In this document: positions 1 to 51,397 of the stretch, in pieces | Layout: each line of letters opens with the position of its first letter | How positions within the stretch are numbered: position 1 is the stretch's first letter | IMG/VR virus record: IMGVR_UViG_3300045988_030125 | DNA length: 51,397 nucleotides | DNA from: a virus | Direction: 5' to 3' (one strand) | Program-made: the position numbers and the translations under genes | The notes under the pieces: generated by a model | Told to the model about the DNA's origin: nothing | Databases searched by the model: none | Seen by the model: only the letters and a program-made list of their open reading frames with translations

Positions 1-55
1 TACTGATAAGCTACCAGGGTCACCGCCCTAACCAATAACCAAACAAACAAACAAA
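1..55. repeat. 55-bp terminal identity, left copy (identical to 51343-51397)
   Basis: Direct comparison shows that the first 55 nt equal the last 55 nt. This length matches a common de Bruijn k-mer overlap for a circular contig. Confidence 0.95.
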
Positions 56-59
56 CAAA
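40..59 (+). repeat. (CAAA)x5 microsatellite
   Basis: Read directly: CAAACAAACAAACAAACAAA. Confidence 0.9.
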
Positions 60-96
60 GCAAAGACGCCGGCGTCAGGGCACACACACCAACCCA

Positions 97-225
97 GGGC
101 CTGTCGAACGTAACCGTAGGGGCCAGCTAACTCGTGTTAGCCAGGCTTTCGTGACCCGCCCCTGTCGAACGTACTAAGGGGGCTGTCGCACGCTAACCGA
201 GGCCCTGCCCTGTCGAACGTAACCT
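97..225 (+). repeat. Cluster of direct repeats with core CCTGTCGAACGTA (three exact cores plus one variant)
   Basis: CTGTCGAACGTA starts at 101, 162 and 210. The variant GCTGTCGCACGCTAACC lies at 182-197. A further copy of CTGTCGAAC starts at 51279. Confidence 0.85.
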
Positions 226-234
226 ACCCCGTGA

Positions 235-289
235 TGTGACGCAGAACACACCTTATCAAGTTGACAGCCACTTAGCGCCTAGCTAAGCT
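235..289 (+). promoter_or_regulatory. Promoter P1 with upstream CRP-like box
   Basis: TGTGA-cgcaga-ACACA lies at 235-250. TTGACA is at 261-266, followed by a 17-nt spacer and TAAGCT at 284-289. Confidence 0.6.
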
Positions 290-295
290 TGAGTT

Positions 296-573
296 ATCGG
301 CAAGGGAAACCCGGCAAGGACGCGAAAGCGACCGCCGAGACGGCCCGGGCGAGGACCTTAGTCCGAATGGTCTTTGTGAACTGAATTACACACAGGGGCG
401 AGGCTTGCACCTGCCGAAAAGTTGGCAACTTTTCCATCGCCTGTGTCGGCTAGGATGCGAACACGCTGAAACTTTACGTTCGGTCAGTAAAATAAGCGTG
501 CACACATGCCTAGGGCCGCTAGAATGACTTTGTACTGACAAAGTGGCGAGTTCAATTCTCGCACGGCTCACCA
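296..573 (+). ncRNA. Candidate structured non-coding RNA ending in a tRNA-like T-arm/acceptor/ACCA
   Basis: The region lies downstream of P1 and has no credible ORF. It contains hairpins GGGAAACCC (304-312) and CGCGAAAGCG (321-330), an 8-bp stem 416-423/427-434 and a long-range stem ACACAGG/CCTGTGT (about 389-395/440-446). It ends with T-arm GCGAG-TTCAATT-CTCGC (546-562), then ACGGCTC, A and CCA (563-573). Confidence 0.45.
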
Positions 574-591
574 AGATTCTGAACAACCAAA

Positions 592-647
592 TGTGACGCG
601 GTTCACACGCTGTCAGCTTGACACGGCCCCCAGGGGTCCGATAGACT
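592..647 (+). promoter_or_regulatory. Promoter P2 with perfect CRP-like box
   Basis: TGTGA-cgcggt-TCACA lies at 592-607. TTGACA is at 618-623, followed by an 18-nt spacer and TAGACT at 642-647. Confidence 0.65.
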
Positions 648-686
648 GTAGTCACAAGATCAAACCACACCGAAGGGTTACCTACC

Positions 687-911
687 ATGCTCATGCTGTC
701 CGATCCCACCACCAACCGCCTGCCCGTGCTCCCCCTGCCGTTCCCCGACTACAGCTGCCTTAAGCACTTCTTCTCGCACGTGCCCGGCTTCAGCACCTAT
801 GACGCCGCCAAGTGGGCACAGATCACCGAACGCGCGTGCTACGGCGACAGGGTGGCCCTCGCCCGCCTTGACGCGGCTGGGTTCTCCCTGATGGTCACCA
901 CGCGGCTCTGA
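687..911 (+). CDS. hypothetical early protein (74 aa), paralog of 2219-2452
   Basis: The ORF is in the track. GAAGGG lies 9 nt upstream of the ATG. The C-terminal half aligns by eye with the 2219-2452 product. Confidence 0.7.
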   Translation: MLMLSDPTTNRLPVLPLPFPDYSCLKHFFSHVPGFSTYDAAKWAQITERACYGDRVALARLDAAGFSLMVTTRL

Positions 912-919
912 CCCCCCTC

Positions 920-946
920 GCCCGGCCCCCTCACCCGGGGCCGGGC
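920..946 (+). terminator. GC-rich hairpin after the first early gene (no U-tract)
   Basis: GCCCGGCCCC (920-929) pairs with GGGGCCGGGC (937-946) around a 7-nt loop. Confidence 0.5.
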
Positions 947-974
947 ACCCTCCCTCCACACAACCAAGGAAGCA

Positions 975-1247
975 TTGTGTACAACCCGAACTTGCCCCCT
1001 TATCCGCGGCCTCAAGGGCGACTTTGAGGTCATTATCGACACGGGCGAGGTGCTTAACGTGACCAGCAACCCCCGGCTTGCTTGCTACTTGGCGCGCTCG
1101 CTTGACCTGCCTATGCCCCGCGCTGACTGCCTTGTCGAGTTGGTTCACAGCGCCTGTCGTGGCAGCGTGCGTGTCGTCGAACTACTAGCACGGATGGACT
1201 GGCAAATTATTCAGCTTGACGCCGATACCTTGCCGTTCACGGTGTGA
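975..1247 (+). CDS. hypothetical protein (90 aa, TTG start)
   Basis: The ORF is in the track, with SD AAGGAAG at 966-972. Confidence 0.6.
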   Translation: MCTTRTCPLIRGLKGDFEVIIDTGEVLNVTSNPRLACYLARSLDLPMPRADCLVELVHSACRGSVRVVELLARMDWQIIQLDADTLPFTV

Positions 1248-1298
1248 TCCACATCACAACCTAACAAGTTGACAACTACCTAGCACCGTTGCTAGGCT
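1243..1298 (+). promoter_or_regulatory. Promoter P3 with perfect CRP-like box
   Basis: TGTGA-tccaca-TCACA lies at 1243-1258. TTGACA is at 1269-1274, followed by an 18-nt spacer and TAGGCT at 1293-1298. Confidence 0.65.
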
Positions 1299-1335
1299 GA
1301 AAGCACAAACCAAACCACACAGAAAGTGAAACACC

Positions 1336-1509
1336 ATGGCACTCCAATACTGGAATGACTGCTTGCAAGCCGCGCGCGACTTTGCCGGTGATTCCGCTGG
1401 CGACTTCGTCATTGAGGCACTGGCATCTGAGCTTTTCGACTGGTGCCCGAATCAGACACCTACGTTGAGCGAGAGTACACAGACGCCGAGATTCAAGCGT
1501 GCGACGTGA
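1336..1509 (+). CDS. hypothetical 57-aa ORF, possibly the N-terminal part of a frameshifted 1336-1805 product
   Basis: I translated this by hand; it is below the track cutoff. The leader AGAAAGTGAAACACC precedes the ATG strongly. The N-terminal 35 aa look protein-like, but the tail looks off-frame. Confidence 0.55.
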   Translation: MALQYWNDCLQAARDFAGDSAGDFVIEALASELFDWCPNQTPTLSESTQTPRFKRAT

Positions 1510-1805
1510 GCACCTGGCAAGATACGTGCGAGCCTACCGAAGATGGTACCCTGCTGTATGAACGCTGGTTCCAGTCCCCGCTGGGACCGGTTCACGTGGG
1601 AGCGTGGGAGAACACCGACGGGCGCGTGTCGCTCACGCTTAGCACGGTGCGGGACGGCGGTTATGACATGTGGGAGCCTACCTCCAAGACCATCGCCGAC
1701 AGCGACAAGCCCTCCACGTGGGGCGAGTTTGACCGGGCCTACGGTTCTCGCAAAGCTTGGGAGTCCGATCTGGCTACTATCGCCGATACGATCCGCGAGT
1801 CTTGA
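1443..1805 (+). CDS. hypothetical protein (120 aa from a GTG lacking an SD)
   Basis: The ORF is in the track and its composition is protein-like. The frame opens at 1431 and has no RBS of its own. Confidence 0.6.
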   Translation: MPESDTYVEREYTDAEIQACDVSTWQDTCEPTEDGTLLYERWFQSPLGPVHVGAWENTDGRVSLTLSTVRDGGYDMWEPTSKTIADSDKPSTWGEFDRAYGSRKAWESDLATIADTIRES

Positions 1806-1817
1806 CACAACTCAACA

Positions 1818-1867
1818 TCCCCGTATCGATGGTGATATAAAGCCCGGTTCAACCCCGGGACGGGGAA
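1818..1867 (+). ncRNA. tRNA-like minihelix B (acceptor stem plus T-arm, about 50 nt)
   Basis: TCCCCGT (1818-1824) pairs with ACGGGGA (1860-1866). The T-arm is CCCGG-TTCAACC-CCGGG (1843-1859). A small stem carries the loop GATGGT. A hairpin follows at 1871-1890. Confidence 0.55.
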
Positions 1868-1919
1868 CGATGCCCCTCAAAACGAGGGCACAAACCAACA
1901 AACCGAAGGGTTAATTATC

Positions 1920-2183
1920 ATGGCACACACCTACAAGACCGATCCCGACTGGGTTAAGGAAGCACGCGGTGAAGCGTGGCACCCCTCCCAGTTCGCCCGC
2001 TACGGTAGCGGGTACACCCGCCACACGCGGGACCTGAGCAAGCGTATTCGCGCCAGGGAGCGTAGGGAGATGGACCGCATCATGCGTGACCTGGAAGCGT
2101 GGGAGGGCTACTACCCGACGGGTAACAGCGTGATTAGGGAGTTCGATACCGAGACCAACGCTCACGCTTGGATGGACTACTAG
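1920..2183 (+). CDS. hypothetical protein (87 aa)
   Basis: The ORF is in the track, preceded by a CA-rich leader with GAAGGG. Confidence 0.7.
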   Translation: MAHTYKTDPDWVKEARGEAWHPSQFARYGSGYTRHTRDLSKRIRARERREMDRIMRDLEAWEGYYPTGNSVIREFDTETNAHAWMDY

Positions 2184-2218
2184 GCCAACAGCCCGTCCCC
2201 ACACAGAAAGCCACAATT

Positions 2219-2452
2219 ATGTCCTACCGCACGTGTACAATAACAGACCATGTTCTGTACAATTTCGAGACGTTTCCCATCTATAACGGTGTAGTTGACC
2301 ATAAGTCGCTTTGCCGTTGGTTTGGGAGCATCCCCGGCTATGACGTGTTTAAGGCCGCGAAAATGGCGACTGCGACACAGCTTGTGCTTTTGGGAGACGC
2401 AAAACAAATGCGCGTGCTCACACAAGCTGGGTTTGACCTGACATTCAACTAA
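2219..2452 (+). CDS. hypothetical protein (77 aa), paralog of 687-911
   Basis: I moved the track ORF start to ATG 2219, which follows CACAGAAAG. The product resembles the 687-911 product by eye. Confidence 0.7.
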   Translation: MSYRTCTITDHVLYNFETFPIYNGVVDHKSLCRWFGSIPGYDVFKAAKMATATQLVLLGDAKQMRVLTQAGFDLTFN

Positions 2453-2483
2453 TCAACAACACAGAAAGACAAAGACAAAGACA

Positions 2484-2870
2484 ATGGGTATTCTTGACAA
2501 TATCAGCAGCGCCGCGTATGACATTATGGCGGGCCGTGTTGGCGATGGGTTCCTGCCTGTCGCTAAGAATTTCAACATCGCTGCGAATCACAACCACCCG
2601 ATTCGCAACAGCCGATTTGACGTTTATTCCTACACAACGCGCGTTGCAGTAGTGAACAAGAATGAGAATGGGGACTGGGACACTTTCGTACACCGTGATG
2701 CGTTCCATCATTCGACAACTACAAGCCGACACGTGCGCCAGTTCCTGTCGGCAATGGCTGGCCGTGTTGACTGGGACGCGCTTTACAAGGCGTGCAACAA
2801 AGCTTGTAAAGATGAAACTATTAACGGTAATGGTAACCCATTCGTCAATGTGAGCCAGTTCACGTACTAA
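2484..2870 (+). CDS. hypothetical protein (128 aa)
   Basis: The ORF is in the track, preceded by the leader CACAGAAAGACAAAG. Confidence 0.75.
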   Translation: MGILDNISSAAYDIMAGRVGDGFLPVAKNFNIAANHNHPIRNSRFDVYSYTTRVAVVNKNENGDWDTFVHRDAFHHSTTTSRHVRQFLSAMAGRVDWDALYKACNKACKDETINGNGNPFVNVSQFTY

Positions 2871-2903
2871 CAGCTTGACAACAACCAGCCAACCAGATAC
2901 TAT
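2849..2903 (+). promoter_or_regulatory. Promoter P4 with CRP-like box
   Basis: TGTGA-gccagt-TCACG lies at 2849-2864. TTGACA is at 2875-2880, followed by a 17-nt spacer and TACTAT at 2898-2903. Confidence 0.6.
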
Positions 2904-2944
2904 TAAGTCATAGGCAAACCACACAACAGAAAGCGAGAACTCAA

Positions 2945-3124
2945 ATGCGAATCAACAAGGACACTATGACCGTTATCAAGGCCGCTACCGCCGCTAAGAT
3001 TACCTTCCGAAAGATGGGAGCCGACTACGGCGATAATCCGAGTGTGCTTGCCGCTATTGACGCGGTGGTTACTGCCCTGGATGGGCTGTCGGATGCAGTA
3101 GTCATGTCAGAAATTGAGGGCTGA
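2945..3124 (+). CDS. hypothetical protein (59 aa)
   Basis: I translated this by hand; it is below the track cutoff. The leader CAGAAAGCGAGAAC precedes the ATG. Confidence 0.65.
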   Translation: MRINKDTMTVIKAATAAKITFRKMGADYGDNPSVLAAIDAVVTALDGLSDAVVMSEIEG

Positions 3125-3127
3125 GCA

Positions 3128-3322
3128 ATGGAACTAACTAATTCTCAACTTGACTTTATCCACATCGCACTTGAAGCGCATATTGAAGCACTCAATAATG
3201 AGCTTAGGGTTGTCAACGAACCACTCGTTACAGAGACAATTCAAGCGCGCATTGACGGTATTCTCCCTGTGCTTGAAGCTCTTGAGTCAGGTGACTACAC
3301 TCTCATTCTGGAAGAATACTAG
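3128..3322 (+). CDS. hypothetical protein (64 aa)
   Basis: The ORF is in the track and is tightly packed against the upstream ORF. Confidence 0.7.
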   Translation: MELTNSQLDFIHIALEAHIEALNNELRVVNEPLVTETIQARIDGILPVLEALESGDYTLILEEY

Positions 3323-3337
3323 GCCCTAGCAAGGGTA

Positions 3338-3386
3338 TCCCTAGCCTGACGGTAGGTAAATGCAGGTTCAACCCCTGCCTAGGGAG
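3338..3386 (+). ncRNA. tRNA-like minihelix C, structural homolog of element B
   Basis: TCCCTAG (3338-3344) pairs with CTAGGGA (3379-3385). The T-arm is GCAGG-TTCAACC-CCTGC (3362-3378). A small stem carries the loop GACGGT. A hairpin follows at 3391-3409. Confidence 0.55.
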
Positions 3387-3437
3387 CTGAGCTAACCAAG
3401 GTGGTTAGCCTACAACAACAACCGGAAGGTGAAAACC

Positions 3438-3902
3438 ATGTGCAATGAATACGCCTACAAGGTCGCTAAGGCCCTCGTTTGGCCCGAACTTACTGTTGAG
3501 TTTGCAGCGGCAGTGGTTAACGGCTGGGTGAACGGTAGTACCATTTGGGACGAAACTTGTACACTCACGGGTGGCTGGGGAAATGATGCAGCGGTGTTCC
3601 TTGCATGGGACAAGATGGGACGTCCCGATGAATCGGAATACCTGGACCCTGGCTACGATCTGGAACGGGACCCTGCCTGTCGCCGTAACATGGTCGCTAA
3701 TGCCCGCATCTCTGCTATGGCTGAGTGTGTGGCAGATGCACTATACAGCGTTGTTGACGAAATTATCGTGAACGAGGGCTGGAAGTGCATCCCCGCTACC
3801 GAAATTGAAACTGATATGCACGGCATTGGGTGGTTGGAGGAGGGCTGTGACGCCCTTGACTGCCATGTCGAAAGCTACCTGTTTAAGCCAGATGGGAGGT
3901 GA
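3438..3902 (+). CDS. hypothetical protein (154 aa)
   Basis: I moved the track ORF start to ATG 3438, which follows GGAAGGTGA. Confidence 0.75.
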   Translation: MCNEYAYKVAKALVWPELTVEFAAAVVNGWVNGSTIWDETCTLTGGWGNDAAVFLAWDKMGRPDESEYLDPGYDLERDPACRRNMVANARISAMAECVADALYSVVDEIIVNEGWKCIPATEIETDMHGIGWLEEGCDALDCHVESYLFKPDGR

Positions 3903-3904
3903 CC

Positions 3905-4417
3905 ATGCCTAGGGTAGAAAACTATAAGTTTGAGGCATTGGACGAAAACTATCAGGTAGATACGTACAATACCGCTAACATTTGCTCCAACACACTTATC
4001 CTTACACGCAAGCCAGAAATAGATATTTATTGGCTTTATTGCTGCTTACCCGAACATGGCTTTGTTTGGGTTACGCACTGGAAGATTTATACCTGCAAAG
4101 AGTTTGCCGAGTATATGCGTGAATACAAGGAAACATACAAGCGTTACCCGGAAAGAATCTGGGGGCACAAAATTAAGGAAGGAAGTAACATGTTGCCTAA
4201 TTGGTATGGTATCCCCGGTATCGGCTTTGAGTGGTGTGGTTCCCAAAATGACCCTATGTTGCACTACAAGGGGCATGTGTTTAACGCCCATGACATGCAA
4301 GATGGGTTGTGGGAGAACTATCGGGACGATTTAGAAATGGGCTATACGTCCCTTGAGTGGGAGGAATATGTCAGGGACAACGCAACTAACTACCTTGACG
4401 ATGCACTATTTTTTTGA
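3905..4417 (+). CDS. hypothetical protein (170 aa)
   Basis: The ORF is in the track. ATG 3905 follows GGGAGGTGA. Confidence 0.75.
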   Translation: MPRVENYKFEALDENYQVDTYNTANICSNTLILTRKPEIDIYWLYCCLPEHGFVWVTHWKIYTCKEFAEYMREYKETYKRYPERIWGHKIKEGSNMLPNWYGIPGIGFEWCGSQNDPMLHYKGHVFNAHDMQDGLWENYRDDLEMGYTSLEWEEYVRDNATNYLDDALFF

Positions 4418-4437
4418 GTGGGAGGAATGGTAACAAC

Positions 4438-4602
4438 ATGATTATGCTAGGTATTATTGGACTCGTTGTCGCTGTTGGGCTTATCTATATGGGCTTTAAG
4501 GGTGACTCTAACCTGACATGCTTCCTGGGTATCCTGTGTGGCGGGATGGTGGGACTCTGTAGGGTTATTCATATTCTTTACGTAATGGGGATGGAGAGTT
4601 AA
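4438..4602 (+). CDS. small membrane protein (54 aa, two hydrophobic helices)
   Basis: The ORF is in the track. ATG 4438 lies 10 nt after GGGAGGAA. The sequence is hydrophobic. Confidence 0.6.
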   Translation: MIMLGIIGLVVAVGLIYMGFKGDSNLTCFLGILCGGMVGLCRVIHILYVMGMES

Positions 4603-4603
4603 C

Positions 4604-4984
4604 ATGTGGGAAGAATTGCTGAGCGTCATTACTGACCGTTATTACCTGCTAGAATCTATGCAGGAAAACGTGGCTGGTTACATTGATCCTGACAAGGGCT
4701 GGGACCTGACACGTGTTAACCCTTGGTTTACCGAGCATGGCTATGAGTTTGTGGGTCTGCTTGACCTGTTCTCTGAAAACGAGGCAAGCGGTGTCTACGT
4801 GAACGTGGATGGTTACGTATGGCGTTGTCGCACTAATGCCGCTGACAATAGCATCTATTGGTACTGGGAGTCCAATAACGAGGGCGTTACCTTGGATGAA
4901 CTGCGCTTCCTGCATGGGTACGTGCACCAATTCATCTGGGACCAAGACGAACAAACGTGTAACGTAGTTCACATGGCAGAATGA
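4604..4984 (+). CDS. hypothetical protein (126 aa)
   Basis: The ORF is in the track, with SD GGAGAG. Confidence 0.75.
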   Translation: MWEELLSVITDRYYLLESMQENVAGYIDPDKGWDLTRVNPWFTEHGYEFVGLLDLFSENEASGVYVNVDGYVWRCRTNAADNSIYWYWESNNEGVTLDELRFLHGYVHQFIWDQDEQTCNVVHMAE

Positions 4985-5041
4985 CCAACAACCTGATAGA
5001 CTAGACACAACAAACCAACCAAGCGAAAGCGAGAAACAAAA

Positions 5042-5560
5042 ATGACCATCGAACTTACCCAGACTGAACACGCGCACACTGTCTATGTTCCCGACGAATG
5101 GGAGTACAACGGACAGACTTTCCAAGTGTGGCAGGATGACTGTGCAGAGTGCCCTATCAAGCAGCTTGACGATGCAAGCGCACTTTGCGTTATCGGTGGG
5201 CCACGTGGATGTATCCTCCACAACCCAGCCGACACTAATTGCCCCGCAATGTGGGAGTTTGATAACTTCCATGAAGAACACGGGCGCATCCTCACACAGG
5301 AAGAATGGGAGAATCTTTGCCCCGATTACTGGGTGTATGTTGGTTGGCACGCTATGGATGCTGAGCGTCTGTTTGCAGCAGCGTTCGACAAGGAAGTGTT
5401 CTCTACCAACCCTTGCGAGTCATGGGTGCATGAGTACTCTATGTGGGCAGACGGCTACGTCTGGGTAGTGTCGAACGAAACTACTGGGGACTGCCTGGCG
5501 GGTATCTATGCCGACAGCGAGGAAGATGCTATCCGAAACTACATCGAAAACTATATGTGA
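5042..5560 (+). CDS. hypothetical protein (172 aa)
   Basis: The ORF is in the track, preceded by the leader GCGAAAGCGAGAAAC. Confidence 0.8.
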   Translation: MTIELTQTEHAHTVYVPDEWEYNGQTFQVWQDDCAECPIKQLDDASALCVIGGPRGCILHNPADTNCPAMWEFDNFHEEHGRILTQEEWENLCPDYWVYVGWHAMDAERLFAAAFDKEVFSTNPCESWVHEYSMWADGYVWVVSNETTGDCLAGIYADSEEDAIRNYIENYM

Positions 5561-5562
5561 GA

Positions 5563-5718
5563 ATGATGGAAATTAAGGTTTGCGCGGTACTACTAATCGC
5601 ACTCGGCGTGTTCGCCCTTATTTCCTACAGTTTTACAGGCCATGCGCAGATGGTGTTCTATGGGACTATGGGCGTAACGGCTGGGACAATGACACTACTA
5701 CTCTACGAGGGAGAATGA
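5563..5718 (+). CDS. small membrane protein (51 aa)
   Basis: This uses the in-frame ATG of track ORF 5443-5718. The sequence is hydrophobic and the RBS is weak. Confidence 0.5.
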   Translation: MMEIKVCAVLLIALGVFALISYSFTGHAQMVFYGTMGVTAGTMTLLLYEGE

Positions 5719-5719
5719 C

Positions 5720-6031
5720 ATGATTCAGATTAACAACCTTGAAGCACTCAAAGACTTTGACACCGCCGTCGCGTACCGTGCCAAGGATTTGGGGCTTGAG
5801 CCGGGAGAATGGGACTTTGTCACTTGCAACGGCGCCCTCCAACTTTATGAGCACTACGAGGAAATGGCCGCTGATACGATGGATGGTATCGTATCGCCAA
5901 TTGAACTACTCGGCAAGGAATACAAGCCTAGCGACATTGCTAGGGAGGTAGACCCTGCTGGTTGGCAAGCGTTTGTCGAACTGGGCATTGCATTTGCCAT
6001 TGCTAACGATCTGGTTAGGAAGATCGTTTAA
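5720..6031 (+). CDS. hypothetical protein (103 aa)
   Basis: The ORF is in the track. Confidence 0.75.
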   Translation: MIQINNLEALKDFDTAVAYRAKDLGLEPGEWDFVTCNGALQLYEHYEEMAADTMDGIVSPIELLGKEYKPSDIAREVDPAGWQAFVELGIAFAIANDLVRKIV

Positions 6032-6132
6032 TGTTCGCGGTCGCCTACTATGCGCTATTCTTTATAGCTGCACTCATCCCTACGTCCATTTACTGCCACC
6101 ACAAAGAAAGTGAGAACAACAATGAAGACTGA
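6031..6132 (+). CDS. possible 33-aa hydrophobic peptide
   Basis: I translated this by hand. Its start overlaps the upstream stop as TAATG. It overlaps the next start by 11 nt. Confidence 0.3.
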   Translation: MFAVAYYALFFIAALIPTSIYCHHKESENNNED

Positions 6133-6457
6133 GGCCCTGGTTAGCAAGATCAACAAGCTCAACGCCGAGATTAGCGCACTGACCGAAGCGCGGGATGAGC
6201 TTAAGGCTCAGCTATGCGAACAGTTTAACCCCGGCGACAAGATCACCGTGGGAGCCACTAGGGTCACTTTCGCGGTGCGCAAGACTATCAACCCAGCAGC
6301 GGTCGAAAAACTTGCAGCGTTTAAGAAACTGCCCAAGGCCGTGCGTGAGTCAGTCTACGACAAGCCCAAGCTCAACACGCGCAAGCTTGCAGCATTGGAG
6401 CTTATCGATCTGGGACCTGCAACCACCGTGTCGGACGTGTACGCGACATTCCGATGA
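6122..6457 (+). CDS. hypothetical coiled-coil protein (111 aa)
   Basis: I moved the track ORF start to ATG 6122, which follows AGAAAGTGAGAAC. Confidence 0.75.
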   Translation: MKTEALVSKINKLNAEISALTEARDELKAQLCEQFNPGDKITVGATRVTFAVRKTINPAAVEKLAAFKKLPKAVRESVYDKPKLNTRKLAALELIDLGPATTVSDVYATFR

Positions 6458-6681
6458 AGTGGAGCCAGTATGGGACGGGCAACAGTGAATACACTGTCCG
6501 ACAGGTTGAAGCTGTTGCCCGATCCCTGGAAGATAACGAGCTGGTGGAGTACTCCACCATGTGGCACGAAGCTGTACGCCAAATGCGGGCCGCTGAAATT
6601 ATCCACCAAAACCTTGGCGTTGGAGCCGAAATAGAATTGCCTAACGGCATGAGTATCTATATTGAAAGTGAGCGCAAATGA
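6454..6681 (+). CDS. hypothetical protein (75 aa)
   Basis: The ORF is in the track. Its start overlaps the upstream stop as ATGA. Confidence 0.7.
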   Translation: MKWSQYGTGNSEYTVRQVEAVARSLEDNELVEYSTMWHEAVRQMRAAEIIHQNLGVGAEIELPNGMSIYIESERK

Positions 6682-7217
6682 GTCTGAAAACTATTGCGGG
6701 ACAGGATTACGAGGATGTGTGCGTCTTCCAGTCCGACAACGGTGGGATCTACGTTGCCATGCGGGACAGAGATACGCCTGAGCCGGTTGAACTAGTCGGG
6801 GATTCCGATAAGTTCACCTACGGCTGTGTCGAAAGCGACAGTGAGTGCACGCTTTTCAAGCGCATCATGCGGTTCTGTGAAGTTCACGATCTGGCCCTGT
6901 ATGACGTGGATGTTACGGATATCTTTGAGGGCTACTGCAAGTGCTTCAAGTTCCCTGGTTGGCAAGACTATGACTACCATAACGAGCGCGGTGTGCTGTT
7001 CATGGTGCATAAGATGCTGGGAACCGCTAAACAGTGGATGGACTACAGCGACATGTGGGACATGAAAGACGTGTGGTCCATCATTGACCAAGCCAAGGGC
7101 GTGACTGTCGATGCAGTCTACGCTGAAAGTGGTCGGGACGCAGTGGAACTGTACCTCGACAAGGGGGACAAAGCATCCCTCAAGACCATTATTGACGACG
7201 CACTAGGGAGGTTCTAA
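6678..7217 (+). CDS. hypothetical protein (179 aa)
   Basis: The ORF is in the track. Its start overlaps the upstream stop as ATGA. Confidence 0.8.
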   Translation: MSLKTIAGQDYEDVCVFQSDNGGIYVAMRDRDTPEPVELVGDSDKFTYGCVESDSECTLFKRIMRFCEVHDLALYDVDVTDIFEGYCKCFKFPGWQDYDYHNERGVLFMVHKMLGTAKQWMDYSDMWDMKDVWSIIDQAKGVTVDAVYAESGRDAVELYLDKGDKASLKTIIDDALGRF

Positions 7218-7630
7218 TGTTTTCTGACTGGGTAGATAGACAAACGTTCAACTTGAATGAGCTGAGTGAGGATATTTTCAGGGAGCAATTTGACTCCAAC
7301 AGTATCGAAGGCTATCAGCGGTCCAAGGATAGCGAGACAGATGCAGAGAACGCGTGGGCATACTGGGACGATAATAATCTGCTGTATGACTTCCTTGAAA
7401 ACCTGTTTGAGACTCTCGGCTTTGTCGAATGGGACGATAAGCCGAGCGACGGACGTTTCATCTGGATTCAGGATTACGAGATGCTGGTTGTCAAGTCTAG
7501 CGATATTGCACTGCCTACCGAGGTTGTCGCAACATTCGACCGTGACTCTCTGTATGAGTGCCAGTATGCACAGGGCGTTGTCCGAGACGGTGTGTTCTAC
7601 TGTACCGTCGTTGCAAGGGAGCTTGACTAA
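7217..7630 (+). CDS. hypothetical acidic protein (137 aa)
   Basis: The ORF is in the track. Its start overlaps the upstream stop as TAATG. Confidence 0.8.
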   Translation: MFSDWVDRQTFNLNELSEDIFREQFDSNSIEGYQRSKDSETDAENAWAYWDDNNLLYDFLENLFETLGFVEWDDKPSDGRFIWIQDYEMLVVKSSDIALPTEVVATFDRDSLYECQYAQGVVRDGVFYCTVVARELD

Positions 7631-7788
7631 TGGACAATGCTTATATCCAAGTGCTAGAAGATGGGACAGGTATCGTTGTGACACATGACTTTGATATGGG
7701 TATTGGTGTCATTGCGGGACCACGCATCCTGGCATACCTGACCAAGGAACAAGTCAACATGATTAGGAGGATAAAGAATGAATCTTGA
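7630..7788 (+). CDS. hypothetical protein (52 aa)
   Basis: I translated this by hand. Its start overlaps the upstream stop as TAATG. Confidence 0.5.
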   Translation: MDNAYIQVLEDGTGIVVTHDFDMGIGVIAGPRILAYLTKEQVNMIRRIKNES

Positions 7789-8117
7789 AGAAATGACCAA
7801 GTAGTACAACCTTGCCTGTGCTAAGGCAGTGCAAGACGCTATCCACGAGCTTGCCGAAAAGTGGGGTCAAGATGCTATTAACGATCTGAATGAATCAGAT
7901 TACAAGGCTTGCGTTGAATTGTACGATGGGAGCATGTGTATCTATGCGCGTGTCGCTAAGGACGATTACTACGGCCCCCATTCGGTATGAAGATGATGAA
8001 CTAAATGCCGACGTACAGGAAGCGTTTGATAAGCTGGGCTTCCAGGTTGTTCTCAACGCAATGATTCATTACGGGATGGAAAGCACTGATGAACCACTGT
8101 ATTGGAGGATCTACTAA
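7778..8117 (+). pseudogene. interrupted gene with an in-frame TAG at 7802-7804 and a +1 frame change at a C5 run (7975-7979)
   Basis: A strong SD (AGGAGG) precedes ATG 7778. Protein-like sequence continues through the TAG. The C-terminal half lies in the frame of track ORF 7890-8117. Confidence 0.5.
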
Positions 8118-9533
8118 ATGACATTCAAGCCGCGCCACTACCAGGAACGTGTGCTGGAAGGGCTGGCAAACAGCAAAACGCCGTACACGGGCCTGGTAGG
8201 CGCGGGCCTAGGTACGGGCAAGACGGCAATGAGCGTGTGGAACGCGCTTAACGCTTTCGGTAGCACCATTGGGGACCAGATTATCCTGATCGTTGCCCCT
8301 GTCCGTACTGAGTCTGGCTGGCGCTCGCACTGGAAGACGCTTGCGGGCATCGACATGCGCACCTTGTCGGGGAAGAAAACAAAGGCCGCGCTTGCAGTGT
8401 GGGACGATCTTGAAAACCACGTCCCTGGTGTCTACTTCATCACATGGGAGCTTATGCGCTCACGTAACAAGGAACAGCGCTGGGACGGGCGCGCCAAGAA
8501 GATGGTGTACAAGTCCATGGCCCAGCCGTTCTATGGTGTCGAATTTGGGATGGTCATTGCCGATGAATGGCACCGCGCGTGCAACCATTCCTCGCTCAAC
8601 TTTGACGTAGCGCGACACATTAAGGCACAGTACCGCCTTGCGCTGAGTGCGACACCAGCGGGGAACAAGCCTTGTAACATTTGGGCAGCATTGAAGTTCT
8701 TGTGGCCTAACCATTACGGTGGATACTGGGACTTCTGTGAGAAGTTTTTTAAGGTTGAGCTTAACCCTTGGAGCGCATACTGGAAAGACTTTTCGGGAGA
8801 AAAGTACCCTGGCATGGTGCGTCGTGGCGCGCCGTCCTATCACGAGGTGAGCCAGGCTGAGGCCAACCCTGAGCTTCCTGGTGTCGTGATCCACCGTGTC
8901 GAAGTGGAGCTGACTAGGCAGCAGCGCAAACTTTACAACGAGCTGGAACAGAAGGCGCTCACGTTCCTAGGTGACCATCCGTTGGCGCTGTCGATCCCGA
9001 TGGAACTCGACACCCGCTTGCGTCAGATGACCCTGGGAGTACCTTCATTTAATGAAGACATGACTGTCGATTACAAGGAAGACTGCAAGTCGTCCAAGCT
9101 CGACGCCATGATGGACATTATCGCCGACCTCCCAGAGAATGAGCCTGTCGTTGTGTGGGTGCATAGCCAGAAGTTCATTAAGGCGGCGCTGCACCGTCTG
9201 AAGAAAGCTGGGATCAAAGCCATTGAAGTCTCTGGCAAGTCTCGTGGTGACTTCCAAGACATGATTAACGGCGACGTGCGCGTCATTGTCGCACAGCATG
9301 AAGCCATGTCAGAAGGAGTTGACGGTTTGCAGCGGGTGTGCCATACTGAGATATGGCTGAGCCAGTCAAACTCCCTGGTAATCAATGAGCAAGCAACGGG
9401 ACGACTCAACCGGCAGGGCCAGACTACAGTCGTTAACCGCTTCCTAATTCAGGCTACCAACACCGTGGACGACCGTGTTCTGGGACGCTTGCAGGAACGA
9501 TTCGACAAGCTCAAGGCATCCGGCCTTATCTGA
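8118..9533 (+). CDS. SNF2/DEAD-like superfamily-2 helicase
   Basis: The product has Walker A GLGTGKT, a DEWH box (VIADEWHR) and C-terminal helicase motifs (471 aa). Confidence 0.9.
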   Translation: MTFKPRHYQERVLEGLANSKTPYTGLVGAGLGTGKTAMSVWNALNAFGSTIGDQIILIVAPVRTESGWRSHWKTLAGIDMRTLSGKKTKAALAVWDDLENHVPGVYFITWELMRSRNKEQRWDGRAKKMVYKSMAQPFYGVEFGMVIADEWHRACNHSSLNFDVARHIKAQYRLALSATPAGNKPCNIWAALKFLWPNHYGGYWDFCEKFFKVELNPWSAYWKDFSGEKYPGMVRRGAPSYHEVSQAEANPELPGVVIHRVEVELTRQQRKLYNELEQKALTFLGDHPLALSIPMELDTRLRQMTLGVPSFNEDMTVDYKEDCKSSKLDAMMDIIADLPENEPVVVWVHSQKFIKAALHRLKKAGIKAIEVSGKSRGDFQDMINGDVRVIVAQHEAMSEGVDGLQRVCHTEIWLSQSNSLVINEQATGRLNRQGQTTVVNRFLIQATNTVDDRVLGRLQERFDKLKASGLI

Positions 9534-9563
9534 AATAACCCAACAAACTGAAGGAGAACAAAC

Positions 9564-9818
9564 ATGTACGATTACTACAATGATGCTGTTAGCAAGCTGA
9601 ACGCAAACCGGGAGAAGAAGTCTAAGGGTCGCTTCATCCCAATCCTGTTCTGTTTCGCTTTCGTGATTACGGGAGTTTGGTACCCTGCCTACTTCATGTG
9701 GGTTGTGTATGCTTTCGTGGCTTACATGGCAGTGATTATTGGGGCGCTTATCCTTGTGGGAGTGATCCTACTTGTGGTGTGGCTTCTGGTCCGGTACGCA
9801 AACAAGCTGGAAGACTGA
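9564..9818 (+). CDS. membrane protein (84 aa)
   Basis: The ORF is in the track, with SD GAAGGAG. It contains two long hydrophobic segments. Confidence 0.75.
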   Translation: MYDYYNDAVSKLNANREKKSKGRFIPILFCFAFVITGVWYPAYFMWVVYAFVAYMAVIIGALILVGVILLVVWLLVRYANKLED

Positions 9819-9821
9819 GCC

Positions 9822-10229
9822 ATGAAGATCGTTGAAGTTAACCACAAGACGGTAGCAAATCTCCTGAAGAAGTCCGTGGTAGAACACTGGCTTGAAGGGG
9901 AAGACGCTTGGCTGAAGTTCACTGATGGGAGCGTCGTGTGCATCCACGTGCTTAACCCTAAGTGGGAGACATATGTGTCACTGGATGAGCGAAAAGAAAA
10001 GGAAAGCACCACTAATAGTGTGTCGTTTAGCGACCACCAGGAGATTCATCTGTGGTACACCAGCACGGGTGAGGAGCACTTGTTCACGTCGCGCACTGTG
10101 TCTATTAATTTCGATTCTAGGCACTACTATGTGTCGGATAGGCTTAACTATCCAACTCGACAGTATGTCCCGATCATTGAGTTCAACTACTATGAAGAAG
10201 GAGAGCCACTTGGCAATTACAATTCGTGA
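9822..10229 (+). CDS. hypothetical protein (135 aa)
   Basis: The ORF is in the track. Confidence 0.75.
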   Translation: MKIVEVNHKTVANLLKKSVVEHWLEGEDAWLKFTDGSVVCIHVLNPKWETYVSLDERKEKESTTNSVSFSDHQEIHLWYTSTGEEHLFTSRTVSINFDSRHYYVSDRLNYPTRQYVPIIEFNYYEEGEPLGNYNS

Positions 10230-10890
10230 TATCTACGCGCCTGTTCTGGGCTATGGTTGGGAGAATCTTCCCATCCGCTACAACAAGCGACAGTACCTTG
10301 ACATCGAAGACGGCCTTGTCACTATGCCTAGTGGTGCGGTCATGGGCACCGGCAAGCTCCCTAACGGGCGTCTGGTTCTGCTCAACGACAAGGGGTCAGT
10401 GTGCGCTCAGTGGTGGAGTGGGCAGGACGAAATGGCCGCTGTCGATCCGTTCGACAACAAGGTCTTCACTGTGCCATACGCCGAGGACCTGAAGTGCAAC
10501 GCGCGCGAAATGACTTCTGCGCACATTGACATCAAGAAGGCTCAGCCACTTGACCTGTCGATCATGTGGGTCGATGACATTACGAACGAGTGTGGTTTCT
10601 TCAAGGAAGACCTCAGTGTCGGTGAGAACCACTACACTGACCGGCTGAATGGTAGTATGCTGCTTGCACTCACCGAGGACGAGGATGGTAACTACGTCGT
10701 GGGACGTAACTCCATCTTGTGCCGTCTGCTGCGGTACGTCGATGGGGATAGGTTCGCGTTCACTGACTATCGGAAGAAGTCGGGGCCTAGTCTTCTCACC
10801 GACAGCGGTACACTGACGGACTATGCACGGAAGATTCTTGCGTGGGCACAGAGTCTCACGCCTGAGCAGCGGGAGATTCTTTCTCGATGA
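10210..10890 (+). CDS. hypothetical protein (about 226 aa; start uncertain, 10192 or 10210)
   Basis: This is the 3' part of track ORF 9925-10890. TTG 10210 follows AAGGAGAG. The upstream part of the track ORF overlaps gene 9822-10229. Confidence 0.65.
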   Translation: MAITIRDIYAPVLGYGWENLPIRYNKRQYLDIEDGLVTMPSGAVMGTGKLPNGRLVLLNDKGSVCAQWWSGQDEMAAVDPFDNKVFTVPYAEDLKCNAREMTSAHIDIKKAQPLDLSIMWVDDITNECGFFKEDLSVGENHYTDRLNGSMLLALTEDEDGNYVVGRNSILCRLLRYVDGDRFAFTDYRKKSGPSLLTDSGTLTDYARKILAWAQSLTPEQREILSR

Positions 10891-11315
10891 GAGAGTACAT
10901 CAAGGCTGCTCGTGACGAGGCAGCTAAATCGCGATGTGATCGTGCCCATGTCGGGTGCGTGATTGTTGACCGTGCGACTGGTCGTGTGGTGTCTCGTGCA
11001 TTTAATGAGACACCACACGGCTTGGAGCCGTGCGACACGGGCGGTCACCGAATGATTGATGGGCACTGTGTTAACACTGTTCACGCGGAACGTAACGCGA
11101 TTAGGAAGATGACTTCACACGACAGTGAGTACACGCTTTACGTGACGCACTACCCGTGTCAGGGCTGTGCCCATCTCATTGCATCATGTCCCGATATCGT
11201 TGAGGTTGTGTACCTCGGCGACTATCGAAACTCCGAAGAAGCTACCGCCCTGTTGATGGGCCTGTCGAAAGGTGTTCACTGTGCAGAAGAAGATTGTTCT
11301 TCAAGTCCCGCCTGA
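10887..11315 (+). CDS. dCMP/cytidylate deaminase
   Basis: The zinc-binding motifs HAERNAI and PCQGCAHLI are present. Confidence 0.9.
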   Translation: MREYIKAARDEAAKSRCDRAHVGCVIVDRATGRVVSRAFNETPHGLEPCDTGGHRMIDGHCVNTVHAERNAIRKMTSHDSEYTLYVTHYPCQGCAHLIASCPDIVEVVYLGDYRNSEEATALLMGLSKGVHCAEEDCSSSPA

Positions 11316-11565
11316 GTATTTGTGGGACATCATTGATATCAACAAAGTGAAGAAGACCGGATGGGAGGTTAAGTCTGGCTCAGATAAGGTCACACGTAAG
11401 ATTCCGACGGTACCTATCTTTGGTACACGGGAAATGTGGAAAACAACAAAGCCAGGAGACATTCTGGTTTTCGTCGAGTCATCAGTTGATGACTTGCACA
11501 CGTACGCATGGAACCTCTATGTGATGTCAGAGGCTTTCTATAAGAAGTGGGAAGCCAATGAGTGA
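11281..11565 (+). CDS. hypothetical protein (about 94 aa; alternative start 11272)
   Basis: The ORF is in the track. GTG 11281 lies 7 nt after GAAAGG. Confidence 0.65.
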   Translation: MQKKIVLQVPPEYLWDIIDINKVKKTGWEVKSGSDKVTRKIPTVPIFGTREMWKTTKPGDILVFVESSVDDLHTYAWNLYVMSEAFYKKWEANE

Positions 11566-12262
11566 AATCTACGACCGGATTATCAAGGAACTCACCAAGC
11601 CCTCTGAGCGTGATAAACAGCGTAAGGTTGGTCCAAGTGAACTAGGAGACCTCTGCGAGCGTTGCTTGGCAGAAAAGCTGCTGGGTGTCCATCAGGATGA
11701 GAAGAACTACCCTCTAGCCCCTATGATCGGTACTGCTTTCCACCTGTACCTTGAGAACGTTATTGGCCTCAAGGATTACTTGAGGGAAACTAAGGTCACT
11801 GTAGGCACAATCGAAGGTTACGGGGATATCCGTGGTACTGCTGACGGTTTTTATGTTCCTACGGGGCATGTCGTTGACTATAAGGTCCTGTCGAAGAAGA
11901 AGATCAAGGCGTTTTCGTCTGCCACGTTCTTTGACGAGGACCGCAACCCTGAGTTCTACTCGGACTCGATGACCGAAGGCTCGCTCAAAAAGTACTACTA
12001 TCAAATGATGTTGTACGGTTTGGGTCTTGAAAACGCTGGCTATGAAGTGAATCACGTCTCATTGGTTTTGTTCCCACGAGACTGTACTGTAGAATCTGTC
12101 ATGGCTGCAAGTCATGAGCTGTGCTTTAAGTACAACCGTAAGGCTGCCCTGGCCGTTCTTGAACGTGCCAACCAAATCTTCAAGTGGGCCAACGAAAATC
12201 GGGACAACCTTGGAGAACTCGGCAGCCACCCCGGCTGCTACTATTGTGCTTTCAAGCGCTAA
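11558..12262 (+). CDS. Cas4/RecB-like PD-(D/E)xK exonuclease
   Basis: An N-terminal CxxC (CERC) and a C-terminal CYYC give four Cys residues. A D...DYK nuclease motif is present. Confidence 0.8.
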   Translation: MSEIYDRIIKELTKPSERDKQRKVGPSELGDLCERCLAEKLLGVHQDEKNYPLAPMIGTAFHLYLENVIGLKDYLRETKVTVGTIEGYGDIRGTADGFYVPTGHVVDYKVLSKKKIKAFSSATFFDEDRNPEFYSDSMTEGSLKKYYYQMMLYGLGLENAGYEVNHVSLVLFPRDCTVESVMAASHELCFKYNRKAALAVLERANQIFKWANENRDNLGELGSHPGCYYCAFKR

Positions 12263-12274
12263 GAAAGGAGAAAC

Positions 12275-13045
12275 ATGGGAAAGTTTGATTCATTCCTGGA
12301 GGGAATTGATATCGAAGTGTCTGATCCCCGAACCACCACACCTAAGCTGAAGGTCCTACTCTATGGACCTTCTGGCACTGGCAAGACCTCCCTTGCATCC
12401 TCGGCCTCTAAGGTTGAGGAGCTTGGACCTGTCCTCTATGTTGACTTGGAGCGAGGCACTGCGCCCGCTGCCAAGTTCGGTGATCTGGATAACATGCTCA
12501 TTGTCCAGCCTGCAACGTACAAAGAGTTCGCAGACCTCCTTGTTAAGATCAGTGGCGCAAAGGATAAGCCCTTCAAGACTGTCGTCATCGACACCGTTGA
12601 CCGCTTGCAGGAACTTATCAAGCTGCACTTTGCGGCGGTCAATCCAAAGGATTCATTCGCAATGTGGGCGGCGGCGTATGACAAGGTATTGGACCTTGTT
12701 AATACGATTGCCTTCGACATGGGCTTGAACATCATCACGATCACACACGAATCCCGCGAGATCGTGGAGACAGAACGACTCTCTCAAATTGCCCCTGACT
12801 TCGAGGGCAAGAAGAGCTTTAAGAAGCTCCCGGCAATCTTCGACCTGATTGGTCGAATGACCTGGGAGGATGTGGGAGAAGACGGGGAAGAAAAACTCAT
12901 CACTGTTCTTACAGTCAAGTCCCCGTCGAGTATTCTCACTAAGACCAGGTTCGACAACATGCCCGCAATGGTTGGCAACCCGTCGTTCGATAAGATCATG
13001 GGCTGGGTGCATGAACACTACGACATCAAGGAGAAGGATGACTGA
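12275..13045 (+). CDS. AAA/RecA-like ATPase
   Basis: Walker A GPSGTGKT and Walker B VVIDTVD are present. The SD AAAGGAGAAAC is strong. Confidence 0.85.
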   Translation: MGKFDSFLEGIDIEVSDPRTTTPKLKVLLYGPSGTGKTSLASSASKVEELGPVLYVDLERGTAPAAKFGDLDNMLIVQPATYKEFADLLVKISGAKDKPFKTVVIDTVDRLQELIKLHFAAVNPKDSFAMWAAAYDKVLDLVNTIAFDMGLNIITITHESREIVETERLSQIAPDFEGKKSFKKLPAIFDLIGRMTWEDVGEDGEEKLITVLTVKSPSSILTKTRFDNMPAMVGNPSFDKIMGWVHEHYDIKEKDD

Positions 13046-13235
13046 GTACCTGTCGATCAAGGACGTCTCTGAGATGACTGGGGTTAATCGGACTACCATC
13101 CTGTACCGTCTCCGAGCAGACAACAAGGCCTTCCCGGAGCCAGACTGTATTATTCGACATGGGCGAATCAACACCTACGGCTGGCTCCCTAAGACCATCA
13201 ACAATTACATTGAACTCAACAAGAAGGAGAACTGA
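13038..13235 (+). CDS. helix-turn-helix DNA-binding protein (MerR/excisionase-like, 65 aa)
   Basis: This uses the in-frame ATG of track ORF 12870-13235. YLSIKDVSEMTGVNRTTILYRL is a typical HTH. An SD AAGGAGAAGG precedes the ATG. Confidence 0.75.
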   Translation: MTEYLSIKDVSEMTGVNRTTILYRLRADNKAFPEPDCIIRHGRINTYGWLPKTINNYIELNKKEN

Positions 13236-13237
13236 TC

Positions 13238-13705
13238 ATGATTAACTTTGACGAGCTTATGACACTTGACGTTGCGGAGTCCATGAGCTTTGACCCCCTG
13301 CCCAAGGGACAGTACAAGGTGGCTGTCGATGCCTGTGAGCTGGGAGAGTCCAAGAATGGCAAGGCCATGTACACCGTGGACTTTGTTGTTACCGAGGGCG
13401 ACCACGCGGCACGTCAGATTCGCTACTGGCTGGTGCTTCAGACGAAGAAGGGTCTCCACTGGGACCTGCCCTCGTTCTGCAATGCATCTGGTAACGCCTG
13501 GCCTGAAGAGCCAACCGCTCGTACTGGTGAGTACTATTACCAGGTCGAACGAGACATCGTTGGTAAGACTGCGACGATCACTGTCGATGTCGAAGATAGT
13601 GAATACAATGGGCAGGTCACCAAGCGTAACAACATCAAGAAGGTTGAGTGGGACGAGGCCAAGAAGAAGTCTAAGAAGAAGAAGGCTTCTCGGATCGAAC
13701 TCTGA
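13238..13705 (+). CDS. DUF669-like phage protein (possible ssDNA-binding)
   Basis: The ORF is in the track, with SD AAGGAGAA. It has a lysine-rich acidic tail. The family assignment comes from memory of similar sequences. Confidence 0.6.
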   Translation: MINFDELMTLDVAESMSFDPLPKGQYKVAVDACELGESKNGKAMYTVDFVVTEGDHAARQIRYWLVLQTKKGLHWDLPSFCNASGNAWPEEPTARTGEYYYQVERDIVGKTATITVDVEDSEYNGQVTKRNNIKKVEWDEAKKKSKKKKASRIEL

Positions 13706-13713
13706 TCCCTTCG

Positions 13714-13756
13714 GGCGGGCCGTATCTTGACAGTGAGGTACGGCCCGCCGTACTAT
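13714..13756 (+). promoter_or_regulatory. Promoter P5 embedded in an 11-bp hairpin
   Basis: GGCGGGCCGTA (13714-13724) pairs with TACGGCCCGCC (13739-13749). TTGACA (13727-13732) sits in the loop. TACTAT lies at 13751-13756. Confidence 0.55.
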
Positions 13757-13777
13757 ATACAAGCAGAAAGGAGAGCG

Positions 13778-16093
13778 ATGGACCTCACACAATTCTTCCA
13801 AGCAGTCCTCCCAACGGGCGAAGGCTGGACACCCATCATTTTGAAGGGGCCTATGGGCGGCCTGACCAACTTCCGCTGGTTCGAATTGCCCGCACAGCTT
13901 GACAAGATGGTGGCGTACGCGCAGTCTCACGCGGACTTGGATGTCTACTACAGCCCCTTCCTGTACACCAAGCCCCCGGCCCTGTCGAACACCAGGCACG
14001 CGGCCAAGGATAACGTCATCCATGCCTCGTGCGTGTGGGCAGACGGCGACGACTGCCCGCTCGACAAGCTGAAGATTCAACCAACTATCACTGTCAAGAC
14101 CAGCGAAAAGCACTGGCAGGGATACTGGCTTCTCACCGACGCAGACGACCTGTCGAATGACATGCTTGAAGCCCTCTCGCGGGGACTCTACGAAGCACAC
14201 AAGAACGACGGGATGGACCGAGGCTGGCCCCTGTCGAAGAAGCTCCGCGTCCCCTTCACGCATAACCTCAAGAAGGTGAAGCCTTGGGAGATCACTCTCA
14301 CCGTTAACGACGAGGCTATCACCGCAGCAGAGTTCGCAGCCGAGTACGCACCTGTCGAACGCATGGGCATTGAGGAAGAAGACTTCCCGACCGACATCCC
14401 GTCGATGTTTGAAGTTCTTGGCATGGTGAACCGTAGTTACATTACCGATCTGGCTACGGACGACACCTTCACCACCGAGGAAGATCGTAGCGCGAGGATG
14501 TACCATCTTCAGTGCGCCCTCTGGGAGGAAGGCTGTTCCATTGTCGAGGCCTTTGCCGTCGTGCGCGGAACTGAGTTCAATAAGTTCGAACAGGACGGAC
14601 GCGGCGATGGTTACTTGTGGAGGCAGGTCAACCGTGACTATGCACGCTGGAAAGCCGAACACAGCGGACCAACTGAGAACGATCTCGAAGCGACGACACG
14701 TATTGGGTCCTCGTATCTCCTGAGCGAAGCACGCGAACTCGTGCTCCAGGATGTGAACTTCCTCCACGAAAATGAGCAAGAACCTATGGGCCTCTTTGTC
14801 GATCAGTTCGCAGCATGGGCGTCAACCAAGTCTGCAATGGCGCCTAAGCAGTTTCACTACGCAGGTGCTCTCGCTATCCTATCGTCCATGTTTGCGAAGT
14901 ACGGCTTCCTGCCAATCAATGTCCAAAAAATGCCGTTGAACCTGTACTTCCTGGTTCTGGGGCGTACAACCCAATCCCGTAAGTCAACGTCGTTGCGACT
15001 TGCAGAGGGCATGATGCGCGACGTGGCTGTTGGTATTGGTAAGGGGCCTGATGCTTTCATTGCGCCTGAAGATTCGACAGGTGAGGCTCTGTCCTCGTAC
15101 CTGCGCACCAAGCCGAAGGAGAGCGGCCTCTTCGCAATCGATGAGGTTCAAGACTTCTTTGCACATGCTGCCCAGAAGGGCAGCTACATGTCATCGATGA
15201 TGCCGTTCTTAACTAAGAGCTACGACGGCTACATTCCGGCTGTCGCACGTAAGGACAAGGGTGGCAAGGTTGCCTACCAGACTGCCACCCCGTATTACAT
15301 GACGTTCTACGGGACGGGCATCTTGGACCAGGCCGCGAAGCACCTGACGACCGAGAAGGTGGAGTCCGGCTTCACGCCTCGCTGCCTTGTCGTTATTGAC
15401 GACCGGGACAAGTACATCACGTCCTCTCAGGATGTGAAGCTGGTGCCAGTCAGTGCATCGACAGGCAAGATTGAGGACAAGCAGCGTGACTTCATGCTGT
15501 CGAACTTGATCAAGTCGGTCGCCAAGTTCGATGCACAGTTCAGTGCGCGTCAAGCATCGCGACTCCCTAACGAGGAAGTCCGTATCCCTATTGAGTTCGA
15601 GCCGGGTGTGTTCGAGCGCTGGATTGACTTCTCTGAGGAAGCCAAGGTCATGGCTGAGCGACACATGTTGAATAGTCGTGAGCTGTTCCCAGGCACTGAG
15701 CGTATGACGTTCTCGGTGTTGCGTATCGCTGCTCTACTTGCTATGTATAATGGGCCGACGACAAAAGGCACTGTCGTTGTCACAATGCGAGAAATGCTGA
15801 AGGCTATCTCGCTTGCGTCCATCTGGCTGTCGAGCAATGAAGTGTTCATCCACCACGTGAAGAACTCTAACTTCAGTAACAAGGTCGATAAGCTCATCAA
15901 CTTTGTTGCACGCACCGACAACGGCCTTGTTGCGATTCCCAAGCTCATGCTGAAGTTCCAGAGTGATATCAGTGGGATGCGTGAACTGAAGGAAATCATC
16001 ACATACGCCCAGGCGCGCGGAACAATCCGTGAAGTCATCAAGGGCAAGACAAACAACGAACGATTCATTGAATACGTAGGAGGGCAGGTATGA
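13778..16093 (+). CDS. DNA primase/polymerase-helicase (771 aa)
   Basis: I moved the track ORF start to ATG 13778, which follows AGAAAGGAGAG. The large replication protein has a P-loop-like GRTTQSRKST. It lies directly upstream of the DNA polymerase gene. Confidence 0.8.
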   Translation: MDLTQFFQAVLPTGEGWTPIILKGPMGGLTNFRWFELPAQLDKMVAYAQSHADLDVYYSPFLYTKPPALSNTRHAAKDNVIHASCVWADGDDCPLDKLKIQPTITVKTSEKHWQGYWLLTDADDLSNDMLEALSRGLYEAHKNDGMDRGWPLSKKLRVPFTHNLKKVKPWEITLTVNDEAITAAEFAAEYAPVERMGIEEEDFPTDIPSMFEVLGMVNRSYITDLATDDTFTTEEDRSARMYHLQCALWEEGCSIVEAFAVVRGTEFNKFEQDGRGDGYLWRQVNRDYARWKAEHSGPTENDLEATTRIGSSYLLSEARELVLQDVNFLHENEQEPMGLFVDQFAAWASTKSAMAPKQFHYAGALAILSSMFAKYGFLPINVQKMPLNLYFLVLGRTTQSRKSTSLRLAEGMMRDVAVGIGKGPDAFIAPEDSTGEALSSYLRTKPKESGLFAIDEVQDFFAHAAQKGSYMSSMMPFLTKSYDGYIPAVARKDKGGKVAYQTATPYYMTFYGTGILDQAAKHLTTEKVESGFTPRCLVVIDDRDKYITSSQDVKLVPVSASTGKIEDKQRDFMLSNLIKSVAKFDAQFSARQASRLPNEEVRIPIEFEPGVFERWIDFSEEAKVMAERHMLNSRELFPGTERMTFSVLRIAALLAMYNGPTTKGTVVVTMREMLKAISLASIWLSSNEVFIHHVKNSNFSNKVDKLINFVARTDNGLVAIPKLMLKFQSDISGMRELKEIITYAQARGTIREVIKGKTNNERFIEYVGGQV

Positions 16094-18147
16094 AGATTCT
16101 AACTACTGACTGCGACGAGCTGCCTGTTCTTGCGCAGATTCTACTGAAGCGGGCATACGTGGTATCTGGCCTTCCAGAGGACACGCACGTAGAAATCACT
16201 GACGATGTGAACGATGTGGATATCAAGATCACCCTCGGCACTGTGAAAGGTTACAAGGGTGGTGCGTACAAGACGCTTTCACCTAAGCAGATTGTTACCA
16301 ATCCGCAGTCTGTTCTGTTCCTTGCTCAGGCGTTGCAGTATGGTTACCTTGGTCCTGTTGATCTTAATCTGGAACTCGGCAAGGACTGGGTTATCTGGGA
16401 GGGTGAGGACATCACCTTCAAGCCAGGCACGGTGATTGCACTCGACATCGAGTCCGCTGGTGACATCGACAACGACACGTTCGCGGCTGGGCGCATCCTG
16501 TCGATTGCCCTGTGGAATGGCAAGTTTGGTGTGGTTATCCCCGAGGAGCTTGCTGAGACCGACAAAGCAGCAGAGACCATTAAGAGGCTGTGCGACACCT
16601 GCACGGTTGTCTGCCACAACGGGACCTTCGATATGCCGTACCTGTCGAAGCGCCTGGGTATCAACGTGTATCACCATGAGGACACGCTGCTCATGCACTT
16701 CGTGCTCGACAACCTGGCCGGTGAGCATGGCCTGAAGCCTCTCGCTCGTCGCTGGTTGCGTGCAGAGGATTGGGACTCGGATGCAAAGTCTTACCTGAAG
16801 GGCGGGGCGTACTTCGAAAACATCCCCAAGGAAAAGCTCTATGAGTACAACTTGGCAGACGTGGTATGGACCTTCAAGCTGTACGAATACTTCCTTCCGA
16901 TGCTCAAGAACAGCAGAAAGTACGACTACTACCGCTACCGTATGCAGGTCACGAAGGTTCTCAACGATGTGCAGATGAACGGTGTTGCAGTGTCGCTCAA
17001 TGCTCTCGATGAACTGGAAGAGAAGTATAAGCGTCAGTGTGACGAGAACCTTGTTGTCTTGAGGCAGCACGCGGGTGAGGACTTCAACCCACAGTCTCCT
17101 AAGCAGATCAAGGACTACTTCAAGTCTAAGGGTGTGTCGTCCCCGTCGTTCGACTCCGACCACCTGAAGAAGCTGCGACGCGAAGGCAAGGAGACTGAGT
17201 TTATCGACGCTCTGCTTGCCTACCGCTACGCAGCTAAGGTGATTGGCTCATTCATTGCTAACGTGCGCCGTAAGGTCGGTGAGGATGGACGTATCCATCC
17301 GTACTACCTGCCTCACGGTGCTAAGACGGGTCGCTTGTCGGCCAAGGGGCCAGCGATTCAGACGATGGGACGCGACAGCGGTATCAAGCGTGCCCTTGTC
17401 GCTGCACCTGGTTGCAAGATCATCTCTTGCGACTACTCCCAGGCTGAGCTACGTACTGTCGCTGAGCTCGCGGACGACGAGGCTATGATTGCCGCGTTCC
17501 AGCCGGGTGCACCGGACTTTTTTGACGATCTGATGACAAAGATCTGGCCAGAAGAGTTCCCGACAATCGAAGCGTACGAGGCTTTCAAGCACGAACAGCC
17601 AAAGACCGCGAAGAACCGACGCGCACTGGTCAAGAGCGTGGTGTACGGTCTCAACTACAATAGAGGTGTACCAGCTATTGCGACAGCGCTTGAACAGCCT
17701 CTTGAGGCCGCACAGCATGTGGTCGATCAATACCTCGGCTCCTACCCGGGACTTCGAGACTGGCAGGCACGGGTTAAGCACAGTGTAGGACGTAAGGAAG
17801 AGGACCACGAACGTAAAACCAAGTTCGGCCTCACCTTCAATCCCCTTTTCGTGTCGGACAGCAACTACAATTCGACACAGAATGAAGCACTCGCCTTTGT
17901 TCCACAATCGACAGCCAATGACATCTGTCTGAACGCAGCAATCAAGATCAATGAACAAGTTGGTCAATACGGAGCTAAGCTGATTGGTCTTGTCCATGAC
18001 GCTACCTATGTCGAGTGCCCCGAAGAAACCATTGAAGAGTGCTCCAAGATGATGGAATACGAAATGGCTAAGGCGGCGACGATTGTGTTCAATCGTGTGC
18101 CTTTTGCTGCTGAAGCAGAGGTCGGTAACAACTGGGAAGAGGTGTAA
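16090..18147 (+). CDS. family-A DNA polymerase (Pol I-like, with 3'-5' exonuclease)
   Basis: Exonuclease motifs LDIES and HNGTFDMPYL are present. Polymerase motifs DYSQAELR, KSVVYGLNY and LVHDA are present. Confidence 0.93.
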   Translation: MKILTTDCDELPVLAQILLKRAYVVSGLPEDTHVEITDDVNDVDIKITLGTVKGYKGGAYKTLSPKQIVTNPQSVLFLAQALQYGYLGPVDLNLELGKDWVIWEGEDITFKPGTVIALDIESAGDIDNDTFAAGRILSIALWNGKFGVVIPEELAETDKAAETIKRLCDTCTVVCHNGTFDMPYLSKRLGINVYHHEDTLLMHFVLDNLAGEHGLKPLARRWLRAEDWDSDAKSYLKGGAYFENIPKEKLYEYNLADVVWTFKLYEYFLPMLKNSRKYDYYRYRMQVTKVLNDVQMNGVAVSLNALDELEEKYKRQCDENLVVLRQHAGEDFNPQSPKQIKDYFKSKGVSSPSFDSDHLKKLRREGKETEFIDALLAYRYAAKVIGSFIANVRRKVGEDGRIHPYYLPHGAKTGRLSAKGPAIQTMGRDSGIKRALVAAPGCKIISCDYSQAELRTVAELADDEAMIAAFQPGAPDFFDDLMTKIWPEEFPTIEAYEAFKHEQPKTAKNRRALVKSVVYGLNYNRGVPAIATALEQPLEAAQHVVDQYLGSYPGLRDWQARVKHSVGRKEEDHERKTKFGLTFNPLFVSDSNYNSTQNEALAFVPQSTANDICLNAAIKINEQVGQYGAKLIGLVHDATYVECPEETIEECSKMMEYEMAKAATIVFNRVPFAAEAEVGNNWEEV

Positions 18148-18440
18148 TGAACGCATCCGATTATGAAGAAGCAGCTTGCCTTAATGCTCCTGTCGAGCTG
18201 TTCTACGATGTGAAGCTCTACGCAGACGTTGCACGAGTATTCTGCGAGAACTGCCCCATCAAAGAACAGTGTCTTCAAGATTGCCTGCAAGCCGAAGAAA
18301 CACCTGTTGACGGTAAGAAGTTCCGTTCAGGTGTCTTCGGTGGGCTTTCACCGAGCGCAAGGAATGTTTACGCTGGCACAGCATACGATGTACTAAGTGA
18401 TGATTGGGAGGAAGAATATGCAAACAGTAATAGCAATTGA
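18147..18440 (+). CDS. whiB: WhiB-family Fe-S transcription factor
   Basis: The Cys pattern is C-x21-C-x2-C-x5-C (AACL...FCENCPIKEQC), followed by GVFGGL. Confidence 0.8.
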   Translation: MNASDYEEAACLNAPVELFYDVKLYADVARVFCENCPIKEQCLQDCLQAEETPVDGKKFRSGVFGGLSPSARNVYAGTAYDVLSDDWEEEYANSNSN

Positions 18441-18879
18441 TCCTGGTGTCAACACAGGACTAGTTGTTGCCCATGTCGATGAAGCAGTGGAAATCCTACA
18501 CTTCGATCAATTCATCTGTTCGACACACATCGAAACCGTGGAACTGATTAAACGTCATCTCGACCAGCATCCTGGTGCCACTGTCGTTGCCGAGCAGTTC
18601 GACCTGCGTCCAAGCAACAAGTTCACAGCAGACCTCACCCCTGTGAAGGTAAACGCTGTGCTTGACTGGCTTGTCGATGACATCCACTATCAGACCCCGG
18701 CGCAAGCCAAGGGCCTCGTGAAGGATGCGACACTGAAGAACCTAGGGTGGTGGCTCACCGGCAAGCACGTAAACTACAAGGACGCCAACGATGTCCGTGA
18801 CGCTTTCCGGCATCTGGTGTACTACCTTGTACACGAGCTACACCATAAATGGACACTCGACAACGGGTGGCCAAGGTAA
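18418..18879 (+). CDS. RuvC-like Holliday junction resolvase
   Basis: I moved the track ORF start to ATG 18418, which follows GGGAGGAAG. The N-terminal motif is AIDPGVNTG. Confidence 0.8.
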   Translation: MQTVIAIDPGVNTGLVVAHVDEAVEILHFDQFICSTHIETVELIKRHLDQHPGATVVAEQFDLRPSNKFTADLTPVKVNAVLDWLVDDIHYQTPAQAKGLVKDATLKNLGWWLTGKHVNYKDANDVRDAFRHLVYYLVHELHHKWTLDNGWPR

Positions 18880-18881
18880 TA

Positions 18882-18925
18882 GAAAACCCCTCTGCTAGGA
18901 AAGGAGAACTAGCAGAGGGGTTTTC
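18882..18925. terminator. Bidirectional intrinsic terminator at the convergence of the two arms
   Basis: GAAAACCCCTCTGCTAG pairs with CTAGCAGAGGGGTTTTC in a 17-bp stem. T-runs follow on both strands. Confidence 0.9.
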
Positions 18926-18991
18926 TCACCCAATCGCCCACAGCAACCACACAGAATGTGTTGATAACTGTCGCTACTTAGTATAGCACAC

Positions 18992-19663
18992 TCAGCCGAT
19001 CTTCGAGGCCCCAATACAGAGGCCGCCCCAGCCAATATTGTTGACTGGGCTACACTGAATCTTGACAGCAACATTCACCTTACCAGGGCTATAGGCGTAG
19101 TATGGCATTGTCGCCATACGGAACGACGTGACACCCTCAGCGTGGTTGTACGTGTTGGTAGTACCGACGTTGACAAACTGAGCATTTGCAATTGACTGGA
19201 ACACGTCGATATTGGTGTCCTTGGAAGAGTTATTATTATCCAGCGTAATGCAGTTGGAGAACAGCCACAGGCCCTTCGAAGGCAAATCGATCATCTGGTT
19301 AATCGTAGCGCTCGCGCCGTGCTGAGTGTAGCGACGCCACTGAGAGAACGATTCGTTGTTGTTCACATAACGAACCTCTGGTGCACCGCCCCAGACCTTC
19401 TCAGATCGGTTGTTGGTATATAGGTACATCTCATTCGTATCTGCACGATAGATCAAGATGTCTGCAACATTTGCAGTAGCTCTATTAATAGCCGACAGCT
19501 TGGCCGTCTCATCAGCAGCGTTCTTAGCAATAAGAATACGATTCTGCTGAAGCTGCTTGATGACTTCAGATACAGAGTTAAAGCCCAAGTTCATAAACGC
19601 GGGCCAACTTTGAATAACATCATTCGGACTGTAGACCCAGATCCCTTGTGGATTGGTAGCCAT
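18992..19663 (-). CDS. minor tail / putative receptor-binding protein (223 aa)
   Basis: I moved the track ORF start to ATG 19663, which follows GGAGTGAGG. It is the last gene of the tail module. Confidence 0.7.
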   Translation of the reverse strand: MATNPQGIWVYSPNDVIQSWPAFMNLGFNSVSEVIKQLQQNRILIAKNAADETAKLSAINRATANVADILIYRADTNEMYLYTNNRSEKVWGGAPEVRYVNNNESFSQWRRYTQHGASATINQMIDLPSKGLWLFSNCITLDNNNSSKDTNIDVFQSIANAQFVNVGTTNTYNHAEGVTSFRMATMPYYAYSPGKVNVAVKIQCSPVNNIGWGGLCIGASKIG

Positions 19664-19665
19664 GG

Positions 19666-20274
19666 TCAGTACCTCACTCCTGTAATCTCCATGAACAGAT
19701 GGGAATACCCATCCCAATTGTAAATCAACTGTGGTTTATCAGCCGAGCCTTCCACACCTAGATACATGTAACCATCGTAGTACTTGTCGAATGGGATAAT
19801 GGTGGTGTAGTTAATGATAGCGTCAAGAATAAACTTCCCTTCTTGACCAATCGACCTGTACGAAGTGTAACAATAGCTACGCAAGACATGGGCTTTAGAC
19901 CCATCCATTACACCGACAGAGACGGCTGGTCCACGGCTGTCACCCCGGAAGAGGTCGGCACCAACCACGAGTTCAAGTGTCCCAGTCAAGGTAAGCTGCA
20001 TGAACGAACCGGAATCGCCCCAAGGTAGAGACTGGTACCACAGGTCTTCATACGTACCAACGCCACTGCTACGGCCCGGCTGAGGAATAATCATCGAATC
20101 ATTAAAGGGAACCGCCACACCAGAGTTTGAGCGACTATTGGTGAGAGCGTTAATGCTATCAACTGAGTTGCTGAAGTTACTCTTTAGCAGCCTGAGTTCA
20201 GCTTCCAGTGAGGCAATTCGACGATCAACGTCAGTGCCCCAAGCCTGAGAAGGTTGTGGAAGGTTATGCTTCAT
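19666..20274 (-). CDS. minor tail protein with an N-terminal coiled coil
   Basis: The ORF is in the track and lies within the tail module. Confidence 0.7.
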   Translation of the reverse strand: MKHNLPQPSQAWGTDVDRRIASLEAELRLLKSNFSNSVDSINALTNSRSNSGVAVPFNDSMIIPQPGRSSGVGTYEDLWYQSLPWGDSGSFMQLTLTGTLELVVGADLFRGDSRGPAVSVGVMDGSKAHVLRSYCYTSYRSIGQEGKFILDAIINYTTIIPFDKYYDGYMYLGVEGSADKPQLIYNWDGYSHLFMEITGVRY

Positions 20275-22066
20275 TGTGCTTAAATCCCCTCAGCGTTAGT
20301 TCTTCTAGTGTAAGGCCCGTCGGGTCTTCCAGTTGTTCGACACGTGGCGTATCAAAGATGTTCATCACGTCCCACAAGGTTGTCCAACCCTCACACGTCA
20401 GATCGACACCAGTCTCACTGTAGTTCGCGGATGTGATCTGCCAACTGTACCTGTCGAAAACAGCCGTGGTCCCGGCCAAACGACCAAAGACCTGCACCCT
20501 GTCGGCCAGCTTACGGTTGGACGTGAACGACACCAAGTCGTTATAAATCTTGTCCATCGTTGTATTCTTAGGCCAACGCTCTTCTGCCTTAGCTGGCAGT
20601 GGTTGCCCAGTGAAGTCATCAGCATCTGACACCACGACCGGCGGGCGCTCGAAGTCATAGACAACAGACGTGTAAGAGTCATTCAGCGGTGGCATACCAG
20701 ACCATTCAAGTGTAGTCTTCGTACCCAATGCATCCTGAGCAGCATACATGCACGCGGCGTACGCCTTATCCAGGCTGTCGATGAACCGGGAGGTAATCTT
20801 CAACGGCTCAGTCTTGTGGGGATAGCCGGTGTAGAAAGTCAAGACCTTCTCTTCGTAAGGTAGCGCCTGGCCGTAGATACGCAGTGTCGAATAGTCGTTC
20901 TGCCCATCCGATTCAGCAATACGGTATGGTCCAAGACGCTTGTTCAGCATCCCGGTAACCGTAACCTTAAGCTGGTTAGGCTCATCACCAAGTTCGACAG
21001 TAAGACGACCACCCTCAGCCCTCCACTGAGCAGGTGTAATTGGCTTGTTGTCCTTGCCAACAACCGTGTACACACTATAAGGTGGTGTGTGCCTAGTGGC
21101 ACCAGGACCCCTAGGAGCAAGAATGTATTGCTGATGCCACTGCACGATATACTTAGGATCGACACAAGTGACCTGAGGAGGGACACTCTTAAGCAGGCTT
21201 GGTGTTTCGAGAATGAACTCCTTAGTCTCTCCTGCCTCGACAGATAGCACCTCACTCTTCTTCGCGGCATCGAGCAGCATTTCATTAGGTGCGACCGGCG
21301 GCCAGATAAGCATCGTTGGGCACTCACCCCTGTGGCTCATGGCATCGTAAGAAATAGTCCCATTAGCTTCAGGATACCCAGCGTCATATCCAGCCACATA
21401 ATCGAGACTAAGATCCACATAATAAGTACACTCAATAGACGAAGCTGGCTCAGATTGAGTGTAATTCACCTTATAGTCAGCTGTGTAACCTTGAAGGCGC
21501 GTGAGAACAGTATGGTTCTTAAATATCACGATGGTGTCATAAACCCAAGTAACCTGAAATCCGACACTCGCCAACCAGTTCTTCAAAATAGACCACAAAT
21601 TGCCCTTGCCACCAGGGAAGGATTTATGATCTTTCTCCCATTGAGAAGACTCGTTTATGAACGGGTTATAGTCATCAGAAACGAAAGGCTGCACCCACAT
21701 CTTAGGTGGCTCTGGTGCACCTGCCACCTCAAAGAACCTTCGAACAACCTCTGAGACCTTGACTACACACATTGGTGGGACATAAGCCTCAACATCAAGA
21801 AGATAGAAAGGATCATTAAGCGTTGCAGACCAGGACCAAGGCCCTGTCGTCAAGGCTCGTGCGACCGCATGGGTGCGGCCAAAGCGAACATCATCAAGGA
21901 CGACACTCTTGTTGATCACGAGAGCTGGCTCGATCCCACCAGCACCTTCAAGGTGGTACTCAGAAAAACCACCTGTCGTCATGTCCATGTCCATAGACAC
22001 AGAATCTTCAGCGACAGACCAAGAAGTGAGCTTTTCAGCCGGAATACCCAGCGCCCGCATTACCAT
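20264..22066 (-). CDS. minor tail protein (Tal-like, 600 aa)
   Basis: This large ORF lies downstream of the distal tail protein and the tape measure. Confidence 0.75.
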   Translation of the reverse strand: MVMRALGIPAEKLTSWSVAEDSVSMDMDMTTGGFSEYHLEGAGGIEPALVINKSVVLDDVRFGRTHAVARALTTGPWSWSATLNDPFYLLDVEAYVPPMCVVKVSEVVRRFFEVAGAPEPPKMWVQPFVSDDYNPFINESSQWEKDHKSFPGGKGNLWSILKNWLASVGFQVTWVYDTIVIFKNHTVLTRLQGYTADYKVNYTQSEPASSIECTYYVDLSLDYVAGYDAGYPEANGTISYDAMSHRGECPTMLIWPPVAPNEMLLDAAKKSEVLSVEAGETKEFILETPSLLKSVPPQVTCVDPKYIVQWHQQYILAPRGPGATRHTPPYSVYTVVGKDNKPITPAQWRAEGGRLTVELGDEPNQLKVTVTGMLNKRLGPYRIAESDGQNDYSTLRIYGQALPYEEKVLTFYTGYPHKTEPLKITSRFIDSLDKAYAACMYAAQDALGTKTTLEWSGMPPLNDSYTSVVYDFERPPVVVSDADDFTGQPLPAKAEERWPKNTTMDKIYNDLVSFTSNRKLADRVQVFGRLAGTTAVFDRYSWQITSANYSETGVDLTCEGWTTLWDVMNIFDTPRVEQLEDPTGLTLEELTLRGFKHNEA

Positions 22067-22971
22067 GAGTAAACCTCCTCTAGCGTCACAGAAGCCGAGA
22101 AATGACCACGATAGTTGTTAACAGTCAAAACCTTAGCAGTACCAGGAACAACCTTCAAATTGCCCCCACCAGACGGATACGAGTAAGTGTACTCAGGCGG
22201 TGGGGTGCTAGGCCATGTGGTAGGACTCTTAGTCAGGCGAAGACTAGCCCAGCTAATGTGCCCTTCTTGAACAGGCTTCATAGTAATTTCCCATACGCCT
22301 TTACCAAAGCTGAAAACCTGGTTCTTCAGCTTAGTGATCACATGCAGTGGCAAATCACCACCATCCACACGAATAAAGCTCCACTCGAACGGGCGCTTGT
22401 TGTCCTCAAAACCGTAAGCGAAAAACGTGCCGTACCACCCTTGTGGAATAACAACACGTTCAGTGTAGCTACCGGGCTTACTGAGCGCGAGTGACTGCTC
22501 ACGACCATTCAGCTTGTCACGCTTAGTTAAGAACTGGTTGTTCATGTTCAGCATGTTCGGCTTAAGAATGACACCGGGATGCCCGGTAGTAGAATCAGCA
22601 TCCTTCGTAGGGAACAACGCTTGCTTACCCCAATCGTTAAACGCGAATGGGGTCCCCGCATGGTAGTGCAGATATGGCAGACCCATCAGAGGCGACAGCA
22701 TGTTGTTAAACGCAAACGGATCAGCATAACTCACCCACTCGTCGCCCCTGTTCATGAACAAGCGACGGAACAAATCAGCCTGATCACGATTCAAGAACGA
22801 CCAAGTAAGCTCGTACTTCTTATGGCCATAGACTGAACCATTCGTGTACCCGAAACCGTTGAGCAGCGTTGTCGAACCATCACCCGCGTGAATGTTATCC
22901 GACACGGGCGATTCGTCAGGCGCAGGGAACCACGACATAAAGTTCCCCACAGCGAAAAAGACCTCTCTCAT
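22060..22971 (-). CDS. distal tail protein (303 aa)
   Basis: I moved the track ORF start to ATG 22971, which follows AGGGGTTG. It lies immediately downstream of the tape measure gene. Confidence 0.7.
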   Translation of the reverse strand: MREVFFAVGNFMSWFPAPDESPVSDNIHAGDGSTTLLNGFGYTNGSVYGHKKYELTWSFLNRDQADLFRRLFMNRGDEWVSYADPFAFNNMLSPLMGLPYLHYHAGTPFAFNDWGKQALFPTKDADSTTGHPGVILKPNMLNMNNQFLTKRDKLNGREQSLALSKPGSYTERVVIPQGWYGTFFAYGFEDNKRPFEWSFIRVDGGDLPLHVITKLKNQVFSFGKGVWEITMKPVQEGHISWASLRLTKSPTTWPSTPPPEYTYSYPSGGGNLKVVPGTAKVLTVNNYRGHFSASVTLEEVYSW

Positions 22972-22981
22972 TTCACAACCC

Positions 22982-25900
22982 CTAGTAGACTCCACGATTA
23001 CCGCTCCTCGTATTGCCATTGTCGATGTTACGGCTAATCGCACGACCATCAAGCATGACCGCAGTCGAAACAGCCTTCACCAACTGATTAAACTGTGCTG
23101 GGTTAATTGTAACAAGACCGTCACTAACACCAGCAGAGTAACCACCGACAGACGCCACAGGCACCTGCATCGTGTTAAGGGCGTTCATGAAGCCCTTACC
23201 GTAGAAATCGACAGCGGGCTGGGAAATGACGTACTCGCCGCTGCGCAACTTGAACAGGCCTTGCCCATTCGTAGCCAGGAGATTGTCGGTGCTCGGGTTA
23301 GCCGGAGGACGACCAGGCAGCAAGCCACCACCCGCGTAGCCAGGGATAGGGCCACCCATAAAGCGGCTACTGCGACCAGAACCAGTCCATGCCGGGATAT
23401 AGCCATCACTCCAAGGTCCGGGCGTGTTCGGGTGTGTCGCACCAATCCACGTGGGTTTAATCATCACCGAAATAACACTCCGACTAGGCTGGACAGGAAC
23501 CGTCACAGGGTCAGCGTGTAACGAATCAATGGCACTCTGTGTCGAACCGACAGTGCCGTTATCGGTCACATGCTCCTTCACCTCACGAGGAACCTGCCCA
23601 ATCGTCCCAGTCAAGCTATCGAAAGCCCCAGCCAACTCGGTGACCTCACCTTGGTTAAAACCAAGCTGAGTCACCTGTTCAATAAACTGGCGCTTCAGGC
23701 TTTGAGTGTACGCCTCGATCTCCTGTGTCGAATGACCAGCGGCAGCATACGCCTCGATCAACCCAATCATCTGAGACTGCAACGACCGCAGCGCCTCACG
23801 GTTAGCGATAGCAGCTTCCGTGTAGCCCTTCAGCGCGTACTGACCAGCTTGCAGGGTAGCGATCTCATTGTTGTTCTCACTGATCTTGTTCTGACCCTCG
23901 TTGATCTTCTCCTTGGCATCATCGATGTCCACCTGCAAGGACTGAGCGCGCTCCTCGTCGCCGTACTTCAAGGCGACAGCGCGGAAGAACTCAGCATCAT
24001 GCAAGTCTTGCTGAGCCTTACGCATGTCAGAAGCGAGCTTGTCGTTCTCCTTGCGAAGGTCCTTCACCTTCTTGGTCGTGTTCTCAACATCCTTCTTCAG
24101 GCTGTTAAGACCCTTACGGTAGTTGTCCTGAGCAGTTGTCGAACGCCACCAGGAGGTCAGCGCCTTGTCGAGCGCCGACTTTAGTCTCGACAGGAAGTCC
24201 TCGAAGATTTCAGCAGCAGTCTTGGTCTCCTTGCGGGCATGAGACGCACCACCTCGGCCACCACTTCCACCAGAACGAGGCGAGTGTCCACCACCGCCCC
24301 CGCCGGACGAGCGCTGAGGCTTGGCACGGAAGTTGTTGCCGCTAAACGCCGACCGCCCACCATTACGCACACCAAAGGTAGGCATACGAATACCGGACGA
24401 CCGACCCACACCAAACGAACCCTTGCCGGTCTTAGACCGCGTACCACCGATAAGGGCTTGGTACCTTTGAATAGCACCAAAGATAGCTGAAACCTGACCA
24501 AGGGCACCTTGGGCCTGGCCGACAGCGTTCACAGCATTGTTGACCATCTGATTCAACGATGCATCCGTCTTAGAGTGATCGACCTCGCCGGACTGATAAG
24601 GCTGAGCGATGATAGCGGCCATAGTGTCGCGCTGCTGTTCAAACGCGCTCATGTCGAAACCCTGAGCAGTAAGGAAGTCAATCGTATCCTGGATCGACTG
24701 CTGAGCGTACTGGTATGCTTCCTCGCCAGTCAGGCCCATTTCTTCAATACCTGCAGCAGCGGCATTGCCCATCTTCTCGAAGTACTCCGAGATAGCAGCA
24801 ATGTTGGCCTGGCCAGCAGGAGAGTTCGGGTCCATCGACGTGCCGTTAGTCTGCATCGACTCGTACACTTGCTGCATAGCACTGTCGAGCGCTGCAGCAG
24901 CATCTGTCGAAGAGAACATCTCCTCCAAGACAGAGTGGATCACCTCGGCCATGTCCTTGAACTCGCCCTTGGCGTCACCAATCTTGAAGCCAGCCTCTTC
25001 CGTCTGCTCACCAGTCTCTTCGATGCCCTGGCCAAAGAGGACAGCATCATTCAGGGCGTCACGCATAGCACCGCCGACACCTTCAGACTGCCCCTTCAAT
25101 TCATTCAGAGCGTTGATCTGGTCATCATACTTCTTGGTGGCAATCAAAATACTGCCAGAAGAGTCACCACCACCGATATTCGCATCAATGGCTGCTTGGG
25201 CAGCTTCATTAGAGCGTGCCTGAATCTGCTTGATATACCCGTCGATATACGCATCAGCAGCAGCCTTGCCGCCACCCTGAGACTCAGAGGTCGTGGCCAG
25301 CTTGATGTACTTTGCATATGAGAAGCCCATGTCAACCAATGCTTGCTTGGTTTCCTTGGACATGCCCTTGAAAGCCTCAGAACCCTGAATGGCATCCATA
25401 ATCAAAGCTTGAGTATGCTCACCAATCTTCAGGGTAGAGTAACCCATGGCCTCGGCCTGCTCATGCGTAGCCTGAACGACCTGACCCGACTGATCCACAT
25501 AGTAACCAAGCGCCTGGCCGTTAGCAGTCAGAACTTCACCATTCTGCTCAATCGTCGCGTTCAGCTCAACAAAGCCAGACTGGGTGCCGTCACCAACTTC
25601 CTTCGTATCCTGAACCAAAGCGTTCATAATTGCAGAAGTACCGCCGACAGCGTTCTTAAACTCATCAGCCTTAACGGATGCTTCAGAGAACGAGTCACTA
25701 AGGTACGTAGCAGCAACCGACACAGCAGCTAGGCCAGCAGAAATAGCAATACCCCATGGCCCACCGAACATCGACATCAGGCCAGAGCCGACAGCGGACA
25801 GCTTAGACAGGGCACCGACAGCCTGGCCAGCGCCAGCCGCAACCTGAGCGCCAGCAGCAGCCGCAGACGCCCCAGCAGAAGCCATTTGAGCGGCGTTCTG

Positions 25901-28186
25901 AGCACCCTTAGCCACCGCAGCCTTACCAGCAGCAGCAGCCACCGCATTATCCGCAGCGGCAAGACGCTGGTTAGCTGCAGCAGCAGCATTAGCCGTACCT
26001 ACGTTAGCGGCCAGCGACGCATCGTAGGCAACCACACCCGTCTGAGCTTGCTTCACGGCCTGCCACACGATGTTCCACGAGACCTTGGACTGGCCCGTGG
26101 CCTGTACCATGCGAGTCTGCATCTGCAAGAAGGTAGCAGACATCGACACAGCCGCAGCCTTCACAGCCAAGAGACCGACACGCACAGTGCCCACAGCCGC
26201 GAGCGCACCGACAAACGCCTGAATAGGCCTGGGGAGCTGGGCGAAGGCGTTAATGATGCCTGTCGCCAAGGAAATCAGGCCCTTGAACGGAACCATGAAG
26301 CTGCTGTTGATAGCCGCGCCCGCGTTCTGCAAAGCGTGCTGGAAGGCCTCGACCTTAGCAGCCATAGTGCCCATGATGATGCCCATGGACTCATCAATGA
26401 ACGTCGTACCCTTAGCGGCCTTGTCGGCTTCCTTCAACTGCTCCACGTACAGGCCGAGGCTGTTCGACATACGCGACAGCAGCTCAACGTCACGCACGTT
26501 CTTGAAGCCTAGGTCCTTAATTGCCTGAGCCTTATCAACCTTGTCGCTGATTCCTGCAAGGTGCTGCAAGATACCCTGGAAAACCCTGTTCGGGTCATCA
26601 CGCCAAAGCTTCTGGAACTCCTCGTCAGTCGCGCCAATAGCACGTGCGTAGGTGTGCATCGAATCACTGCCCTCTGCTGCAGCAGAGTTAATTGAATTGA
26701 AGATACGCTGCAATGATCCTCGCGCCCATTCCTTCGGAATAGCAAGCGACGACAACGTAGACGACAGCGCGAGAATCTGGTTCTGGGTAAGACCAGCACT
26801 CTTACCCTGTGCAGCGATGCTGACCATCATGTTCGCAATCTCAGGCTCAGTCGCAACAGACTTCGCGCCGAGGTCCGCAACCTGGTTCGCAAGGACAGCG
26901 TAACCATCACCAGCACCCTTAGCTGACTCCTGCAAGCCGCCCATCATCTGACCGAAACGACCGAAAGCCGTTGTCGCAGCCTCAACCTCCATACCAGTCA
27001 CCGTCGAGAACTGGGCGACAGCCTTGGTGAAATCTTCAAGGTCCTTAGTCGGAATGTTCATCTGCGCACCGAGCGTACCAATCTTCGACAGATCAGCAAA
27101 CGACGTAGTAGTCTTCGTAGACAACTCGGTATAGGCGCGCTTCAGGTTATCCAAATCCGCTGTCGTGCCCTGGGCAGTACGCTGCACGTCAGCAAACGCA
27201 CGCTCCTGTGCGATACCGGCCTGGGTAGCAGACGACACCACACGGCCAAGGCCAGCCGTAATCGCGCCGTAGTACACGGCCATATCGCGCGCAGCATAGC
27301 GGGCGTTCTCGATAGCACGCTCACTCGCGTGAGCATCATTACGAGCGCTACTTGCACTCGTCCTCACCAACTGTCGATCAAAAGCACCTTGTGTCTTGAT
27401 CTTCTCACGCTCAGTACGAGCGGCCTCAGACTCTCGGTTCGCAATGATCTTCGCAGACGCAGCCTCGACAGCCGCCGCACGCTTAGACTCAGCAGCAGCC
27501 GTCGTTGCAGCCGCCTTAATCTCTGCCTGCTCCAAAGCCGTGAGCGCCTGAATCTCGGCAAGACGAGTAGCCTCGGCACCTTTCGCCTTCACCAGACTAC
27601 GCTCATCTCGCCCCTTCTGCTTCTGCAAAGGGAGCGCATTGTCCTCGTGCTTGACCGCTGCCTGAGCGCGCAGCTTCTCAGCCTGCGCTTCGGTCTTACG
27701 GGCCTGCGACTGGTTCAACGCCGCCTGGGCCTTCTTCGCCTTGTTCTCGGCCTCAGCCATAGCGTTCGACGCAGAGGCCACCTCACGCATAGCTGAGGCG
27801 GTATCCTTCAGCTTAGCGATGTGATCCTTGCTGAGTGCGTTCATCGTGCGCGTCTCACGGATGAACTGTCGATACGCGCTAACAGCCTTATCGACACCAG
27901 CCGAAAGATCAGCCTTGCTCACATCCCCGGCAGCCTTGTTCAGCGCACCAAGAGCATCAGCCACAGACCGCAGCGCTGTAGCTGATTCCTTCAGGTTCTT
28001 GACCTTCGAGCTGTCGAGCTGCAAAGAATCAAGAACCGTACCACCACGGCCAGAAGGAGACTTCAGCGTAGCGACAGCGCTCTGAAGCGAGCCGATCTGC
28101 TTTTCCAGAGCACCAATGCTCTGCGCCGCCTTATCCGCGCCAGAGGCATTAACGTCAATGTCAATCTTAATCGACTCGTCTGCCAC
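22982..28186 (-). CDS. tape measure protein (about 1734 aa; the track's TTG start is at 28222)
   Basis: This is a very long Ala/Gln-rich coiled-coil ORF with hydrophobic central segments and a Gly-rich tract. GTG 28186 lies 5 nt after AGGAG. Confidence 0.93.
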   Translation of the reverse strand: MADESIKIDIDVNASGADKAAQSIGALEKQIGSLQSAVATLKSPSGRGGTVLDSLQLDSSKVKNLKESATALRSVADALGALNKAAGDVSKADLSAGVDKAVSAYRQFIRETRTMNALSKDHIAKLKDTASAMREVASASNAMAEAENKAKKAQAALNQSQARKTEAQAEKLRAQAAVKHEDNALPLQKQKGRDERSLVKAKGAEATRLAEIQALTALEQAEIKAAATTAAAESKRAAAVEAASAKIIANRESEAARTEREKIKTQGAFDRQLVRTSASSARNDAHASERAIENARYAARDMAVYYGAITAGLGRVVSSATQAGIAQERAFADVQRTAQGTTADLDNLKRAYTELSTKTTTSFADLSKIGTLGAQMNIPTKDLEDFTKAVAQFSTVTGMEVEAATTAFGRFGQMMGGLQESAKGAGDGYAVLANQVADLGAKSVATEPEIANMMVSIAAQGKSAGLTQNQILALSSTLSSLAIPKEWARGSLQRIFNSINSAAAEGSDSMHTYARAIGATDEEFQKLWRDDPNRVFQGILQHLAGISDKVDKAQAIKDLGFKNVRDVELLSRMSNSLGLYVEQLKEADKAAKGTTFIDESMGIIMGTMAAKVEAFQHALQNAGAAINSSFMVPFKGLISLATGIINAFAQLPRPIQAFVGALAAVGTVRVGLLAVKAAAVSMSATFLQMQTRMVQATGQSKVSWNIVWQAVKQAQTGVVAYDASLAANVGTANAAAAANQRLAAADNAVAAAAGKAAVAKGAQNAAQMASAGASAAAAGAQVAAGAGQAVGALSKLSAVGSGLMSMFGGPWGIAISAGLAAVSVAATYLSDSFSEASVKADEFKNAVGGTSAIMNALVQDTKEVGDGTQSGFVELNATIEQNGEVLTANGQALGYYVDQSGQVVQATHEQAEAMGYSTLKIGEHTQALIMDAIQGSEAFKGMSKETKQALVDMGFSYAKYIKLATTSESQGGGKAAADAYIDGYIKQIQARSNEAAQAAIDANIGGGDSSGSILIATKKYDDQINALNELKGQSEGVGGAMRDALNDAVLFGQGIEETGEQTEEAGFKIGDAKGEFKDMAEVIHSVLEEMFSSTDAAAALDSAMQQVYESMQTNGTSMDPNSPAGQANIAAISEYFEKMGNAAAAGIEEMGLTGEEAYQYAQQSIQDTIDFLTAQGFDMSAFEQQRDTMAAIIAQPYQSGEVDHSKTDASLNQMVNNAVNAVGQAQGALGQVSAIFGAIQRYQALIGGTRSKTGKGSFGVGRSSGIRMPTFGVRNGGRSAFSGNNFRAKPQRSSGGGGGGHSPRSGGSGGRGGASHARKETKTAAEIFEDFLSRLKSALDKALTSWWRSTTAQDNYRKGLNSLKKDVENTTKKVKDLRKENDKLASDMRKAQQDLHDAEFFRAVALKYGDEERAQSLQVDIDDAKEKINEGQNKISENNNEIATLQAGQYALKGYTEAAIANREALRSLQSQMIGLIEAYAAAGHSTQEIEAYTQSLKRQFIEQVTQLGFNQGEVTELAGAFDSLTGTIGQVPREVKEHVTDNGTVGSTQSAIDSLHADPVTVPVQPSRSVISVMIKPTWIGATHPNTPGPWSDGYIPAWTGSGRSSRFMGGPIPGYAGGGLLPGRPPANPSTDNLLATNGQGLFKLRSGEYVISQPAVDFYGKGFMNALNTMQVPVASVGGYSAGVSDGLVTINPAQFNQLVKAVSTAVMLDGRAISRNIDNGNTRSGNRGVY

Positions 28187-28240
28187 TTCCACTCCTAAGA
28201 AAAGTCCCTGATACCAATCCAATGATACCAGGGACTCTTC

Positions 28241-28700
28241 CTAACTAACCTGTTCGAGAGCTTCAATAGGCGTTGGTAGCGACTCTTTCGTGCCGTCCGA
28301 ATACTCAACAGTATCCAGAACAGTGAACGAGCTTTCACCAGGTTTCGGATGCTTATGCTCACGATACCTATCAAGCTCAGCACACGAGTAGCATGTCGAT
28401 GTTTCAACATGGAACTCAATCGCGCTATGCTCACTGCGACCGTACCAGAGCGGCATACCACACTTGTTACACAGACTATCGAGATAGTACTGATAACCAG
28501 CGGCCAAAGCTAGGTCAAGGTTAGTGTATTCAGTTTGATCTATTGGCTCCGAGTCCATCTCGTCACCAATCCATGCAGGCACTGACCGAGCAAACATGCC
28601 AGGAGCACCAATGAACAATGTCGGAGGCTTACCCTCAGCCCTCGCCGTTTTCAACAAGAGAATCATCCACTGGTTCTCCGGCCTCGACAGTTCCGTCCCC
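28241..28700 (-). CDS. tail assembly chaperone frameshift extension (T part), in the +1 frame relative to G
   Basis: Track ORF 28241-28807 overlaps the 3' end of G and has no start signal of its own. The frame offset (29261-28807=454) is 1 mod 3. A GGGG run lies at 28697-28700. Confidence 0.6.
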
Positions 28701-29261
28701 ACGAAACGTAGGGTCACTAATCGCTTCCGACACCACGGCACCGAGCTGCTGTGCATCGTTCCACGTACCGCAGATTTCCTGCCACAGGAACTCAGGAAGG
28801 TGACCACGCAGCTCTGCTGCCTCGTCTTCCGTCAGACCCTTCTTCGACTCGCCCGTGGAGTTGTCGAAGATCTCGACACAGGAGCGAGAGATAACATACT
28901 CCATCAAGCGATCTTCGCGCTCGACGGCAATGACTGCCTTTTCCTCTTCACTCTTGTTCTTCGTACTGAAGAACTTGTCCTCCCACACGCGACGCTTCAG
29001 GACATTGAGTTCCTTGTTCGACAGCGCACGCAGACGAAGAGTAATCGTCTCCTTGCGAAGAGCCTCAAGCTCTTCCTGAAGCTCAACACCCGGGGAAGTG
29101 TCGGTAATCGAACGAGACATAGGTGCCTCAACGATCTGGGCAGTCTTAGCGATCTCGACCAGTTGGGCGAAACGCTCCGCGTTCTCAGTGTTCAACGGAA
29201 CATCAATCGTCTTCACGGTCGGCTTGATGGACGAGATAATCTTAGACAGTTCGAAAGCCAT
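28635..29261 (-). CDS. tail assembly chaperone (G)
   Basis: It lies between the major tail and tape measure genes. The product is acidic. An SD GGAGTAG is present. Confidence 0.8.
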   Translation of the reverse strand: MAFELSKIISSIKPTVKTIDVPLNTENAERFAQLVEIAKTAQIVEAPMSRSITDTSPGVELQEELEALRKETITLRLRALSNKELNVLKRRVWEDKFFSTKNKSEEEKAVIAVEREDRLMEYVISRSCVEIFDNSTGESKKGLTEDEAAELRGHLPEFLWQEICGTWNDAQQLGAVVSEAISDPTFRGDGTVEAGEPVDDSLVENGEG

Positions 29262-29281
29262 GTCTACTCCAATCAGATATG

Positions 29282-29318
29282 AGAATACCCCCGCACCTCG
29301 GAGGTACAGGGGTATTCT
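29282..29318 (-). terminator. Hairpin (attenuator-type) after the major tail gene
   Basis: AGAATACCCC (29282-29291) pairs with GGGGTATTCT (29309-29318). Confidence 0.5.
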
Positions 29319-29329
29319 AGCAGAGTTGA

Positions 29330-29875
29330 TCAGGCAGTGACAGCCTTGTTCAACTGCATAAAGCCCTGGGGCAGGAACGGCACCTCAAACTGGATCGGCT
29401 TGTCGCCGTCACCCAGAACATCCTTCGGGTTGTCAGGGACAACCTTAAAGGCCGAGAGTTCCTGACCAGCCTCGACAGGGGTGCCCTGTCGGAAGCCGAT
29501 GCGCTGAACGAGGTAGCCCTCCTTCAGGCCGTCCAGCGTTCCACGCTTGAACAACTGGAAAGCCTTGTCATAGACGCTGGTGTTACCCGCCGCCTTTTGA
29601 CCCTTAGCGATCTCCTCACGGAAGAAGGTGAGGGATGCTTCATAATTTGCGATAGTCGGGGTCTTGGCGTTCCCGGAATCGCAAATGGAGCGAGAATCAT
29701 CAGTATCACTATCGGTTGCACCGAGCGTCATGCCCGCCGCAATAGCACACGAAATATCGACAGCCTTCGGCGTGCCACCCGTATAGGTAGCCGCCTTAAA
29801 CAAGTCATCAGTATTCGTGATACCATCAGCCGGAACCCACCAAATGGTGGTGTTCGGACTCAACATCTTCGCCAT
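29330..29875 (-). CDS. major tail protein
   Basis: It lies upstream of the chaperones. The 181-aa product is rich in beta-forming residues. An SD AGGAGG is present. Confidence 0.8.
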   Translation of the reverse strand: MAKMLSPNTTIWWVPADGITNTDDLFKAATYTGGTPKAVDISCAIAAGMTLGATDSDTDDSRSICDSGNAKTPTIANYEASLTFFREEIAKGQKAAGNTSVYDKAFQLFKRGTLDGLKEGYLVQRIGFRQGTPVEAGQELSAFKVVPDNPKDVLGDGDKPIQFEVPFLPQGFMQLNKAVTA

Positions 29876-29877
29876 AA

Positions 29878-30051
29878 TCAGTCCTCCTGATCGATAGTAT
29901 TGTCGTCTTCAATGGTATCATCTGCACCACAGCAAGACGGCTGAGTTAATGGTGTCTTATCATCGACACGCTCATACATGTCCGGCAGAACCGAAAGCTC
30001 CGCCTCGGACTTCTCGCACACGATATTGGTGTACACATTACGCACACGCAT
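29878..30051 (-). CDS. hypothetical acidic 57-aa protein
   Basis: I translated this by hand; it is below the track cutoff. An SD GAGGAGAC is present. The ORF fills the gap between the tail terminator and major tail genes. Confidence 0.55.
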   Translation of the reverse strand: MRVRNVYTNIVCEKSEAELSVLPDMYERVDDKTPLTQPSCCGADDTIEDDNTIDQED

Positions 30052-30052
30052 A

Positions 30053-30469
30053 TTAGTCTCCTCTATCTAGGTTGACGTAGAAAGCCATACTGTGCTGAAA
30101 AATAGCCGGACGCAAAGTCGAATCGAAATCCTTAGACGTACCGACAGATGCAGCGATATTGATGCCATTTGATCCATCAATCAACACAGCACCAATAAGC
30201 TTTTCCTTCACAACCGACACAAGCCGATTGAGAAGCCTCTTATCCTCGCCATACACATCCACGTGGAAGGGGTGCTCGTACACATCCAGCATGTGCCCGG
30301 CAACCGACTTGTAACCTCGTAGCTGTCGATTGATCTCAGCGCCGCCGTGGTACACAATGTACAGCGGCGCATCCACCTTACGAGCAAAAGAATCGAAAAC
30401 CTCAATACCCTTGATGCCACGCAAAAGAGCCAGGCAGGCCTCGTCAAACTCTAAGGTCCGATCTTTCAC
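30053..30469 (-). CDS. tail terminator-like protein
   Basis: The ORF is in the track. Its GTG start overlaps the upstream stop as GTGA, and it follows GGGAGG. The call rests on position in the module. Confidence 0.65.
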   Translation of the reverse strand: MKDRTLEFDEACLALLRGIKGIEVFDSFARKVDAPLYIVYHGGAEINRQLRGYKSVAGHMLDVYEHPFHVDVYGEDKRLLNRLVSVVKEKLIGAVLIDGSNGINIAASVGTSKDFDSTLRPAIFQHSMAFYVNLDRGD

Positions 30470-30945
30470 TTCAGCCTCCCGTAGAACTCTTCACGGAACA
30501 CAGCCGTCACACGAGGGAGATACTTAGCGGGGATAATACCCTTCGAACTCTTGCTACCTCGTGCCTTGCCACGCAAGCCAGAACGCAGATAGCCAGAAGT
30601 TCGATTACCATAAGTACCATTCTCCTGCCAGGAATAGTATGGCTTTTCGCGCTCCCACTTATGCCAGCCGATCTCGACGGTCTTACCCCCCTTGGATGCA
30701 TCGACGCTGAACGTGTCACGCATATAACCAGTATCGACACGCCGTGGGTCTGTCCCAATCAACTGGCGACCATACTCAGTAGAAGCAGCAGCAGCAGCCT
30801 TAGCGGCGGCGTCAACCTTCTTCCAAGCGGCGTCGATGATCTTCTTCTTCGCCTTAGCTGCAACACCGTAACGGTCGGAATCGACAGTAACCTTAATGCC
30901 AGTAACTCGACCGTCGTATCGTACTGTCTTCTTAGTGCGTGCCAT
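30466..30945 (-). CDS. head-tail joining protein (HK97 gp10-like)
   Basis: I moved the track ORF start to ATG 30945, which follows AGGGGA. The call rests on position in the module. Confidence 0.6.
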   Translation of the reverse strand: MARTKKTVRYDGRVTGIKVTVDSDRYGVAAKAKKKIIDAAWKKVDAAAKAAAAASTEYGRQLIGTDPRRVDTGYMRDTFSVDASKGGKTVEIGWHKWEREKPYYSWQENGTYGNRTSGYLRSGLRGKARGSKSSKGIIPAKYLPRVTAVFREEFYGRLK

Positions 30946-31429
30946 GAGCAGTATCCCCTGTCTCCACATCACAAAGCAGTGTTACCTGCCAGTTTAGCGT
31001 ATCGATCTGGGCATTACGCACAACCAGCTTCAAGCCCTCAACCCTGGTGTCGGTAGGCATTTCGTCTACTTGGAGACGCATACCCTCACCGAACGACACA
31101 CGTACAGAAGGCTCACCCCACAAATCCTGCGACACCAGCTCGTTCTTGTCGAGATGCAAAAGCTGCACACGATAAGCGTGAACACCTGTCACTTCACCGG
31201 CCCACTCGCGGTTACGGGCACGCCAGTCCACGTTTGGTGTAATGTTCGCCCAACCCTTCCACACAGGATGGTTGTCCTTAGCTGACAGCCCATTGTCAGC
31301 CGTCCAGTCATACGACACCGTGTCGGGCGTTTCGTAAATACTAACCTTCGTATTAGCCAACAACTGCAATGGGTAGTACGAAGCATACAAGAACAGAGGG
31401 TGGATATTAGGATTGATCGACAGTGCCAC
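30932..31429 (-). CDS. head-tail connector/closure protein (alternative start 31447)
   Basis: The ORF is in the track. GTG 31429 overlaps the upstream stop by 1 nt. Confidence 0.6.
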   Translation of the reverse strand: MALSINPNIHPLFLYASYYPLQLLANTKVSIYETPDTVSYDWTADNGLSAKDNHPVWKGWANITPNVDWRARNREWAGEVTGVHAYRVQLLHLDKNELVSQDLWGEPSVRVSFGEGMRLQVDEMPTDTRVEGLKLVVRNAQIDTLNWQVTLLCDVETGDTAHGTH

Positions 31430-31815
31430 TAGAAGTTCACCGCCCAATCCACAGGCTCAAACGTCGGCTGCACAACATCAAAGCAAAGGTTGCTTACCTC
31501 GTCTTCCTTCGCCTGAGCACGCAACTGACGAGCACGACCGACAATCGCAGCCAGCAGCTTAGCACCATCTGTCTGCTTGTCGTCCGTCTTCAAGACAAGC
31601 AGCTGCAAAGCCTTATCCATGCCAATAGCGTCACACGCATCAGCAGCAGCCAGCTTCACGTTACCACCGTTAACAGCGAGCAAAGCCTCAATCTCTTCAT
31701 CCGCGAAAAGATAACGCGGCTCGTTCCTCAGATCACGCAAGTCCTCCAACTTACGCAAATCAGGAATAAGAACACGCACCTGACCTACAGGCGAAGAAAA
31801 ATCAATATCACTCAT
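31429..31815 (-). CDS. head-to-tail adaptor protein
   Basis: I moved the track ORF start to ATG 31815. It is the first gene after the capsid gene. TATACT lies 6 nt upstream of the ATG. Confidence 0.65.
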   Translation of the reverse strand: MSDIDFSSPVGQVRVLIPDLRKLEDLRDLRNEPRYLFADEEIEALLAVNGGNVKLAAADACDAIGMDKALQLLVLKTDDKQTDGAKLLAAIVGRARQLRAQAKEDEVSNLCFDVVQPTFEPVDWAVNF

Positions 31816-31826
31816 AAAACCAGTAT

Positions 31827-31864
31827 AGCAAGACCCCGTGACCAAAGGGGCCACAGGGTCTTGC
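31827..31864 (-). terminator. Hairpin after the major capsid gene
   Basis: AGCAAGACCC (31827-31836) pairs with GGGTCTTGCT (31855-31864), 10 bp. Confidence 0.65.
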
Positions 31865-31879
31865 TACTCAGCTAACTGA

Positions 31880-33022
31880 TCAGAGGTGACCGTTTTGACC
31901 ACCGGCAGACAGGACGACACCATCAAGGTTCAGCAGGCCAGCACCCGCGATCTGACGAACGCGAATCTCCACGTCGTCATTGTCAAAAGAGCCTTCACGG
32001 TAATCGACAGCACCGCCGCCGAGCATCGTACCAGTCGCGTTGTGGGCGCGAAGCTCCGGGGTCTCACGGCCACGCATGGAGGTCTTAGCGATAGTGGTCT
32101 TATCGCCAGCCTTACCACCCTTGGGAACCAGTGCCCAAGCGTCGTCACCAACAATGGTGCCAATGAGATCAGACTCGACAACCTCAATGTCGGTCAGCGT
32201 GTTGGTGCTGATCGTGGTCGTCTTGCCGTTGGTCGTGCGAATCTCACGGATAGCGAGAAGTTCGCGGGCAAGCTGAGCCTGAGCGGGCGAACACACCAGC
32301 GCGAAACCACCAGGAACGGTGACCGTGCGACCGGACTCAGACTTGGTGTTAAGGGCCTGCCAACGAGCAGCAGTGATAGCACCGTAGGAAATACGCGCAT
32401 CCTTGCCGTTATTACCGGCAACAGCCTCACCCTTGAACTCGGCAGGCACCTTCGTCAGGTCAAGCTGACGACCCAGCTCGGTCTTAATGTAATTGATGCG
32501 GAGGTCGAACAAGGTCATGAGAACCAGCAAGTCCTCAGTGCGAGCCGCAAGACGGCCAGCGTCAGTTGGCAGCTTTTCAATCGTGTTCCAATCGTCATTG
32601 ACGATTGCCTCGAAGCTGAACTGAAGGCGCGCACCATGCTTGCCAACCTCAACGAAACGACCGTTGCCGGTGTACGTGAGAGTCGGGTAGGGGGTCAACT
32701 CAGGAATCGCGGGCAGCGTGTCCTGGATGGGCGAGAAGCCGCCGTTGTCGATAGGCATCGACGCAATGTCCGAGTTCAGCGACAGGTAAGCGGCAGAGCG
32801 GAAGTCGTTGAGCAAGACCTTTTCCGCAATGCGGGGCCAGATCGAGTCATACTCGTTGTAAGCTTTAACGAACTGCACGTTAGCAGCGTTAACGAACATG
32901 GTCGGTGCGAGGCTGTCAGTGGTGACAGCCTCCTTCAGACGCGCCTGAGCGATCTTGTCGCCCTTGAAGGCACCTTCGAGCAGCTTGTTGAACTCAAGCT
33001 GGTCCTTTTCATTGATCGACAT
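31880..33022 (-). CDS. major capsid protein (HK97-fold type)
   Basis: The 380-aa ORF lies after the scaffold/decoration genes and is followed by a strong hairpin. Confidence 0.85.
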   Translation of the reverse strand: MSINEKDQLEFNKLLEGAFKGDKIAQARLKEAVTTDSLAPTMFVNAANVQFVKAYNEYDSIWPRIAEKVLLNDFRSAAYLSLNSDIASMPIDNGGFSPIQDTLPAIPELTPYPTLTYTGNGRFVEVGKHGARLQFSFEAIVNDDWNTIEKLPTDAGRLAARTEDLLVLMTLFDLRINYIKTELGRQLDLTKVPAEFKGEAVAGNNGKDARISYGAITAARWQALNTKSESGRTVTVPGGFALVCSPAQAQLARELLAIREIRTTNGKTTTISTNTLTDIEVVESDLIGTIVGDDAWALVPKGGKAGDKTTIAKTSMRGRETPELRAHNATGTMLGGGAVDYREGSFDNDDVEIRVRQIAGAGLLNLDGVVLSAGGQNGHL

Positions 33023-33034
33023 TAGTTAAACCTT

Positions 33035-33523
33035 TCAGGGCAGGGGACGAGTGTCGAGAACAACCTGGTAGACGCGGTCCTTAGCGGCGGTAGCGTACTC
33101 CTTCACCCAGCCGAGCACAACATCAGCGCCCGCCTTGGTGAAGGTAATGGTCGGCTTGGCACCGGCAGTAGCGGCCTTCAGGTAGACGAGCGTGCCAACC
33201 TTGAACGGGGACGGAGCAGTACCATCAACCTTGAGAGCGAACACGCCGCCCTTCACGCGAACCGAAGCGTGCTGATCACGGTTCAGACCATACGTAGGCT
33301 TGGTAAGGGCCTCAGCAGCAGTCGCGTAATCCGTCTTCTCCACAACCGGAGAAACATCCGACATCAGGATGCCACCAATACCAGCCTCCTTATTGATGAC
33401 AACCGCGTCGCCAGCCTTCAGGTGCTTCTGCGCGTCGTCAATCAGAAGAGAAAGAGTATCCGAGTACTCGAAAATCTGATTCTCACGGTTCCCATTCAGA
33501 GGGAACTTCTTGATACCTGCCAT
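33035..33523 (-). CDS. putative head decoration or scaffold-associated protein
   Basis: I moved the track ORF start to ATG 33523. It lies between the protease/scaffold and capsid genes. Confidence 0.5.
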   Translation of the reverse strand: MAGIKKFPLNGNRENQIFEYSDTLSLLIDDAQKHLKAGDAVVINKEAGIGGILMSDVSPVVEKTDYATAAEALTKPTYGLNRDQHASVRVKGGVFALKVDGTAPSPFKVGTLVYLKAATAGAKPTITFTKAGADVVLGWVKEYATAAKDRVYQVVLDTRPLP

Positions 33524-33528
33524 AAAGA

Positions 33529-34407
33529 TCACTTCCAGCCAATCTTAGCGTAGGACTCCTTCAGAGAAACCTGCGCGGACTCGTCAACAACAGGGGAGGC
33601 AGTCGCAGCGACAGCCTCCTTGAGATACGCACGCTCAGCCTCAAGAGCGGAATCGACATCCGCGCCCTTCTTCACAGCCTCACGAACACGCGCGACAGCC
33701 GCCTCGGGCAGACCCGACTCGGCAATCTTCTTGCCCGCTTCAATAGCGGCATCGACATCGACAGATGCCTCTTCGACCTTCTCGTCCTCCTTGGACTCCT
33801 GAATAGAAGTCACAACGGAATCGAGCTTAGAACCAAGTGCCTCAAAAAGAGTGGCAAACTTAGTCTCAAGGTCGCTGAACTTGGACTCGATCTCCTTGTC
33901 CACGTCCGCCTCCTTAGTAATAGAGTTGTTTCGATTTGATTCTAGCAGATCAATAACTGCGCCACCCGCACCGGGGGCAGTAACAAAGTCAACTGAGCGA
34001 ACACCGGCAAAAACAGGAACAACACCCGTTTCCGCAATTGGCTCGTTGCACCAGGCGTTAATGGAAACACCAATGTGCTCCCACTTATCTCGGATGATTT
34101 CATTTACACCCGAGAACACCTTACAGATGGTGTAAAGTGCCCCGTCTGCCCCCACTGTCGCGTCCTCAAGGAAGACGCCTGCGTAGTCACGAATAGAGCG
34201 CTCGGGTCGCTCCCATTCTTCGGACTCGGTTGGGTGGTCAATAAACATTTCCGTGCCCGCCTTAAACAAAGGCGCAGACGCAGCCAGGTTCTCAGCAGTG
34301 TAAATACCGCTCGAACCCTGGCCCGGCACGATAATACGGATGCGGTACTTACCCTCACCAAGAGACTCAGTACCGACAGCCGCCGTTGACTCATGCAGCT
34401 TATGCAT
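33529..34407 (-). CDS. putative capsid maturation protease/scaffolding protein
   Basis: I moved the track ORF start to ATG 34407, which follows AGGGGGA. It has an acidic coiled-coil C-terminus and lies after the portal gene. Confidence 0.55.
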   Translation of the reverse strand: MHKLHESTAAVGTESLGEGKYRIRIIVPGQGSSGIYTAENLAASAPLFKAGTEMFIDHPTESEEWERPERSIRDYAGVFLEDATVGADGALYTICKVFSGVNEIIRDKWEHIGVSINAWCNEPIAETGVVPVFAGVRSVDFVTAPGAGGAVIDLLESNRNNSITKEADVDKEIESKFSDLETKFATLFEALGSKLDSVVTSIQESKEDEKVEEASVDVDAAIEAGKKIAESGLPEAAVARVREAVKKGADVDSALEAERAYLKEAVAATASPVVDESAQVSLKESYAKIGWK

Positions 34408-35743
34408 CAGTCCCCCTATCTCGGTTGTCGTTAGTTCCGTCAGACATTGGCCCAACACCTGTTGCGCGTCCGTCCTCGTCATTAGCCTTTGTCACTGCCG
34501 AGTCGTCCTCGCCCTCAGCCTCCTTCTCAGAGGGCAGTTCAGGCAAGTCTTCCAACGGCAAAGAACCGGCAATCTTCAAGAGCTGCAACACGCCGGAACG
34601 CATTTCAATCTGATGCAAAGCACCATTCTGGAACGCCAGCGTCAAAGACTGAATACGGCGGTGCGTCTGGTCATTATTGATCGAACCGTACTCAATCGAC
34701 ACCTTAATGCCGAGAGCCATAGCAATCTCATTCAGCATGTCGATATGCAGCTGACGACGCAATTCCAGCGCCTTAAAGGTTGGGTCTTCAAGAGCCGTCT
34801 CAGCGCCCTGTCGGCCACCCGCAGAACCATCTGTCAACAGCACCGACAAGGGGATGTCGAGAGCAGCCGACACCATAGCCGCAAGAGGCGTGCCAGCCGA
34901 GAAATCAATGCCCGCTCCAGCCTTGTTAATCGCCTGAATGTCCTGCCCAGCACCGATGTTCGCCGTGGCACCGACACCAGGACCAGCCATACGCTGCTGA
35001 ACGGCCTGCTGCTGCCTGGAGTTGACGCTCGTCGCCTTAAAGGCCAGCTTTGCCAAGGACTTCTCCATAAGGTGCGCAACCTCAAGGTGCTCCTTGTACC
35101 GCTGCGCATACGACATAGCACTCATGAGATCAGGCTTACCGTATTGCTCCGACATCAGCCGGTTTACCGTCGCGTACACGGCAGTCAAGCGCCGATTCAC
35201 CTTGTAGTTAGACTTAGTGATCTTCACACCCACTCGATCCCACAGCATGTACCACTGTGGATCGCCGCTCATGACAGGGTTAATGAGCAGAGCAACGACA
35301 TCCCCGGTTGCATCATCAGTCGCCACACCACCAAGACGCATGAGCGGAACAGGCGTAACAGTCTTCGTCGCCTTGTCGATCAAGTAGATAACACAACCAT
35401 CCGTGTTGAACGACTGCTCATCTCGAACACGGGCCTGCACACTAAAGCACGCCTTCGCGTTCTCGTCAATCACCTTACGGGCCGGTCGCGTCTCACCCTT
35501 ATACACGACCGGGTCTGCCCACATGTAAGCATTGCGGACAACAAGACCACGCTTCACAATAGGGTTAAGTGTAGCCAAACGACGTGCGCGCGCAGAGTGA
35601 TCCCGGATCACATCAAGGGTGATGAGGGAATCAGGGCCTTCAACAGCAGACAAAGGCAGCCAGCCAATGTCTTCACGCTTGAGACGCGCTAGGGTGTCGG
35701 AAAAGGCCCCCATAGCCTCTCTAAACGTCTGCTCATACTTCAT
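34400..35743 (-). CDS. portal protein
   Basis: The 447-aa ORF lies immediately downstream of the large terminase gene. Confidence 0.88.
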   Translation of the reverse strand: MKYEQTFREAMGAFSDTLARLKREDIGWLPLSAVEGPDSLITLDVIRDHSARARRLATLNPIVKRGLVVRNAYMWADPVVYKGETRPARKVIDENAKACFSVQARVRDEQSFNTDGCVIYLIDKATKTVTPVPLMRLGGVATDDATGDVVALLINPVMSGDPQWYMLWDRVGVKITKSNYKVNRRLTAVYATVNRLMSEQYGKPDLMSAMSYAQRYKEHLEVAHLMEKSLAKLAFKATSVNSRQQQAVQQRMAGPGVGATANIGAGQDIQAINKAGAGIDFSAGTPLAAMVSAALDIPLSVLLTDGSAGGRQGAETALEDPTFKALELRRQLHIDMLNEIAMALGIKVSIEYGSINNDQTHRRIQSLTLAFQNGALHQIEMRSGVLQLLKIAGSLPLEDLPELPSEKEAEGEDDSAVTKANDEDGRATGVGPMSDGTNDNRDRGTDA

Positions 35744-35756
35744 GCTAATTATCCTA

Positions 35757-37265
35757 TCACGCTAGAAATACCGACAACTCTTCCTCGAACATGAAGTCCA
35801 AGAGGTCATCCTCTTCGAGCAGGTCATCCGGTGAATAGTACTGGCCTTCTGCATCACCGGCCATAATTGCCCCAATATTCTGGTATGCATAAATGACAGC
35901 ATCAAGAACGTCAGGCGACTTAATGCCACGCTTACGCATGTTCTCCTTCGATTCGATAAGCAATGCTGATCCGCGATACTCATACTTAATCGAAGCAATT
36001 TCGTTATGCAGCTCATCGTCATCTGGCAAGAAGACACGACCATCAGCGACAGCCTTAGCGAACTGGTCATACATAGCGGCGCGATAGTTGTACCACTTCG
36101 TGCTATCACCAGACTTTGCGTTGCCGTGAATACCAACGACAGACATGCTAGGCGGTACGTAATTGTAGATACTATCGAGAACAGACGCACCAACACCGAT
36201 CGCGTCGATACGAATCTCGACAGCCCCAAGTTCGACTGCCAACTCACCGACCTTGCGTGCAAGCTCAGGCCCGTTTAAGCCCTGGTAGCGACCATGAATC
36301 TTAATGTAGCCACCCTGGTTCGACACGATCACAGAGCTGTCGGAACCATAACGGGCAACGTCAACACCAATGGTGATCGGCATACCCTCGTCTGGCTCCG
36401 AGGTGTCGTAAGCCTCCATCGACTGCATGACGCGGCCCATGTTGAACAGACCATCATCCGACACGTCAGGGAACTCACCAAGGACACGTGCGACAAAACG
36501 GGGATCGTCCTCGCCCCATTCCTTCTTACGCGCTTCCACCCAGTCAACCTGCACAAGACGAGTCGCAACCTCGACAGGCACGACTTCGCCCGTGAAGTTA
36601 GGCGTGTCGTATGCTCCGAACTGGATGATGTTCCAGGAACGCTCTTCAGGCTTCAGGCGCATCTCCCGCTTGTACACCTCGGCCATGTAGCATGAGGGGT
36701 CGTTAGGGTTAGCAATAGCCAGGATACGCGCGAACTTGTTAGTCGTGATTGCGTCGGCTGCGGTGAAGATTTCCTTGGAGATACCTCCGGCCTCGTCCAT
36801 GATGACGAGAACGTACTGGTCGTGAACACCTTGGAAGCCGGACTCGTCCTTATCGTCCGGCTTCATACCGAAAGCAATAGGGTCTTGGCGATCTCCCATC
36901 TTCCATGTTGCATCGGCGTTAACCTTGCCGGGGATACCAGCGACAGCCTTGACACGGGGAATCTCTTTCCACAGGACGTTGCGTACCTGTTTCCAGTTTG
37001 TCGCTGTGGTGACGACTGTTGTGTCATCGACAGGATGAGTAGCCACCCACCAGTTGACGAGGGTTGCTGACAGATAGCTCTTGCCGCAGCCGTTGGAGGT
37101 AACCACAAGGGTTTTCTGATGCTCGACAACCGACTGTGAAACTTCACGCTGCTTAGACCACATGAACAAGCCGTGGTCCTCAGCCCATTTGGCAGGGTTG
37201 TTACGCCACACTTCAAGGCGCTGAGCATCTGAGAATTTCTTGGCGACAGCACCGAAAGGCAGCAT
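35757..37265 (-). CDS. terminase large subunit
   Basis: Walker A SNGCGKS and Walker B VLVIMDEAG are present, with a C-terminal nuclease-type region. Confidence 0.92.
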   Translation of the reverse strand: MLPFGAVAKKFSDAQRLEVWRNNPAKWAEDHGLFMWSKQREVSQSVVEHQKTLVVTSNGCGKSYLSATLVNWWVATHPVDDTTVVTTATNWKQVRNVLWKEIPRVKAVAGIPGKVNADATWKMGDRQDPIAFGMKPDDKDESGFQGVHDQYVLVIMDEAGGISKEIFTAADAITTNKFARILAIANPNDPSCYMAEVYKREMRLKPEERSWNIIQFGAYDTPNFTGEVVPVEVATRLVQVDWVEARKKEWGEDDPRFVARVLGEFPDVSDDGLFNMGRVMQSMEAYDTSEPDEGMPITIGVDVARYGSDSSVIVSNQGGYIKIHGRYQGLNGPELARKVGELAVELGAVEIRIDAIGVGASVLDSIYNYVPPSMSVVGIHGNAKSGDSTKWYNYRAAMYDQFAKAVADGRVFLPDDDELHNEIASIKYEYRGSALLIESKENMRKRGIKSPDVLDAVIYAYQNIGAIMAGDAEGQYYSPDDLLEEDDLLDFMFEEELSVFLA

Positions 37266-37858
37266 TACTCAACCTCAACTTCCACAGTCGCCTCAAGAAG
37301 AGCGGCAGGCTTGTTTACAGCCTGAGAGAACCAGTCAGCCTTATTCGTCTCTAAGGCACGCTTTGCCTTAGCAGACAGGTGCGGGTACATGAGAGCCGTG
37401 TACTCTTCGAGCACCTGATTGGTGAACGACAGCATGATGTCCACTTGTTTCTCTTCGATCACACGAATCTCATGAGTCACCGTCTGGCGCTTTAGATTCG
37501 CAACTTCGGAGATTTCACGCAGGACCGCGAGAACAGCCTGAAGGTTCTGGCCCCAGTTGCCCTTCTCATCAGCAAGACCGAACATCTCGATCTGGCTATA
37601 AGCCATATCGACAAGGGCATCAAGACGATCAAGCTGCTTGATGCGCTGGTTGCGAGGCGACAATTCCTGTCGGCTGTCGTAGTAGGACTGCTCGATGATG
37701 AATAGTTCTTCAGACGTGAAGCCTGTCGCCTTGATGATTTTGTTTCGTTCAGTGCCGCGCTTCAGCAGCGACAGGGCCATGTCGCGCTTACCACGCAGCT
37801 CAGGATCATCACTCGTCAGCAAACTGTGCGAGCTGTTCTGCGACATCATTGAGCACAT
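37265..37858 (-). CDS. terminase small subunit (start uncertain)
   Basis: It lies upstream of TerL, and its stop overlaps the TerL start as TAATG. It has an N-terminal HTH-like segment. Confidence 0.65.
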   Translation of the reverse strand: MCSMMSQNSSHSLLTSDDPELRGKRDMALSLLKRGTERNKIIKATGFTSEELFIIEQSYYDSRQELSPRNQRIKQLDRLDALVDMAYSQIEMFGLADEKGNWGQNLQAVLAVLREISEVANLKRQTVTHEIRVIEEKQVDIMLSFTNQVLEEYTALMYPHLSAKAKRALETNKADWFSQAVNKPAALLEATVEVEVE

Positions 37859-37961
37859 CCTTCACAGTCTTCTCAAACTTGTTGTCTAGGTACATATACA
37901 TGCCCACCGCACCAAGCATGGCACCAACACAGACACTGAGTAGCATCCACACAAAAAGCAT
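37809..37961 (-). CDS. small membrane protein (50 aa)
   Basis: I moved the track ORF start to ATG 37961, which follows AAGGAGG. It has one TM helix. Confidence 0.6.
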   Translation of the reverse strand: MLFVWMLLSVCVGAMLGAVGMYMYLDNKFEKTVKDVLNDVAEQLAQFADE

Positions 37962-38203
37962 TAGTCCTCCTTTGGTACCGAAGGCAAGTCCTCTACCTTC
38001 ATACCAGCCTGAACAGCAGCGACACGCACAGCATAAGCATGTTCCTTCCACAGGAACGCTTGCGTGCGCAGCTCAGCTTCCAGATCGTCACGGGCCTCTT
38101 GAACTTCTCGGGCCTTCTTATAACGATCTACACACATGTCAATAATAGCCTTGATAACAAGGGTTACGGCAGAGACCACGAGGCCCACCAATGCCGTGTT
38201 CAT
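37961..38203 (-). CDS. membrane-anchored coiled-coil protein (80 aa), lysis-associated
   Basis: The ORF is in the track, with SD AAGGAG. It has an N-terminal TM segment. Confidence 0.65.
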   Translation of the reverse strand: MNTALVGLVVSAVTLVIKAIIDMCVDRYKKAREVQEARDDLEAELRTQAFLWKEHAYAVRVAAVQAGMKVEDLPSVPKED

Positions 38204-38217
38204 ACGCTAACTCCTTG

Positions 38218-38682
38218 TTACTCACTAACGGTTGACAAGTATTCTTCCTTCGTGCGCTTGTAGCGCTCCTGAGCTTCTTCCAGCTTGCTCTTTGGCAGAA
38301 CCCCAGGCCGATACGAGTAGGGCCACACACGTAGAGCGCGGCCCAGGAAGAACAAGCCAATGATTACTGACAAAATAATAACATGGAATGGCCAACGGAC
38401 GTGTGCCGTGGTCAGCACAAACTCGTTGATTGACACCAACATGATGCCAAAGACAGCGACAAGTGCGGCGGGGCCTTCCAACCACCAGGAACCCAACCAC
38501 GCCGAGGGCGCGCCCATAATACCGGACGCGACCATTAGCACCCCCGCAAGGGTGATAACCCACGGAAGGGCCTCGTAGCTCGTAATAAAGCCAACACCGG
38601 TAATCGAGATAGCGGTGTAGATAATCACCATCACCGCCGTCACCGACCTTGGCTCTGACATAGTACTCAGTAGATTCTTCAT
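38218..38682 (-). CDS. four-TM membrane protein (154 aa), holin-like/lysis-associated
   Basis: I moved the track ORF start to ATG 38682, because the track start lies inside a hairpin stem. TATAAT lies 7 nt upstream of the ATG. Confidence 0.65.
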   Translation of the reverse strand: MKNLLSTMSEPRSVTAVMVIIYTAISITGVGFITSYEALPWVITLAGVLMVASGIMGAPSAWLGSWWLEGPAALVAVFGIMLVSINEFVLTTAHVRWPFHVIILSVIIGLFFLGRALRVWPYSYRPGVLPKSKLEEAQERYKRTKEEYLSTVSE

Positions 38683-38699
38683 GGCCCTTATTATAGCGA

Positions 38700-38727
38700 A
38701 CACCCCCTACCAACAAGTAGGGGGTGT
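38700..38727 (-). terminator. Perfect 11-bp hairpin after the holin gene
   Basis: ACACCCCCTAC pairs with GTAGGGGGTGT around a 6-nt loop. Confidence 0.6.
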
Positions 38728-38739
38728 CCACACTAAATG

Positions 38740-38994
38740 TCACTCAGCGTCAGGAGTGCCATAGGACGGGGCAAGATACGTGCCACCAGTATGAGATGCT
38801 GCCAAGAGCAGTGCCACAAGGCCCAGCAACTTATCAGCCACATCGAGCCACTGTGCCGACTGCTCAGGGGCGACAAACCCATAAGCGACACCAATGGCAA
38901 GCAATGCTGCAACGATGCCGTAAATCGCCTTACGACGTTCCGGCGTCAACACTGCCCACTTCGTTCGATCCGTGGTCAAGACTTCAGGAACCAT
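38740..38994 (-). CDS. holin (84 aa, two TM)
   Basis: It lies directly downstream of the endolysin gene. An SD AGGAGG is present. It has two hydrophobic helices. Confidence 0.75.
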   Translation of the reverse strand: MVPEVLTTDRTKWAVLTPERRKAIYGIVAALLAIGVAYGFVAPEQSAQWLDVADKLLGLVALLLAASHTGGTYLAPSYGTPDAE

Positions 38995-39017
38995 GTCCAG
39001 TACCTCCTAAGTAAATG

Positions 39018-40043
39018 TTACTTAGATTCTACCAGCTTCACGATTCCGTTACTGTCTTGTTCAACGACGATCCTGCCGTGCAACAACTTGCCATCTTCAC
39101 CGAAGATCGAGCAAGCACCATCGAGGCGGGTCTGGCACAGGCCGACAGCCATAGCACCCGTCTCGGTCAGGTAGTAGTCATCGCCCTTGTACGACAGCCA
39201 GCCAGTACGCATAGCACCGTTTTCCTCAAGGTAGTACCACTTTCCCTTATCCAACTGCCAGCCGGTGAGCATCTGTCCCTTGTCGTTCAAGAGGAACCAA
39301 TGTTCGCCGTCCTTGATCCAGCCGGTCTCCATCTCACCATAGCGAGTGTCGTGGACATTGTGCAGGTAGTACCACTGACCATCAATGTGCTGCCAGCCGA
39401 CCTGCAACCAGCCACGGTCATTGGCGTAGTACCACTTCTCATTAACAGGGAACCAGCCAGTCTCCCACGAGCCGTCAGCAAGGCGGTACCACCAGCCGCC
39501 GTCCTGTGACACCCAGCCTTCCTTGTTGGACAGGTCAGCATCAAGGTTGTCGTAGTACTCCTGTGCCTTCTCGATGTACTCGCCAGCGTACTTATCACGC
39601 AAGGAAGCCGGGCAGGCAGTCGAGTAGAAGTCCGAGTGGGGGAACACATTGGAGCGCCACTCAGGGCGACCAAGACCATACGCTCGACAGATAGCAGCGG
39701 TCAGGTGGGCGCCCGCGTCGATGGTCTCATCCCCGACATCCCACCCGCCCTCAGCACCAGAGCAGTTTGCGTGCTCGATGCCGATACTCTTCTTGTTCAC
39801 ACCAGGGCAGTGCCATGCTGTGTCGGAATCATGTACGAATTGGCAAATGTTGCCGTCGATGTCAACGTTGTAATGGGCAGAAGTCCCATTATTAGTGAAG
39901 GCCCCATACACACCAGCATGTGTCATAGCCTCACCTGCGTTGTGGTGGATGACAACACGATCAAGGGCGAAACCACCTCGCCCTTCATCGAAGTTGTCGA
40001 TCCAGATGTTTTGATCGGCAATCAGATCAGTCCAACTAATCAT
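39018..40043 (-). CDS. endolysin: N-acetylmuramoyl-L-alanine amidase with C-terminal GW/WYY cell-wall-binding repeats
   Basis: The N-terminus resembles amidase_2/PGRP (VVIHHNAG, AHYNVD, SIGIEH). The C-terminus has at least six repeats of the type GW..(D/N)G.WYY. Confidence 0.9.
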   Translation of the reverse strand: MISWTDLIADQNIWIDNFDEGRGGFALDRVVIHHNAGEAMTHAGVYGAFTNNGTSAHYNVDIDGNICQFVHDSDTAWHCPGVNKKSIGIEHANCSGAEGGWDVGDETIDAGAHLTAAICRAYGLGRPEWRSNVFPHSDFYSTACPASLRDKYAGEYIEKAQEYYDNLDADLSNKEGWVSQDGGWWYRLADGSWETGWFPVNEKWYYANDRGWLQVGWQHIDGQWYYLHNVHDTRYGEMETGWIKDGEHWFLLNDKGQMLTGWQLDKGKWYYLEENGAMRTGWLSYKGDDYYLTETGAMAVGLCQTRLDGACSIFGEDGKLLHGRIVVEQDSNGIVKLVESK

Positions 40044-40321
40044 CTCTTAATCTCCCAAGGACCCATATACGACTGCTCAGCATTGATGACTTCGGTAAGG
40101 GCTTGAATACCCTCGTCTGTCACGAATACTTGCCTATGATGATTCTTCCGCTTCCCGCCGTTGGTAACGACAGTGCGCACTCCGAGAAGGCCCTTAGCCT
40201 TCTCAGTAGGCATCTTAGACTCATAACTGCGCTTCAGGTACCCGGCACGACACAGGCACCGAATGACCTTGATGGGGCCGATCTCAAATGTTCGCGCGAA
40301 CTCCAACAGACTTGGTTCCAT
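40040..40321 (-). CDS. hypothetical protein (93 aa), possibly a KilAC-like DNA-binding domain
   Basis: The ORF is in the track. Its start overlaps the upstream stop as TGATG. The domain assignment is a weak impression only. Confidence 0.6.
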   Translation of the reverse strand: MEPSLLEFARTFEIGPIKVIRCLCRAGYLKRSYESKMPTEKAKGLLGVRTVVTNGGKRKNHHRQVFVTDEGIQALTEVINAEQSYMGPWEIKR

Positions 40322-40746
40322 CACGCACCGTCCACTTCTGTGAAGTAGTCGGCGAATGGGTTATCGCCTGGCTCTGAGAACTCCATGTCGATAGTTGCAG
40401 CCTCCGCATCGACAGGACGCAAAATGTCCTTCGGCTGTCGAATCGACTTGAGGACCAAGGTCCAGTCAACTGGCATATAGTCTCCCAACATGATCATGTC
40501 CTTGATCGTCAGGCTCCCGTTCACCAACTTAGTATGATAATAGCGTGCGGAAGGCCCACCGATAAGTTCCCCATCCTTCATGATCGACAGGCCTGCATCC
40601 TTAAACTGCTTAATCACAAGTTCTCGAATGAAGGCAACACGTGTTTCGACATCCTGTGGGTACTTGCCGCCCATCCGGGTGGCACGTGCCTTAGCCATGC
40701 GGGCGCGCGCTTTTTCGAGCTTAATAGGGTCTGTAACCTTAGTCAT
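40321..40746 (-). CDS. hypothetical protein (141 aa)
   Basis: The ORF is in the track. Confidence 0.75.
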   Translation of the reverse strand: MTKVTDPIKLEKARARMAKARATRMGGKYPQDVETRVAFIRELVIKQFKDAGLSIMKDGELIGGPSARYYHTKLVNGSLTIKDMIMLGDYMPVDWTLVLKSIRQPKDILRPVDAEAATIDMEFSEPGDNPFADYFTEVDGA

Positions 40747-40987
40747 TCTGTGTCTCCTTCTTCAAGAGGTCCGGTCGGAAGCCGGACCAGTGCTTCTTAA
40801 TATGTTCATCTTCACCTTCACGCACGACAACGACGGGGGCCTGCTGGTAGCCCAGTGCGCGGATAAATGCCCGTGCAGCCGCATCTTCCGTTACGTCGAA
40901 GCTTTTGAAGGGAAGGCCCAAAGACTTCAGCTTGCGATACGTAGCCGTACACTGGGGGCAGCGGGGCTTGGAGTAAACGTTGATCAT
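40739..40987 (-). CDS. nrdH: NrdH-like glutaredoxin
   Basis: The 82-aa product carries a CPQC redox motif near the N-terminus. Confidence 0.85.
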   Translation of the reverse strand: MINVYSKPRCPQCTATYRKLKSLGLPFKSFDVTEDAAARAFIRALGYQQAPVVVVREGEDEHIKKHWSGFRPDLLKKETQND

Positions 40988-41400
40988 TAGTTGATCCTTC
41001 CGGTTGATCCGAAACCACCCTTTCCTCGCTTCTTATCTGCTTGGATGGGTGGTTGTGAGTAGAGGGCCGAGGTGCCCTCTAGTCTGACGATGACAATTTG
41101 AGCGATACGCTCATGTTCTTCCAGCACGACAGGGGTGTCCGTGCTCATGTTCCACAGAGCAACCATGACTTCACCTTCGTACCCGGCGTCGATAACACCG
41201 ACACCGTTGGCGAGGAGCAGTCCCTTCTTGCTCAGTGACGAGCGGGCAAAGACAAGTCCGACAGAGCCGTCGGGGATGTCATGCTTGTCTGGACAGTACC
41301 CTGTTGGTACGAAGACTGTCTCACCCGGGTAGATGATGACAGATGTCTTCGTAGAGAGGTCGAAACCAGCATCATTATAGTGCTGTCGTTGTGGTCGCAT
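40987..41400 (-). CDS. dut: dUTPase
   Basis: The motifs AGFDL, IDAGYEGEV and the C-terminal RGKGGFGSTG are present. Confidence 0.92.
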   Translation of the reverse strand: MRPQRQHYNDAGFDLSTKTSVIIYPGETVFVPTGYCPDKHDIPDGSVGLVFARSSLSKKGLLLANGVGVIDAGYEGEVMVALWNMSTDTPVVLEEHERIAQIVIVRLEGTSALYSQPPIQADKKRGKGGFGSTGRIN

Positions 41401-41433
41401 TGGTTCTCCTTTGTGTTAACTATCAAGGCAAGA

Positions 41434-41467
41434 TAGAGGGCCAGCACCAAGCAGCACTGGCCCTCTA
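41434..41467 (-). terminator. Terminator hairpin after the LPXTG gene
   Basis: TAGAGGGCCAG pairs with CTGGCCCTCTA, 11 bp. Confidence 0.65.
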
Positions 41468-41475
41468 CTTATGTG

Positions 41476-42822
41476 TCAGCGAGTCTTGCTGTATCGACCG
41501 ACACACCAGGCCACAGTCACGGTGGCTACACCGAACAGCAGCGACAGAATCCCGATCACAGCGGCCTCAGAGGCAGCACCAGTCTTGGCCAGCTTGGCCT
41601 TCGGGGCCTCAATCGTTGGCGCAGGCTTCGGGGCCGGGGCCGGTGCAGGCTTAGTCGGTGCAGGGATAGGCTCGATCTTGCAGGGCGTCCGGTCCTTGTC
41701 TCGGTCAGGGTGGATCGTGCAAGGGGTCTGGGTCGGCGTGGGCGTCGGCTCATCCGAAGGCGCAGGCGTCGGCGTCGGCTCGGACGGCTTGGAAGGCTCA
41801 GGGGCCGGGGTCGAGGTCGGCTCAGTAGAAGGGGCCGGTGCAGGCGTAGACGGCTCAGGTTCCGGCGTAGGGGCAGGAGTCGGCTTCGGGTCCTCAGACG
41901 GCGTAGGTTCCGGCGCGGGCGTCGGCTTCACAGAGCCGTCACCGTCCGTGCCTCCGTTAGAACGGACGGTCGCAGTAGCTTCCAGTTTGAGACCATTCAC
42001 CTCAGCGTGGTTGGTAACTGAGGTCTGACCCTCGGGCACCTTCATCTGCTCGGGTGGGTACGTGGCGCAAGTCTTAGACCCTTCAGGCGCGGTGAACTTG
42101 ATCGTGTTCGCATCCACCTGATCGGCGGTAACAATCTCGGTCGTGGCCGGGTCCCAGGTTGGACCCTTAGCGCACTTCACGTACGTGCTCAGCCGAGTGT
42201 CGAAGTCCTTAACGGTGTACTCGACACCGCCCTCGGCAATAAACTTGATGCCCCATCCAACGGTTCCGTTGGAATTGGTCCAACCAAACTTGATGTTGGA
42301 AGGCTCTGCGTACTCAAAGTGGGCCGGACTATCACAGTCGCTCGTGCAAGACCCTGTGCCTTCAGCATCGCCCCAGATGAGCTTCTTGACAACCTCACCA
42401 TTGAGGGTGATCGTACCCTCGTTAGTGCCGACAGCGGCGTCCTGAAGCCTGGCTCGCGCCCACCACGAACCGCTGACGTTCTCCTTATCCTTATAAGACT
42501 CAGGCACCTCGGTCACCTTGCAGGTCAGCGTCGCCTGATCGGCGTTGCACTCACCGACGACAGTGCCGTCATTAAGAGCGAATGGAAAACTAGCGTTCCA
42601 CTTGAAGCCACCATCCTTAGACGCGACGGTGAAAGACTGTCCGACAGCCAGTCGCTCAACGGTCCAGATTCCACCCACATTGACCTCGCTAGAGGTCTGC
42701 CGAGACGAGGACGTTGCCTTGGTGACCTCGGCCTTGATCTCAGGGGTGGTGTCGGCGGCATAGGCTGCTGCTGGGGCAATCATCAGTAGTGCGACACCGG
42801 CTGTCGCAAGAAAACGCTTCAT
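41476..42822 (-). CDS. secreted, sortase-anchored (LAKTG) cell-wall surface protein with a Pro/Thr-rich stalk
   Basis: The signal peptide is MKRFLATAGVALLMIAPAAAYA. The PT-rich linker spans about 41640-41940. The LAKTG motif lies at 41578-41592, followed by a hydrophobic helix and an RYSKTR tail. An SD GAAAGGA precedes ATG 42822. Confidence 0.88.
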   Translation of the reverse strand: MKRFLATAGVALLMIAPAAAYAADTTPEIKAEVTKATSSSRQTSSEVNVGGIWTVERLAVGQSFTVASKDGGFKWNASFPFALNDGTVVGECNADQATLTCKVTEVPESYKDKENVSGSWWARARLQDAAVGTNEGTITLNGEVVKKLIWGDAEGTGSCTSDCDSPAHFEYAEPSNIKFGWTNSNGTVGWGIKFIAEGGVEYTVKDFDTRLSTYVKCAKGPTWDPATTEIVTADQVDANTIKFTAPEGSKTCATYPPEQMKVPEGQTSVTNHAEVNGLKLEATATVRSNGGTDGDGSVKPTPAPEPTPSEDPKPTPAPTPEPEPSTPAPAPSTEPTSTPAPEPSKPSEPTPTPAPSDEPTPTPTQTPCTIHPDRDKDRTPCKIEPIPAPTKPAPAPAPKPAPTIEAPKAKLAKTGAASEAAVIGILSLLFGVATVTVAWCVGRYSKTR

Positions 42823-42863
42823 TGTTAGTTGTCCTTTCGTAGTTGTCTGGGCTGACAACATTT

Positions 42864-42919
42864 AGTGTAGCTGACAGACCGAGTAGTTTACGATAGATAA
42901 TCACGTGACACTGCTCACA
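42864..42919 (-). promoter_or_regulatory. Promoter of the LPXTG gene: CRP-like box, weak -35, good -10
   Basis: Read on the minus strand, TGTGA-gcagtg-TCACG lies at 42919-42904. A 7-nt gap follows, then CGTAAA (42892-42887), a 17-nt spacer and TACACT (42869-42864). Confidence 0.5.
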
Positions 42920-42924
42920 TAGTA

Positions 42925-42961
42925 TCATCCCCCTACCGAGGGTTAGTCGATAGGGGGATGA
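42925..42961 (-). terminator. 11-bp hairpin after gene 43063-43359
   Basis: TCATCCCCCTA pairs with TAGGGGGATGA. Confidence 0.6.
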
Positions 42962-43062
42962 GTCCTCACGCATTTTGAACCTGCGTGCAAGGCCGGTACT
43001 TGGAAGGCGAACCCTCCCGTACCTAATCCCGAGATCAGAGGCGCGCTGTCTCAGGCCGCTTA

Positions 43063-43359
43063 TCACAGATGGTCGAACGGACGATGCTCCAAAATCTCTT
43101 CCATCTTATGACCTGGAATGGTGTAGACACCAGGCGAGACGACACCGTAGGTCATCGGGGTAACCATCGTCACAGGAGCCTTCTCGACAATGCCCTGGTC
43201 AAGCAGAGCGATAAGCTCAGGGTCCTGCGTGGTGATCGTGTAGACACCCGTACGAGCCTCCTGGGTGATGGTGGTCTTCATCTCGTCATTCTTGATGAGA
43301 GACGAGTAACTGCCCTCGAAAGCCTTGCCCAGCTTGACTGCGAGATCGACAATGCTCAT
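43063..43359 (-). CDS. hypothetical protein (98 aa)
   Basis: The ORF is in the track, with SD AAGGAGG. Confidence 0.75.
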   Translation of the reverse strand: MSIVDLAVKLGKAFEGSYSSLIKNDEMKTTITQEARTGVYTITTQDPELIALLDQGIVEKAPVTMVTPMTYGVVSPGVYTIPGHKMEEILEHRPFDHL

Positions 43360-43394
43360 TGTTCCTCCTTGGTTGTCGTTACTAGGCTATTGTA

Positions 43395-43712
43395 TCAGCC
43401 CCAGATGACCTCAGCGTTCTTATCGTTGGTACGCAGATTGTATGCTAGTTCTGCATCATTGAACTTATCACCCCAAGATGATACCCAGTATTCTTCGGAA
43501 CCTTCGATACCATCCGAGACACGCAAGAAGAATGACGAGTTAGTCTGAATCACACAAGGGGCTTCACACTCATTAAGATAACAGATGACACCATTCTTGT
43601 CCCTAAAGTAATTACGACTCTCGTGCTCTTCTTCAAGTTCGACACCCAGCTTGGGTGCGATCTTCTTCAGCAGCTTATCAGCGAGTTCATCAAACTGCTC
43701 ATCAGTTAACAT
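43395..43712 (-). CDS. hypothetical protein (105 aa), paralog of 44115-44447
   Basis: The ORF is in the track, with SD GGGAG. It shares R(D)K(N/D)GV...(L).E...CVI(Q/D)TN with 44115-44447. Confidence 0.75.
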   Translation of the reverse strand: MLTDEQFDELADKLLKKIAPKLGVELEEEHESRNYFRDKNGVICYLNECEAPCVIQTNSSFFLRVSDGIEGSEEYWVSSWGDKFNDAELAYNLRTNDKNAEVIWG

Positions 43713-44099
43713 TGTTAACTCCCTTCAGCGCCCAATCGAGACTTTTATTGAGTTCTTCCATGGTGGAGCACCACTGGGCATCCTTAAGAACAGCAAACAG
43801 AAACTCCTTCCAGAAGCGGTCACCTGGAAGACGAGCGAAATCCTCGTCTTCTTCAATAATCTCTGTCGGCTCCTTGAACTCAGCGTCATGCAACCAAGTT
43901 GTGAACATTGGAAGGTTGATGTCGATGGTAGTGAGGTGCCCCAGTCAGACCACCAGCCCTTAATAGTGTAGCTTTCACCGTAACTGGAAGTAAAGGTATA
44001 CGCAGGGTGGTCAAGCATACCTGTGTACATACACATATCACATGAACCATCTGTATCTTCATAGGTATTCGTATCAAAATTGGTAAGGCGCAGCTTCAT
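43702..44099 (-). CDS. hypothetical protein needing a +1 frame change at a G4 run (43939-43942)
   Basis: ATG 44099 follows GAAAGGA. The protein-like frame switches from track ORF 43725-44099 to track ORF 43702-43908. The second ORF has no RBS. Confidence 0.55.
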
Positions 44100-44114
44100 T
44101 TTAGTTTCCTTTCG

Positions 44115-44447
44115 TTAGAACTTATAAACAGTGATCTCGACATCAGGGTCATCAGCATGATCACGAATGAGTGCCGCAAGATTCCTTGGGATATAGTAAT
44201 TACCCCCAAGAGAGACGAAGTAGCGTACGAATGAAGTTTGTGAGGTTACTGGCATATAGAGGTTAACATTAGTGTCGATCACGCACTTCTCTTTAACCAG
44301 TTCAGTAAGATCATGAACGACACCATCCTTGTCCCTAATCTGTGTGTCGCTCAACTCTTCTACTGGGCTGGCATCCAGCACGTCTACCAGCTTTGCAACT
44401 GTGCGTCGTACCTCTTCCATCCAGGCATCAAATTCAGCGTTGGTCAT
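44115..44447 (-). CDS. hypothetical protein (110 aa), paralog of 43395-43712
   Basis: The ORF is in the track, with a strong SD AAAGGAGAAAC. Confidence 0.8.
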   Translation of the reverse strand: MTNAEFDAWMEEVRRTVAKLVDVLDASPVEELSDTQIRDKDGVVHDLTELVKEKCVIDTNVNLYMPVTSQTSFVRYFVSLGGNYYIPRNLAALIRDHADDPDVEITVYKF

Positions 44448-44469
44448 TTTGTTTCTCCTTTCTTTCGCG

Positions 44470-44540
44470 CTCCCAGACTAGGACTCGAACCTAGTCCGAC
44501 AGGGCCAAAACCTGCCGTGCTGCCATTACACTATCTGGGA
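44470..44540 (-). tRNA. tRNA-Gln (anticodon TTG)
   Basis: I folded the cloverleaf by hand. The acceptor is TCCCAGA/TCTGGGA, the anticodon loop TTTTGGC and the T-arm CTAGG-TTCGAGT-CCTAG. It is 71 nt long with no encoded CCA. Confidence 0.88.
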
Positions 44541-44611
44541 TAAACCCAGGCAGTCCCGGAGGACGCCTGGGAACTAAGTGCTGCATATGCAACAGTAGGC
44601 AATACTGCCCG

Positions 44612-44684
44612 TCGGAATGGTGAGACTCGAACTCACGGCCCCCTGGTCCCAAACCAGGTGCGCTACCTACTGCGCTACATTCCG
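44612..44684 (-). tRNA. tRNA-Pro (anticodon TGG)
   Basis: I folded the cloverleaf by hand. The acceptor is CGGAATG/CATTCCG, the anticodon loop TTTGGGA and the T-arm GTGAG-TTCGAGT-CTCAC. It is 73 nt long. Confidence 0.9.
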
Positions 44685-44846
44685 TTGGAAGGGGATGCTA
44701 TTCGGACGACAGAAACACACACTAAAAAGAGTCGTCCCTAGGGTGCTACCCCGCACGTGATCCCCCGATCACGACGGCTGGTCCATCCTCTTGGCCAAAG
44801 AGGCAGGCGACAAGGCCTAATCATCCAGCATTGTCCAGCCGCTTGG

Positions 44847-44931
44847 TGGTCCCCTTGGTGAGAGTCGAACTCACACTCCTTTCGGAACTCGATTTTGAGT
44901 CGAGCGCGTCTGCCTGTTCCGCCACAAGGGG
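44847..44931 (-). tRNA. tRNA-Leu (anticodon CAA), type II with a long variable arm and encoded CCA
   Basis: I folded the cloverleaf by hand. The acceptor is CCCCTTG/CAAGGGG, the anticodon loop CTCAAAA, the variable arm TTCCGAAAGGAGT and the T-arm GTGAG-TTCGACT-CTCAC. It ends in ACCA. Confidence 0.88.
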
Positions 44932-45000
44932 TAGTGCCTCCCAATGTTCACCATCCCTTACTTGTAGGGTTTTGAGAGGCTATTCAGTTGTGATGTGTTC

Positions 45001-45056
45001 AGTATAGGCCCGCTCTTTCTGAACTGTCAACCCTATACCACGTGACGTGTGTCACT
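45001..45056 (-). promoter_or_regulatory. Promoter of the tRNA operon with CRP-like box
   Basis: Read on the minus strand, AGTGA-cacacg-TCACG lies at 45056-45041. TTGACA is at 45030-45025, followed by an 18-nt spacer and TATACT at 45006-45001. Confidence 0.65.
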
Positions 45057-45390
45057 CTGAAGTGTTGATGAGCGTCGCGATGTACGGGTCTTCAGAAAGC
45101 AAGATGCTGACGATATCGATGCTTTGAAGCACAGCCTTACTATCACCGATGCCAGTACGGACCCAGCACTTACTGCGAATCTTCAGAAATGCTCCGTGTC
45201 GCTCTGTGATGATAACACTACCAGTGCTGGTGATCGACTCCAACGCTTGTGCTGTTTCGATTGCTACAGTCCGCCCATAACCGTTATAGTCAACACTCCA
45301 AACACTGAGGTCATCAATACCTGCGTTGCGTAGCTTGAGGTTGTCGTCAATCAGCTTATCGTAGAATTCTTGAAACGTATCTTTGCTCAT
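45052..45390 (-). CDS. hypothetical protein (112 aa), paralog of 45387-45740
   Basis: The ORF is in the track. Its start overlaps the upstream stop as ATGA. The similarity was judged by eye. Confidence 0.75.
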   Translation of the reverse strand: MSKDTFQEFYDKLIDDNLKLRNAGIDDLSVWSVDYNGYGRTVAIETAQALESITSTGSVIITERHGAFLKIRSKCWVRTGIGDSKAVLQSIDIVSILLSEDPYIATLINTSE

Positions 45391-45740
45391 GACTGCGCCC
45401 CAGGATCGACAATCGTAGCGACATGGCCACCATTATCACTCTCGGTAATGATGAACTTGAGAATGTCAAGATCATGAACCACACGATCCTCACCTGTAGT
45501 AGGTTCAGTCCAGTTCTGGTCGTTGATCTTCAGCCAGATACCGTGATTCTTAGTGATGATCATACAGCCCTTCGTAGTGATAACACCGAAGTCACGGCAG
45601 TCCAGGACTGTAGTCACTTCCCGCTTACCAAAACCCATAACGCACTGCACGCTAAGACCATGGATATCCCATGTATGCATCCTGATGTGGTTCTCTCGCG
45701 TCTGGTTATAAAACTCGATGAACTCCTTGTTGTCGCTCAT
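45387..45740 (-). CDS. hypothetical protein (117 aa), paralog of 45052-45390
   Basis: The ORF is in the track, with SD GGAAGGAG. Confidence 0.75.
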   Translation of the reverse strand: MSDNKEFIEFYNQTRENHIRMHTWDIHGLSVQCVMGFGKREVTTVLDCRDFGVITTKGCMIITKNHGIWLKINDQNWTEPTTGEDRVVHDLDILKFIITESDNGGHVATIVDPGAQS

Positions 45741-46018
45741 TCTTTATCTCCTTCCGTTTCAAGAATGATTGCTTGCTTATTACTGTTGTTGATAAGATAC
45801 GCAAGCTCATAACTGTACAGGCCAATCAGCACAACACTGTCGAACACACGCCAGAGCTGGCTACCCTTCTTAAAGGTGATCCCGTTCCACTTCAGCTTGC
45901 GCACTGTATCAAGGTCTACATTGCCAAGGCCAGGAACGTCAACGACAGGGTAATCACTTTCCTGCGCATTGTCGCAGGCTTCGTAAAGCAGATTATGGAT
46001 TTCGCTCACACTTAGCAT
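45737..46018 (-). CDS. hypothetical protein (93 aa)
   Basis: The ORF is in the track. Its start overlaps the upstream stop as TAATG. Confidence 0.75.
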   Translation of the reverse strand: MLSVSEIHNLLYEACDNAQESDYPVVDVPGLGNVDLDTVRKLKWNGITFKKGSQLWRVFDSVVLIGLYSYELAYLINNSNKQAIILETEGDKE

Positions 46019-46155
46019 TAGTTTTCCTCCAATGAAAGTAGTGCTTCAGCATAGCCAGCTACCTTAAACCAGCTCATGTTAGACGGGTTGCTTTTATACT
46101 CGCTAGACGCAATGTCAAAAATCTCTTGGAGCAGAGAATGTCCAAATGTCGCCAT
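46018..46155 (-). CDS. hypothetical 45-aa protein
   Basis: I translated this by hand. It has a strong SD GAAAGGAGAAAC and is the first gene after promoter 46187-46242. Confidence 0.6.
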   Translation of the reverse strand: MATFGHSLLQEIFDIASSEYKSNPSNMSWFKVAGYAEALLSLEEN

Positions 46156-46186
46156 TGTTTCTCCTTTCTTCGGGGCTGATGCATTT

Positions 46187-46242
46187 ATACTAATGCTCTC
46201 TACCGTCGCCTGTCAACAACTACCCACGTGACGTGTACCACA
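46187..46242 (-). promoter_or_regulatory. Promoter with CRP-like box
   Basis: Read on the minus strand, TGTGG-tacacg-TCACG lies at 46242-46227. TTGACA is at 46216-46211, followed by an 18-nt spacer and TAGTAT at 46192-46187. Confidence 0.6.
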
Positions 46243-46258
46243 TAGTTGTGAGAGTAAA

Positions 46259-46296
46259 ATAAGACCCCCACATGTGCCGTCATGCAGGGGTCTTAT
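46259..46296 (-). terminator. Intrinsic terminator (10-bp stem, T-run on the minus strand)
   Basis: ATAAGACCCC pairs with GGGGTCTTAT, followed by TTTT on the minus strand. Confidence 0.7.
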
Positions 46297-46362
46297 CGGA
46301 TGATCAATCAGTCGATACCTAGTGTACCAGAAGAAAACCGATCATGCCAAGGCAGGTGATAA

Positions 46363-46452
46363 TCACCAGGAATAGGCCACAAAGCTATCCTTGCTGTTCA
46401 TCCCGACAAGGGCTATGCAGGCGCAGAGTATGAACCAAGCAATGATTGCCAC
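46363..46452 (-). CDS. possible 29-aa hydrophobic peptide
   Basis: I translated this by hand. It has a GTG start following AGGAG. Confidence 0.3.
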   Translation of the reverse strand: MAIIAWFILCACIALVGMNSKDSFVAYSW

Positions 46453-46456
46453 GAGC

Positions 46457-46672
46457 CTACACTCCTATTTCTGCCACCAACGAATCAGCGACCACATATG
46501 GGGTTTCACCCTTGCCAGGATACAACTCAGCAAGAGCATCGTCCCAGCACACTCCATCAAAGAGGCCAAGCTCATTAGCAACTGACACGATGACCTTAGC
46601 CTCCATCAGCTCCTTCAGATCGTCCTCAAAGATGCCATACTCACCAATGCCAATGTACCGGATACCATTCAT
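46457..46672 (-). CDS. hypothetical protein (71 aa), paralog of 46669-46929
   Basis: The ORF is in the track. It shares GI(R/E)YIG...(E/D)...L(K/Q)EL and (L/V)YPG.G.TP with 46669-46929. Confidence 0.7.
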   Translation of the reverse strand: MNGIRYIGIGEYGIFEDDLKELMEAKVIVSVANELGLFDGVCWDDALAELYPGKGETPYVVADSLVAEIGV

Positions 46673-46929
46673 CGCACAAGCACACTCCAGTCTTTGTCGT
46701 CATCCTCAATAAGCTTAGACACAACAGCAGTGGCAACTTCTTGTGGTGTTTTGCCATAACCTGGATACACCTTTGGAATACGCTCACACCACAAATAGTG
46801 GTACCCCTGGTCATAGAACTCCACGAAAAGCTCATTACCCAGAAGTTCCTGAAGTCTCTCCTTGGTGACAACAAACTCGTCGTCACCAATGTACTCTATA
46901 CCATCGATTAGGCCTCCAGCTCGAATCAT
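46669..46929 (-). CDS. hypothetical protein (86 aa), paralog of 46457-46672
   Basis: I moved the track ORF start to the ATG that overlaps the upstream stop as ATGA. Confidence 0.7.
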   Translation of the reverse strand: MIRAGGLIDGIEYIGDDEFVVTKERLQELLGNELFVEFYDQGYHYLWCERIPKVYPGYGKTPQEVATAVVSKLIEDDDKDWSVLVR

Positions 46930-47144
46930 GGCAGCACCTTCCATCCTGCACCATCCCCGATGTCTTTCAGCATCTCAGCGTCAGAGTGAGCCTGGTTAGA
47001 CCACAGGTCCTTACCATGAACCCAGTAGTCCTCCATGTCCTCACCGATAGACTTCAGATAGCGAGTGTCATCCGGGTCGATCAGGACAGCACCAGTCGCA
47101 AGACGATGGAACGGAATCTGAAGATCATTGAAATTGATAATCAT
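46926..47144 (-). CDS. hypothetical protein (72 aa)
   Basis: The ORF is in the track and is translationally coupled to its neighbors. Confidence 0.7.
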   Translation of the reverse strand: MIINFNDLQIPFHRLATGAVLIDPDDTRYLKSIGEDMEDYWVHGKDLWSNQAHSDAEMLKDIGDGAGWKVLP

Positions 47145-47359
47145 TCTCGGTTCTCCTTTGCCTCGACAAGGCGGTACTTAGCGACCGCGTAGTCATCCTT
47201 CTCTTCACGGGCGAACTGCCCAATGCGCCCAATGCCGCCCCAACCCATCTTCTCAGACGGGTAAGCGTGAACAATCTGATACTTCTTACGACTGCCGGTT
47301 TTGATGCTGCCAGTCTTCTTGTTGAAAATCACGTAGATTTCCTCAGCAGGATTAGTCAT
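47141..47359 (-). CDS. hypothetical protein (72 aa)
   Basis: The ORF is in the track and is translationally coupled to its neighbors. Confidence 0.7.
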   Translation of the reverse strand: MTNPAEEIYVIFNKKTGSIKTGSRKKYQIVHAYPSEKMGWGGIGRIGQFAREEKDDYAVAKYRLVEAKENRE

Positions 47360-47859
47360 TTCTTATCATGTCCCTTCGTAAATAGGTTCATAAGGCTGTG
47401 GTCGTCTTGATATTCCTTCAAGAAGATGTTGTTCGCAACAGCCAGCAGCCCTACAGGCTTAAGATCGTTCTCCGTATCAAGGAAGAAGTTCTGGTACTTA
47501 ACGAAATGGTCGTCCAGCAGCGTGTCCCCGTTCTCAGTGTCCAGCACCGTTTCCAACGCCTCGTTATGTCGCTTGACAATATCATCCGACACCGGCTCGC
47601 GGAAGCTAACTGACTGTGCCTCCTCCTTCAAATGGTTATTACCCTGGATGGTTTCAATGAAGTCCGCCACCCCCTCCCAGATGAAGGAATCATCTGCTGC
47701 AGCAAACCATCCGCCGGAGGTCTTCACGAAGCTGAAAGTGCCTGCCCTGAAAAACTCAAGATCGACAACCCAGCCGGAAGGAAGCGCATCGAGAGCAGCC
47801 TCAAGGACCTCCGTGTTGTGGACCAGATCAATGTGATCTGTATCGACAGTAACCAGCAT
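47356..47859 (-). CDS. hypothetical protein (167 aa)
   Basis: The ORF is in the track. Its start overlaps the upstream stop as TAATG. Confidence 0.8.
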   Translation of the reverse strand: MLVTVDTDHIDLVHNTEVLEAALDALPSGWVVDLEFFRAGTFSFVKTSGGWFAAADDSFIWEGVADFIETIQGNNHLKEEAQSVSFREPVSDDIVKRHNEALETVLDTENGDTLLDDHFVKYQNFFLDTENDLKPVGLLAVANNIFLKEYQDDHSLMNLFTKGHDKK

Positions 47860-48368
47860 TACTTATTCTCCTTATCCTTCACGTAACGCCACGCGCTGTC
47901 AGCACCATCAAGTATGCCAAGAACATGTGGATTCTTACTAAATGACCCCAGATCGAAGTTACCGATAAGACCGTCGAAGAAACCCTCAACGTAGTCTTCC
48001 TGCCACTTGTCGAACCGCTCCTTGCCGATACCGGCGATGTCAGCTTCCGACAAGGCCTTGTTCAGAGCGTTCTTGTAGCCGTACTCATCCGACAGGGCAA
48101 CAAGCCGCACTTCTTCAAGCTTGTCGATAGCTTCCTTTTCACCGACAATGGTGAGGTAGATGTCATTCTCCGTGTGCACAAGGCAGCCGAAAACATTGGC
48201 AGTAAGCTCTAAAGCCTTGCCAATGATGTCTTCTGGGTCAAAAGAGCAGTACCCGATCTGAGCAGGGTGGGCCAGCTCGACGCCATATTCATCCCTCAGC
48301 ACGTCATTAGCGAGGACGAAATCACCTCGACGAATGAACTGCGCCGCCAATTCAACTGGATGCTTCAC
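47859..48368 (-). CDS. hypothetical protein (169 aa)
   Basis: I moved the track ORF start to GTG 48368, which overlaps the upstream stop as GTGA and follows GGAGTGGG. Confidence 0.7.
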   Translation of the reverse strand: MKHPVELAAQFIRRGDFVLANDVLRDEYGVELAHPAQIGYCSFDPEDIIGKALELTANVFGCLVHTENDIYLTIVGEKEAIDKLEEVRLVALSDEYGYKNALNKALSEADIAGIGKERFDKWQEDYVEGFFDGLIGNFDLGSFSKNPHVLGILDGADSAWRYVKDKENK

Positions 48369-48529
48369 GATGCCCACTCCACCAGGTACGTAATGACGAC
48401 ACAAGCCGCACCAGCACTAGCCAGAACATCAGGCCAGATCCTCACGCCATCCAAGTGTGACTTCCACCAAGCCAAGGCAGCCCAAACAGCGCTAACAATC
48501 GACCAGACAACAATGTTGAAAACAATCAT
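48365..48529 (-). CDS. small membrane protein (54 aa)
   Basis: I translated this by hand. Its start overlaps the stop of 48526-48771 as ATGA. It is rich in hydrophobic residues and Trp. Confidence 0.55.
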   Translation of the reverse strand: MIVFNIVVWSIVSAVWAALAWWKSHLDGVRIWPDVLASAGAACVVITYLVEWAS

Positions 48530-48771
48530 GAAAGGCTCCTTTCAATAGTAACCTGTTCATTAAAGAGGTCAACTGTTACCTTCAAACAAGTAACGTAAGG
48601 TTCTGTTGACCTGGGGACCTCAATTTCAGCCTCAAAAGGCTGGCAATCATCCCAAGACCTCTCTAGGCTGTCAATAAGCATAGTGCAGCAGTGTTCAGGC
48701 AAATCAGGGCACAGATCAACAATAACCTCTGGTGAGAACTTAAGCTCTGGCATTTTTGGTTTAATAGCCAT
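48526..48771 (-). CDS. hypothetical protein (81 aa)
   Basis: The ORF is in the track. Confidence 0.7.
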   Translation of the reverse strand: MAIKPKMPELKFSPEVIVDLCPDLPEHCCTMLIDSLERSWDDCQPFEAEIEVPRSTEPYVTCLKVTVDLFNEQVTIERSLS

Positions 48772-48776
48772 GATGA

Positions 48777-49127
48777 TCAGTACCCCTTGTGAACTAGATG
48801 AGTGTAGTCGAGATTGCGCAGGATGTGGACGAACATCTCAGTATCGTTCCTCACACCCCCATAACAGCTCACCCACTTATCTTCGCAGCGCATCCATTCA
48901 CAATCGCAGACAGCAATAACCATCCCCGGACTAGCCTTCCACAAGTCATCAGGCGTAGTGATAGTAAACCCTGTAGCGTTACCGTCGTTGTCCTTCAGCT
49001 CGACAGGTGTCTCATTGTCGTACATGAGACTATCGATCCGAATTTCAAAAGACCTGAACATTTCATATGCTTCATCACGCTTGTGAGTGAGATCAGTGTA
49101 CTTGGTCAACAGCTCTTCAATGTTCAT
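48777..49127 (-). CDS. hypothetical protein (116 aa), distant paralog of 49939-50244
   Basis: The ORF is in the track. The C-terminal halves align by eye with 49939-50244. Confidence 0.75.
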   Translation of the reverse strand: MNIEELLTKYTDLTHKRDEAYEMFRSFEIRIDSLMYDNETPVELKDNDGNATGFTITTPDDLWKASPGMVIAVCDCEWMRCEDKWVSCYGGVRNDTEMFVHILRNLDYTHLVHKGY

Positions 49128-49129
49128 GG

Positions 49130-49354
49130 TTAAGACCCCCTAAAGTTTGTTGTTGTAAAAAAGACGCGGTGCCCGGAGTCTACAACCTCGTAGTCAAGTT
49201 CTCGACACAGCTGCTCCATAGCGTCTTCACTGTAATAGTTACCCTTGTTGTCCAACCAGTAGTACGTCAGCTCTCCAAGGATCAGGAAAAATGACTTGTG
49301 TAGCCGTTCGACACGGATGCAGGCACCGCTGCTGAGTTTATTCAGGACAGCCAT
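49130..49354 (-). CDS. hypothetical protein (74 aa)
   Basis: I moved the track ORF start to the ATG that overlaps the upstream stop as TAATG. Confidence 0.65.
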   Translation of the reverse strand: MAVLNKLSSGACIRVERLHKSFFLILGELTYYWLDNKGNYYSEDAMEQLCRELDYEVVDSGHRVFFTTTNFRGS

Positions 49355-49557
49355 TAGCGGCACCCCGCAATCATTGCGACACCAATAACCATGTGTAAGA
49401 CAAACTCAACCAGTGCGACAACGACAACCAAGCCCAACAGGCACGACACGCCCCAGCCTATGATGTCCCAGCAATCGTAGATTGTGTAGCTGACCACAAA
49501 CACTGCGCCAAGCCACAGAAGAGCCATGAAACAGTAGACTATCCCCAGGACCATCAT
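49354..49557 (-). CDS. membrane protein (67 aa, two TM)
   Basis: The ORF is in the track and the sequence is hydrophobic. Confidence 0.7.
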   Translation of the reverse strand: MMVLGIVYCFMALLWLGAVFVVSYTIYDCWDIIGWGVSCLLGLVVVVALVEFVLHMVIGVAMIAGCR

Positions 49558-49871
49558 CCCTCCAACACCACCTCGACAGGCTGTTCACTATCAACCACCA
49601 TGCACAGGAACTCGTAAACACTGTAGGTATTAGACTCTTCGTCGGTCCATGCGCCTTCAAGGTCCATCATCCCCAAGGGGCAACTGTAGAAGTAGCGGTG
49701 GTCCTTAAACTTAACGACAGTGCCTGATTCGAGTAGGTGGTAATAACCACGGTTTGATAGTGCGGTGGTGTCGCGATCCTTGACTGGGATTTCAACATCC
49801 CGCATCTTCCATGTCAGTTCACAGTACAGACTGTTCAGTTCCTTGAACTTATCCAGCAGGTTGCTGGTCAT
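49554..49871 (-). CDS. hypothetical protein (105 aa)
   Basis: I moved the track ORF start to ATG 49871, which follows AGGAGGAGAAA. Confidence 0.75.
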   Translation of the reverse strand: MTSNLLDKFKELNSLYCELTWKMRDVEIPVKDRDTTALSNRGYYHLLESGTVVKFKDHRYFYSCPLGMMDLEGAWTDEESNTYSVYEFLCMVVDSEQPVEVVLEG

Positions 49872-49938
49872 TTTCTCCTCCTGTTTGTAGGTTATTGGGC
49901 GCTTGTTATCAATACGGCTCACAATGAACCAGGCTTTG

Positions 49939-50244
49939 TCACTGCATCTCCTGAAAATCGTAGTTACTGAGGTAGACCAGCTCGGTGTCTTTGGCGTTTG
50001 TGAGTTCTTCAAAAAGCTCCTCGCACGTCAGGATAGTTCCGTTAGAGCTGACCCACCTGTCACCTTTAATCGACAGGTAGTTAGGGCCTGTAGTGGCAAT
50101 GACGCCTCCAGGCTTAGACGACAGGTCCATTGGGCTGGTGATAGCAAACGTTTGGCCGTCATACTCCTGCCGCAAGTAGAACATCGGCGGGGTCAGCATT
50201 GGTTCGACAGCGGGTGTGCTGCACTTAGGGCAATTGCAAGTCAT
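49939..50244 (-). CDS. hypothetical protein (101 aa) with an N-terminal CxCxxC
   Basis: I moved the track ORF start to ATG 50244, which follows AGAGGAGAAAC. It is the first gene of the minus-strand arm. Confidence 0.75.
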   Translation of the reverse strand: MTCNCPKCSTPAVEPMLTPPMFYLRQEYDGQTFAITSPMDLSSKPGGVIATTGPNYLSIKGDRWVSSNGTILTCEELFEELTNAKDTELVYLSNYDFQEMQ

Positions 50245-50278
50245 GGTGTTTCTCCTCTGGTTGTTTGTTATTGCTTTA

Positions 50279-50333
50279 AGCATAGAAGGGTAGATGGTTA
50301 AAGTCAACAAGATAATTTGTGATCTGACCCACT
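50279..50333 (-). promoter_or_regulatory. Right-arm promoter with a half-conserved CRP-like box
   Basis: Read on the minus strand, AGTGG-gtcaga-TCACA lies at 50333-50318. TTGACT is at 50307-50302, followed by a 17-nt spacer and TATGCT at 50284-50279. Confidence 0.5.
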
Positions 50334-50377
50334 AAGGGGTATGACCTATAGCCAGGGTATACGCAAAGGGGTATGAC
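50334..50377. repeat. Direct repeats AAGGGGTATGAC x2 with a related CAGGGTATAC between them
   Basis: Copies lie at 50334-50345 and 50366-50377, with the related copy at 50352-50361. They sit between two tandem minus-strand promoters. Confidence 0.75.
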
Positions 50378-50398
50378 ACCCCCCACCAACTTTACACT

Positions 50399-50427
50399 CC
50401 TATAGCATTTGATTTTTTACTTGTCAA
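50399..50427 (-). promoter_or_regulatory. Upstream tandem right-arm promoter
   Basis: Read on the minus strand, TTGACA lies at 50427-50422, followed by a 17-nt spacer and TATAGG at 50404-50399. Confidence 0.45.
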
Positions 50428-50564
50428 ATCGAGGCCCCAAAATCCGATGTGTCAAGTGATTCCCCCTCCCAGCCCCCTCCCTAGCCCCGGACCAAACCCA
50501 AACGCATATCCAAACCAATTTTGTGACCCGGGCCACATAATCCCATCCCAACACCCACCTATAA

Positions 50565-50655
50565 CTTAGGTAAGCCTAACCTTAGCATCGTGACTCTCAC
50601 CACCTAACCTAACTTAGGCTCACCTAACTTACCTACCCACTCCCTAACTTACCTT
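50565..50655 (+). repeat. Four copies of (C)CTAACTTA within 90 bp
   Basis: Read directly: ATAACTTAGG, CCTAACTTAGG, CCTAACTTACC and CCTAACTTACC. Confidence 0.75.
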
Positions 50656-50770
50656 GCCATTGCCTTACCTGATCAACCTGCATCATTCAACACGAAGTGC
50701 AACCAACTAACTGCTCGCTACCCCCGGAAAATTGCTCTCACGAAATACCCCCCTAAGATTCCTACACACA

Positions 50771-50993
50771 AAGTAAATTACATACCTAGCAATGTAATTA
50801 CCCGCTTAATCTGTATGTAATACCCAAAGATAAGAATAATGTAAAGTACATATAAACAAGAAGGTTTCTATGATAATGTAATATAGGGGTATAGTATGTA
50901 TATATGTATTATATGTATGTAAATGTAAAAGCGTCAGATCATAGACGACAGTAATATACCCCCGGGGGGTATCCTTATTGAGAATGATTCTCA
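50771..50993. repeat. AT-rich island with ATGTAA(T/A) iterons and two palindromes
   Basis: ATGTAA(T/A) occurs at 50792, 50815, 50839, 50876, 50917 and 50923, with three further ATGTAT copies. ATACCCCCGGGGGGTAT lies at 50956-50972. GAGAATgATTCTC lies at 50981-50993. Confidence 0.8.
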
Positions 50994-51298
50994 TTATCAG
51001 TTCTCACCCTCCCTCAATTGTCCTGTCATTTACCCTATGCTATCTCTAAGCCCCTAACACCCCCTCAGAGCTACCCACATACCACTAACCCCCTAAAAGT
51101 CTCTCTACGCCCCTTCCAGACCCCTCCACGGCCATGCCAGCACCAACCACCTCCCTCCCAACCCACAACTCCCTCGCACACACACGCGCGTATAGCACAC
51201 CAAACCCAACCATGCAACTTAAACCACATCTTGAGATGTCAAGACAACACCAACCGTCTTGGCACCTAATTAGTGCCCCTGTCGAACACCCTCCAAAG

Positions 51299-51354
51299 TG
51301 TTACCCATTTCACACCATAAAAACCTTGACTTTCTCTCTCGATACTGATAAGCT
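51299..51354 (+). promoter_or_regulatory. Promoter P0 with CRP-like box; its -10 falls inside the 55-bp terminal identity
   Basis: TGTTA-cccatt-TCACA lies at 51299-51314. TTGACT is at 51326-51331, followed by a 17-nt spacer and TAAGCT at 51349-51354 (equivalent to positions 7-12). Confidence 0.5.
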
Positions 51355-51397
51355 ACCAGGGTCACCGCCCTAACCAATAACCAAACAAACAAACAAA
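51343..51397. repeat. 55-bp terminal identity, right copy
   Basis: It is identical to positions 1-55. Confidence 0.95.

What the first reader, a model, noticed from the sequence alone, without database searches (positions are those of the whole stretch)
235..2903. CRP/GlxR-type palindrome TGTGA-N6-TCACA at a fixed distance upstream of every early promoter
Each + strand promoter with a near-consensus TTGACA has a 16-bp CRP-family-type box. The TGTGA half-site starts 26 nt before the -35 hexamer (27 nt at P0).
- P1: TGTGAcgcagaACACA (235)
- P2: TGTGAcgcggtTCACA (592, perfect)
- P3: TGTGAtccacaTCACA (1243, perfect)
- P4: TGTGAgccagtTCACG (2849)
- P0: TGTTAcccattTCACA (51299)

TGTGA-N6-TCACA is the known consensus of E. 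coli CRP, mycobacterial Crp and corynebacterial GlxR.

No CRP-like protein (cNMP domain plus HTH) is evident in this genome. The simplest reading is that the phage wires its early transcription to a host cAMP/CRP-family regulator. A phage factor with the same specificity is the alternative.

The box centre lies near -54, which is neither the classical class I position nor the class II position.
Basis: partly seen in the sequence, partly recalled or inferred. Interest (0 to 1): 0.7.

Follow-up and report, generated by a model that had tools for sequence, protein, structure and literature searches.

The report
CRP-type boxes on actinophage promoters
Nine promoters of this phage carry a palindrome matching the binding site of the bacterial cAMP regulator CRP at a fixed distance upstream, and unrelated phages of the same bacterial phylum do the same, so these viruses probably tie their transcription to a host metabolic sensor.

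Summary
All five + strand boxes sit at the stated coordinates. Each lies 10 nt (P0: 11 nt) before a TTGAC(A/T) -35.

- **More sites in the window.** Four more modules lie on the - strand, so nine promoters on both divergent arms carry the box. Eight pass a strict count, against 0.09 expected from shuffles.
- **Family conservation.** Eighty-nine related IMG/VR loci hold 190 unique modules, 171 at the same offset. GTG-N8-CAC is nearly invariant. Spacer and linker vary. Half-site changes are never compensated, which indicates a protein site and not a hairpin.
- **Phage proteins.** No CRP-like protein was found, only WhiB and a weak HTH_17 match. WhiB, an LAKTG sorting signal and TANNNT -10 elements mark an actinophage. 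The host is unidentified.
- **Position.** The inferred box centre is -53.5/-54.5. M. tuberculosis CRP sites cluster at -60 to -40, and one CRP-activated gene has its site at -54.5.
- **Other lineages.** An exact-pattern scan found the same module, repeated, in several other WhiB-encoding phage lineages. Their only detected shared protein with this phage is WhiB.

Best reading (about 0.6): a host CRP/GlxR-type dimer binds upstream of the sigma-A -35 and activates. Binding, sign of regulation and host are not shown.

The parts
51299..51354 (+). P0 module. Box TGTTACCCATTTCACA (51299-51314), 11-nt linker, -35 TTGACT (51326-51331), 17-nt spacer, -10 TAAGCT (51349-51354; also 7-12 because of the 55-bp end overlap).
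   Evidence: P0-type orthologues in relatives keep the 27-nt offset and the weak left half-site.
235..289 (+). P1 module. Box TGTGACGCAGAACACA (235-250), 10-nt linker, -35 TTGACA (261-266), 17-nt spacer, -10 TAAGCT (284-289). It drives an ORF-less unit that ends in a tRNA-like element.
   Evidence: An orthologue is kept even in the divergent 59% GC lineage (L051:1034).
592..647 (+). P2 module. Perfect box TGTGACGCGGTTCACA (592-607), 10-nt linker, -35 TTGACA (618-623), 18-nt spacer, -10 TAGACT (642-647).
1243..1298 (+). P3 module. Perfect box TGTGATCCACATCACA (1243-1258), 10-nt linker, -35 TTGACA (1269-1274), 18-nt spacer, -10 TAGGCT (1293-1298).
2849..2903 (+). P4 module. Box TGTGAGCCAGTTCACG (2849-2864, inside the 3' end of the preceding ORF), 10-nt linker, -35 TTGACA (2875-2880), 17-nt spacer, -10 TACTAT (2898-2903).
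50279..50333 (-). L1 module, the first leftward promoter. Box AGTGGGTCAGATCACA (50333-50318), 10-nt linker, -35 TTGACT (50307-50302), 17-nt spacer, -10 TATGCT (50284-50279). It lies upstream of the 101-aa gene 49939-50244.
   Evidence: Orthologues occur in many relatives.
46187..46242 (-). L2 module. Box TGTGGTACACGTCACG (46242-46227), 10-nt linker, -35 TTGACA (46216-46211), 18-nt spacer, -10 TAGTAT (46192-46187).
45001..45056 (-). L3 module. Box AGTGACACACGTCACG (45056-45041), 10-nt linker, -35 TTGACA (45030-45025), 18-nt spacer, -10 TATACT (45006-45001). It lies directly upstream of the tRNA-Leu/Pro/Gln cluster (44931-44469).
42864..42919 (-). L4 module. Box TGTGAGCAGTGTCACG (42919-42904), 10-nt linker, weak -35 TCGTAA (42893-42888; TTGTAA, TTGTCA or TTGTGA in relatives), 18-nt spacer, -10 TACACT (42869-42864). 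It lies upstream of the LAKTG-anchored surface protein gene.
4958..5002 (+). Possible tenth site. Box-like TGTAACGTAGTTCACA (4958-4973) lies 23 nt before a conserved TAGACT (4997-5002), giving a centre near -43.5. It sits in the C-terminal codons of the upstream gene, so its conservation may be due to coding.
13041..13235 (+). Gene for a 65-aa HTH_17-like protein. It is the only candidate phage sequence-specific DNA-binding protein and is relevant to the rival explanation.
   Evidence: (E 0.004, below the Pfam cut-off).
18147..18440 (+). WhiB-like gene. It marks an actinobacterial host and is the only protein family shared with the other module-bearing phage lineages.

Best explanation
Each box is a binding site for a dimeric CRP-family regulator of the actinobacterial host, of the Crp/GlxR type.

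**Geometry.**
- The dimer would sit upstream of the sigma-A -35 hexamer. Its centre is 21 bp, two helical turns, from the centre of the -35.
- That places it at about -53.5/-54.5 relative to the inferred start.

**Proposed mechanism.**
- From there the dimer would contact RNA polymerase and raise initiation at nearly all of the phage's sigma-A promoters, on both divergent arms.
- Phage transcription would then start without any phage protein. Its rate would follow the host's cAMP/CRP state.

**Shown.** The motif, its enrichment, its fixed phase, its conservation with spacer turnover, its protein-site character, the absence of a phage CRP-like gene, and its recurrence in other actinophage lineages.

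**Inferred.** The identity of the binding protein, the direction of regulation (activation), the transcription start sites and the host.
For: 1. **Consensus match.** The boxes match TGTGA-N6-TCACA exactly. Among 108 unique boxes the near-invariant bases are G2, T3, G4 and C13, A14, C15. G2 and G4 are the bases contacted by the CRP recognition helix (PMC10187061).
2. **Protein site, not hairpin.** When one half-site deviates, the other is almost never compensated: 3/69, 5/64 and 0/30.
3. **Fixed phase.** Of 190 unique modules in 89 related loci plus the window, 171 have offset 26, 15 have offset 27 and 4 have offset 25. Linker and spacer sequences differ between them.
4. **Enrichment.** Eight modules are observed in the window, against about 0.09 expected.
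5. **First promoters.** The modules head both divergent arms, so they must work before any phage protein is made.
6. **A weak core promoter also carries the box.** L4 has a weak -35 and a good box.
7. **No phage CRP-like protein.** No cNMP or HTH_Crp domain was found in the phage ORFs scanned.
8. **Position fits an actinobacterial CRP.** M. tuberculosis CRP sites cluster at -60 to -40. CRP-activated genes have sites at -44.5, -54.5, -57.5 and -59.5 (PMC4117774).
9. **Recurrence elsewhere.**
   - The same box-N10-TTGACA module occurs two to four times in 34 of the first 120 IMG/VR loci returned by an exact scan.
   - Twelve of those 34 carry WhiB.
   - No other protein is shared with the window phage within the stored segments.
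   - Boxes that did not trigger retrieval prefer linkers of 10/11 nt. In a low-GC group they prefer 10, 20/21 and 31 nt, which suggests helical phasing.
Against: - The host is unidentified, so the presence and specificity of its CRP rest on general knowledge of Actinobacteria.
- Eight of the nine core promoters have a consensus or near-consensus -35 and a TANNNT -10, so they have no obvious need for an activator.
- The closest cultured relatives have similar promoters but no boxes: Arthrobacter phages Amigo and Molivia, and Curtobacterium phage Nonagon.
- The 59% GC sub-lineage keeps only one module, so the box is dispensable.
- The centre of the box shows an asymmetric C8/A9 preference. A symmetric dimer does not predict this, although shared descent of promoter copies could explain it.
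- Transcription start sites are inferred, not mapped.
- There is no binding evidence of any kind.
Confidence: 0.6

Rival explanations
1. A phage-encoded dimeric DNA-binding protein binds the boxes. The candidates are the 65-aa HTH_17-like protein at 13041-13235 or an unrecognised small early protein. It would feed back on all sigma-A promoters, either shutting off or boosting transcription after the first round. This would resemble phi29 p4, which binds upstream of early promoters.
For: - Most small early ORFs have no recognisable family, so a hidden regulator cannot be excluded.
- An HTH_17-like protein exists and is conserved in 60 family loci.
- Near-consensus core promoters would run without an activator, which suits later negative control.
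- The closest box-less relatives, Amigo and Molivia, presumably infect hosts that also have CRP. That inference comes from general knowledge and argues against a universal host-driven need for the box.
Against: - No CRP-like or other confident HTH domain was found. The HTH_17 match is below the Pfam cut-off.
- That protein is only 54-95% identical among phages that share the same box consensus.
- A 33% homologue is retained in the box-poor L049 and L050.
- It has no homologue in the stored segments of the other module-bearing lineages.
- The box sequence is identical across phage lineages that share no detected protein except WhiB. Amigo and Molivia encode WhiB without boxes.
- Phage operators usually overlap the core promoter and diverge between lineages.
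Confidence: 0.2
2. A different host factor recognises the same half-sites. It could be a second CRP/FNR-family paralogue that does not respond to cAMP, or an unrelated dimeric regulator.
For: - Everything that supports a host dimer applies here as well.
- From general knowledge, several actinobacteria carry more than one CRP/FNR-family protein, and CRP-type paralogues share the TGTGA specificity.
Against: - The match to the canonical Crp/GlxR consensus and spacing is exact.
- Crp/GlxR is the abundant, phylum-wide member. GlxR and Rv3676 share 178 identical residues (PMC10187061).
- No evidence points to another factor.
Confidence: 0.12
3. The palindrome has no protein partner. It could be a hairpin or cruciform, or an RNA-level signal at the 3' end of the upstream transcript. 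Alternatively it could be inherited passively with duplicated promoter cassettes.
For: - Some promoter copies within one genome are near-identical downstream of the -35, which indicates cassette duplication or conversion (L071).
- Each box also lies at the end of the preceding transcription unit.
Against: - Half-site changes are not compensated.
- The stem would be only 5 bp, with no U tract (one search lists no terminator there).
- The 6-nt spacer and 10-nt linker sequences have diverged completely between the nine promoters, while their lengths and the GTG/CAC cores stayed fixed.
- The module recurs in lineages with no detected DNA or protein similarity other than WhiB.
Confidence: 0.03

Closest known systems
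M. tuberculosis Crp (Rv3676) and C. glutamicum GlxR regulon sites
   Same: - Same 16-bp palindrome TGTGA-N6-TCACA with a GTG/CAC core.
- Sites upstream of sigma-A promoters. M. tuberculosis sites cluster at -60 to -40, and activation occurs from -54.5 and -57.5 (PMC4117774).
- The host phylum is the one indicated by WhiB, LAKTG and TANNNT -10 elements.
   Different: - Those sites are in chromosomal genes at varied distances.
- Here the site is part of a stereotyped cassette, box-N10-TTGACA-N17/18-TANNNT, repeated nine times in a phage genome and across phage lineages.
- Binding is not shown here.
E. coli class I CRP-dependent promoters (lac type, -61.5, -72.5 and so on)
   Same: - An activator site upstream of the -35.
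- Strict dependence on helical phase. The centre-to-centre distance to the -35 is 21 bp. In other lineages the linkers step by about 10-11 bp.
   Different: - The centre is -53.5/-54.5. From general knowledge, E. coli CRP does not use this position.
- The core promoters are near-consensus, not weak.
NtcA boxes (GTA-N8-TAC) in cyanophage promoters
   Same: A host global regulator of the CRP/FNR family whose sites are carried by phage genomes, which couples phage genes to host physiology.
   Different: - A different family member, motif and host phylum.
- Usually at the -41.5 class II position.
- Not a fixed cassette on nearly all promoters.
cAMP-CRP control of phage T1 pir, dam and recE promoters
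   Same: Host CRP acts directly on several promoters of one phage and links phage development to host metabolic state (PMC6737242).
   Different: - In T1 the effect is repression, in an E. coli phage.
- No conserved box-to-promoter architecture is described there.
phi29 p4 sites and mycobacteriophage stoperators (phage-encoded regulators acting at many promoters)
   Same: Many copies of one short site distributed over the promoters of a phage genome. This comparison is from general knowledge.
   Different: - Those sites are bound by a phage protein that is easy to identify, and their specificity is lineage-specific.
- Here no such protein is evident, and the motif equals a host regulator's consensus across lineages that share no detected protein except WhiB.

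Membership tests
CRP/GlxR-type (CRP-FNR family) binding site | A 16-bp inverted repeat TGTGA-N6-TCACA in which the contacted bases G2 and G4 (and their symmetry mates) are the most conserved. | tested here: met
   -.
- Among 108 unique boxes: G2 103, T3 104, G4 93, C13 106, A14 107, C15 105.
- Positions 1, 5, 12 and 16 are weaker.
- Contact bases are taken from PMC10187061.
CRP/GlxR-type (CRP-FNR family) binding site | Two independently constrained half-sites, as expected for a dimeric protein and not for a base-paired structure. | tested here: met
   Deviating boxes stay complementary in only 3/69 (pair 1-16), 5/64 (pair 5-12) and 0/30 (core pairs).
CRP/GlxR-type (CRP-FNR family) binding site | A position relative to the start site from which the family is known to act. 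| tested here: inconclusive
   - The centre is -53.5/-54.5, assuming the start lies 6-7 nt after the -10.
- This is not an E. coli class I or class II position.
- It lies inside the -60 to -40 cluster of M. tuberculosis CRP sites, and a CRP-activated gene has its site at -54.5.
- Start sites are not mapped.
CRP/GlxR-type (CRP-FNR family) binding site | A cognate CRP-type protein present in the cell, from host or phage. | not testable with these tools
   - The phage has none by Pfam or PHROGs.
- The host is not identified.
CRP/GlxR-type (CRP-FNR family) binding site | Demonstrated binding and cAMP dependence. | not testable with these tools
   This needs EMSA or footprinting.
Class I-type activator-dependent promoter | The activator site is kept in a fixed helical phase with the core promoter. 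| tested here: met
   - Offset 26 occurs in 171 of 190 unique modules.
- Other lineages use linkers of 10/11 nt. A low-GC group uses 10, 20/21 and 31 nt. The counts in that group are inflated by related contigs.
Class I-type activator-dependent promoter | A sub-optimal core promoter that needs the activator. | tested here: not met
   Eight of nine promoters have TTGACA or TTGACT with a TANNNT -10. Only L4 has a weak -35: TCGTAA in the window, and TTGTAA, TTGTCA or TTGTGA in relatives.
Phage repressor-operator system (stoperators, phi29 p4 sites, CI/Cro operators) | A phage-encoded sequence-specific DNA-binding protein that is co-conserved with the sites. | tested here: inconclusive
   - The only candidates are a sub-threshold HTH_17 protein and WhiB.
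- The HTH is 54-95% identical across box-bearing relatives.
- It is kept at 33% identity in box-poor L049 and L050.
- It is absent from the stored segments of the other module-bearing lineages.
Phage repressor-operator system (stoperators, phi29 p4 sites, CI/Cro operators) | The operator overlaps the core promoter or start site, and its specificity is lineage-specific. | tested here: not met
   - The box lies wholly upstream of the -35.
- The same consensus occurs in lineages whose only detected shared protein is WhiB.
UP element | An A/T-rich, non-palindromic tract at -40 to -60. | tested here: not met
   The boxes are G+C-containing palindromes, and the linkers are not A/T tracts.
Intrinsic terminator or RNA hairpin | A G+C-rich stem with compensatory changes and a U tract. 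| tested here: not met
   One search lists no terminator at the boxes. One search shows no compensation.

The most novel reading that the evidence does not exclude
A CRP box placed in helical phase upstream of a consensus sigma-A promoter is a portable promoter cassette. Several actinophage lineages from different habitats, which share no detected protein with one another's groups beyond small families and WhiB, have adopted it. It hardwires essentially all host-polymerase-dependent phage transcription to the host's cAMP-CRP state. The cassette would then act as a general infection-time sensor of host physiology, deciding how fast or whether the lytic programme starts.
Probability: 0.35. Interest if true: 0.8.

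Novelty: new variant of a known kind. Interest (0 to 1): 0.66.

Why it matters
**A testable rule for actinophage transcription.** If the boxes are host CRP/GlxR sites, phage gene expression in these actinophages is read off the host's cAMP signal through a fixed promoter cassette.
- This links phage productivity to nutrient state, both in human-associated actinobacteria and in whatever environments the other lineages come from.
- It explains how such phages achieve strong transcription without their own polymerase or sigma factor.

**A natural data set for CRP geometry.** The family and the other lineages together supply hundreds of sequence-diverse sites. All have the geometry 10/11-nt linker, centre near -54. 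They could define how actinobacterial CRP contacts RNA polymerase, at a position that E. coli CRP does not use.

**Practical use.** The cassette is a ready-made, probably cAMP-responsive strong promoter for Corynebacterium and Mycobacterium engineering.

Tried and rejected
**Close relatives among cultured phages.**
- A megablast of the first 6 kb against 50,697 phage records found nothing.
- The best protein relatives are Arthrobacter phages at 35-42% identity.

**Host identification failed.**
- The single genome-contig scan, with the endolysin, returned only an unrelated Bacillota MAG.
- The LAKTG protein has only phage homologues.
- The one NCBI record carrying it (GCA_900091265.1) appears to be a metagenome. 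The matching Logan assembly of run ERR1474570 has contig numbers above 69,000, and no paper mentions the accession.
- Rothia is only a guess. It rests on relatedness to Arthrobacter phages and on the 52.6% and 59% GC of the two sub-lineages.

**Search for a phage CRP-like or HTH protein.**
- Pfam and PHROGs scans covered most ORFs on the coding strands. Primase, polymerase, helicase, tail, tape-measure and some head genes were scanned only in part or not at all by Pfam. The scans gave WhiB, a weak ANT/KilAC match and a sub-threshold HTH_17 match, and nothing else relevant.
- My first gene calls missed several ORFs. This was corrected.

**Rfam.** It reports no family at the boxes or in the ORF-less P1 unit.

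**Cultured phages checked for the module.** Amigo, Molivia and Nonagon have none.

**Naming the other module-bearing lineages.**
- Megablast and tblastn against cultured phages gave no close relative.
- Their shared small 'MTRKDY' protein has no homologue in the window.
- The stored segments of the low-GC group show no CRP-like gene.

**Readings rejected.**
- The hairpin reading was rejected on the absence of compensatory changes.
- The box-like site at 4958 was not counted as a module, because it lies in conserved coding sequence.

**Literature.** Searches for a described CRP/GlxR-box architecture in phages found only the T1 case.

Full report
**What the window is.** The 51,397-base window is a complete phage genome of 51,342 bp, with its first 55 bases repeated at the end.
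- Genes on the + strand run from the left end to about 18.9 kb. They comprise small early genes, a helicase, a primase, DNA polymerase I and WhiB.
- Genes on the - strand run from about 50.3 kb down to 19 kb. They comprise small genes, three tRNAs, a cell-wall-anchored surface protein, dUTPase, lysis genes, terminase, portal, capsid and tail genes.
- No cultured phage is close. The first 6 kb has no near DNA match. The best protein relatives are Arthrobacter phages of the Amigo group at 35-42% identity.
- Four features indicate an actinobacterial host: a WhiB gene, an LAKTG sorting signal in the surface protein (read), AGAAAGG-type ribosome-binding sites, and TANNNT -10 hexamers.
- I could not name the host.

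**Check of the observation.**
- P1-P4 have exactly 10 nt between the box and TTGACA. P0 has 11 nt before TTGACT.
- Each -35 is followed by 17 or 18 nt and a TANNNT hexamer.
- Boxes with at most one mismatch occur 9 times, against 2.56 expected. None of 100 shuffles reached 9.
- I defined the composite module as a box with at most 2 mismatches, 26-27 nt before TTGAC[AT]. It occurs 8 times, against a mean of about 0.09 in 300 dinucleotide-preserving shuffles.

- Four further modules with the same 10-nt linker lie on the - strand:
  - 50333, the first leftward promoter;
  - 46242;
  - 45056, directly upstream of the tRNA cluster;
  - 42919, upstream of the surface-protein gene, with a weak -35.
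- A conserved sigma-A-like promoter at 13727 has no box. It reads TTGACA-18-TACTAT and is embedded in a hairpin.

The box therefore marks nine promoters on both divergent arms. It does not mark 'every + strand early promoter'.

**Conservation in relatives.** Two protein-anchored scans of IMG/VR returned 89 related loci, with 71-96% helicase identity.
- Promoter-centred view: among 193 TTGAC[AT]-N16-19-TANNNT sites near the helicase, mismatch counts to the box at offset 26 are bimodal. 107 sites have at most 2 mismatches and 78 have 5 or more. The best box lies at offset 26 in 107 cases, at 27 in 6 and at 25 in 1.
- Core-only selection: requiring only the GTG/CAC core gives 190 unique modules (259 instances). 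Of these, 171 are at offset 26, 15 at 27 and 4 at 25. They contain 108 different box sequences.
- The near-invariant bases are G2, T3, G4 and C13, A14, C15. The outer positions 1, 5, 12 and 16 are weaker. The six central bases and the ten linker bases differ freely between promoter positions.
- The conserved positions include the two guanines that the CRP recognition helix contacts (PMC10187061).
- When one half-site departs from consensus, the other is almost never changed to restore complementarity: 3/69, 5/64 and 0/30. The element therefore behaves as two protein-contacted half-sites, not as a hairpin.
- The weak-(-35) promoter of the surface-protein gene keeps a good box in relatives, TGTGAGTAGAGTCAC[A/G]-N10-TTGTAA.
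- A divergent 59% GC sub-lineage (L049-L051) has lost the TTGACA promoters. It retains only one module, the P1 orthologue in L051.
- The closest cultured relatives have TTGACA-N17-TAAGCT promoters but no boxes. These are Arthrobacter phages Amigo and Molivia. Curtobacterium phage Nonagon also has none.

**Who could bind it.**
- No phage ORF has a cyclic-nucleotide-binding or Crp-type HTH domain. The small early proteins have no recognisable family.
- After correcting some missed gene calls, the only candidate phage DNA-binding proteins are three:
  - WhiB;
  - a weak ANT/KilAC match;
  - a 65-aa HTH_17-like protein at 13041-13235, which scores below the Pfam threshold.
- The HTH_17-like protein lies 10 kb into the rightward operon, so it cannot act at the first round of transcription.
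- It is only 54-95% identical among relatives that share an identical box consensus.
- It persists as a 33% homologue in the box-poor L049 and L050.
- It has no homologue in the stored segments of the other module-bearing phages described below.

**Position.**
- With the start site 6-7 nt after the -10, the box centre is at -53.5 (17-nt spacer) or -54.5 (18-nt spacer). P0 lies one base further upstream.
- The centre lies 21 bp, two helical turns, from the centre of the -35 hexamer (arithmetic).
- This is neither the E. coli class I nor class II position.
- ChIP-seq of M. tuberculosis CRP combined with mapped start sites shows sites clustering from -60 to -40. Genes that fall in the crp mutant have sites at -44.5, -54.5 (Rv1592c), -57.5 (whiB1) and -59.5 (PMC4117774).
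- The geometry is therefore ordinary for an actinobacterial CRP.

**The module is not private to this phage family.** None of the 120 loci belongs to the window's family.
- Thirty-four of the 120 loci hold two to four modules, usually on one strand within a few kb (L156, L145, L110, L114). From the shuffle rate I estimate that two or three such loci would be expected by chance.
- The 34 loci fall into several groups with their own box variants and -10 styles.
- Twelve of them encode WhiB-like proteins.
- Within the stored segments, no other protein is shared with the window phage.
- A low-GC group (37-39% GC) carries 8-11 perfect palindromes per 10 kb. It has the actinophage-type Pfam families GP88 and DUF932.
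- I then looked only at boxes that did not trigger retrieval:
  - In the mid-GC loci, the distance to the next TTGAC[AT] is 10 or 11 nt in 27 of 50 cases.
  - In the low-GC loci, the distances peak at 10, 20/21 and 31 nt.
  - That stepping by about one helical turn is what an RNA-polymerase-contacting activator predicts. However, those counts are inflated by closely related contigs.

**Explanation.** The simplest account of all this is a conserved host protein.
- The boxes keep an exact CRP consensus, with conservation strongest at the contact bases.
- The half-sites are independent.
- The helical phase with the -35 is fixed.
- The boxes sit on the first-fired promoters of both arms.
- No phage CRP-like gene was found.
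- The same module was adopted by phage lineages that share no detected protein other than WhiB.

In Actinobacteria the obvious candidate is Crp/GlxR. It is highly conserved across the phylum: GlxR and Rv3676 share 178 identical residues (PMC10187061).

I take the direction of regulation to be activation. The site lies wholly upstream of the -35 on the polymerase face. The M. tuberculosis gene with a site at -54.5 is CRP-activated. One phage promoter with a poor -35 carries a good box. This step is inference.

A host CRP acting on several promoters of one phage has a precedent in T1, where it represses (PMC6737242). From memory, NtcA boxes in cyanophages are a further parallel.

**Rivals.**
- A phage-encoded regulator cannot be excluded, because most early ORFs are orphans and the core promoters look self-sufficient. 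I put it near 0.2.
- A different host factor with the same specificity is at about 0.1.
- A protein-free role (hairpin or passive cassette inheritance) is close to excluded.

**Novelty.** CRP sites upstream of promoters are textbook, and host regulators acting on phage promoters are known. I found no description of the following:
- a stereotyped CRP-box/sigma-A cassette on nearly all host-polymerase promoters of a phage;
- a site centred near -54;
- recurrence across several uncultured actinophage lineages.

I rate it a new variant of a known kind, with interest 0.66. The main weaknesses are the unknown host and the complete lack of binding or start-site data.

Noticed in passing
window 513-575 (+): A tRNA-like RNA element lies at the 3' end of the ORF-less P1 transcription unit (about 296-590), just before the P2 box.
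- It has a 6-bp acceptor-like stem, a 6-bp hairpin, a canonical T arm (GCGAG-UUCAAUU-CUCGC) and a 3' ACCA.
- It has no D arm and no anticodon loop.
- ARAGORN and Rfam do not call it.
- Relatives, including the 59% GC lineage, keep the fold. Seven of the 16 predicted pairs show compensatory changes.
   Followed up: partly
window 100-114, 161-174, 209-223 and 51278-51289 (+): Four copies of CCTGTCGAAC(GTAAC) lie in the non-coding control region, between P0 and P1 and just upstream of the P0 box. A degenerate copy lies at 181-198. They could be iterons or another regulator's sites.
   Followed up: no
window 50800-50985: An A+T-rich island with short TATGTA/TGTAA repeats ends in the palindrome CCCCCGGGGGG. 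It sits in the gap between the divergent promoter sets. A C-rich tract follows at 51000-51200. It may be a replication origin.
   Followed up: no
window 13690-13760 (+): A conserved sigma-A-like promoter, TTGACA-18-TACTAT, lies upstream of the primase gene and lacks a box. Its -35 sits in the loop of an 11-bp G+C-rich inverted repeat (GGGCGGGCCGTA...TACGGCCCGCC). It may be a combined terminator and promoter, or a separately regulated middle promoter.
   Followed up: no
window 41476-42861 (-): A lytic-looking phage encodes a secreted surface protein with a Pro/Thr-rich stalk and an LAKTG sorting signal. The gene has its own box promoter with a weak -35. A search gave 1,719 homologues with E at most 1e-5. 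All 120 listed hits look like phage sequences. Relatives carry a GH16 gene next to it.
   Followed up: partly
window 375-390 (+); L071:7825; L051:1166: A box-like TGTGAACTGAATTACA lies inside the P1 transcribed region with no promoter downstream. It is conserved in relatives, including the divergent lineage.
   Followed up: no
window 4958-5002 (+): A box-like TGTAACGTAGTTCACA lies 23 nt before a conserved TAGACT, giving a centre near -43.5, which is a class II-like position. It also encodes the conserved C-terminus TC[ED]VV[HN]MAE of the upstream gene, so it is ambiguous.
   Followed up: partly
L155, L159, L160, L162, L163, L169, L175, L209: A group of low-GC (37-39%) viral contigs carries 8-11 perfect TGTGA-N6-TCACA palindromes per 10 kb, mostly intergenic. 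The linkers to TTGAC[AT] are 10, 20/21 and 31 nt. These contigs have GP88, DUF932 and ThyX genes, and a small 'MTRKDY' protein shared with WhiB-encoding contigs.
   Followed up: partly
L001, within the DNA polymerase I gene (roughly 12-14.5 kb of the locus): The polymerase gene of this close relative appears interrupted by an intein-like insert...YNCIAEGSPVLTDRGLVPIEDVQ..., with a homing-endonuclease-like middle part. I saw this only by eye, in sequence printed by accident.
   Followed up: no
window 1-55 = 51343-51397: The first 55 bases are repeated exactly at the end. This indicates a circular assembly or a short terminal repeat. The P0 -10 hexamer lies inside the repeat.
   Followed up: yes
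L071:6995 and L071:5654 (- strand of the locus): Two promoters in one relative have different boxes and different linkers. However, the 30 nt after the -35 (all that was printed) are identical. This suggests promoter-cassette duplication or gene conversion within a genome.
   Followed up: no

What the first reader, a model, noticed from the sequence alone, without database searches (positions are those of the whole stretch)
296..573. ORF-free, promoter-driven structured RNA that ends in a tRNA-like 3' module with encoded ACCA
P1 (235-289) reads into about 280 nt that hold no credible ORF but many stems. These are GGGAAACCC (304-312), CGCGAAAGCG with a GAAA loop (321-330), GCCG-aga-CGGC (332-342), GGAC-ctta-GTCC (353-364) and a perfect 8-bp hairpin (416-434). 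The last is enclosed by a long-range stem, ACACAGG/CCTGTGT.

The 3' end is GCGAG-TTCAATT-CTCGC (a canonical T-arm, 546-562), then ACGGCTC, A and CCA. GGGCCG (513-518) can pair with CGGCTC as an acceptor stem.

Only about 58 nt separate the two acceptor strands, so this is not a canonical tRNA.

Counting back from the T-arm, positions 529-535 (TTTGTAC) look like a Thr(UGU) anticodon loop, and 536-540 look like its 3' stem. The 5' stem partner is absent.

The module could therefore be a new phage small RNA with a tRNA-like handle. It could also be a relic or attP-like copy of the 3' half of a host tRNA-Thr.
Basis: partly seen in the sequence, partly recalled or inferred. Interest (0 to 1): 0.65.

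Follow-up and report, generated by a model that had tools for sequence, protein, structure and literature searches.

The report
Phage non-coding RNA ending in mini-tRNA
A family of about 50-kb phages of mouth Actinomycetaceae makes, from its first early promoter, a roughly 280-base non-coding RNA whose last 61 bases fold into a stripped-down tRNA look-alike ending in ACCA; this is probably a handle for the host's tRNA-processing enzymes, and it matches no described RNA family.

Summary
Window 296-573 has no conserved ORF, lies behind a conserved TTGACA-17-TANNNT promoter, and is conserved in about 22 related phage contigs.

The last 61 nt (513-573) form a tRNA mimic:
- a 5-6 bp acceptor stem (GGGCCG/CGGCUC);
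- a 6-9 nt linker (UAGRAU) in place of the D arm;
- a 7-bp hairpin with a tetraloop in place of the anticodon arm;
- a T arm with an invariant UUCAAUU loop;
- A73 and an encoded CCA.

The T stem and the hairpin covary extensively. Acceptor plus T helix always total 12 layers (6+6 or 5+7). ARAGORN and Rfam find nothing here.

"TTTGTAC" is not a Thr anticodon loop; it lies inside the hairpin, which is GCCGCGC/GCGCGGU in relatives. The module is not an attP or tRNA relic: both acceptor strands are present, the stems covary, no integrase was found, and the RNA's invariant 19-mer has no copy in 185,579 species genomes.

CRISPR spacers point to Pauljensenia/Schaalia as host.

Best mechanism (inferred, about 0.45): the module is cut by RNase P and trimmed to CCA, like MALAT1/mascRNA. 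No terminator follows it, and in eight relatives the first early gene follows directly.

It is a new RNA family of moderate interest.

The parts
235..250 (+). TGTGA-N6-ACACA palindrome-like site upstream of P1. It is probably an operator or activator site shared with P2 and P3.
   Evidence: The same motif lies 10-11 nt upstream of the -35 of P1 (235-250), P2 (592-607) and P3 (1243-1258). It is conserved in homologs. Function is inferred.
261..289 (+). Promoter P1: -35 TTGACA (261-266), 17-nt spacer, -10 TAAGCT (284-289).
   Evidence: Read. In homologs with an intact 5' region the -35 is invariant and the spacing is 17-18 nt. The -10 is always TANNNT (TAAGCT, TAGACT, TAGGCT, TAAGGT, TATTCT, TAATCT), and the spacer sequence varies. 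It falls below the sigma-70 scan threshold.
296..573 (+). The whole non-coding RNA, about 278 nt. The predicted 5' end is at A296, 7 nt after the -10. The 3' end is at the encoded CCA.
   Evidence: Conservation starts at ATC(G/A)(G/C)C(A/G)A, 6 nt after the -10, and ends at CACCA, in about 22 phage contigs. There is no conserved ORF. The RNA ends themselves are inferred.
296..350 (+). Variable 5' region of small GC hairpins: GGGAAACCC 304-312, CGCGAAAGCG 321-330, GCCGAGACGGC 334-344.
   Evidence: The number of roughly 33-nt units ranges from none (L039) or one (L009) up to three (L011). The CGCGAAAGCG unit is replaced in many homologs. This region is accessory.
364..391 (+). Conserved, mostly single-stranded segment GAUCUUUGUGAACUGAAUUACAC.
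   Evidence: It is nearly invariant in alignment A1 and recognisable in the divergent group. No complementary target of 12 nt or more exists in the phage genome.
392..446 (+). Long-range stem ACACAGG (392-398) / CCTGTGT (440-446), enclosing two inserted hairpins with loops CUUGCA and YRGCA.
   Evidence: The stem covaries: ACACGGG/CCCGUGU, ACACGCG/CGCGUGU, and a full replacement GUGGAAA/UUUCCAC in L095. The inner hairpin stems covary. The inner hairpins are deleted in L039.
447..451 (+). CGGCU, which could pair with GGCCG (514-518) as an alternative to the acceptor stem.
   Evidence: This pairing is 100% compatible with alignment A1. It is broken in L097 and L124, where only 2 of 5 pairs remain while the acceptor helix persists. 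Any conformer switch is unproven.
452..511 (+). Long hairpin ending 1 nt before the tRNA-like module. Its apical stem is UUUAC/GUAAA and its 9-nt loop is GUUCGGUCA (478-486).
   Evidence: The stems covary. In L095, L119 and L149 the apical stem differs (UGUUG/CAACA, UGUCG/CGGCA) but the loop stays GUUAGGUCA. In L091, L138 and L097 the apex is swapped for a different hairpin.
513..573 (+). tRNA-like module. Acceptor GGGCCG 513-518 / CGGCTC 564-569. Linker CTAGAATG 519-526. 7-bp hairpin 527-533/538-544 with tetraloop 534-537. T arm 545/546-550, loop TTCAATT 551-557, 558-562/563. Discriminator A570. CCA 571-573.
   Evidence: The module is its own minimum-energy fold. Model R1 gives a single copy in the window at 77.8 bits, with the next hit at 14 bits. 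Covariation is shown. Acceptor pair 2:71 is G-U, A-U or G-C, and L149 has G1-U72 with G2-C71. ACCA is invariant. ARAGORN and Rfam tRNA/tmRNA models give no hit.
574..590 (+). Conserved A/U-rich trailer AAGAUUCUGAACAAC, directly after CCA.
   Evidence: Variants such as AAUUUUCUGAAC, AAAUUCUUGAAC and AUUUUAUGAAC follow CCA in the homologs. No intrinsic terminator follows. A role as a 3'-processing site is inferred.
592..647 (+). Operator-like site (592-607) and promoter P2 (TTGACA 618-623, TAGACT 642-647) for the first early ORF (687-911).
   Evidence: Found. P2 is absent in L043, L138, L095, L119, L097/L124, L148 and L149, where the first early gene starts 35-50 nt after CCA.

Best explanation
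This is a real, conserved phage gene for a non-coding RNA of about 280 nt. It is transcribed from the first early promoter of a lineage of roughly 50-kb, apparently virulent siphovirus-like phages that probably infect oral Actinomycetaceae (Pauljensenia/Schaalia).

Its 3'-terminal 59-63 nt mimic the acceptor/T half of a tRNA. They form a 12-layer coaxial helix with a canonical T loop, A73 and an encoded CCA. A short linker replaces the D arm and a plain hairpin replaces the anticodon arm.

The most likely mechanism is inferred, not shown. The module would be a built-in substrate for the host's tRNA-maturation machinery.
- RNase P would cut 5' of G513, one nucleotide after the long hairpin 452-511.
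- tRNA-type 3' processing would trim the A/U-rich trailer back to CCA.

This would detach the structured RNA from the early mRNA that follows without a terminator. It would also give defined, exonuclease-resistant ends. The products would be either one 278-nt RNA with a tRNA-like 3' end, or a roughly 217-nt hairpin-terminated RNA plus a 61-nt mini-tRNA.

The downstream role of the released RNA or RNAs remains unknown. Their conserved loops are GUUCGGUCA, CUUGCA and YRGCA, together with the conserved single-stranded segment.
For: Shown:
- About 22 homologs all sit directly behind a conserved TTGACA-17/18-TANNNT promoter.
- There is no conserved ORF.
- Structure counts are 99.5% and 98.5% paired, with many changes on both sides, against 26-49% for slid controls.
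- In L001 the 3' domain is 96% identical to the window, while the adjacent gene is 68% identical in nucleotides and 47% in amino acids.

The conserved features are the ones bacterial RNase P reads:
- the acceptor plus T helix is always 12 layers (6+6 or 5+7);
- the T loop is invariant;
- RCCA is invariant. RCCA pairs with the L15 loop of RNase P RNA (PMC4919922, read).

Decoding features (D arm, anticodon) are absent and the hairpin sequence is free to change.

Context:
- No intrinsic terminator follows.
- In L043, L138, L095, L119, L097/L124, L148 and L149 the first early gene starts 35-50 nt after CCA with no promoter between them, so a cut is needed to free the RNA.
- A stable hairpin ends 1 nt before the predicted cut.
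- Two of three host tRNA genes seen next to the host CRISPR array encode CCA.

Precedents: phage-induced regulatory RNAs, tmRNA and 4.5S RNA are RNase P substrates, and MALAT1 is processed through its tRNA-like mascRNA (PMC4919922; PMC8457004).
Against: There are no expression or end-mapping data, so the transcript, its ends and any RNase P cleavage are all inferred.

The acceptor-stem sequence (GGGCCG/CGGCUC), the linker UAGRAU and T-loop positions 59-60 are far more conserved than RNase P recognition alone should require. This hints at an additional sequence-specific partner.

The nucleotide at -1 is A or C, not the preferred U.

An alternative pairing of GGCCG with the upstream CGGCU is compatible with 20 of 22 sequences. 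The module may therefore not always be folded.

In the window's own subgroup the early gene has its own promoter P2, so separating RNA from mRNA is not strictly needed there.
Confidence: 0.45

Rival explanations
1. The mini-tRNA acts in trans as a decoy or sponge. It would mimic the tRNA acceptor end and titrate a host factor that recognises the acceptor stem, T arm and CCA. Candidates are a tRNA-targeting defence toxin (AbiEii/MenT-type nucleotidyltransferase, CapRel-type pyrophosphokinase), SmpB, or another tRNA-binding protein. It would be made at high level early in infection.
For: The sequences of the acceptor stem, linker and T loop are nearly invariant, while the hairpin and T stem covary freely. 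This suggests sequence-specific recognition beyond shape. The RNA sits behind an early promoter. Its topology matches the tRNA-like domain of tmRNA: no D stem, a helix in place of the anticodon arm, and no variable loop (the comparison rests on my own knowledge). This reading is compatible with the best explanation, because processing would release the decoy.
Against: No partner has been identified. No defence system is known for this host. The window encodes no recognisable RNA-binding or tRNA-related protein. The idea is purely inferential.
Confidence: 0.2
2. The RNA is a cis-acting leader of the early operon. Alternative pairing of GGGCCG, either with the upstream CGGCU (447-451) or with the 3' CGGCUC (564-569), would switch the fold and control expression or stability of the downstream early mRNA.
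For: In the eight contigs of the divergent subgroup the first early gene follows with no promoter of its own. Both pairings are 100% compatible with alignment A1. RNAalifold prefers the upstream pairing.
Against: There is no terminator or RBS-sequestering helix to switch. The upstream pairing is lost in L097 and L124 while the acceptor stem persists. In the window subgroup a separate promoter P2 uncouples the gene. An invariant CCA has no role in such a switch.
Confidence: 0.12
3. The module is an aminoacylatable mini-tRNA, or a tmRNA-like domain that takes part in translation or ribosome rescue.
For: It has a 12-layer acceptor/T helix, A73 and CCA. It has a G-U wobble in the acceptor stem. 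Its topology resembles the tmRNA tRNA-like domain.
Against: G3-C70 is invariant. The wobble is at 2:71 and is replaced by A-U or G-C in some members, so the AlaRS/tmRNA determinant G3-U70 is absent. There is no anticodon. The candidate tag frame (ANTLKLYVRSVK) changes at second codon positions and is deleted in L091, L138 and L097. No Rfam tmRNA, mt-tmRNA or tRNA hit appears at E-values up to 10. ARAGORN finds nothing.
Confidence: 0.06
4. The module is a relic or attP-like copy of the 3' half of a host tRNA, as the first reader suggested as an alternative.
For: Many phages do carry tRNA 3' halves at attP. The same acceptor sequence ...ACGGCTCACCA occurs in tRNA-Lys genes and their att-site copies in unrelated viral contigs.
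Against: Both acceptor strands are present and pair. The T stem exists in at least five covarying versions. The upstream RNA is conserved. No integrase was found among the ORFs scanned, and the gene content looks virulent. The RNA's invariant 19-mer is absent from 185,579 species genomes. No tRNA in IMG/VR shares the module's full 3' half.
Confidence: 0.02

Closest known systems
MALAT1/MEN-beta with mascRNA/menRNA (vertebrate long non-coding RNAs with a 3' tRNA-like module)
   Same: A tRNA-like module of about 58-61 nt, with a reduced anticodon arm, sits at the 3' end of a longer non-coding RNA. A stable structure lies just upstream of the RNase P site. There is no conventional terminator or 3'-end signal. 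The size and layout are strikingly similar (PMC8457004 and bioRxiv 10.64898/2026.01.19.700226, both listed).
   Different: mascRNA is eukaryotic, its CCA is added after transcription, and it has a D-arm-like element. Here CCA is encoded, the D arm is replaced by a 6-9 nt linker, and the transcript is a phage early transcript. Processing has not been shown here.
tRNA-like domain of tmRNA, including the domain-only mitochondrial tmRNAs
   Same: An acceptor stem plus T arm ends in ACCA. There is no D stem, a helix stands in place of the anticodon arm, and there is almost no variable region. tmRNA is also an RNase P substrate.
   Different: G3-U70 is absent, because G3-C70 is invariant. There is no tag reading frame. 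The domain is contiguous rather than closing a large loop. No Rfam tmRNA model matches.
C4 antisense RNA of phages P1/P7 and other phage-induced RNase P substrates
   Same: These are phage regulatory RNAs whose maturation depends on host RNase P recognising a tRNA-like acceptor end (cited in PMC4919922).
   Different: There is no sequence or family relationship. C4 has no T arm. The role of RNase P here is only inferred.
Canonical tRNA, including D-armless mitochondrial tRNAs
   Same: Both have a 12-layer acceptor/T helix, a T loop of the UUCRANY type, discriminator A73 and CCA. A D-replacement loop of 6-9 nt occurs in D-armless mitochondrial tRNAs.
   Different: There is no 7-nt anticodon loop; the hairpin has a variable tetraloop on a 7-bp stem. 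The variable region is 0-1 nt. Neither ARAGORN nor Rfam tRNA models detect it.
Bacterial Y RNA (YrlA) tRNA-like domain
   Same: It is a non-coding RNA with a T-arm/acceptor mimic and no anticodon arm, sometimes associated with phages (PMC4201824, listed).
   Different: In YrlA the tRNA-like domain is internal and the RNA ends form a Ro-binding stem. Here the module is 3'-terminal with CCA, no Ro/Rsr gene was found among the ORFs scanned, and Rfam gives no hit.

Membership tests
Canonical tRNA (Rfam RF00005 / ARAGORN) | Cloverleaf with a D arm and an anticodon arm (5-bp stem, 7-nt loop), detectable by tRNA models | tested here: not met
   ARAGORN finds only the three tRNAs at 44.4-44.9 kb. Rfam gives no tRNA hit at E-values up to 10. 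The middle element is a 7-bp hairpin with a 4-nt variable loop.
Canonical tRNA (Rfam RF00005 / ARAGORN) | 12-bp coaxial acceptor/T helix, T-loop consensus, discriminator plus CCA | tested here: met
   The helix is 6+6 or 5+7 layers, the loop UUCAAUU is invariant, and A-CCA is invariant in about 22 members.
tmRNA (one-piece, two-piece, or mitochondrial domain-only) | G3-U70 alanine identity pair in the acceptor stem | tested here: not met
   Pair 3:70 is G-C in all members. The wobble is at 2:71 and is A-U or G-C in some members.
tmRNA (one-piece, two-piece, or mitochondrial domain-only) | Conserved tag-peptide reading frame with a resume codon and stop | tested here: not met
   The candidate frame changes at second codon positions and is deleted in L091, L138 and L097. 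No ORF is conserved.
tmRNA (one-piece, two-piece, or mitochondrial domain-only) | Match to tmRNA covariance models or ARAGORN tmRNA detection | tested here: not met
   There are no hits.
tmRNA (one-piece, two-piece, or mitochondrial domain-only) | Binding by SmpB and alanylation | not testable with these tools
   This needs biochemistry.
attP / relic of a host tRNA 3' half | Only the 3' part of a tRNA is present, identical to a host tRNA gene, next to an integrase | tested here: not met
   The 5' acceptor strand is present and paired. The T stem covaries among phages. No integrase was found among the ORFs scanned. No identical 3' half occurs in IMG/VR tRNAs. The RNA's invariant 19-mer is absent from 185,579 genomes. 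The module itself was not scanned against host genomes.
RNase P-processed tRNA-like 3' modules (mascRNA type; phage C4 RNA type) | tRNA-like acceptor/T structure at the end of a longer non-coding transcript, with no terminator | tested here: met
RNase P-processed tRNA-like 3' modules (mascRNA type; phage C4 RNA type) | Cleavage by RNase P at the 5' side of the module and maturation of the 3' end to CCA | not testable with these tools
   This needs RNA end mapping or in vitro cleavage.
Bacterial Y RNA (YrlA) | Ro-binding stem formed by the 5' and 3' ends; an rsr gene nearby; match to the Rfam model | tested here: not met
   The ends do not pair. No TROVE/Rsr protein was found among the ORFs scanned. 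Rfam gives no hit.
Any Rfam 15 family | Score at or above the gathering threshold | tested here: not met
   The only match is a sub-threshold minus-strand hit to Plastid-ycf2 (26-28 bits against a threshold of 65.7). It recurs in the homologs.

The most novel reading that the evidence does not exclude
The mini-tRNA is an active tRNA acceptor-end mimic, not merely a processing handle. A phage early RNA decoy would soak up a host factor that reads the acceptor stem and CCA. Candidates are an abortive-infection toxin that modifies tRNA 3' ends, or SmpB. The upstream hairpin loops would bind further partners. This would make it an RNA-based anti-defence or host-takeover device of a new type.
Probability: 0.15. 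Interest if true: 0.85.

Novelty: new variant of a known kind. Interest (0 to 1): 0.6.

Why it matters
tRNA-like ends are well known in plant RNA viruses, in tmRNA and in vertebrate MALAT1/mascRNA. A conserved, covariation-supported mini-tRNA with no anticodon and no D arm, ending an early non-coding RNA of a DNA phage, is not a described family; the tools available here (Rfam 15, ARAGORN and the paper library) returned no match or description.

If it is processed as proposed, bacteria-infecting viruses would be using the mascRNA trick. That means borrowing RNase P and tRNA 3'-end maturation to make and stabilise a regulatory RNA without a terminator.

The sequence conservation of the acceptor stem, linker and T loop goes beyond what folding needs. 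This raises the possibility of a specific protein partner.

The family also gives a compact natural example of the 12-layer acceptor/T rule, realised as 6+6 and 5+7.

Practically, the RNA gene is the most conserved DNA in these oral Actinomycetaceae phages. It is repeatedly targeted by host type I-E CRISPR spacers, which links the phages to Pauljensenia/Schaalia.

Tried and rejected
- Canonical tRNA, tmRNA or a known RNA family. ARAGORN and Rfam (gathering and E-value modes, on the window and four homologs) gave only a sub-threshold antisense Plastid-ycf2 hit.
- Relatives among cultured phages. BLAST of 1-1400 and of 20001-45000 against INPHARED found nothing.
- A tmRNA tag ORF (GCG AAC ACG ... 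UAA, ANTLKLYVRSVK). Substitutions fall at second codon positions, and the region is swapped out in L091, L138 and L097.
- Thr anticodon loop. Rejected; see the interpretation section.
- Host tRNA relic or attP. Rejected; see the rival explanations.
- tRNA-Lys origin. The acceptor sequence equals that of many tRNA-Lys(UUU) genes and att sites in unrelated contigs. The T arm differs and the host tRNA-Lys could not be fetched, so this is treated as coincidence and left unresolved.
- Antisense targets in the phage genome for the conserved single-stranded segments. The longest complementarity is 10-11 nt, which is chance level.
- The apex as a DNA-level copy of the upstream CTGTCGAACGTAA iterons. 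They share a 9-nt identity, but the iterons differ between phages while the apex does not, and the apical stem covaries with the loop kept. The constraint is therefore at the RNA level.
- The long-range pairing from the single-sequence minimum-energy fold (338-350 with 508-520). It is broken in several homologs and only 86% paired.
- The terminator-like hit at 412-427. It lies in a variable inserted hairpin and is not conserved.
- A second copy of the module in the window. None was found.
- A prophage or host copy. The invariant 19-mer has no hit in genome contigs.
- Literature searches for a described equivalent found none.
Full report
**What is in the sequence.**
The window is a circular assembly of about 51.3 kb; bases 1-55 repeat at 51343-51397. 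It encodes a phage:
- an SNF2 helicase, an AAA_24 ATPase, a family A DNA polymerase and a dCMP deaminase on the + strand;
- a capsid protein, a terminase, a 1746-aa tape measure candidate and an Amidase_2 endolysin with choline-binding repeats on the - strand.

No integrase was found among the ORFs scanned. Most early proteins match nothing in Pfam or PHROGs. BLAST against 50,697 deposited phage genomes found nothing.

The finding lies in the large intergenic region between the two divergent gene blocks. The one exception is GCCG-aga-CGGC, which is at 334-344.

**The element is a conserved gene.**
An invariant 19-mer from the region, and patterns built on the 3' module, recovered about 22 contigs. 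Most are 49-53 kb phage contigs from IMG/VR and metagenomes.

Where the 5' region is intact, the element starts 6 nt after a TANNNT -10. This -10 is spaced 17-18 nt from an invariant TTGACA, and the spacer sequence varies.

There is no conserved ORF. The longest frames differ in phase and start codon, and two members have none of 20 codons or more.

Conservation is stronger than in the neighbouring gene. Against L001, the 3' domain is 96% identical. The adjacent gene is 68% identical in nucleotides and 47% in amino acids.

**Structure.**
I named a structure on a 15-sequence alignment and counted pairs. It gave 99.5% paired cells and 7 pairs with changes on both sides. Only 0-1 of 500 shuffles reached these values, and slid controls gave 26-49% pairing. 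The domains are as follows.
- *5' region (296-350).* Small GC hairpins whose number varies from 0 to 3 units.
- *Conserved segment (364-391).* Mostly single-stranded.
- *Long-range stem (392-398 with 440-446).* It is ACACGGG/CCCGUGU or ACACGCG/CGCGUGU in relatives and GUGGAAA/UUUCCAC in L095. It encloses two inserted hairpins with conserved loops (CUUGCA and YRGCA) and covarying stems.
- *Long hairpin (452-511).* Its apical stem covaries (UUUAC/GUAAA, UGUUG/CAACA). The 9-nt loop GUU(C/A)GGUCA is kept. In three members the whole apex is swapped for another hairpin.
- *tRNA-like module (513-573).*

**The tRNA-like module.**
Folded on its own, 513-573 adopts the proposed shape as the minimum-energy structure (-22.2 kcal/mol, z = -2.9). 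A covariance model of the module finds one copy in the window at 77.8 bits; the next hit scores 14 bits.

The same model picked up divergent members (L138, L095, L119, L097/L124). A pattern built on the linker, T loop and ACCA added L148 and L149. In these:
- the 7-bp hairpin is GCCGCGC-N4-GCGCGGU instead of ACUUUGU-N4-ACAAAGU;
- the T stem is UUAGG/CCUGA or UUAGG/CCUAA.

On the combined alignment, 4 of 5 T-stem pairs and 4 of 7 hairpin pairs have changes on both sides, with 98.5% pairing.

The acceptor helix keeps its sequence (GGGCCG/CGGCUC). Its few changes still preserve pairing:
- pair 2:71 is G-U, A-U or G-C;
- L149 has G1-U72 together with G2-C71.

The acceptor and T helices always add up to 12 layers. 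This is 6+6 in the window group, where the outermost T layer is G·A, U·U or A-U. It is 5+7 in the divergent group.

The T loop UUCAAUU, A73 and CCA are invariant. The linker that replaces the D arm keeps UAGRAU. By contrast, only one of the phage's three true tRNA genes encodes CCA.

An alternative pairing of GGCCG with CGGCU (447-451) fits the first alignment equally well. It is lost in L097 and L124, where the acceptor helix persists. The long-range pairing seen in the single-sequence fold is broken in several members.

**What it is not.**
- *Not a tRNA or tmRNA by any model*.
- *Not a tmRNA-type domain by its identity features.* G3-U70 is absent, and the candidate tag frame is neither conserved nor always present.
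- *Not an attP or tRNA relic.* Both acceptor strands are present, the stems covary, the upstream RNA is conserved, and no integrase was found. The RNA's invariant 19-mer is absent from 185,579 species genomes. The same acceptor sequence occurs in many tRNA-Lys genes and att sites of unrelated contigs. The T arm differs, and I treat this as coincidence.

**Host and context.**
Three metagenomic CRISPR arrays carry spacers that match the RNA gene. Their repeat is GTTTTCCCCGC-N4-GCGGGGATGAGCC. In genomes, this repeat occurs in Actinomycetaceae (Pauljensenia, Schaalia, Actinomyces) and in some Corynebacterium.

Spacers from three Pauljensenia genomes match the window, one of them inside the RNA gene. 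One metagenomic array is flanked by tRNA genes identical to those of Pauljensenia sp. 20925_1_34.

Contig L001 is a chimera. A CRISPR repeat and spacer are fused to the phage at the protospacer.

P1, P2 and P3 each carry a TGTGA-N6-(T/A)CACA site upstream of the -35.

No intrinsic terminator follows the CCA. It is followed by a conserved A/U-rich trailer. In eight contigs of the divergent subgroup (L043, L138, L095, L119, L097/L124, L148, L149), the first early gene starts 35-50 nt after CCA with no promoter of its own.

**Mechanism.**
What is shown: this is a conserved, structured, non-coding early-region RNA gene that ends in a tRNA acceptor/T mimic with an encoded CCA.

What is inferred is how it works. 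The conserved features are those that bacterial RNase P and tRNA 3'-end enzymes read:
- a 12-layer helix;
- the T loop;
- RCCA, which pairs with the L15 loop of RNase P RNA (PMC4919922).

Decoding features are missing. A stable hairpin ends one nucleotide before the predicted cut. There is no terminator, and an mRNA follows.

I therefore favour a processing and end-protection role analogous to MALAT1/mascRNA (PMC8457004) and to phage RNase P substrates such as the P1/P7 C4 RNA (cited in PMC4919922). My confidence is about 0.45.

The acceptor stem, linker and T loop are more conserved in sequence than folding requires. This keeps open a trans-acting decoy role (0.2). A leader or conformational-switch role is less likely (0.12), and a translation-related role less likely still (0.06).

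**Verdict.**
The finding is real and largely as described. It is a new RNA family that represents a new variant of a known theme, the tRNA-like 3' module. It has moderate to good interest (0.6). Its function is still to be established experimentally.

Noticed in passing
window 1-55 and 51343-51397: The window is a circular assembly with a 55-bp terminal overlap, so position 1 is an arbitrary cut. A promoter, TTGACT (51326-51331)-17-TAAGCT (51349-51354, equal to 7-12), spans the junction. It reads into the ORF-free stretch 13-290. In L039 this promoter region is fused directly to the RNA core, with P1 and the iterons deleted.
   Followed up: partly
window 235-250, 592-607, 1243-1258: TGTGA-N6-(T/A)CACA palindromes of the CRP/GlxR type lie 10-11 nt upstream of the -35 of three successive early promoters (P1, P2, P3). 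They are likely a shared operator or activator site. They are conserved in homologs.
   Followed up: partly
window 101-218 and 51279-51287: Four direct copies of CTGTCG(A/C)AC(G)TAAC-like iterons lie upstream of P1, and one more lies near the window end. Their sequence differs between related phages. They may be an origin or protein-binding sites. The reverse complement shares 9 nt with the RNA's apical region.
   Followed up: partly
L034, L036, L046 (metagenome); L051, L058, L088 (Pauljensenia genomes); targets at window 371-399, 462-494, 708-740, 812-844, 2126-2158, 8148-8176, 8524-8552, 50600-50628: Type I-E-like CRISPR arrays (repeat GTTTTCCCCGC-N4-GCGGGGATGAGCC) carry spacers against this phage, several of them inside the RNA gene. 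This assigns the host to Pauljensenia/Schaalia-type Actinomycetaceae.
   Followed up: yes
L001 about 896-1500 (minus strand), IMGVR_UViG_3300022488_000007: This public viral contig is chimeric. A CRISPR repeat plus spacer is joined to the phage at the protospacer inside the RNA gene. Further upstream lie CTTTACCTTC-type low-complexity repeats and an AT-rich stretch.
   Followed up: partly
window 38-58; 50780-50930: There is a (CAAA)n microsatellite at the start of the window. There is also a sharply AT-rich island in the large non-coding region between the two gene blocks.
   Followed up: no
window 687-911, and loci L008, L039, L042, L044, L048: The first early protein (74 aa) has a distant paralogue (33-38% identity over 48 aa) about 1.5 kb downstream in the related phages. 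Neither has any Pfam or PHROG match.
   Followed up: no
window 44469-44931 (- strand): Of the three phage tRNA genes (Gln-UUG, Pro-UGG, Leu-CAA), only tRNA-Leu has an encoded CCA.
   Followed up: yes
L011 332-641 compared with L041 and L009: The 5' part of the RNA contains a unit of about 33 nt (ACGGACCAACCAGGGACCACCGAGACGGCCCGG). It is present 1, 2 or 3 times in otherwise near-identical phages, which indicates recent tandem expansion or contraction.
   Followed up: partly

What the first reader, a model, noticed from the sequence alone, without database searches (positions are those of the whole stretch)
1818..1867. tRNA-like acceptor/T-arm minihelix placed right after an early-gene stop codon (element B)
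Thirteen nt after the stop of 1443-1805, TCCCCGT (1818-1824) pairs perfectly with ACGGGGA (1860-1866), forming a 7-bp acceptor-like stem.

CCCGG-TTCAACC-CCGGG (1843-1859) is a textbook tRNA T-arm. It has the G53:C61 closing pair and a loop of T54 T55 C56 R57 A58. A1867 sits where the discriminator base would be.

The 18 nt in between form only a 3-4 bp stem with the 6-nt loop GATGGT. There is no D-arm and no 7-nt anticodon loop, so this is not a tRNA gene.

Element C (3338-3386) has the same architecture and the same loops (TTCAACC, GAYGGT). Its acceptor and T stems have different sequences that still pair. This pattern of compensatory change is what selection on structure would produce.

Both elements are followed by a second hairpin and then the conserved CA-rich leader of the next gene. 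One hypothesis is that they act as RNase P/RNase Z/CCA-enzyme recognition modules that punctuate the early polycistronic mRNA. Another is that they act as decoys for tRNA-directed host factors.
Basis: partly seen in the sequence, partly recalled or inferred. Interest (0 to 1): 0.75.

Follow-up and report, generated by a model that had tools for sequence, protein, structure and literature searches.

The report
Anticodon-less tRNA mimics between phage genes
Two 50-base elements between early genes of this uncultured phage fold like a tRNA with the anticodon arm cut out; the same element recurs hundreds of times, with compensating mutations, between genes of related phages, most likely as a cut-here signal that lets the host's tRNA-processing enzymes chop long phage messages into separate stable mRNAs.

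Summary
Elements 1818-1867 and 3338-3386 fold as a 7-bp acceptor stem, a 3-bp hairpin with GG in its loop, a 5-6 nt linker and a canonical 5-bp T arm (UUCRAnY).

ARAGORN and Rfam call nothing there. A covariance model built from relatives scores the two elements at 63-66 bits.

In 63 related phage loci the model finds 115 copies, all on the sense strand. 13 of 15 base pairs show double compensatory changes.

Each copy starts 5-21 nt after a stop codon and about 50 nt before the next start codon. A hairpin flanks it closely on each side. The trailer is R73-C74-G75, so CCA is avoided.

Other phage lineages carry arrays of 7-9 copies, about one per gene or gene pair. True genome hits lie on phage-sized contigs binned with oral Actinomyces, Rothia and Atopobium.

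Best explanation (about 0.55): the elements are analogues of plant-mitochondrial t-elements. Host RNase P and RNase Z would cut out the mimic and leave mRNAs with hairpin-protected ends. No RNA-end data exist, so cleavage is inferred.

I found no Rfam family and no paper describing this in phages. I rate it a new variant of a known kind.

The parts
1797..1813 (+). Hairpin 1 of cassette B. It is a weak 4-bp stem, GAGT/ACTC, whose loop contains the upstream gene's stop codon TGA 1803-1805. It ends 4 nt before the element.
   Evidence: Direct reading. The same position in relatives carries stronger, covarying hairpins such as GAAGACTAATTAAGTCTTC and ATTAGGCAGTCCTAAT. Among 197 distinct copies, hairpin 1 ends 0-5 nt before N1 in 76%, against 52% in controls.
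1818..1867 (+). tRNA-like element B. Acceptor stem 1818-1824/1860-1866; D-like hairpin 1825-1836 (ATC-GATGGT-GAT); linker 1837-1842; T arm 1843-1859; discriminator A1867.
   Evidence: R1 scores it 62.7 bits, E 4e-14. No ARAGORN or Rfam call.
1868..1890 (+). Trailer CGA (1868-1870, not CCA) followed by hairpin 2 (1871-1890).
   Evidence: Fold. N74 is C in 90% and N75 is C in only 2% of 185 distinct copies. Hairpin 2 most often starts 3 nt after N74.
1891..1922 (+). CA-rich leader, Shine-Dalgarno-like GAAGGG, and the ATG (1920) of the conserved gene MAHTYKTDP.
   Evidence: The element lies 44-59 nt upstream of this gene in 46 of 47 loci.
3323..3336 (+). Hairpin 1 of cassette C (GCCCT-AGCA-AGGGT). 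It begins right after the stop codon TAG 3320-3322 and ends 1 nt before the element.
   Evidence: Fold. Covarying equivalents in relatives include GTCCCACATGGGAC, CCTAGTCAACTAGG and GTTCCTAACGGAAC.
3338..3386 (+). tRNA-like element C. Acceptor stem 3338-3344/3379-3385; D-like hairpin CCT-GACGGT-AGG; linker TAAAT; T arm GCAGG-TTCAACC-CCTGC; discriminator G3386.
   Evidence: R1 scores it 65.9 bits, E 6e-15.
3387..3409 (+). Trailer CTGA followed by hairpin 2 (GCTAACCA-AGG-TGGTTAGC, 3391-3409).
   Evidence: Fold. Conserved and covarying in relatives, for example GCTAACCACCTTGGTTAGC and GCTGACAACAGGTCAGC.
3410..3440 (+). CA-rich leader, SD-like GGAAGG, and the ATG (3438) of the gene MCNEYAYK.
   Evidence: The element is present upstream in 13 of 13 loci that have this gene.
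513..573 (+). Related element A. Acceptor GGGCCG/CGGCTC, no D-arm, a covarying middle hairpin, T arm GCGAG-TTCAATT-CTCGC, and discriminator A followed by an encoded CCA.
   Evidence: A promoter-like CTGAAA-16-TAAAAT lies at 466-493.
44470..44540 (-). The phage's own tRNA-Gln (UUG), a possible progenitor. It shares the UCCC...GGGA acceptor top, an AAUGGC D-loop, G73 and a CCA-less C74-G75 trailer.
   Evidence: It is the third-best R1 hit in the window at 22.3 bits. Trailers are listed.

Best explanation
B and C belong to a family of sense-strand RNA elements inside early operons. Each mimics the upper half and elbow of a tRNA: a 7-bp acceptor stem stacked on a 5-bp T stem, a canonical T loop, and a short D-like hairpin supplying the GG that docks on the T loop. 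The anticodon arm is replaced by a 5-7 nt linker.

Proposed mechanism (inferred, not shown):
1. Host RNase P cuts at the 5' side of N1.
2. A 3' tRNA-processing nuclease, most likely RNase Z because the trailer is never CCA, cuts after the purine discriminator.
3. The upstream mRNA then ends in hairpin 1 plus 0-4 nt, which would resist 3' exonucleases.
4. The downstream mRNA begins with about 3 unpaired nt followed by hairpin 2, which would resist attack that depends on a free 5' end.
5. A roughly 49-nt tRNA-like RNA is released and is probably CCA-tailed.

The cassette of hairpin, tRNA mimic and hairpin would therefore punctuate polycistronic early transcripts into discrete, stable mRNAs. This is the job RNase III sites do in T7 and that tRNAs and t-elements do in mitochondria.

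What is shown: the structure, selection on it, its strand, its position, the flanking hairpins and the avoidance of CCA. What is inferred: cleavage, the enzymes involved and the stabilising effect.
For: Structure under selection:
- 98.3% of cells paired and 13 of 15 pairs with double changes; 0 of 500 shuffles reach any measure.
- RNAalifold gives a covariation term of -4.3 kcal/mol.
- 25 G-U pairs occur on the sense strand.
- The T loop is invariant at G53, T54, T55, C56 and A58, and the loop GG is at least 90% conserved. These are the elbow contacts.
- 7/5 stem geometry in every full-length match: model positions 1-50 were matched by 113 of the 115 hits.

RNA-level, cis position:
- 115 of 115 copies in 63 loci are on the sense strand.
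- About 100 of 114 start 5-21 nt after a stop codon, and the next ORF start is commonly 44-59 nt downstream.
- No intrinsic terminator lies near B or C on the + strand. The consensus scan finds no promoter between either element and the next start codon, and only about 25-30 nt of CA-rich leader lies between hairpin 2 and that codon, so the downstream genes must be co-transcribed.

Punctuation pattern:
- L111 and L075 carry 7-9 copies, one after almost every gene or gene pair.

End-protection design:
- Flanks are more stable than random segments from the same loci (p about 1e-13 and 1e-10).
- Hairpin 1 most often ends 1 nt before N1, and hairpin 2 most often starts 3 nt after N74.

Processing signature:
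- N73 is a purine in 96%, N74 is C in 90%, and N75 is C in only 2%.
- The same R-C-G trailer follows the phage's own CCA-less tRNA-Gln and tRNA-Pro.

Functional interchange:
- In L015 the slot upstream of the MAHTYKTDP gene holds a TTGACA...TAGACT promoter instead of the element. Either way a 5' end is created in front of the same CA-rich leader.
- In L049 a 72-nt cloverleaf-like sequence fills such a slot.

Acceptor sequences vary within arrays (UCCC..., UCGCGGG, GCGCGGG, GCCCGCC). This argues for recognition of shape rather than of one tRNA identity.

Precedent: plant-mitochondrial t-elements are cut by RNase P and RNase Z, are CCA-tailed and are not aminoacylated (PMC1920247, PMC11658184).

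From established knowledge, not tested here: acceptor/T-arm minihelices are substrates for RNase P and for the CCA-adding enzyme, and CCA is an anti-determinant for RNase Z.
Against: - There are no RNA 5'/3' end data, no enzyme assay and no cultured phage or host.
- A hairpin only 0-4 nt upstream could hinder the RNase P protein, which binds a single-stranded 5' leader.
- N1 is U rather than the usual G.
- In the window's clade the top four acceptor pairs (U1-A72, C2-G71, C3-G70, C4-G69) are at least 90% conserved while the lower three vary freely. Pure shape recognition does not explain this.
- The copies are phylogenetically related, so the counts overstate the number of independent events.
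- My scans selected for pairing, which inflates the percentage paired, though not the variety of pair types.
- The host assignment rests on MAG binning and on endolysin domains only.
Confidence: 0.55

Rival explanations
1. Trans-acting decoy or sponge. The excised, CCA-tailed mimics (and element A, which has an encoded CCA) accumulate early. They would titrate a host factor that reads the tRNA acceptor end and elbow. Candidates are a defence toxin that modifies or cleaves tRNA 3' ends, or an enzyme that reads U1-A72 plus the D-loop, such as GatCAB. Processing would then be only the release step.
For: - The top four acceptor pairs and the purine discriminator are at least 90% conserved while the rest of the stems vary.
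- There are several copies per genome, up to 9.
- They are located among early genes.
- The acceptor top and D-loop resemble the phage's tRNA-Gln.
- Element A carries an encoded CCA and has a promoter-like site just upstream.
Against: - Acceptor sequences differ within a single array (UCCC, UCGCGGG, GCGCGGG).
- The tight coupling to stop codons, to flanking hairpins and to the next gene's leader is not needed for a decoy.
- A promoter can replace the element.
- Plant t-elements are CCA-tailed yet have no known trans role.
Confidence: 0.15
2. Cis-acting structural barrier or insulator without cleavage. The compact three-way junction and its neighbouring hairpins would block exonucleases, uncouple translation of neighbouring genes, or hinder Rho, without being cut by tRNA enzymes.
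For: - Intergenic, sense-strand position with stable flanking hairpins.
- Stop codons lie inside or beside hairpin 1.
Against: - A barrier does not need a canonical T loop, a GG partner, exact 7/5 stem geometry, a purine discriminator or avoidance of CCA.
- Ordinary hairpins already do this job elsewhere in the same region, for example at 919-947.
Confidence: 0.12
3. Binding site for a phage-encoded RNA-binding protein, for example a translational or stability regulator. The arginine-rich product of the gene that always follows B would be a candidate.
For: - The MAHTYKTDP gene follows the element in 46 of 47 loci.
- Its product is rich in Arg.
- The early proteins have no known families.
Against: - Other clades with arrays do not show one constant neighbouring gene.
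- The conserved features are exactly the universal tRNA elbow and acceptor features. This points to host tRNA enzymes rather than a private protein.
Confidence: 0.08
4. DNA-level role or decay. The elements would be short repeats serving as recombination junctions for shuffling early-gene modules, or decaying tRNA pseudogenes with no function.
For: - The same acceptor types appear at different gene junctions, and different genes follow C-type copies.
- The window's tRNA-Gln is a plausible ancestor.
Against: - 115 of 115 copies are on the sense strand.
- G-U pairs would be A-C mismatches on the other strand.
- Compensatory changes are pervasive.
- The architecture is constant, with the anticodon arm missing from most copies; a few longer variants keep an extra hairpin there (L080:6055-6113, L139:13011-13068).
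- Syntenic retention is 46 of 47.
Confidence: 0.05

Closest known systems
Plant-mitochondrial t-elements (Forner et al. 2007, PMC1920247; PMC11658184). By my recollection there are also tRNA-like elements in Haloferax volcanii; that paper was not read here.
   Same: Non-canonical tRNA-like structures that keep the GGTTCRANYCC T arm. They are embedded in mRNA precursors next to coding regions and have no encoded CCA. In plants they are cut by RNase P and RNase Z to define mRNA ends. They are CCA-tailed and not aminoacylated.
   Different: The phage elements are not homologous to them and occur in phages of bacteria. They have a uniform architecture, a clean loss of the anticodon arm with the D-loop GG retained. 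They are packaged between two closely apposed hairpins and occur as regular arrays along operons. Their cleavage has not been shown.
tRNA punctuation of animal mitochondrial transcripts, and tRNA genes inside bacterial or phage operons
   Same: tRNA-shaped units between coding regions, acting as signals for RNase P and RNase Z.
   Different: Those are functional, decoding tRNAs. These elements have no anticodon arm and cannot decode.
mascRNA / MEN-beta tRNA-like elements (Rfam RF01684)
   Same: A tRNA-like module whose excision by RNase P and RNase Z creates the 3' end of the upstream RNA. One longer variant, L080:6055-6113, gives a sub-threshold match of 31.6 bits against a gathering score of 42.5.
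   Different: Those are eukaryotic and nuclear and keep an anticodon-like stem. B and C give no match at E<=10.
RNase III processing sites between phage T7 early genes
   Same: The proposed job is the same: cutting polycistronic early mRNA into stable units that end in hairpins.
   Different: The structure is entirely different (a long double-stranded hairpin with an internal loop) and so is the enzyme.
tRNA-like domains of tmRNA and of bacterial Y RNA (YrlA, PMC4201824)
   Same: An acceptor/T-arm/D-loop elbow mimic that lacks a decoding anticodon arm.
   Different: tmRNA has a tag ORF, pseudoknots, G3:U70 and an encoded CCA. YrlA has its ends in a Ro-binding stem and lies next to rsr. None of these features is present here, and ARAGORN and Rfam find neither.

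Membership tests
Canonical tRNA gene (Rfam RF00005 / ARAGORN) | Four-arm cloverleaf with a 5-bp anticodon stem and a 7-nt anticodon loop | tested here: not met
   ARAGORN and Rfam call only the three real tRNAs at 44.4-44.9 kb. Nothing is called at 1818 or 3338, even at E<=10. 0 of 60 family members are called by ARAGORN. Only 17-18 nt lie between the acceptor and T stems.
Canonical tRNA gene (Rfam RF00005 / ARAGORN) | 7-bp acceptor stem contiguous with a 5-bp T stem, a T54-Psi55-C56-R57-A58 loop, and G18-G19 in the D loop | tested here: met
t-element-type tRNA-like processing signal (functional class) | tRNA-like fold with a conserved T arm, on the sense strand of an mRNA precursor next to coding regions | tested here: met
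   115 of 115 copies are on the sense strand. They lie 5-21 nt after stop codons and about 50 nt before the next start codon.
t-element-type tRNA-like processing signal (functional class) | Cleavage at the 5' end by RNase P and at the 3' end by RNase Z, followed by CCA tailing | not testable with these tools
   Only indirect evidence is available: a purine at N73, avoidance of CCA, the same R-C-G trailer as the phage's CCA-less tRNAs, and flanking hairpins.
t-element-type tRNA-like processing signal (functional class) | Descent from plant organellar tRNAs (family membership by homology) | tested here: not met
   The elements are in phage genomes, and their nearest sequence relative is the phage's own tRNA-Gln. 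The relationship is analogy, not homology.
tmRNA tRNA-like domain | Split acceptor enclosing a tag ORF and pseudoknots, with an encoded CCA | tested here: not met
   ARAGORN finds no tmRNA. The element is 49-50 nt long and the trailer is CGA or CTG.
Bacterial Y RNA (YrlA) | Ro-binding stem carrying the RNA ends, and a neighbouring rsr gene | tested here: not met
   No Rfam hit. The scanned proteins include no Ro/TROVE domain.
Intrinsic terminator | GC-rich hairpin followed by a U tract on the transcribed strand | tested here: not met
   No terminator-like site lies on the + strand near B or C. The only hit at 1843-1859 is on the - strand, and it is the T arm read backwards.
mascRNA-menRNA (RF01684) | Score at or above the Rfam gathering threshold of 42.5 bits | tested here: not met
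   There is no hit for B or C. One longer relative scores 31.6 bits.

The most novel reading that the evidence does not exclude
The phage makes a set of anticodon-less tRNA mimics that are cut out of early mRNAs and CCA-tailed by host enzymes. They then act in trans as decoys for a host factor that reads the tRNA acceptor end and elbow. The factor could be a defence toxin that targets tRNA 3' ends, or the tRNA-Gln-specific machinery that reads U1-A72 and the D-loop. The cassette would then do two jobs at once: mRNA punctuation and neutralising a host function.
Probability: 0.15. Interest if true: 0.9.

Novelty: new variant of a known kind. Interest (0 to 1): 0.74.

Why it matters
If cleavage is confirmed, some phages would have adopted the mitochondrial 'tRNA punctuation' strategy using purpose-built, non-decoding tRNA mimics. 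That would be a new class of phage mRNA-processing signal alongside T7's RNase III sites.

It would define a compact natural cassette of about 100 nt (hairpin, mimic, hairpin) for splitting operons into stable mRNAs using universal host enzymes, which is of obvious use in synthetic biology.

The family is large, shows strong covariation and is absent from Rfam, so it can become a curated RNA family immediately.

It also offers a natural series of minimal substrates, an acceptor/T-arm stack plus a D-loop GG, for studying what RNase P, RNase Z and the CCA-adding enzyme actually need.

Finally, tRNA finders miss these elements, so intergenic regions that carry them are currently left unannotated.

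Tried and rejected
- Near-identity search of 1-6000 against cultured phages found nothing. The primase is only about 27% identical to those of Arthrobacter and Microbacterium phages, so no cultured relative and no published transcriptome is available.
- BLAST of nine concatenated element variants against cultured phages gave only T-arm matches to mycobacteriophage tRNA-Trp and one unannotated spot in Xanthomonas phage DoCa6. R1 and ARAGORN showed that spot to be only a T-arm-like fragment, not a family member.
- Inserting the phage tRNA-Gln anticodon arm into the linker made ARAGORN of 60 elements as tRNAs. Elements with a shuffled middle region were called 15-26 of 60 times, so the test does not discriminate. 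I do not use it as evidence for the D-arm.
- Pfam and PHROGs scans of 30 and 10 window proteins found no phage RNase P, RNase Z, CCA-adding enzyme, Ro or RNA ligase. I did not scan every small ORF.
- Looking up contigs that encode the gene after B, in the hope of finding transcript-like contigs ending at the element, returned only phage contigs of about 51 kb.
- Six literature searches found no description of such elements in phages. A catalogue of 10,006 viral candidate RNAs mentions tRNA-like candidates only generically and might contain this motif unnamed.
- The motif count for GTTCRANYC alone is not significant (11 found against 7 expected). The T-loop motif by itself proves nothing.

Full report
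**What the window is**

The window is a circularly assembled phage genome of about 51.3 kb with a 55-nt terminal overlap. Early and replication genes lie on the + strand from 0.6 to 19 kb. They include an SNF2 helicase, a deaminase, an AAA_24 ATPase, DUF669, a primase and a family A DNA polymerase. Structural and lysis genes lie on the - strand.

The genome has no near relative among cultured phages. Its primase is about 27% identical to those of Arthrobacter and Microbacterium phages. The endolysin combines Amidase_2 with choline-binding cell-wall repeats.

True family hits in bacterial genome collections lie only on contigs of 21-52 kb. These are binned with uncultured Actinomyces (three), Rothia (one) and Atopobium (one). 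One weaker hit lies in the Rikenella microfusus chromosome. The host is therefore probably an oral actinobacterium. This is an inference from binning and from the endolysin domains.

**Checking the observation**

Both elements fold into the stated structure, though the single-sequence z-scores are weak. ARAGORN and Rfam find only the three real tRNAs (Gln, Pro, Leu at 44.4-44.9 kb) and nothing at B or C, even at E<=10. B and C differ by eight double substitutions that preserve pairing.

**Comparative evidence**

Using the SNF2 helicase (8118-9530) as bait I fetched 63 related IMG/VR loci at 71-96% amino-acid identity. A simple structural scan, and then a covariance model (R1) built from 60 distinct copies (alignment A2), gave these results.
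- The window has only two strong matches, B at 62.7 bits and C at 65.9 bits. The next match is the phage's own tRNA-Gln at 22 bits.
- The 63 loci contain 115 matches, every one on the sense strand.
- On the MAFFT alignment, which was not fitted to the structure, 98.3% of cells pair and 13 of 15 pairs show changes on both sides. No shuffle out of 500 reaches any measure, and sliding the partners drops pairing to 30-62%.
- RNAalifold independently recovers the acceptor and T stems and a small hairpin one register off.
- There are 25 G-U pairs on the sense strand, which argues for an RNA structure on that strand.

Caveat: the copies are related to each other, and my scan required pairing. The percentage paired is therefore inflated. 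The variety of pair types is not.

**Anatomy**

- The acceptor stem has 7 bp and runs directly into a 5-bp T stem.
- The T loop is UUCRAnY, with G53, T54, T55, C56 and A58 invariant.
- Directly after the 5' acceptor strand comes a 3-4 bp hairpin. Its stem covaries (CCU/AGG, CUU/GAG, CAU/AUG, AUC/GAU, CCUC/GAGG) and its loop holds a GG that is at least 90% conserved.
- I read this hairpin as a reduced D-arm supplying G18-G19 for the elbow.
- The 5-7 nt linker is about what remains of a tRNA (position 26 plus the variable loop) once the anticodon arm is removed.
- The element is therefore a tRNA without its anticodon arm.
- An attempt to show this by re-inserting an anticodon arm and running ARAGORN did not discriminate against a shuffled control.

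**Context**

- About 100 of 114 copies begin 5-21 nt after the stop codon of the upstream ORF.
- The gene that follows B (MAHTYKTDP) occurs in 47 loci, and 46 of them have the element 44-59 nt upstream. The gene that follows C (MCNEYAYK) has it in 13 of 13 loci.
- Immediately 5' of the element is a covarying hairpin that often contains the stop codon. Immediately 3' is a trailer beginning with C, then a second covarying hairpin, then a CA-rich leader, a Shine-Dalgarno-like site and the ATG.
- Both flanks are more stable than random segments from the same loci.
- Hairpin 1 most often ends 1 nt before N1, and hairpin 2 most often starts 3 nt after N74.
- Over 185 distinct copies, N73 is a purine in 96%, N74 is C in 90%, N75 is G or U, and N75 is C in only 2%. 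CCA is therefore avoided.
- The phage's two CCA-less tRNAs have the same R-C-G trailer.
- No + strand terminator lies nearby. There is no promoter between the element and the next gene. Strong promoter-like sites at 618-647 and 2875-2903, plus weaker ones read at 261-289 and 1269-1298, place B and C inside operons.

**Breadth**

A pattern scan of IMG/VR, followed by scoring with R1, shows the same architecture in other phage lineages. L075 and L111 carry 7-9 copies spaced one per gene or gene pair, in the layout ORF, 8-27 nt, element, about 50 nt, ORF. L080, L139, L073, L095 and L091 carry 3-4 copies each.

Within these arrays the acceptor sequences differ: UCCC..., UCGCGGG, GCGCGGG and GCCCGCC. 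The terminase of L080 weakly resembles those of Gordonia and Streptomyces phages. The pattern scan required UCCC...GGGA, so the true breadth is underestimated.

**Mechanism**

The conserved features are exactly those read by the enzymes that process tRNA ends. These are the 12-bp acceptor/T stack, the T-loop/D-loop elbow, a purine discriminator and a non-CCA trailer.

From established knowledge, not tested here:
- Minihelices are substrates of RNase P and of the CCA-adding enzyme.
- RNase Z is blocked by CCA.

Excision would leave the upstream mRNA ending in a hairpin with a very short tail. The downstream mRNA would begin with about 3 free nt before a hairpin. These are geometries known to hinder 3' exonucleases and 5'-end-dependent decay (established knowledge; inferred here).

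Two natural 'swaps' fit this reading. In L015 a promoter occupies the slot of the element in front of the same leader. In L049 a 72-nt cloverleaf-like sequence occupies such a slot; ARAGORN calls it tRNA-Pro but Rfam does not match it.

No phage-encoded tRNA-processing enzyme was found, so host enzymes would do the work. I put this explanation at about 0.55.

**What it does not explain**

In the window's clade the top four acceptor pairs (U1-A72, C2-G71, C3-G70, C4-G69) are at least 90% conserved while the lower three pairs and the T stem vary freely. This could reflect descent from the phage tRNA-Gln, which shares the UCCC/GGGA top, an AAUGGC D loop and a CTAGG T stem with some copies. It could reflect a requirement of the cleavage enzymes. 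Or it could reflect a trans role for the released RNA as a decoy. This keeps the decoy reading alive at about 0.15.

**Comparison with known systems**

The closest functional analogues are plant-mitochondrial t-elements. These are tRNA-like, sit at mRNA ends, are cut by RNase P and RNase Z, are CCA-tailed and are not aminoacylated (PMC1920247, PMC11658184). Other analogues are mitochondrial tRNA punctuation and mascRNA. One longer relative gives a sub-threshold Rfam match to mascRNA-menRNA.

The phage elements are not homologous to any of these. They differ in their uniform anticodon-arm deletion, the two-hairpin packaging and the regular arrays.

They are not tRNA genes, tmRNA, Y RNA or terminators (see the membership table). 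Six full-text searches found no description in phages. A large catalogue of viral candidate RNAs may include the motif unnamed.

**Verdict**

The feature is real, strongly selected and widespread. It is a new variant of a known kind, a tRNA-like processing signal, and its cleavage still has to be shown.

Noticed in passing
window 513-573 (+), with a promoter-like site at 466-493: Element A is a third tRNA-like element. It has a G1 acceptor (GGGCCG/CGGCTC), no D-arm, a middle hairpin that covaries among relatives (CTTTG..CAAAG against CCGCGC..GCGCGG), a canonical T arm and an encoded ACCA. A T-run follows it in some relatives. It looks like a separately transcribed small RNA rather than an intercistronic cassette.
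   Followed up: partly
L015:314-446: In this one relative the slot upstream of the MAHTYKTDP gene holds a TTGACA-N17-TAGACT promoter instead of the tRNA-like cassette. The same CA-rich leader follows it.
   Followed up: partly
L049:3573-3644 (+): A 72-nt cloverleaf-like sequence sits in a typical element slot, just after a stop codon and about 40 nt before the next ATG. ARAGORN calls it tRNA-Pro CGG, but Rfam tRNA does not match it at E<=0.1. It may be an intermediate between a tRNA gene and the reduced element.
   Followed up: partly
L075:887-4979 and L111:906-5489 (-): Arrays of 7-9 elements punctuate nearly every gene or gene pair. They lie in a different, GC-richer phage lineage whose leaders are GT/GA-rich rather than CA-rich.
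   Followed up: partly
L080:6055-6113 (-): A longer variant with an extra hairpin gives a sub-threshold match to Rfam mascRNA-menRNA (31.6 bits, gathering score 42.5).
   Followed up: no
window 100-114, 161-174, 209-223 (+): Three direct copies of CCTGTCGAACGTA(A)C lie upstream of the first early promoter. They could be a protein-binding, origin or packaging repeat.
   Followed up: no
window 261-289, 618-647, 1269-1298, 2875-2903 (+): A series of TTGACA-N17/18-TAnnnT promoter-like sites. Each is followed by a CA-rich leader resembling the leaders downstream of the tRNA-like cassettes.
   Followed up: partly
window 44470-44540 and 44612-44684 (-): The phage's tRNA-Gln and tRNA-Pro lack an encoded CCA and have C74-G75 trailers like the elements. 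tRNA-Leu (44847-44931) does encode CCA.
   Followed up: partly
window 39018-40043 (-): The endolysin combines Amidase_2 with choline-binding cell-wall repeats, which points to a Gram-positive host.
   Followed up: partly
window 919-947 (+): A very GC-rich hairpin without a U tract lies between the first two early ORFs. It is a plain hairpin in a position where other junctions carry the tRNA-like cassette.
   Followed up: no
window 1-55 and 51343-51397: A 55-nt terminal direct overlap shows that the window is a circularly closed assembly of a complete genome of about 51.3 kb.
   Followed up: yes
L089:6353-6402, L076:3959-4008, L106:7619-7667, L070:3860-3908, L067:4423-4470: Single copies of a similar anticodon-less tRNA-like element (TCCCGCG-CCCGGCACGGCC...GAAGG-TTCGACC-CCTTC-GGCGGGA) occur in AT-rich contexts on viral contigs of 70-100 kb. 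No tRNA genes lie nearby. Their relation to the family and their function were not examined.
   Followed up: no

What the first reader, a model, noticed from the sequence alone, without database searches (positions are those of the whole stretch)
3338..3386. Second copy of the tRNA-like minihelix (element C) with compensatory stem changes
TCCCTAG (3338-3344) pairs with CTAGGGA (3379-3385). The T-arm is GCAGG-TTCAACC-CCTGC (3362-3378), the inner stem carries the loop GACGGT, and G3386 follows.

The element begins 16 nt after the stop of 3128-3322. Hairpin 3391-3409 and the leader of gene 3438 follow it.

An upstream CCCTAG (3324-3329) could pair instead with CTAGGG, which would allow a structural switch or a longer 63-nt degenerate cloverleaf.

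B and C are only about 50 nt each, with the same loops but different base-paired stems. That argues against chance and against simple terminators.
Basis: partly seen in the sequence, partly recalled or inferred. Interest (0 to 1): 0.72.

Follow-up and report, generated by a model that had tools for sequence, protein, structure and literature searches.

The report
tRNA-like punctuation marks in phage operons
A 49-nt RNA shaped like a tRNA without its anticodon arm recurs between the early genes of a group of ~50-kb phages from human oral and gut Actinomyces-type bacteria. It is most likely a cutting signal that lets host tRNA-processing enzymes split long phage messages into separately stabilised pieces.

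Summary
Window 3338-3386 (+) folds as a 7-bp acceptor stem, a 3-bp D-like hairpin (loop GACGGT), a 5-nt linker and a 5-bp T arm (loop TTCAACC), followed by discriminator G. It has one paralogue in the window, element B at 1818-1867.

It belongs to a real RNA family. A covariance model finds 60 copies (48 distinct) on related ~50-kb phage contigs, with up to 7 copies per 6 kb. Of all base-pair cells, 99% pair. 13 of 15 pairs show two-sided compensatory changes. G.U pairs occur on the gene strand only. The tRNA elbow nucleotides (G18, G19, G53, T54, T55, A58; C56 and C61 in 47/48) are kept.

ARAGORN calls none of the 60 model-matched copies a tRNA, and Rfam 15 matches none of them.

Every copy is intergenic and sits a median 13 nt after a stop codon. 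It lies between an upstream and a downstream hairpin, neither followed by a T run, and is followed by a CA-rich leader, an RBS and the next gene.

Best reading (inferred, not shown): it is a pre-tRNA mimic cut by host RNase P at the 5' end and by RNase Z or a similar nuclease at the 3' end. This would punctuate the polycistronic early mRNA, with the hairpins protecting the new ends. The closest known analogues are the plant mitochondrial t-elements.

The parts
2875..2903 (+). Promoter-like site TTGACA-N17-TACTAT, the likely start of the transcript that carries element C
   Evidence: 10/12 consensus match; the pattern TTGACA-N17-TANNNT occurs 3 times against 0.32 expected. Function is inferred.
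3128..3322 (+). Upstream small ORF (64 aa) whose stop codon TAG precedes the module
   Evidence: A homologue (67% nt identity) lies upstream of the element in L001 and L034. The gene is absent upstream of the element in L006, L022, L012 and L021.
3323..3336 (+). Upstream hairpin GCCCU-AGCA-AGGGU, ending 1 nt before the element; proposed 3'-end protector of the upstream mRNA after cleavage
   Evidence: The fold is. An equivalent hairpin (z < -1.5) occurs in 77% of 47 distinct contexts and ends a median 2 nt before the element. Its sequence differs between relatives while the stem is kept.
3338..3386 (+). Element C, a tRNA-like structure without an anticodon arm: acceptor 3338-3344/3379-3385; D-like stem 3345-3347/3354-3356 with loop 3348-3353 (GG at 3351-3352); linker 3357-3361; T stem 3362-3366/3374-3378; T loop 3367-3373; discriminator G3386
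   Evidence: covariance-model score 71 bits; covariation; invariant elbow nucleotides
3387..3390 (+). 3' trailer CUGA. C3387 is invariant (48/48) right after the discriminator, and CCA is never encoded.
   Evidence: columns 59-62: R, C, K, R
3391..3409 (+). Downstream hairpin GCUAACCA-AGG-UGGUUAGC with no T run after it; proposed 5'-end protector of the downstream mRNA
   Evidence: An equivalent hairpin occurs in 94% of 47 contexts and starts a median 3 nt after the discriminator. It is 100% identical in L001 although the flanking genes are only 67-79% identical.
3410..3437 (+). Unstructured CA-rich leader with Shine-Dalgarno GGAAGG (3424-3429)
   Evidence: A similar leader (…CAACAAACCGAAAGGU…) follows most copies.
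3438..3902 (+). Downstream gene (154 aa, MCNEYAYK…; no Pfam or PHROG family)
   Evidence: Start codons lie a median 48 nt after the discriminator.
1818..1867 (+). Element B, the paralogous copy: UCCCCGU AUC GAUGGU GAU AUAAAG CCCGG UUCAACC CCGGG ACGGGGA A
   Evidence: 64.3 bits
1871..1890 (+). Downstream hairpin of element B (UGCCCCUC-AAAAC-GAGGGCA), followed by a leader and gene 1920-2183
44469..44540 (-). The phage's own tRNA-Gln(UUG). Its acceptor end UCCCAGA/UCUGGGA with G73 and CCA-less trailer CGC resembles the elements, so it is the likely evolutionary source.
   Evidence: The covariance model matches it at 23 bits with the D and anticodon arms treated as an insertion.

Best explanation
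Element C is one copy of a conserved structured RNA. It is a ~49-nt mimic of a CCA-less precursor tRNA that keeps the acceptor/T-arm stack and the D-loop/T-loop elbow but has lost the anticodon arm. It lies inside the polycistronic early transcript, between cistrons.

Proposed mechanism (inferred):
1. Host RNase P cuts at U3338. The upstream mRNA then ends in hairpin 3323-3336, which blocks 3' exonucleases.
2. RNase Z, or another 3' pre-tRNA nuclease, cuts after G3386. The downstream mRNA then begins about 4 nt before hairpin 3391-3409, which blocks 5'-end-dependent decay. An open CA-rich leader and RBS follow.

On this reading, hairpin + tRNA-like structure + hairpin + leader is a self-contained intercistronic processing and stabilisation cassette. 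It would be tRNA punctuation used by a phage.

What is shown: the structure, its selection at the RNA level on the gene strand, its tRNA-type invariant nucleotides, and its stereotyped intergenic context.

What is inferred: transcription through the element, the two cleavages, the enzymes responsible, and the stabilising role of the hairpins.
For: 1. The structure is real.
- 60 model hits (48 distinct) occur on 25 sources.
- 99.0% of 720 base-pair cells pair, and 13 of 15 pairs show two-sided changes. Slid controls pair at 27-60%, and 0 of 500 shuffles reach the observed values.
- RNAalifold independently predicts the same three helices.
- The D-like stem was never imposed when sequences were selected, yet it pairs in 100% of cells with 3 of 3 pairs covarying.

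2. Selection acts on the RNA of the gene strand. U.G occurs 19 times at one D-stem pair, and G.U occurs in the acceptor and T stems. On the other strand these would be A.C mismatches.

3. The nucleotides that build the tRNA elbow recognised by tRNA-processing enzymes are invariant or nearly so: G18, G19, G53, T54, T55, C56 (47/48), A58 and C61 (47/48). The 7 + 5 bp acceptor/T stack is kept.

4. At the orthologous site, in front of the same downstream gene (79% identical), L012 and L021 carry a copy in which all three stems are replaced by compensating pairs: ACCCGGC/GCCGGGT, CAT/ATG and AAGGG/CCCTT.

5. The context is stereotyped across 47 distinct settings.
- The element sits a median 13 nt after a stop codon.
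- An upstream hairpin is present in 77% and ends a median 2 nt before position +1.
- A downstream hairpin is present in 94% and starts a median 3 nt after the discriminator.
- The next start codon lies a median 48 nt downstream.
- No T runs follow the hairpins.
- Arrays of 7 (L015, L018) and 6 (L028) copies lie one per intergenic gap.

6. CCA is never encoded. The trailer is R-C-K-R, like the phage's own CCA-less tRNA-Gln (G|CGC) and tRNA-Pro (A|CGG). That tRNA-Gln ends 21 nt before a start codon, so the phage already co-transcribes tRNAs with mRNA.

7. Published background.
- Pre-tRNA mimics that lack the anticodon stem-loop are RNase P substrates, provided the T loop is intact (PMC4693268).
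- Plant mitochondrial t-elements with the same GGTTCRANYCC arm direct RNase P and RNase Z cleavage that forms mRNA ends (PMC1920247).

8. In L028, L018 and L015 one slot of the array holds a ~70-nt long form with an anticodon-like arm but a 4-6-nt loop. Decoding is therefore dispensable.
Against: - There are no expression or end-mapping data, so no cleavage has been shown.
- The fold is not thermodynamically exceptional for a single sequence: z = -1.7 for C and -1.3 for B.
- An upstream hairpin 0-4 nt from the cleavage site could hinder RNase P, which normally contacts a single-stranded leader.
- Position +1 is U rather than the usual G, and N(-1) is not uniform (T 26, A 17, G 9, C 2).
- The invariant C after the discriminator is unexplained. 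In some systems C74 is part of the anti-determinant for RNase Z.
- Element B in the window lacks a convincing upstream hairpin.
- The seed sequences were chosen with a descriptor that required full pairing in two of the three stems, and the large alignment is fitted to the model. The paired percentages for those two helices are therefore inflated. The pair-type diversity and the D-stem result are not affected.
- The host, and hence its RNase repertoire, is only inferred.
Confidence: 0.6

Rival explanations
1. The excised ~50-nt mini-tRNA is itself the functional product. It would act as a decoy, sponge or regulator for a host factor that recognises the acceptor end and elbow of tRNAs. Candidates are a tRNA-targeting antiphage toxin or the tRNA maturation enzymes. 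On this view mRNA cleavage is only the release mechanism.
For: - The outer acceptor end UCCC/GGGA is kept in most copies (U1:A72 in 40/48; C2:G71 in 48/48), and the C after the discriminator is kept in 48/48. The inner acceptor pairs vary freely. This is more sequence constraint than a bare cleavage signal seems to need.
- High copy number in early, strongly promoted operons would give a high dose early in infection.
- The element is more conserved than the flanking genes: 98% against 67-79%.
Against: - No partner protein was identified. No phage gene with a recognised tRNA-related domain was found among the ~40 window proteins scanned.
- The flanking hairpins and their tight spacing to both ends of the element are explained by mRNA-end protection, not by a decoy role.
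- There is no anticodon loop, so the element cannot be a decoy for anticodon nucleases.
- This reading is not exclusive of the processing model.
Confidence: 0.17
2. The primary role is at the DNA level. The conserved cassettes would be linker sequences at which related phages recombine, shuffling early-gene modules, or they would be small mobile repeats.
For: - Element C plus its downstream hairpin is 98-100% identical between phages whose flanking genes are only 67-79% identical.
- Gene content changes exactly at the element. Gene 3128-3322 is absent upstream in L006, L022, L012 and L021, and a different gene follows the element in L002, L003, L004, L009, L011 and L013.
- The acceptor stem resembles a 7-bp terminal inverted repeat.
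Against: - A recombination linker needs sequence identity. It does not need compensatory base-pair replacement, G.U pairs on one strand only, or invariant tRNA tertiary nucleotides.
- No target-site duplications are seen around the copies.
- Recombination at these sites is better seen as a by-product of their conservation.
Confidence: 0.1
3. The element works by alternative folding. It would be a transcription terminator or attenuator, or a structural switch between the upstream CCCTAG and the acceptor stem that controls the downstream gene.
For: - In the window, CCCTAG 3324-3329 duplicates the 5' acceptor strand.
- Three consecutive hairpin-type structures lie in front of an RBS.
Against: - Only 8 of 54 contexts allow the alternative pairing.
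- No T run follows any hairpin, and the terminator scan finds nothing on the + strand at B or C.
- The upstream hairpin differs in sequence between relatives independently of the acceptor stem.
- The RBS lies in an unstructured CA-rich leader that is not sequestered in the folds.
Confidence: 0.05
4. The elements are decaying tRNA pseudogenes or tRNA-gene fragments (for example att-site remnants) with no function.
For: - The acceptor end and D loop are similar to the phage tRNA-Gln.
- Long forms with degenerate anticodon arms exist.
Against: - 48 distinct variants all keep three helices through compensatory change and keep the elbow nucleotides invariant or nearly so.
- The placement relative to stop codons, hairpins and start codons is stereotyped.
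- The elements are more conserved than neighbouring genes.
- Both acceptor strands are present, unlike 3'-half att fragments.
Confidence: 0.03

Closest known systems
Plant mitochondrial t-elements (tRNA-like processing signals; Forner et al. 2007, PMC1920247), and mitochondrial tRNA punctuation in general
   Same: Both are non-decoding tRNA-like folds with an intact GGTTCRANYCC T arm. Both are embedded in mRNA precursors at cistron or mRNA boundaries. Their ends coincide with mRNA ends made by RNase P (5') and RNase Z (3'), and the excised t-elements receive C/CA additions.
   Different: - The elements here are in a bacteriophage and depend on bacterial enzymes.
- They are a uniform, covarying family with a precise loss of the anticodon arm, not a set of heterogeneous degenerate cloverleaves.
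- They are flanked by dedicated hairpins on both sides.
- Cleavage has not been demonstrated here.
mascRNA / MEN-beta tRNA-like structures of MALAT1 and NEAT1 (Rfam RF01684), and MHV68 tRNA-like/pre-miRNA units
   Same: A tRNA-like structure within a longer transcript is used as an RNase P/RNase Z cleavage signal. The neighbouring structure defines the stability or fate of the flanking RNA (my own knowledge).
   Different: Those systems are eukaryotic or herpesviral, and their structures keep a (shortened) anticodon arm. No Rfam family matches the phage elements even at E <= 10 (window) or E <= 1 (L015, L018, L028).
Minimal RNase P substrates: acceptor/T-arm minihelices and external-guide-sequence complexes lacking the anticodon stem-loop
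   Same: They share the architecture that suffices for recognition: a 12-bp acceptor/T stack with an intact T loop. Deleting the anticodon arm is tolerated or even beneficial (PMC4693268).
   Different: Those are engineered substrates, whereas these are natural. The phage elements also keep a D-like hairpin with G18/G19.
RNase III processing sites in the T7 early polycistronic mRNA
   Same: They occupy the same functional niche. They are intercistronic structured sites in a phage early transcript, cut by a host RNase, and they leave hairpin-protected ends (my own knowledge).
   Different: The fold is different (a long irregular duplex) and the enzyme is different.
Canonical tRNA / phage tRNA-Gln
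   Same: They share a 7-bp acceptor stem, a 5-bp T stem, a UUCRAYY T loop, and G18, G19, G53, T54, T55, C56, A58 and C61. The acceptor end U1:A72 with UCCC/GGGA and a purine discriminator matches the phage's tRNA-Gln.
   Different: There is no anticodon arm and no nucleotides 8-9, and the D stem has only 3 bp. ARAGORN and the Rfam tRNA model detect none of the 60 model-matched copies.
tmRNA tRNA-like domain
   Same: Both have an acceptor stem, a T arm and a D-loop analogue, with no anticodon.
   Different: tmRNA has a tag reading frame, pseudoknots, an encoded or added CCA end and a G3:U70 alanine identity pair. None of these is present here (position 3:70 is C:G), and ARAGORN finds no tmRNA.

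Membership tests
Canonical tRNA (Rfam RF00005 / ARAGORN) | Cloverleaf with an anticodon arm and a 7-nt anticodon loop | tested here: not met
   Only 17-19 nt (up to 24) lie between the acceptor and T stems. They form a 3-bp hairpin plus a 5-7-nt linker. ARAGORN calls only the three true tRNAs at 44.4-44.9 kb and none of the 60 model-matched copies in 26 loci.
Canonical tRNA (Rfam RF00005 / ARAGORN) | Score at or above the family threshold | tested here: not met
   No RF00005 hit at the elements even at E <= 10 (window 1-9000) or at E <= 1 (L015, L018, L028)
Canonical tRNA (Rfam RF00005 / ARAGORN) | 7-bp acceptor stem, 5-bp T stem, T loop UUCRANY, and conserved G18, G19, G53, T54, T55, C56, A58 and C61 | tested here: met
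   Column counts over 48 distinct copies: G18, G19, G53, T54, T55 and A58 in 48/48; C56 and C61 in 47/48
tRNA-like mRNA processing signals (t-elements / tRNA punctuation) | Non-decoding tRNA-like fold with a conserved T arm, under selection | tested here: met
   (covariation)
tRNA-like mRNA processing signals (t-elements / tRNA punctuation) | Located at cistron boundaries on the transcribed strand of a polycistronic unit | tested here: met
   The elements sit a median 13 nt after a stop codon and 48 nt before the next start codon, on the same strand as the genes. There is one per intergenic gap in the arrays, and no terminators lie between them. Transcription itself is inferred.
tRNA-like mRNA processing signals (t-elements / tRNA punctuation) | mRNA 3' and 5' ends coincide with the element's 5' and 3' ends; cleavage by RNase P and RNase Z | not testable with these tools
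   No transcriptome or biochemical data were available
mascRNA-menRNA (RF01684) and other curated tRNA-like RNA families in Rfam 15 | Match to the covariance model | tested here: not met
   no match to any of the 4227 families at the elements
tmRNA | tRNA-like domain joined to a tag reading frame and pseudoknots; alanine identity pair G3:U70 | tested here: not met
   ARAGORN finds no tmRNA. Pair 3:70 is C:G in 42/48 copies. The element is a closed 49-nt unit.
Intrinsic (Rho-independent) terminator | G+C-rich hairpin followed by a T run on the transcribed strand | tested here: not met
   The terminator scan of 1-9000 finds no + strand site at B or C. The only hit there is the T arm of B read on the opposite strand. 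The tails after the hairpins are ACAA/CUAC-type.
MITE/REP-like repeated DNA element | Terminal inverted repeats with target-site duplication; conservation at the DNA level without strand-specific RNA pairing rules | tested here: not met
   No duplicated flanks are seen. G.U pairs are tolerated on the gene strand only, and loop nucleotides of tRNA type are invariant.

The most novel reading that the evidence does not exclude
After excision and CCA addition, the elements accumulate early in infection as anticodon-less mini-tRNAs. They would act as molecular decoys for host factors that read the tRNA acceptor end and elbow. Examples are acceptor-end-modifying abortive-infection toxins of the nucleotidyltransferase type known from Actinobacteria, or RNase P/CCA-adding enzyme themselves, which would throttle host tRNA maturation. 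This would make them a new class of RNA-based phage counter-defence or host-takeover factor, produced by a phage version of tRNA punctuation.
Probability: 0.1. Interest if true: 0.88.

Novelty: new variant of a known kind. Interest (0 to 1): 0.7.

Why it matters
If the processing model is right, this would be tRNA punctuation operating in a bacteriophage. That strategy is known from mitochondria, from MALAT1/NEAT1 and from a herpesvirus. I found no description of it in a phage in Rfam 15 or in the searched literature.

The cassette has a compact, modular design: 3' stabiliser hairpin, cleavable tRNA mimic, 5' stabiliser hairpin, open leader. Synthetic biologists reinvented much the same design for tRNA-based transcript insulation.

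It would give a directly testable handle on how phages of poorly studied oral Actinomycetota set the stoichiometry and stability of early gene products.

It also defines a new, well-supported structured-RNA family of 48 variants that current tRNA finders and Rfam miss. Such elements may be widely overlooked in phage genomes.

The elements also mark the points at which early-gene modules are exchanged between related phages.

Tried and rejected
- **ARAGORN and Rfam.** ARAGORN and Rfam gathering thresholds on the window find only the three true tRNAs. Rfam at E <= 10 on 1-9000 and at E <= 1 on L015, L018 and L028 gives nothing at the elements.
- **BLAST against cultured phages.** Megablast and blastn of 2400-6400 against 50,697 phage records give no match. 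The early region has no cultured relative there.
- **Thermodynamics alone.** z = -1.3 to -1.7, so this is not decisive.
- **Structural switch / 63-nt cloverleaf.** Rejected: only 8 of 54 contexts allow it.
- **Terminator reading.** Rejected.
- **Phage-encoded tRNA-processing or tRNA-binding enzymes.** None was found among ~40 window proteins scanned with Pfam and PHROGs. Proteins next to the arrays in L015 and L018 have no Pfam family.
- **Genome-collection scan.** 8 of 14 loci (Planctomycetia, Myxococcota, Uhrbacteria, Treponema, Kitasatospora, Chloroflexota, Solirubrobacteraceae, Deltaproteobacteria, and others) are chance pattern matches. They have no significant model hit and no tRNA, and the Kitasatospora 23-bit hit lacks a T stem on inspection.
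- **Related phages.** Actinomyces phage xhp1 and saliva Caudovirus D_HF4_2 share a protein with the window phage. With filters off they carry no element.
- **Literature.** Five full-text searches found no description of this motif. A 2023 catalogue of 10,006 candidate viral RNAs mentions tRNA-like candidates only generically.
- **Not run.** The metagenome-collection scan, because the viral and genome collections already gave enough diversity.

Full report
**What is in the sequence.** Reading 3300-3440 confirms every coordinate of the finding.
- Acceptor stem: TCCCTAG (3338-3344) pairs with CTAGGGA (3379-3385).
- Inner hairpin: CCT/AGG stem with loop GACGGT (3345-3356).
- Linker: TAAAT.
- T arm: GCAGG-TTCAACC-CCTGC (3362-3378).
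- Discriminator: G3386.
- Context: the element starts 16 nt after the stop of ORF 3128-3322. Hairpin 3391-3409 follows, then a CA-rich leader with GGAAGG, then ATG 3438.
- The only paralogue in the window, element B, is at 1818-1867: TCCCCGT ATC GATGGT GAT ATAAAG CCCGG TTCAACC CCGGG ACGGGGA A.
- B and C share the loops and the outer UCCC/GGGA. They differ on both sides at 8 of 15 base pairs.

**Is it more than chance?**
- Folding alone is not decisive. The MFE and centroid structures are the proposed three-way fold, but z is only -1.73 for C and -1.27 for B.
- A strict descriptor (7/7 acceptor pairs, 5/5 T-stem pairs, TTCRANN loop) is expected 0.05 times in a random 51-kb sequence. It finds B and C, plus one unrelated site at 36468-36428(-) that the model does not match.
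- With a covariance model built later, C scores 71.0 bits (E 5e-18) and B 64.3 bits. With filters off, nothing else in the window scores above 23 bits.

**Relatives.**
- The early region has no BLAST match among 50,697 phage records.
- Two pattern scans of the viral-contig collection returned 24 loci, most from contigs of 46-53 kb (a few from shorter contigs of 16-29 kb). Several come from human-microbiome samples.
- A scan of 185,579 species genomes returned true copies only on mostly phage-sized contigs binned to uncultured Actinomyces (4), Atopobium and Rothia MAGs. The other 8 loci were chance matches.
- One window protein is 59% identical to a protein of Actinomyces phage xhp1. The amidase/choline-binding lysin is closest to lysins of phages of Eggerthella, Propionibacterium, Bifidobacterium and Corynebacterium.
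- The host is therefore probably an oral or gut member of the Actinomycetota. This is an inference.
- xhp1 itself and a related saliva phage carry no element.

**The structure is under selection as RNA.**
- Thirty-five distinct sequences from a descriptor scan were reduced to 29, which align almost without gaps (A2).
- RNAalifold independently predicts the three helices.
- Model R1 then found 60 copies with E < 1e-6, of which 48 are distinct.
- On that alignment 99.0% of 720 base-pair cells are standard pairs. 13 of 15 pairs have two-sided changes, in 160 cells. No shuffle out of 500 reaches the observed values. Sliding the 3' partners by 1-3 columns drops pairing to 27-60%.
- Caveat: the seed descriptor enforced pairing in the acceptor and T stems, and the alignment is model-fitted. 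The D-like stem was never enforced, yet it pairs in 100% of cells with all three pairs covarying.
- U.G occurs 19 times in the D stem and G.U occurs in the other stems. These would be A.C on the opposite strand, so the selected molecule is RNA of the gene strand.
- At the orthologous site, in front of the same downstream gene (79% identical), L012 and L021 have all three stems replaced by compensating pairs.

**What kind of structure.** Column counts over the 48 variants show the following.
- G18, G19, G53, T54, T55 and A58 are invariant, and C56 and C61 are kept in 47/48. This is the set of nucleotides that builds the D-loop/T-loop elbow of tRNAs.
- The discriminator is always a purine, and the next base is always C.
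- The element is a tRNA that has lost only the anticodon arm and nucleotides 8-9.
- Its outer acceptor end (U1:A72, UCCC/GGGA, purine 73), its D loop (AAUGG) and its CCA-less trailer resemble the phage's own tRNA-Gln at 44469-44540(-). That tRNA is the only true tRNA the model matches significantly (23 bits).
- In L028, L018 and L015 one slot of the array holds a ~70-nt long form with an anticodon-like stem but a 4-6-nt loop. ARAGORN reports the L028 copy as 'tRNA-???'.
- This looks like an intermediate form and shows that decoding is dispensable.
- ARAGORN calls none of the 60 model-matched copies, and no Rfam 15 family matches any element.

**Context.**
- The window looks like a whole siphovirus-type genome of 52.5% G+C. 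Early and replication genes lie on the + strand up to about 19 kb, and structural and lysis genes lie on the - strand.
- Promoter-like TTGACA-N17/18-TAnnnT sites lie at 261, 618, 1269 and 2875. B and C each lie about 450-550 nt downstream of one of them, after two small ORFs.
- Across 47 distinct contexts:
  - The element starts a median 13 nt after a stop codon.
  - A hairpin precedes it in 77% (z < -1.5) and ends a median 2 nt before position +1.
  - A hairpin follows it in 94% and starts a median 3 nt after the discriminator.
  - The next start codon is a median 48 nt downstream, behind a CA-rich unstructured leader and an RBS.
  - No hairpin is followed by a T run.
- In L015 and L018 (seven copies each) and L028 (six copies), one copy occupies each intergenic gap between small genes of unknown function.

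**Mechanism proposed.**
- The anatomy is what a processing cassette should look like.
- RNase P recognises the 12-bp acceptor/T stack and the elbow. According to the literature it does not need the anticodon arm but does need an intact T loop (PMC4693268).
- Cutting at U3338 would leave the upstream mRNA ending 1 nt after hairpin 3323-3336.
- A 3' pre-tRNA nuclease would cut after G3386. RNase Z acts on CCA-less precursors (my own knowledge), and CCA is never encoded in any of the 48 distinct variants.
- The downstream mRNA would then start 4 nt before hairpin 3391-3409. That geometry is typical of 5' stabilisers.
- The phage's true tRNA-Gln already lies 21 nt upstream of a start codon, so tRNA-linked mRNA ends are plausible in this phage.
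- Plant mitochondrial t-elements are the closest documented precedent (PMC1920247).
- All cleavage steps are inferred. I give this model 0.6.

**Rivals.**
1. The excised mini-tRNA is the active product, as a decoy or regulator. The conserved UCCC/GGGA end and the invariant C74 hint at more constraint than a cleavage signal needs. No partner is known, and the flanking hairpins are not explained (0.17; not exclusive of the main model).
2. A DNA-level recombination linker or mobile repeat. The element is 98% identical where the flanking genes are 67-79% identical, and gene content changes exactly at the element. Compensatory changes and strand-specific G.U pairs argue that this is a by-product (0.10).
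3. A switch, attenuator or terminator. Only 8 of 54 contexts allow the alternative pairing, and there are no T runs (0.05).
4. Functionless tRNA debris. This is contradicted by the covariation and the stereotyped placement (0.03).

**Novelty.**
- tRNA-like processing signals are a known kind: mitochondrial punctuation, t-elements, mascRNA and MHV68.
- A uniform, anticodon-arm-less family used repeatedly between phage early genes and bracketed by stabiliser hairpins was not found in Rfam 15 or in five full-text literature searches. A 2023 catalogue of viral RNA candidates mentions tRNA-like candidates only generically.
- I rate it a new variant of a known kind, with interest 0.7.

Noticed in passing
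window 513-573 (+): This is a second class of tRNA-like element ('element A'): GGGCCGC UAGAAUG, a 7-bp stem with a tetraloop, T arm GCGAG-UUCAAUU-CUCGC, then ACGGCUC and an encoded ACCA. It has no D arm. Its fold has z = -3.35, with 0 of 200 shuffles as good. Homologues with compensatory changes in the middle and T stems occur in L003, L012 and L022. It ends an ORF-poor, highly structured stretch (~290-575) downstream of promoter-like site 261-289. Its only Rfam echo is a sub-threshold match, on the opposite strand, to a plastid 5'UTR family.
   Followed up: partly
L028 3003-3073 (-); L018 ~2793-2858 (+); L015 ~2112-2178 (+): This is a ~70-nt 'long form' of the element. It keeps an anticodon-like stem but has a 4-6-nt loop (CUGAGU, UUAGC, GCGC). 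It occupies one slot of the intergenic arrays, with the same trailer (G-C-[CU]-G-G) and downstream hairpin. ARAGORN calls the L028 copy 'tRNA-???' with a 2-nt anticodon. It is a possible evolutionary intermediate between a tRNA and the 49-nt element.
   Followed up: partly
window 101-112, 162-173, 210-221 (+): There are three exact direct repeats of CTGTCGAACGTA near the left end, about 50-60 nt apart and just upstream of the first promoter-like site. Six matches with up to 1 mismatch are found in the window, against 0.2 expected. They may be a protein-binding array such as an operator, origin or packaging site.
   Followed up: no
window 261-289, 618-647, 1269-1298, 2875-2903 (+): Four promoter-like sites have a perfect TTGACA -35 hexamer and a TAnnnT -10 hexamer, all in the first 3 kb on the + strand. 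Elements B and C each lie about 450-550 nt downstream of one, after two small ORFs.
   Followed up: partly
window 44469-44931 (-): This is a cluster of tRNA-Leu(CAA), tRNA-Pro(UGG) and tRNA-Gln(UUG). The Gln and Pro genes lack an encoded CCA (trailers G|CGC and A|CGG), whereas Leu encodes ACCA. tRNA-Gln ends 21 nt before the start codon of gene 44447-44115, so tRNA 3' processing would create that mRNA's 5' end.
   Followed up: partly
window 3128-3322 and 3438-3902, compared with L002, L003, L006, L012, L021 and L022: Element C marks a mosaic junction. The upstream gene 3128-3322 is absent in L006, L022, L012 and L021. In L002, L003, L004, L009, L011 and L013 a different gene (MS[YH][STN]ELPNWYG…) follows the element. 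The element and its downstream hairpin stay 88-100% identical in the closely related copies L001, L034 and L006.
   Followed up: partly
window 1543-1914 (+): This mechanical ORF of 123 aa runs straight through element B and is probably spurious. The arrangement seen in relatives, with a stop codon 8-16 nt before the element, matches the frame that ends at TGA 1803-1805 (ORF 1443/1506-1805).
   Followed up: partly
all 48 distinct copies; window C3387 and C1868: The base right after the discriminator is C in 48 of 48 variants, and the trailer is R-C-K-R. CCA is never present. It is unexplained. It could be a partial RCCA contact for RNase P or a determinant for the 3' nuclease.
   Followed up: no
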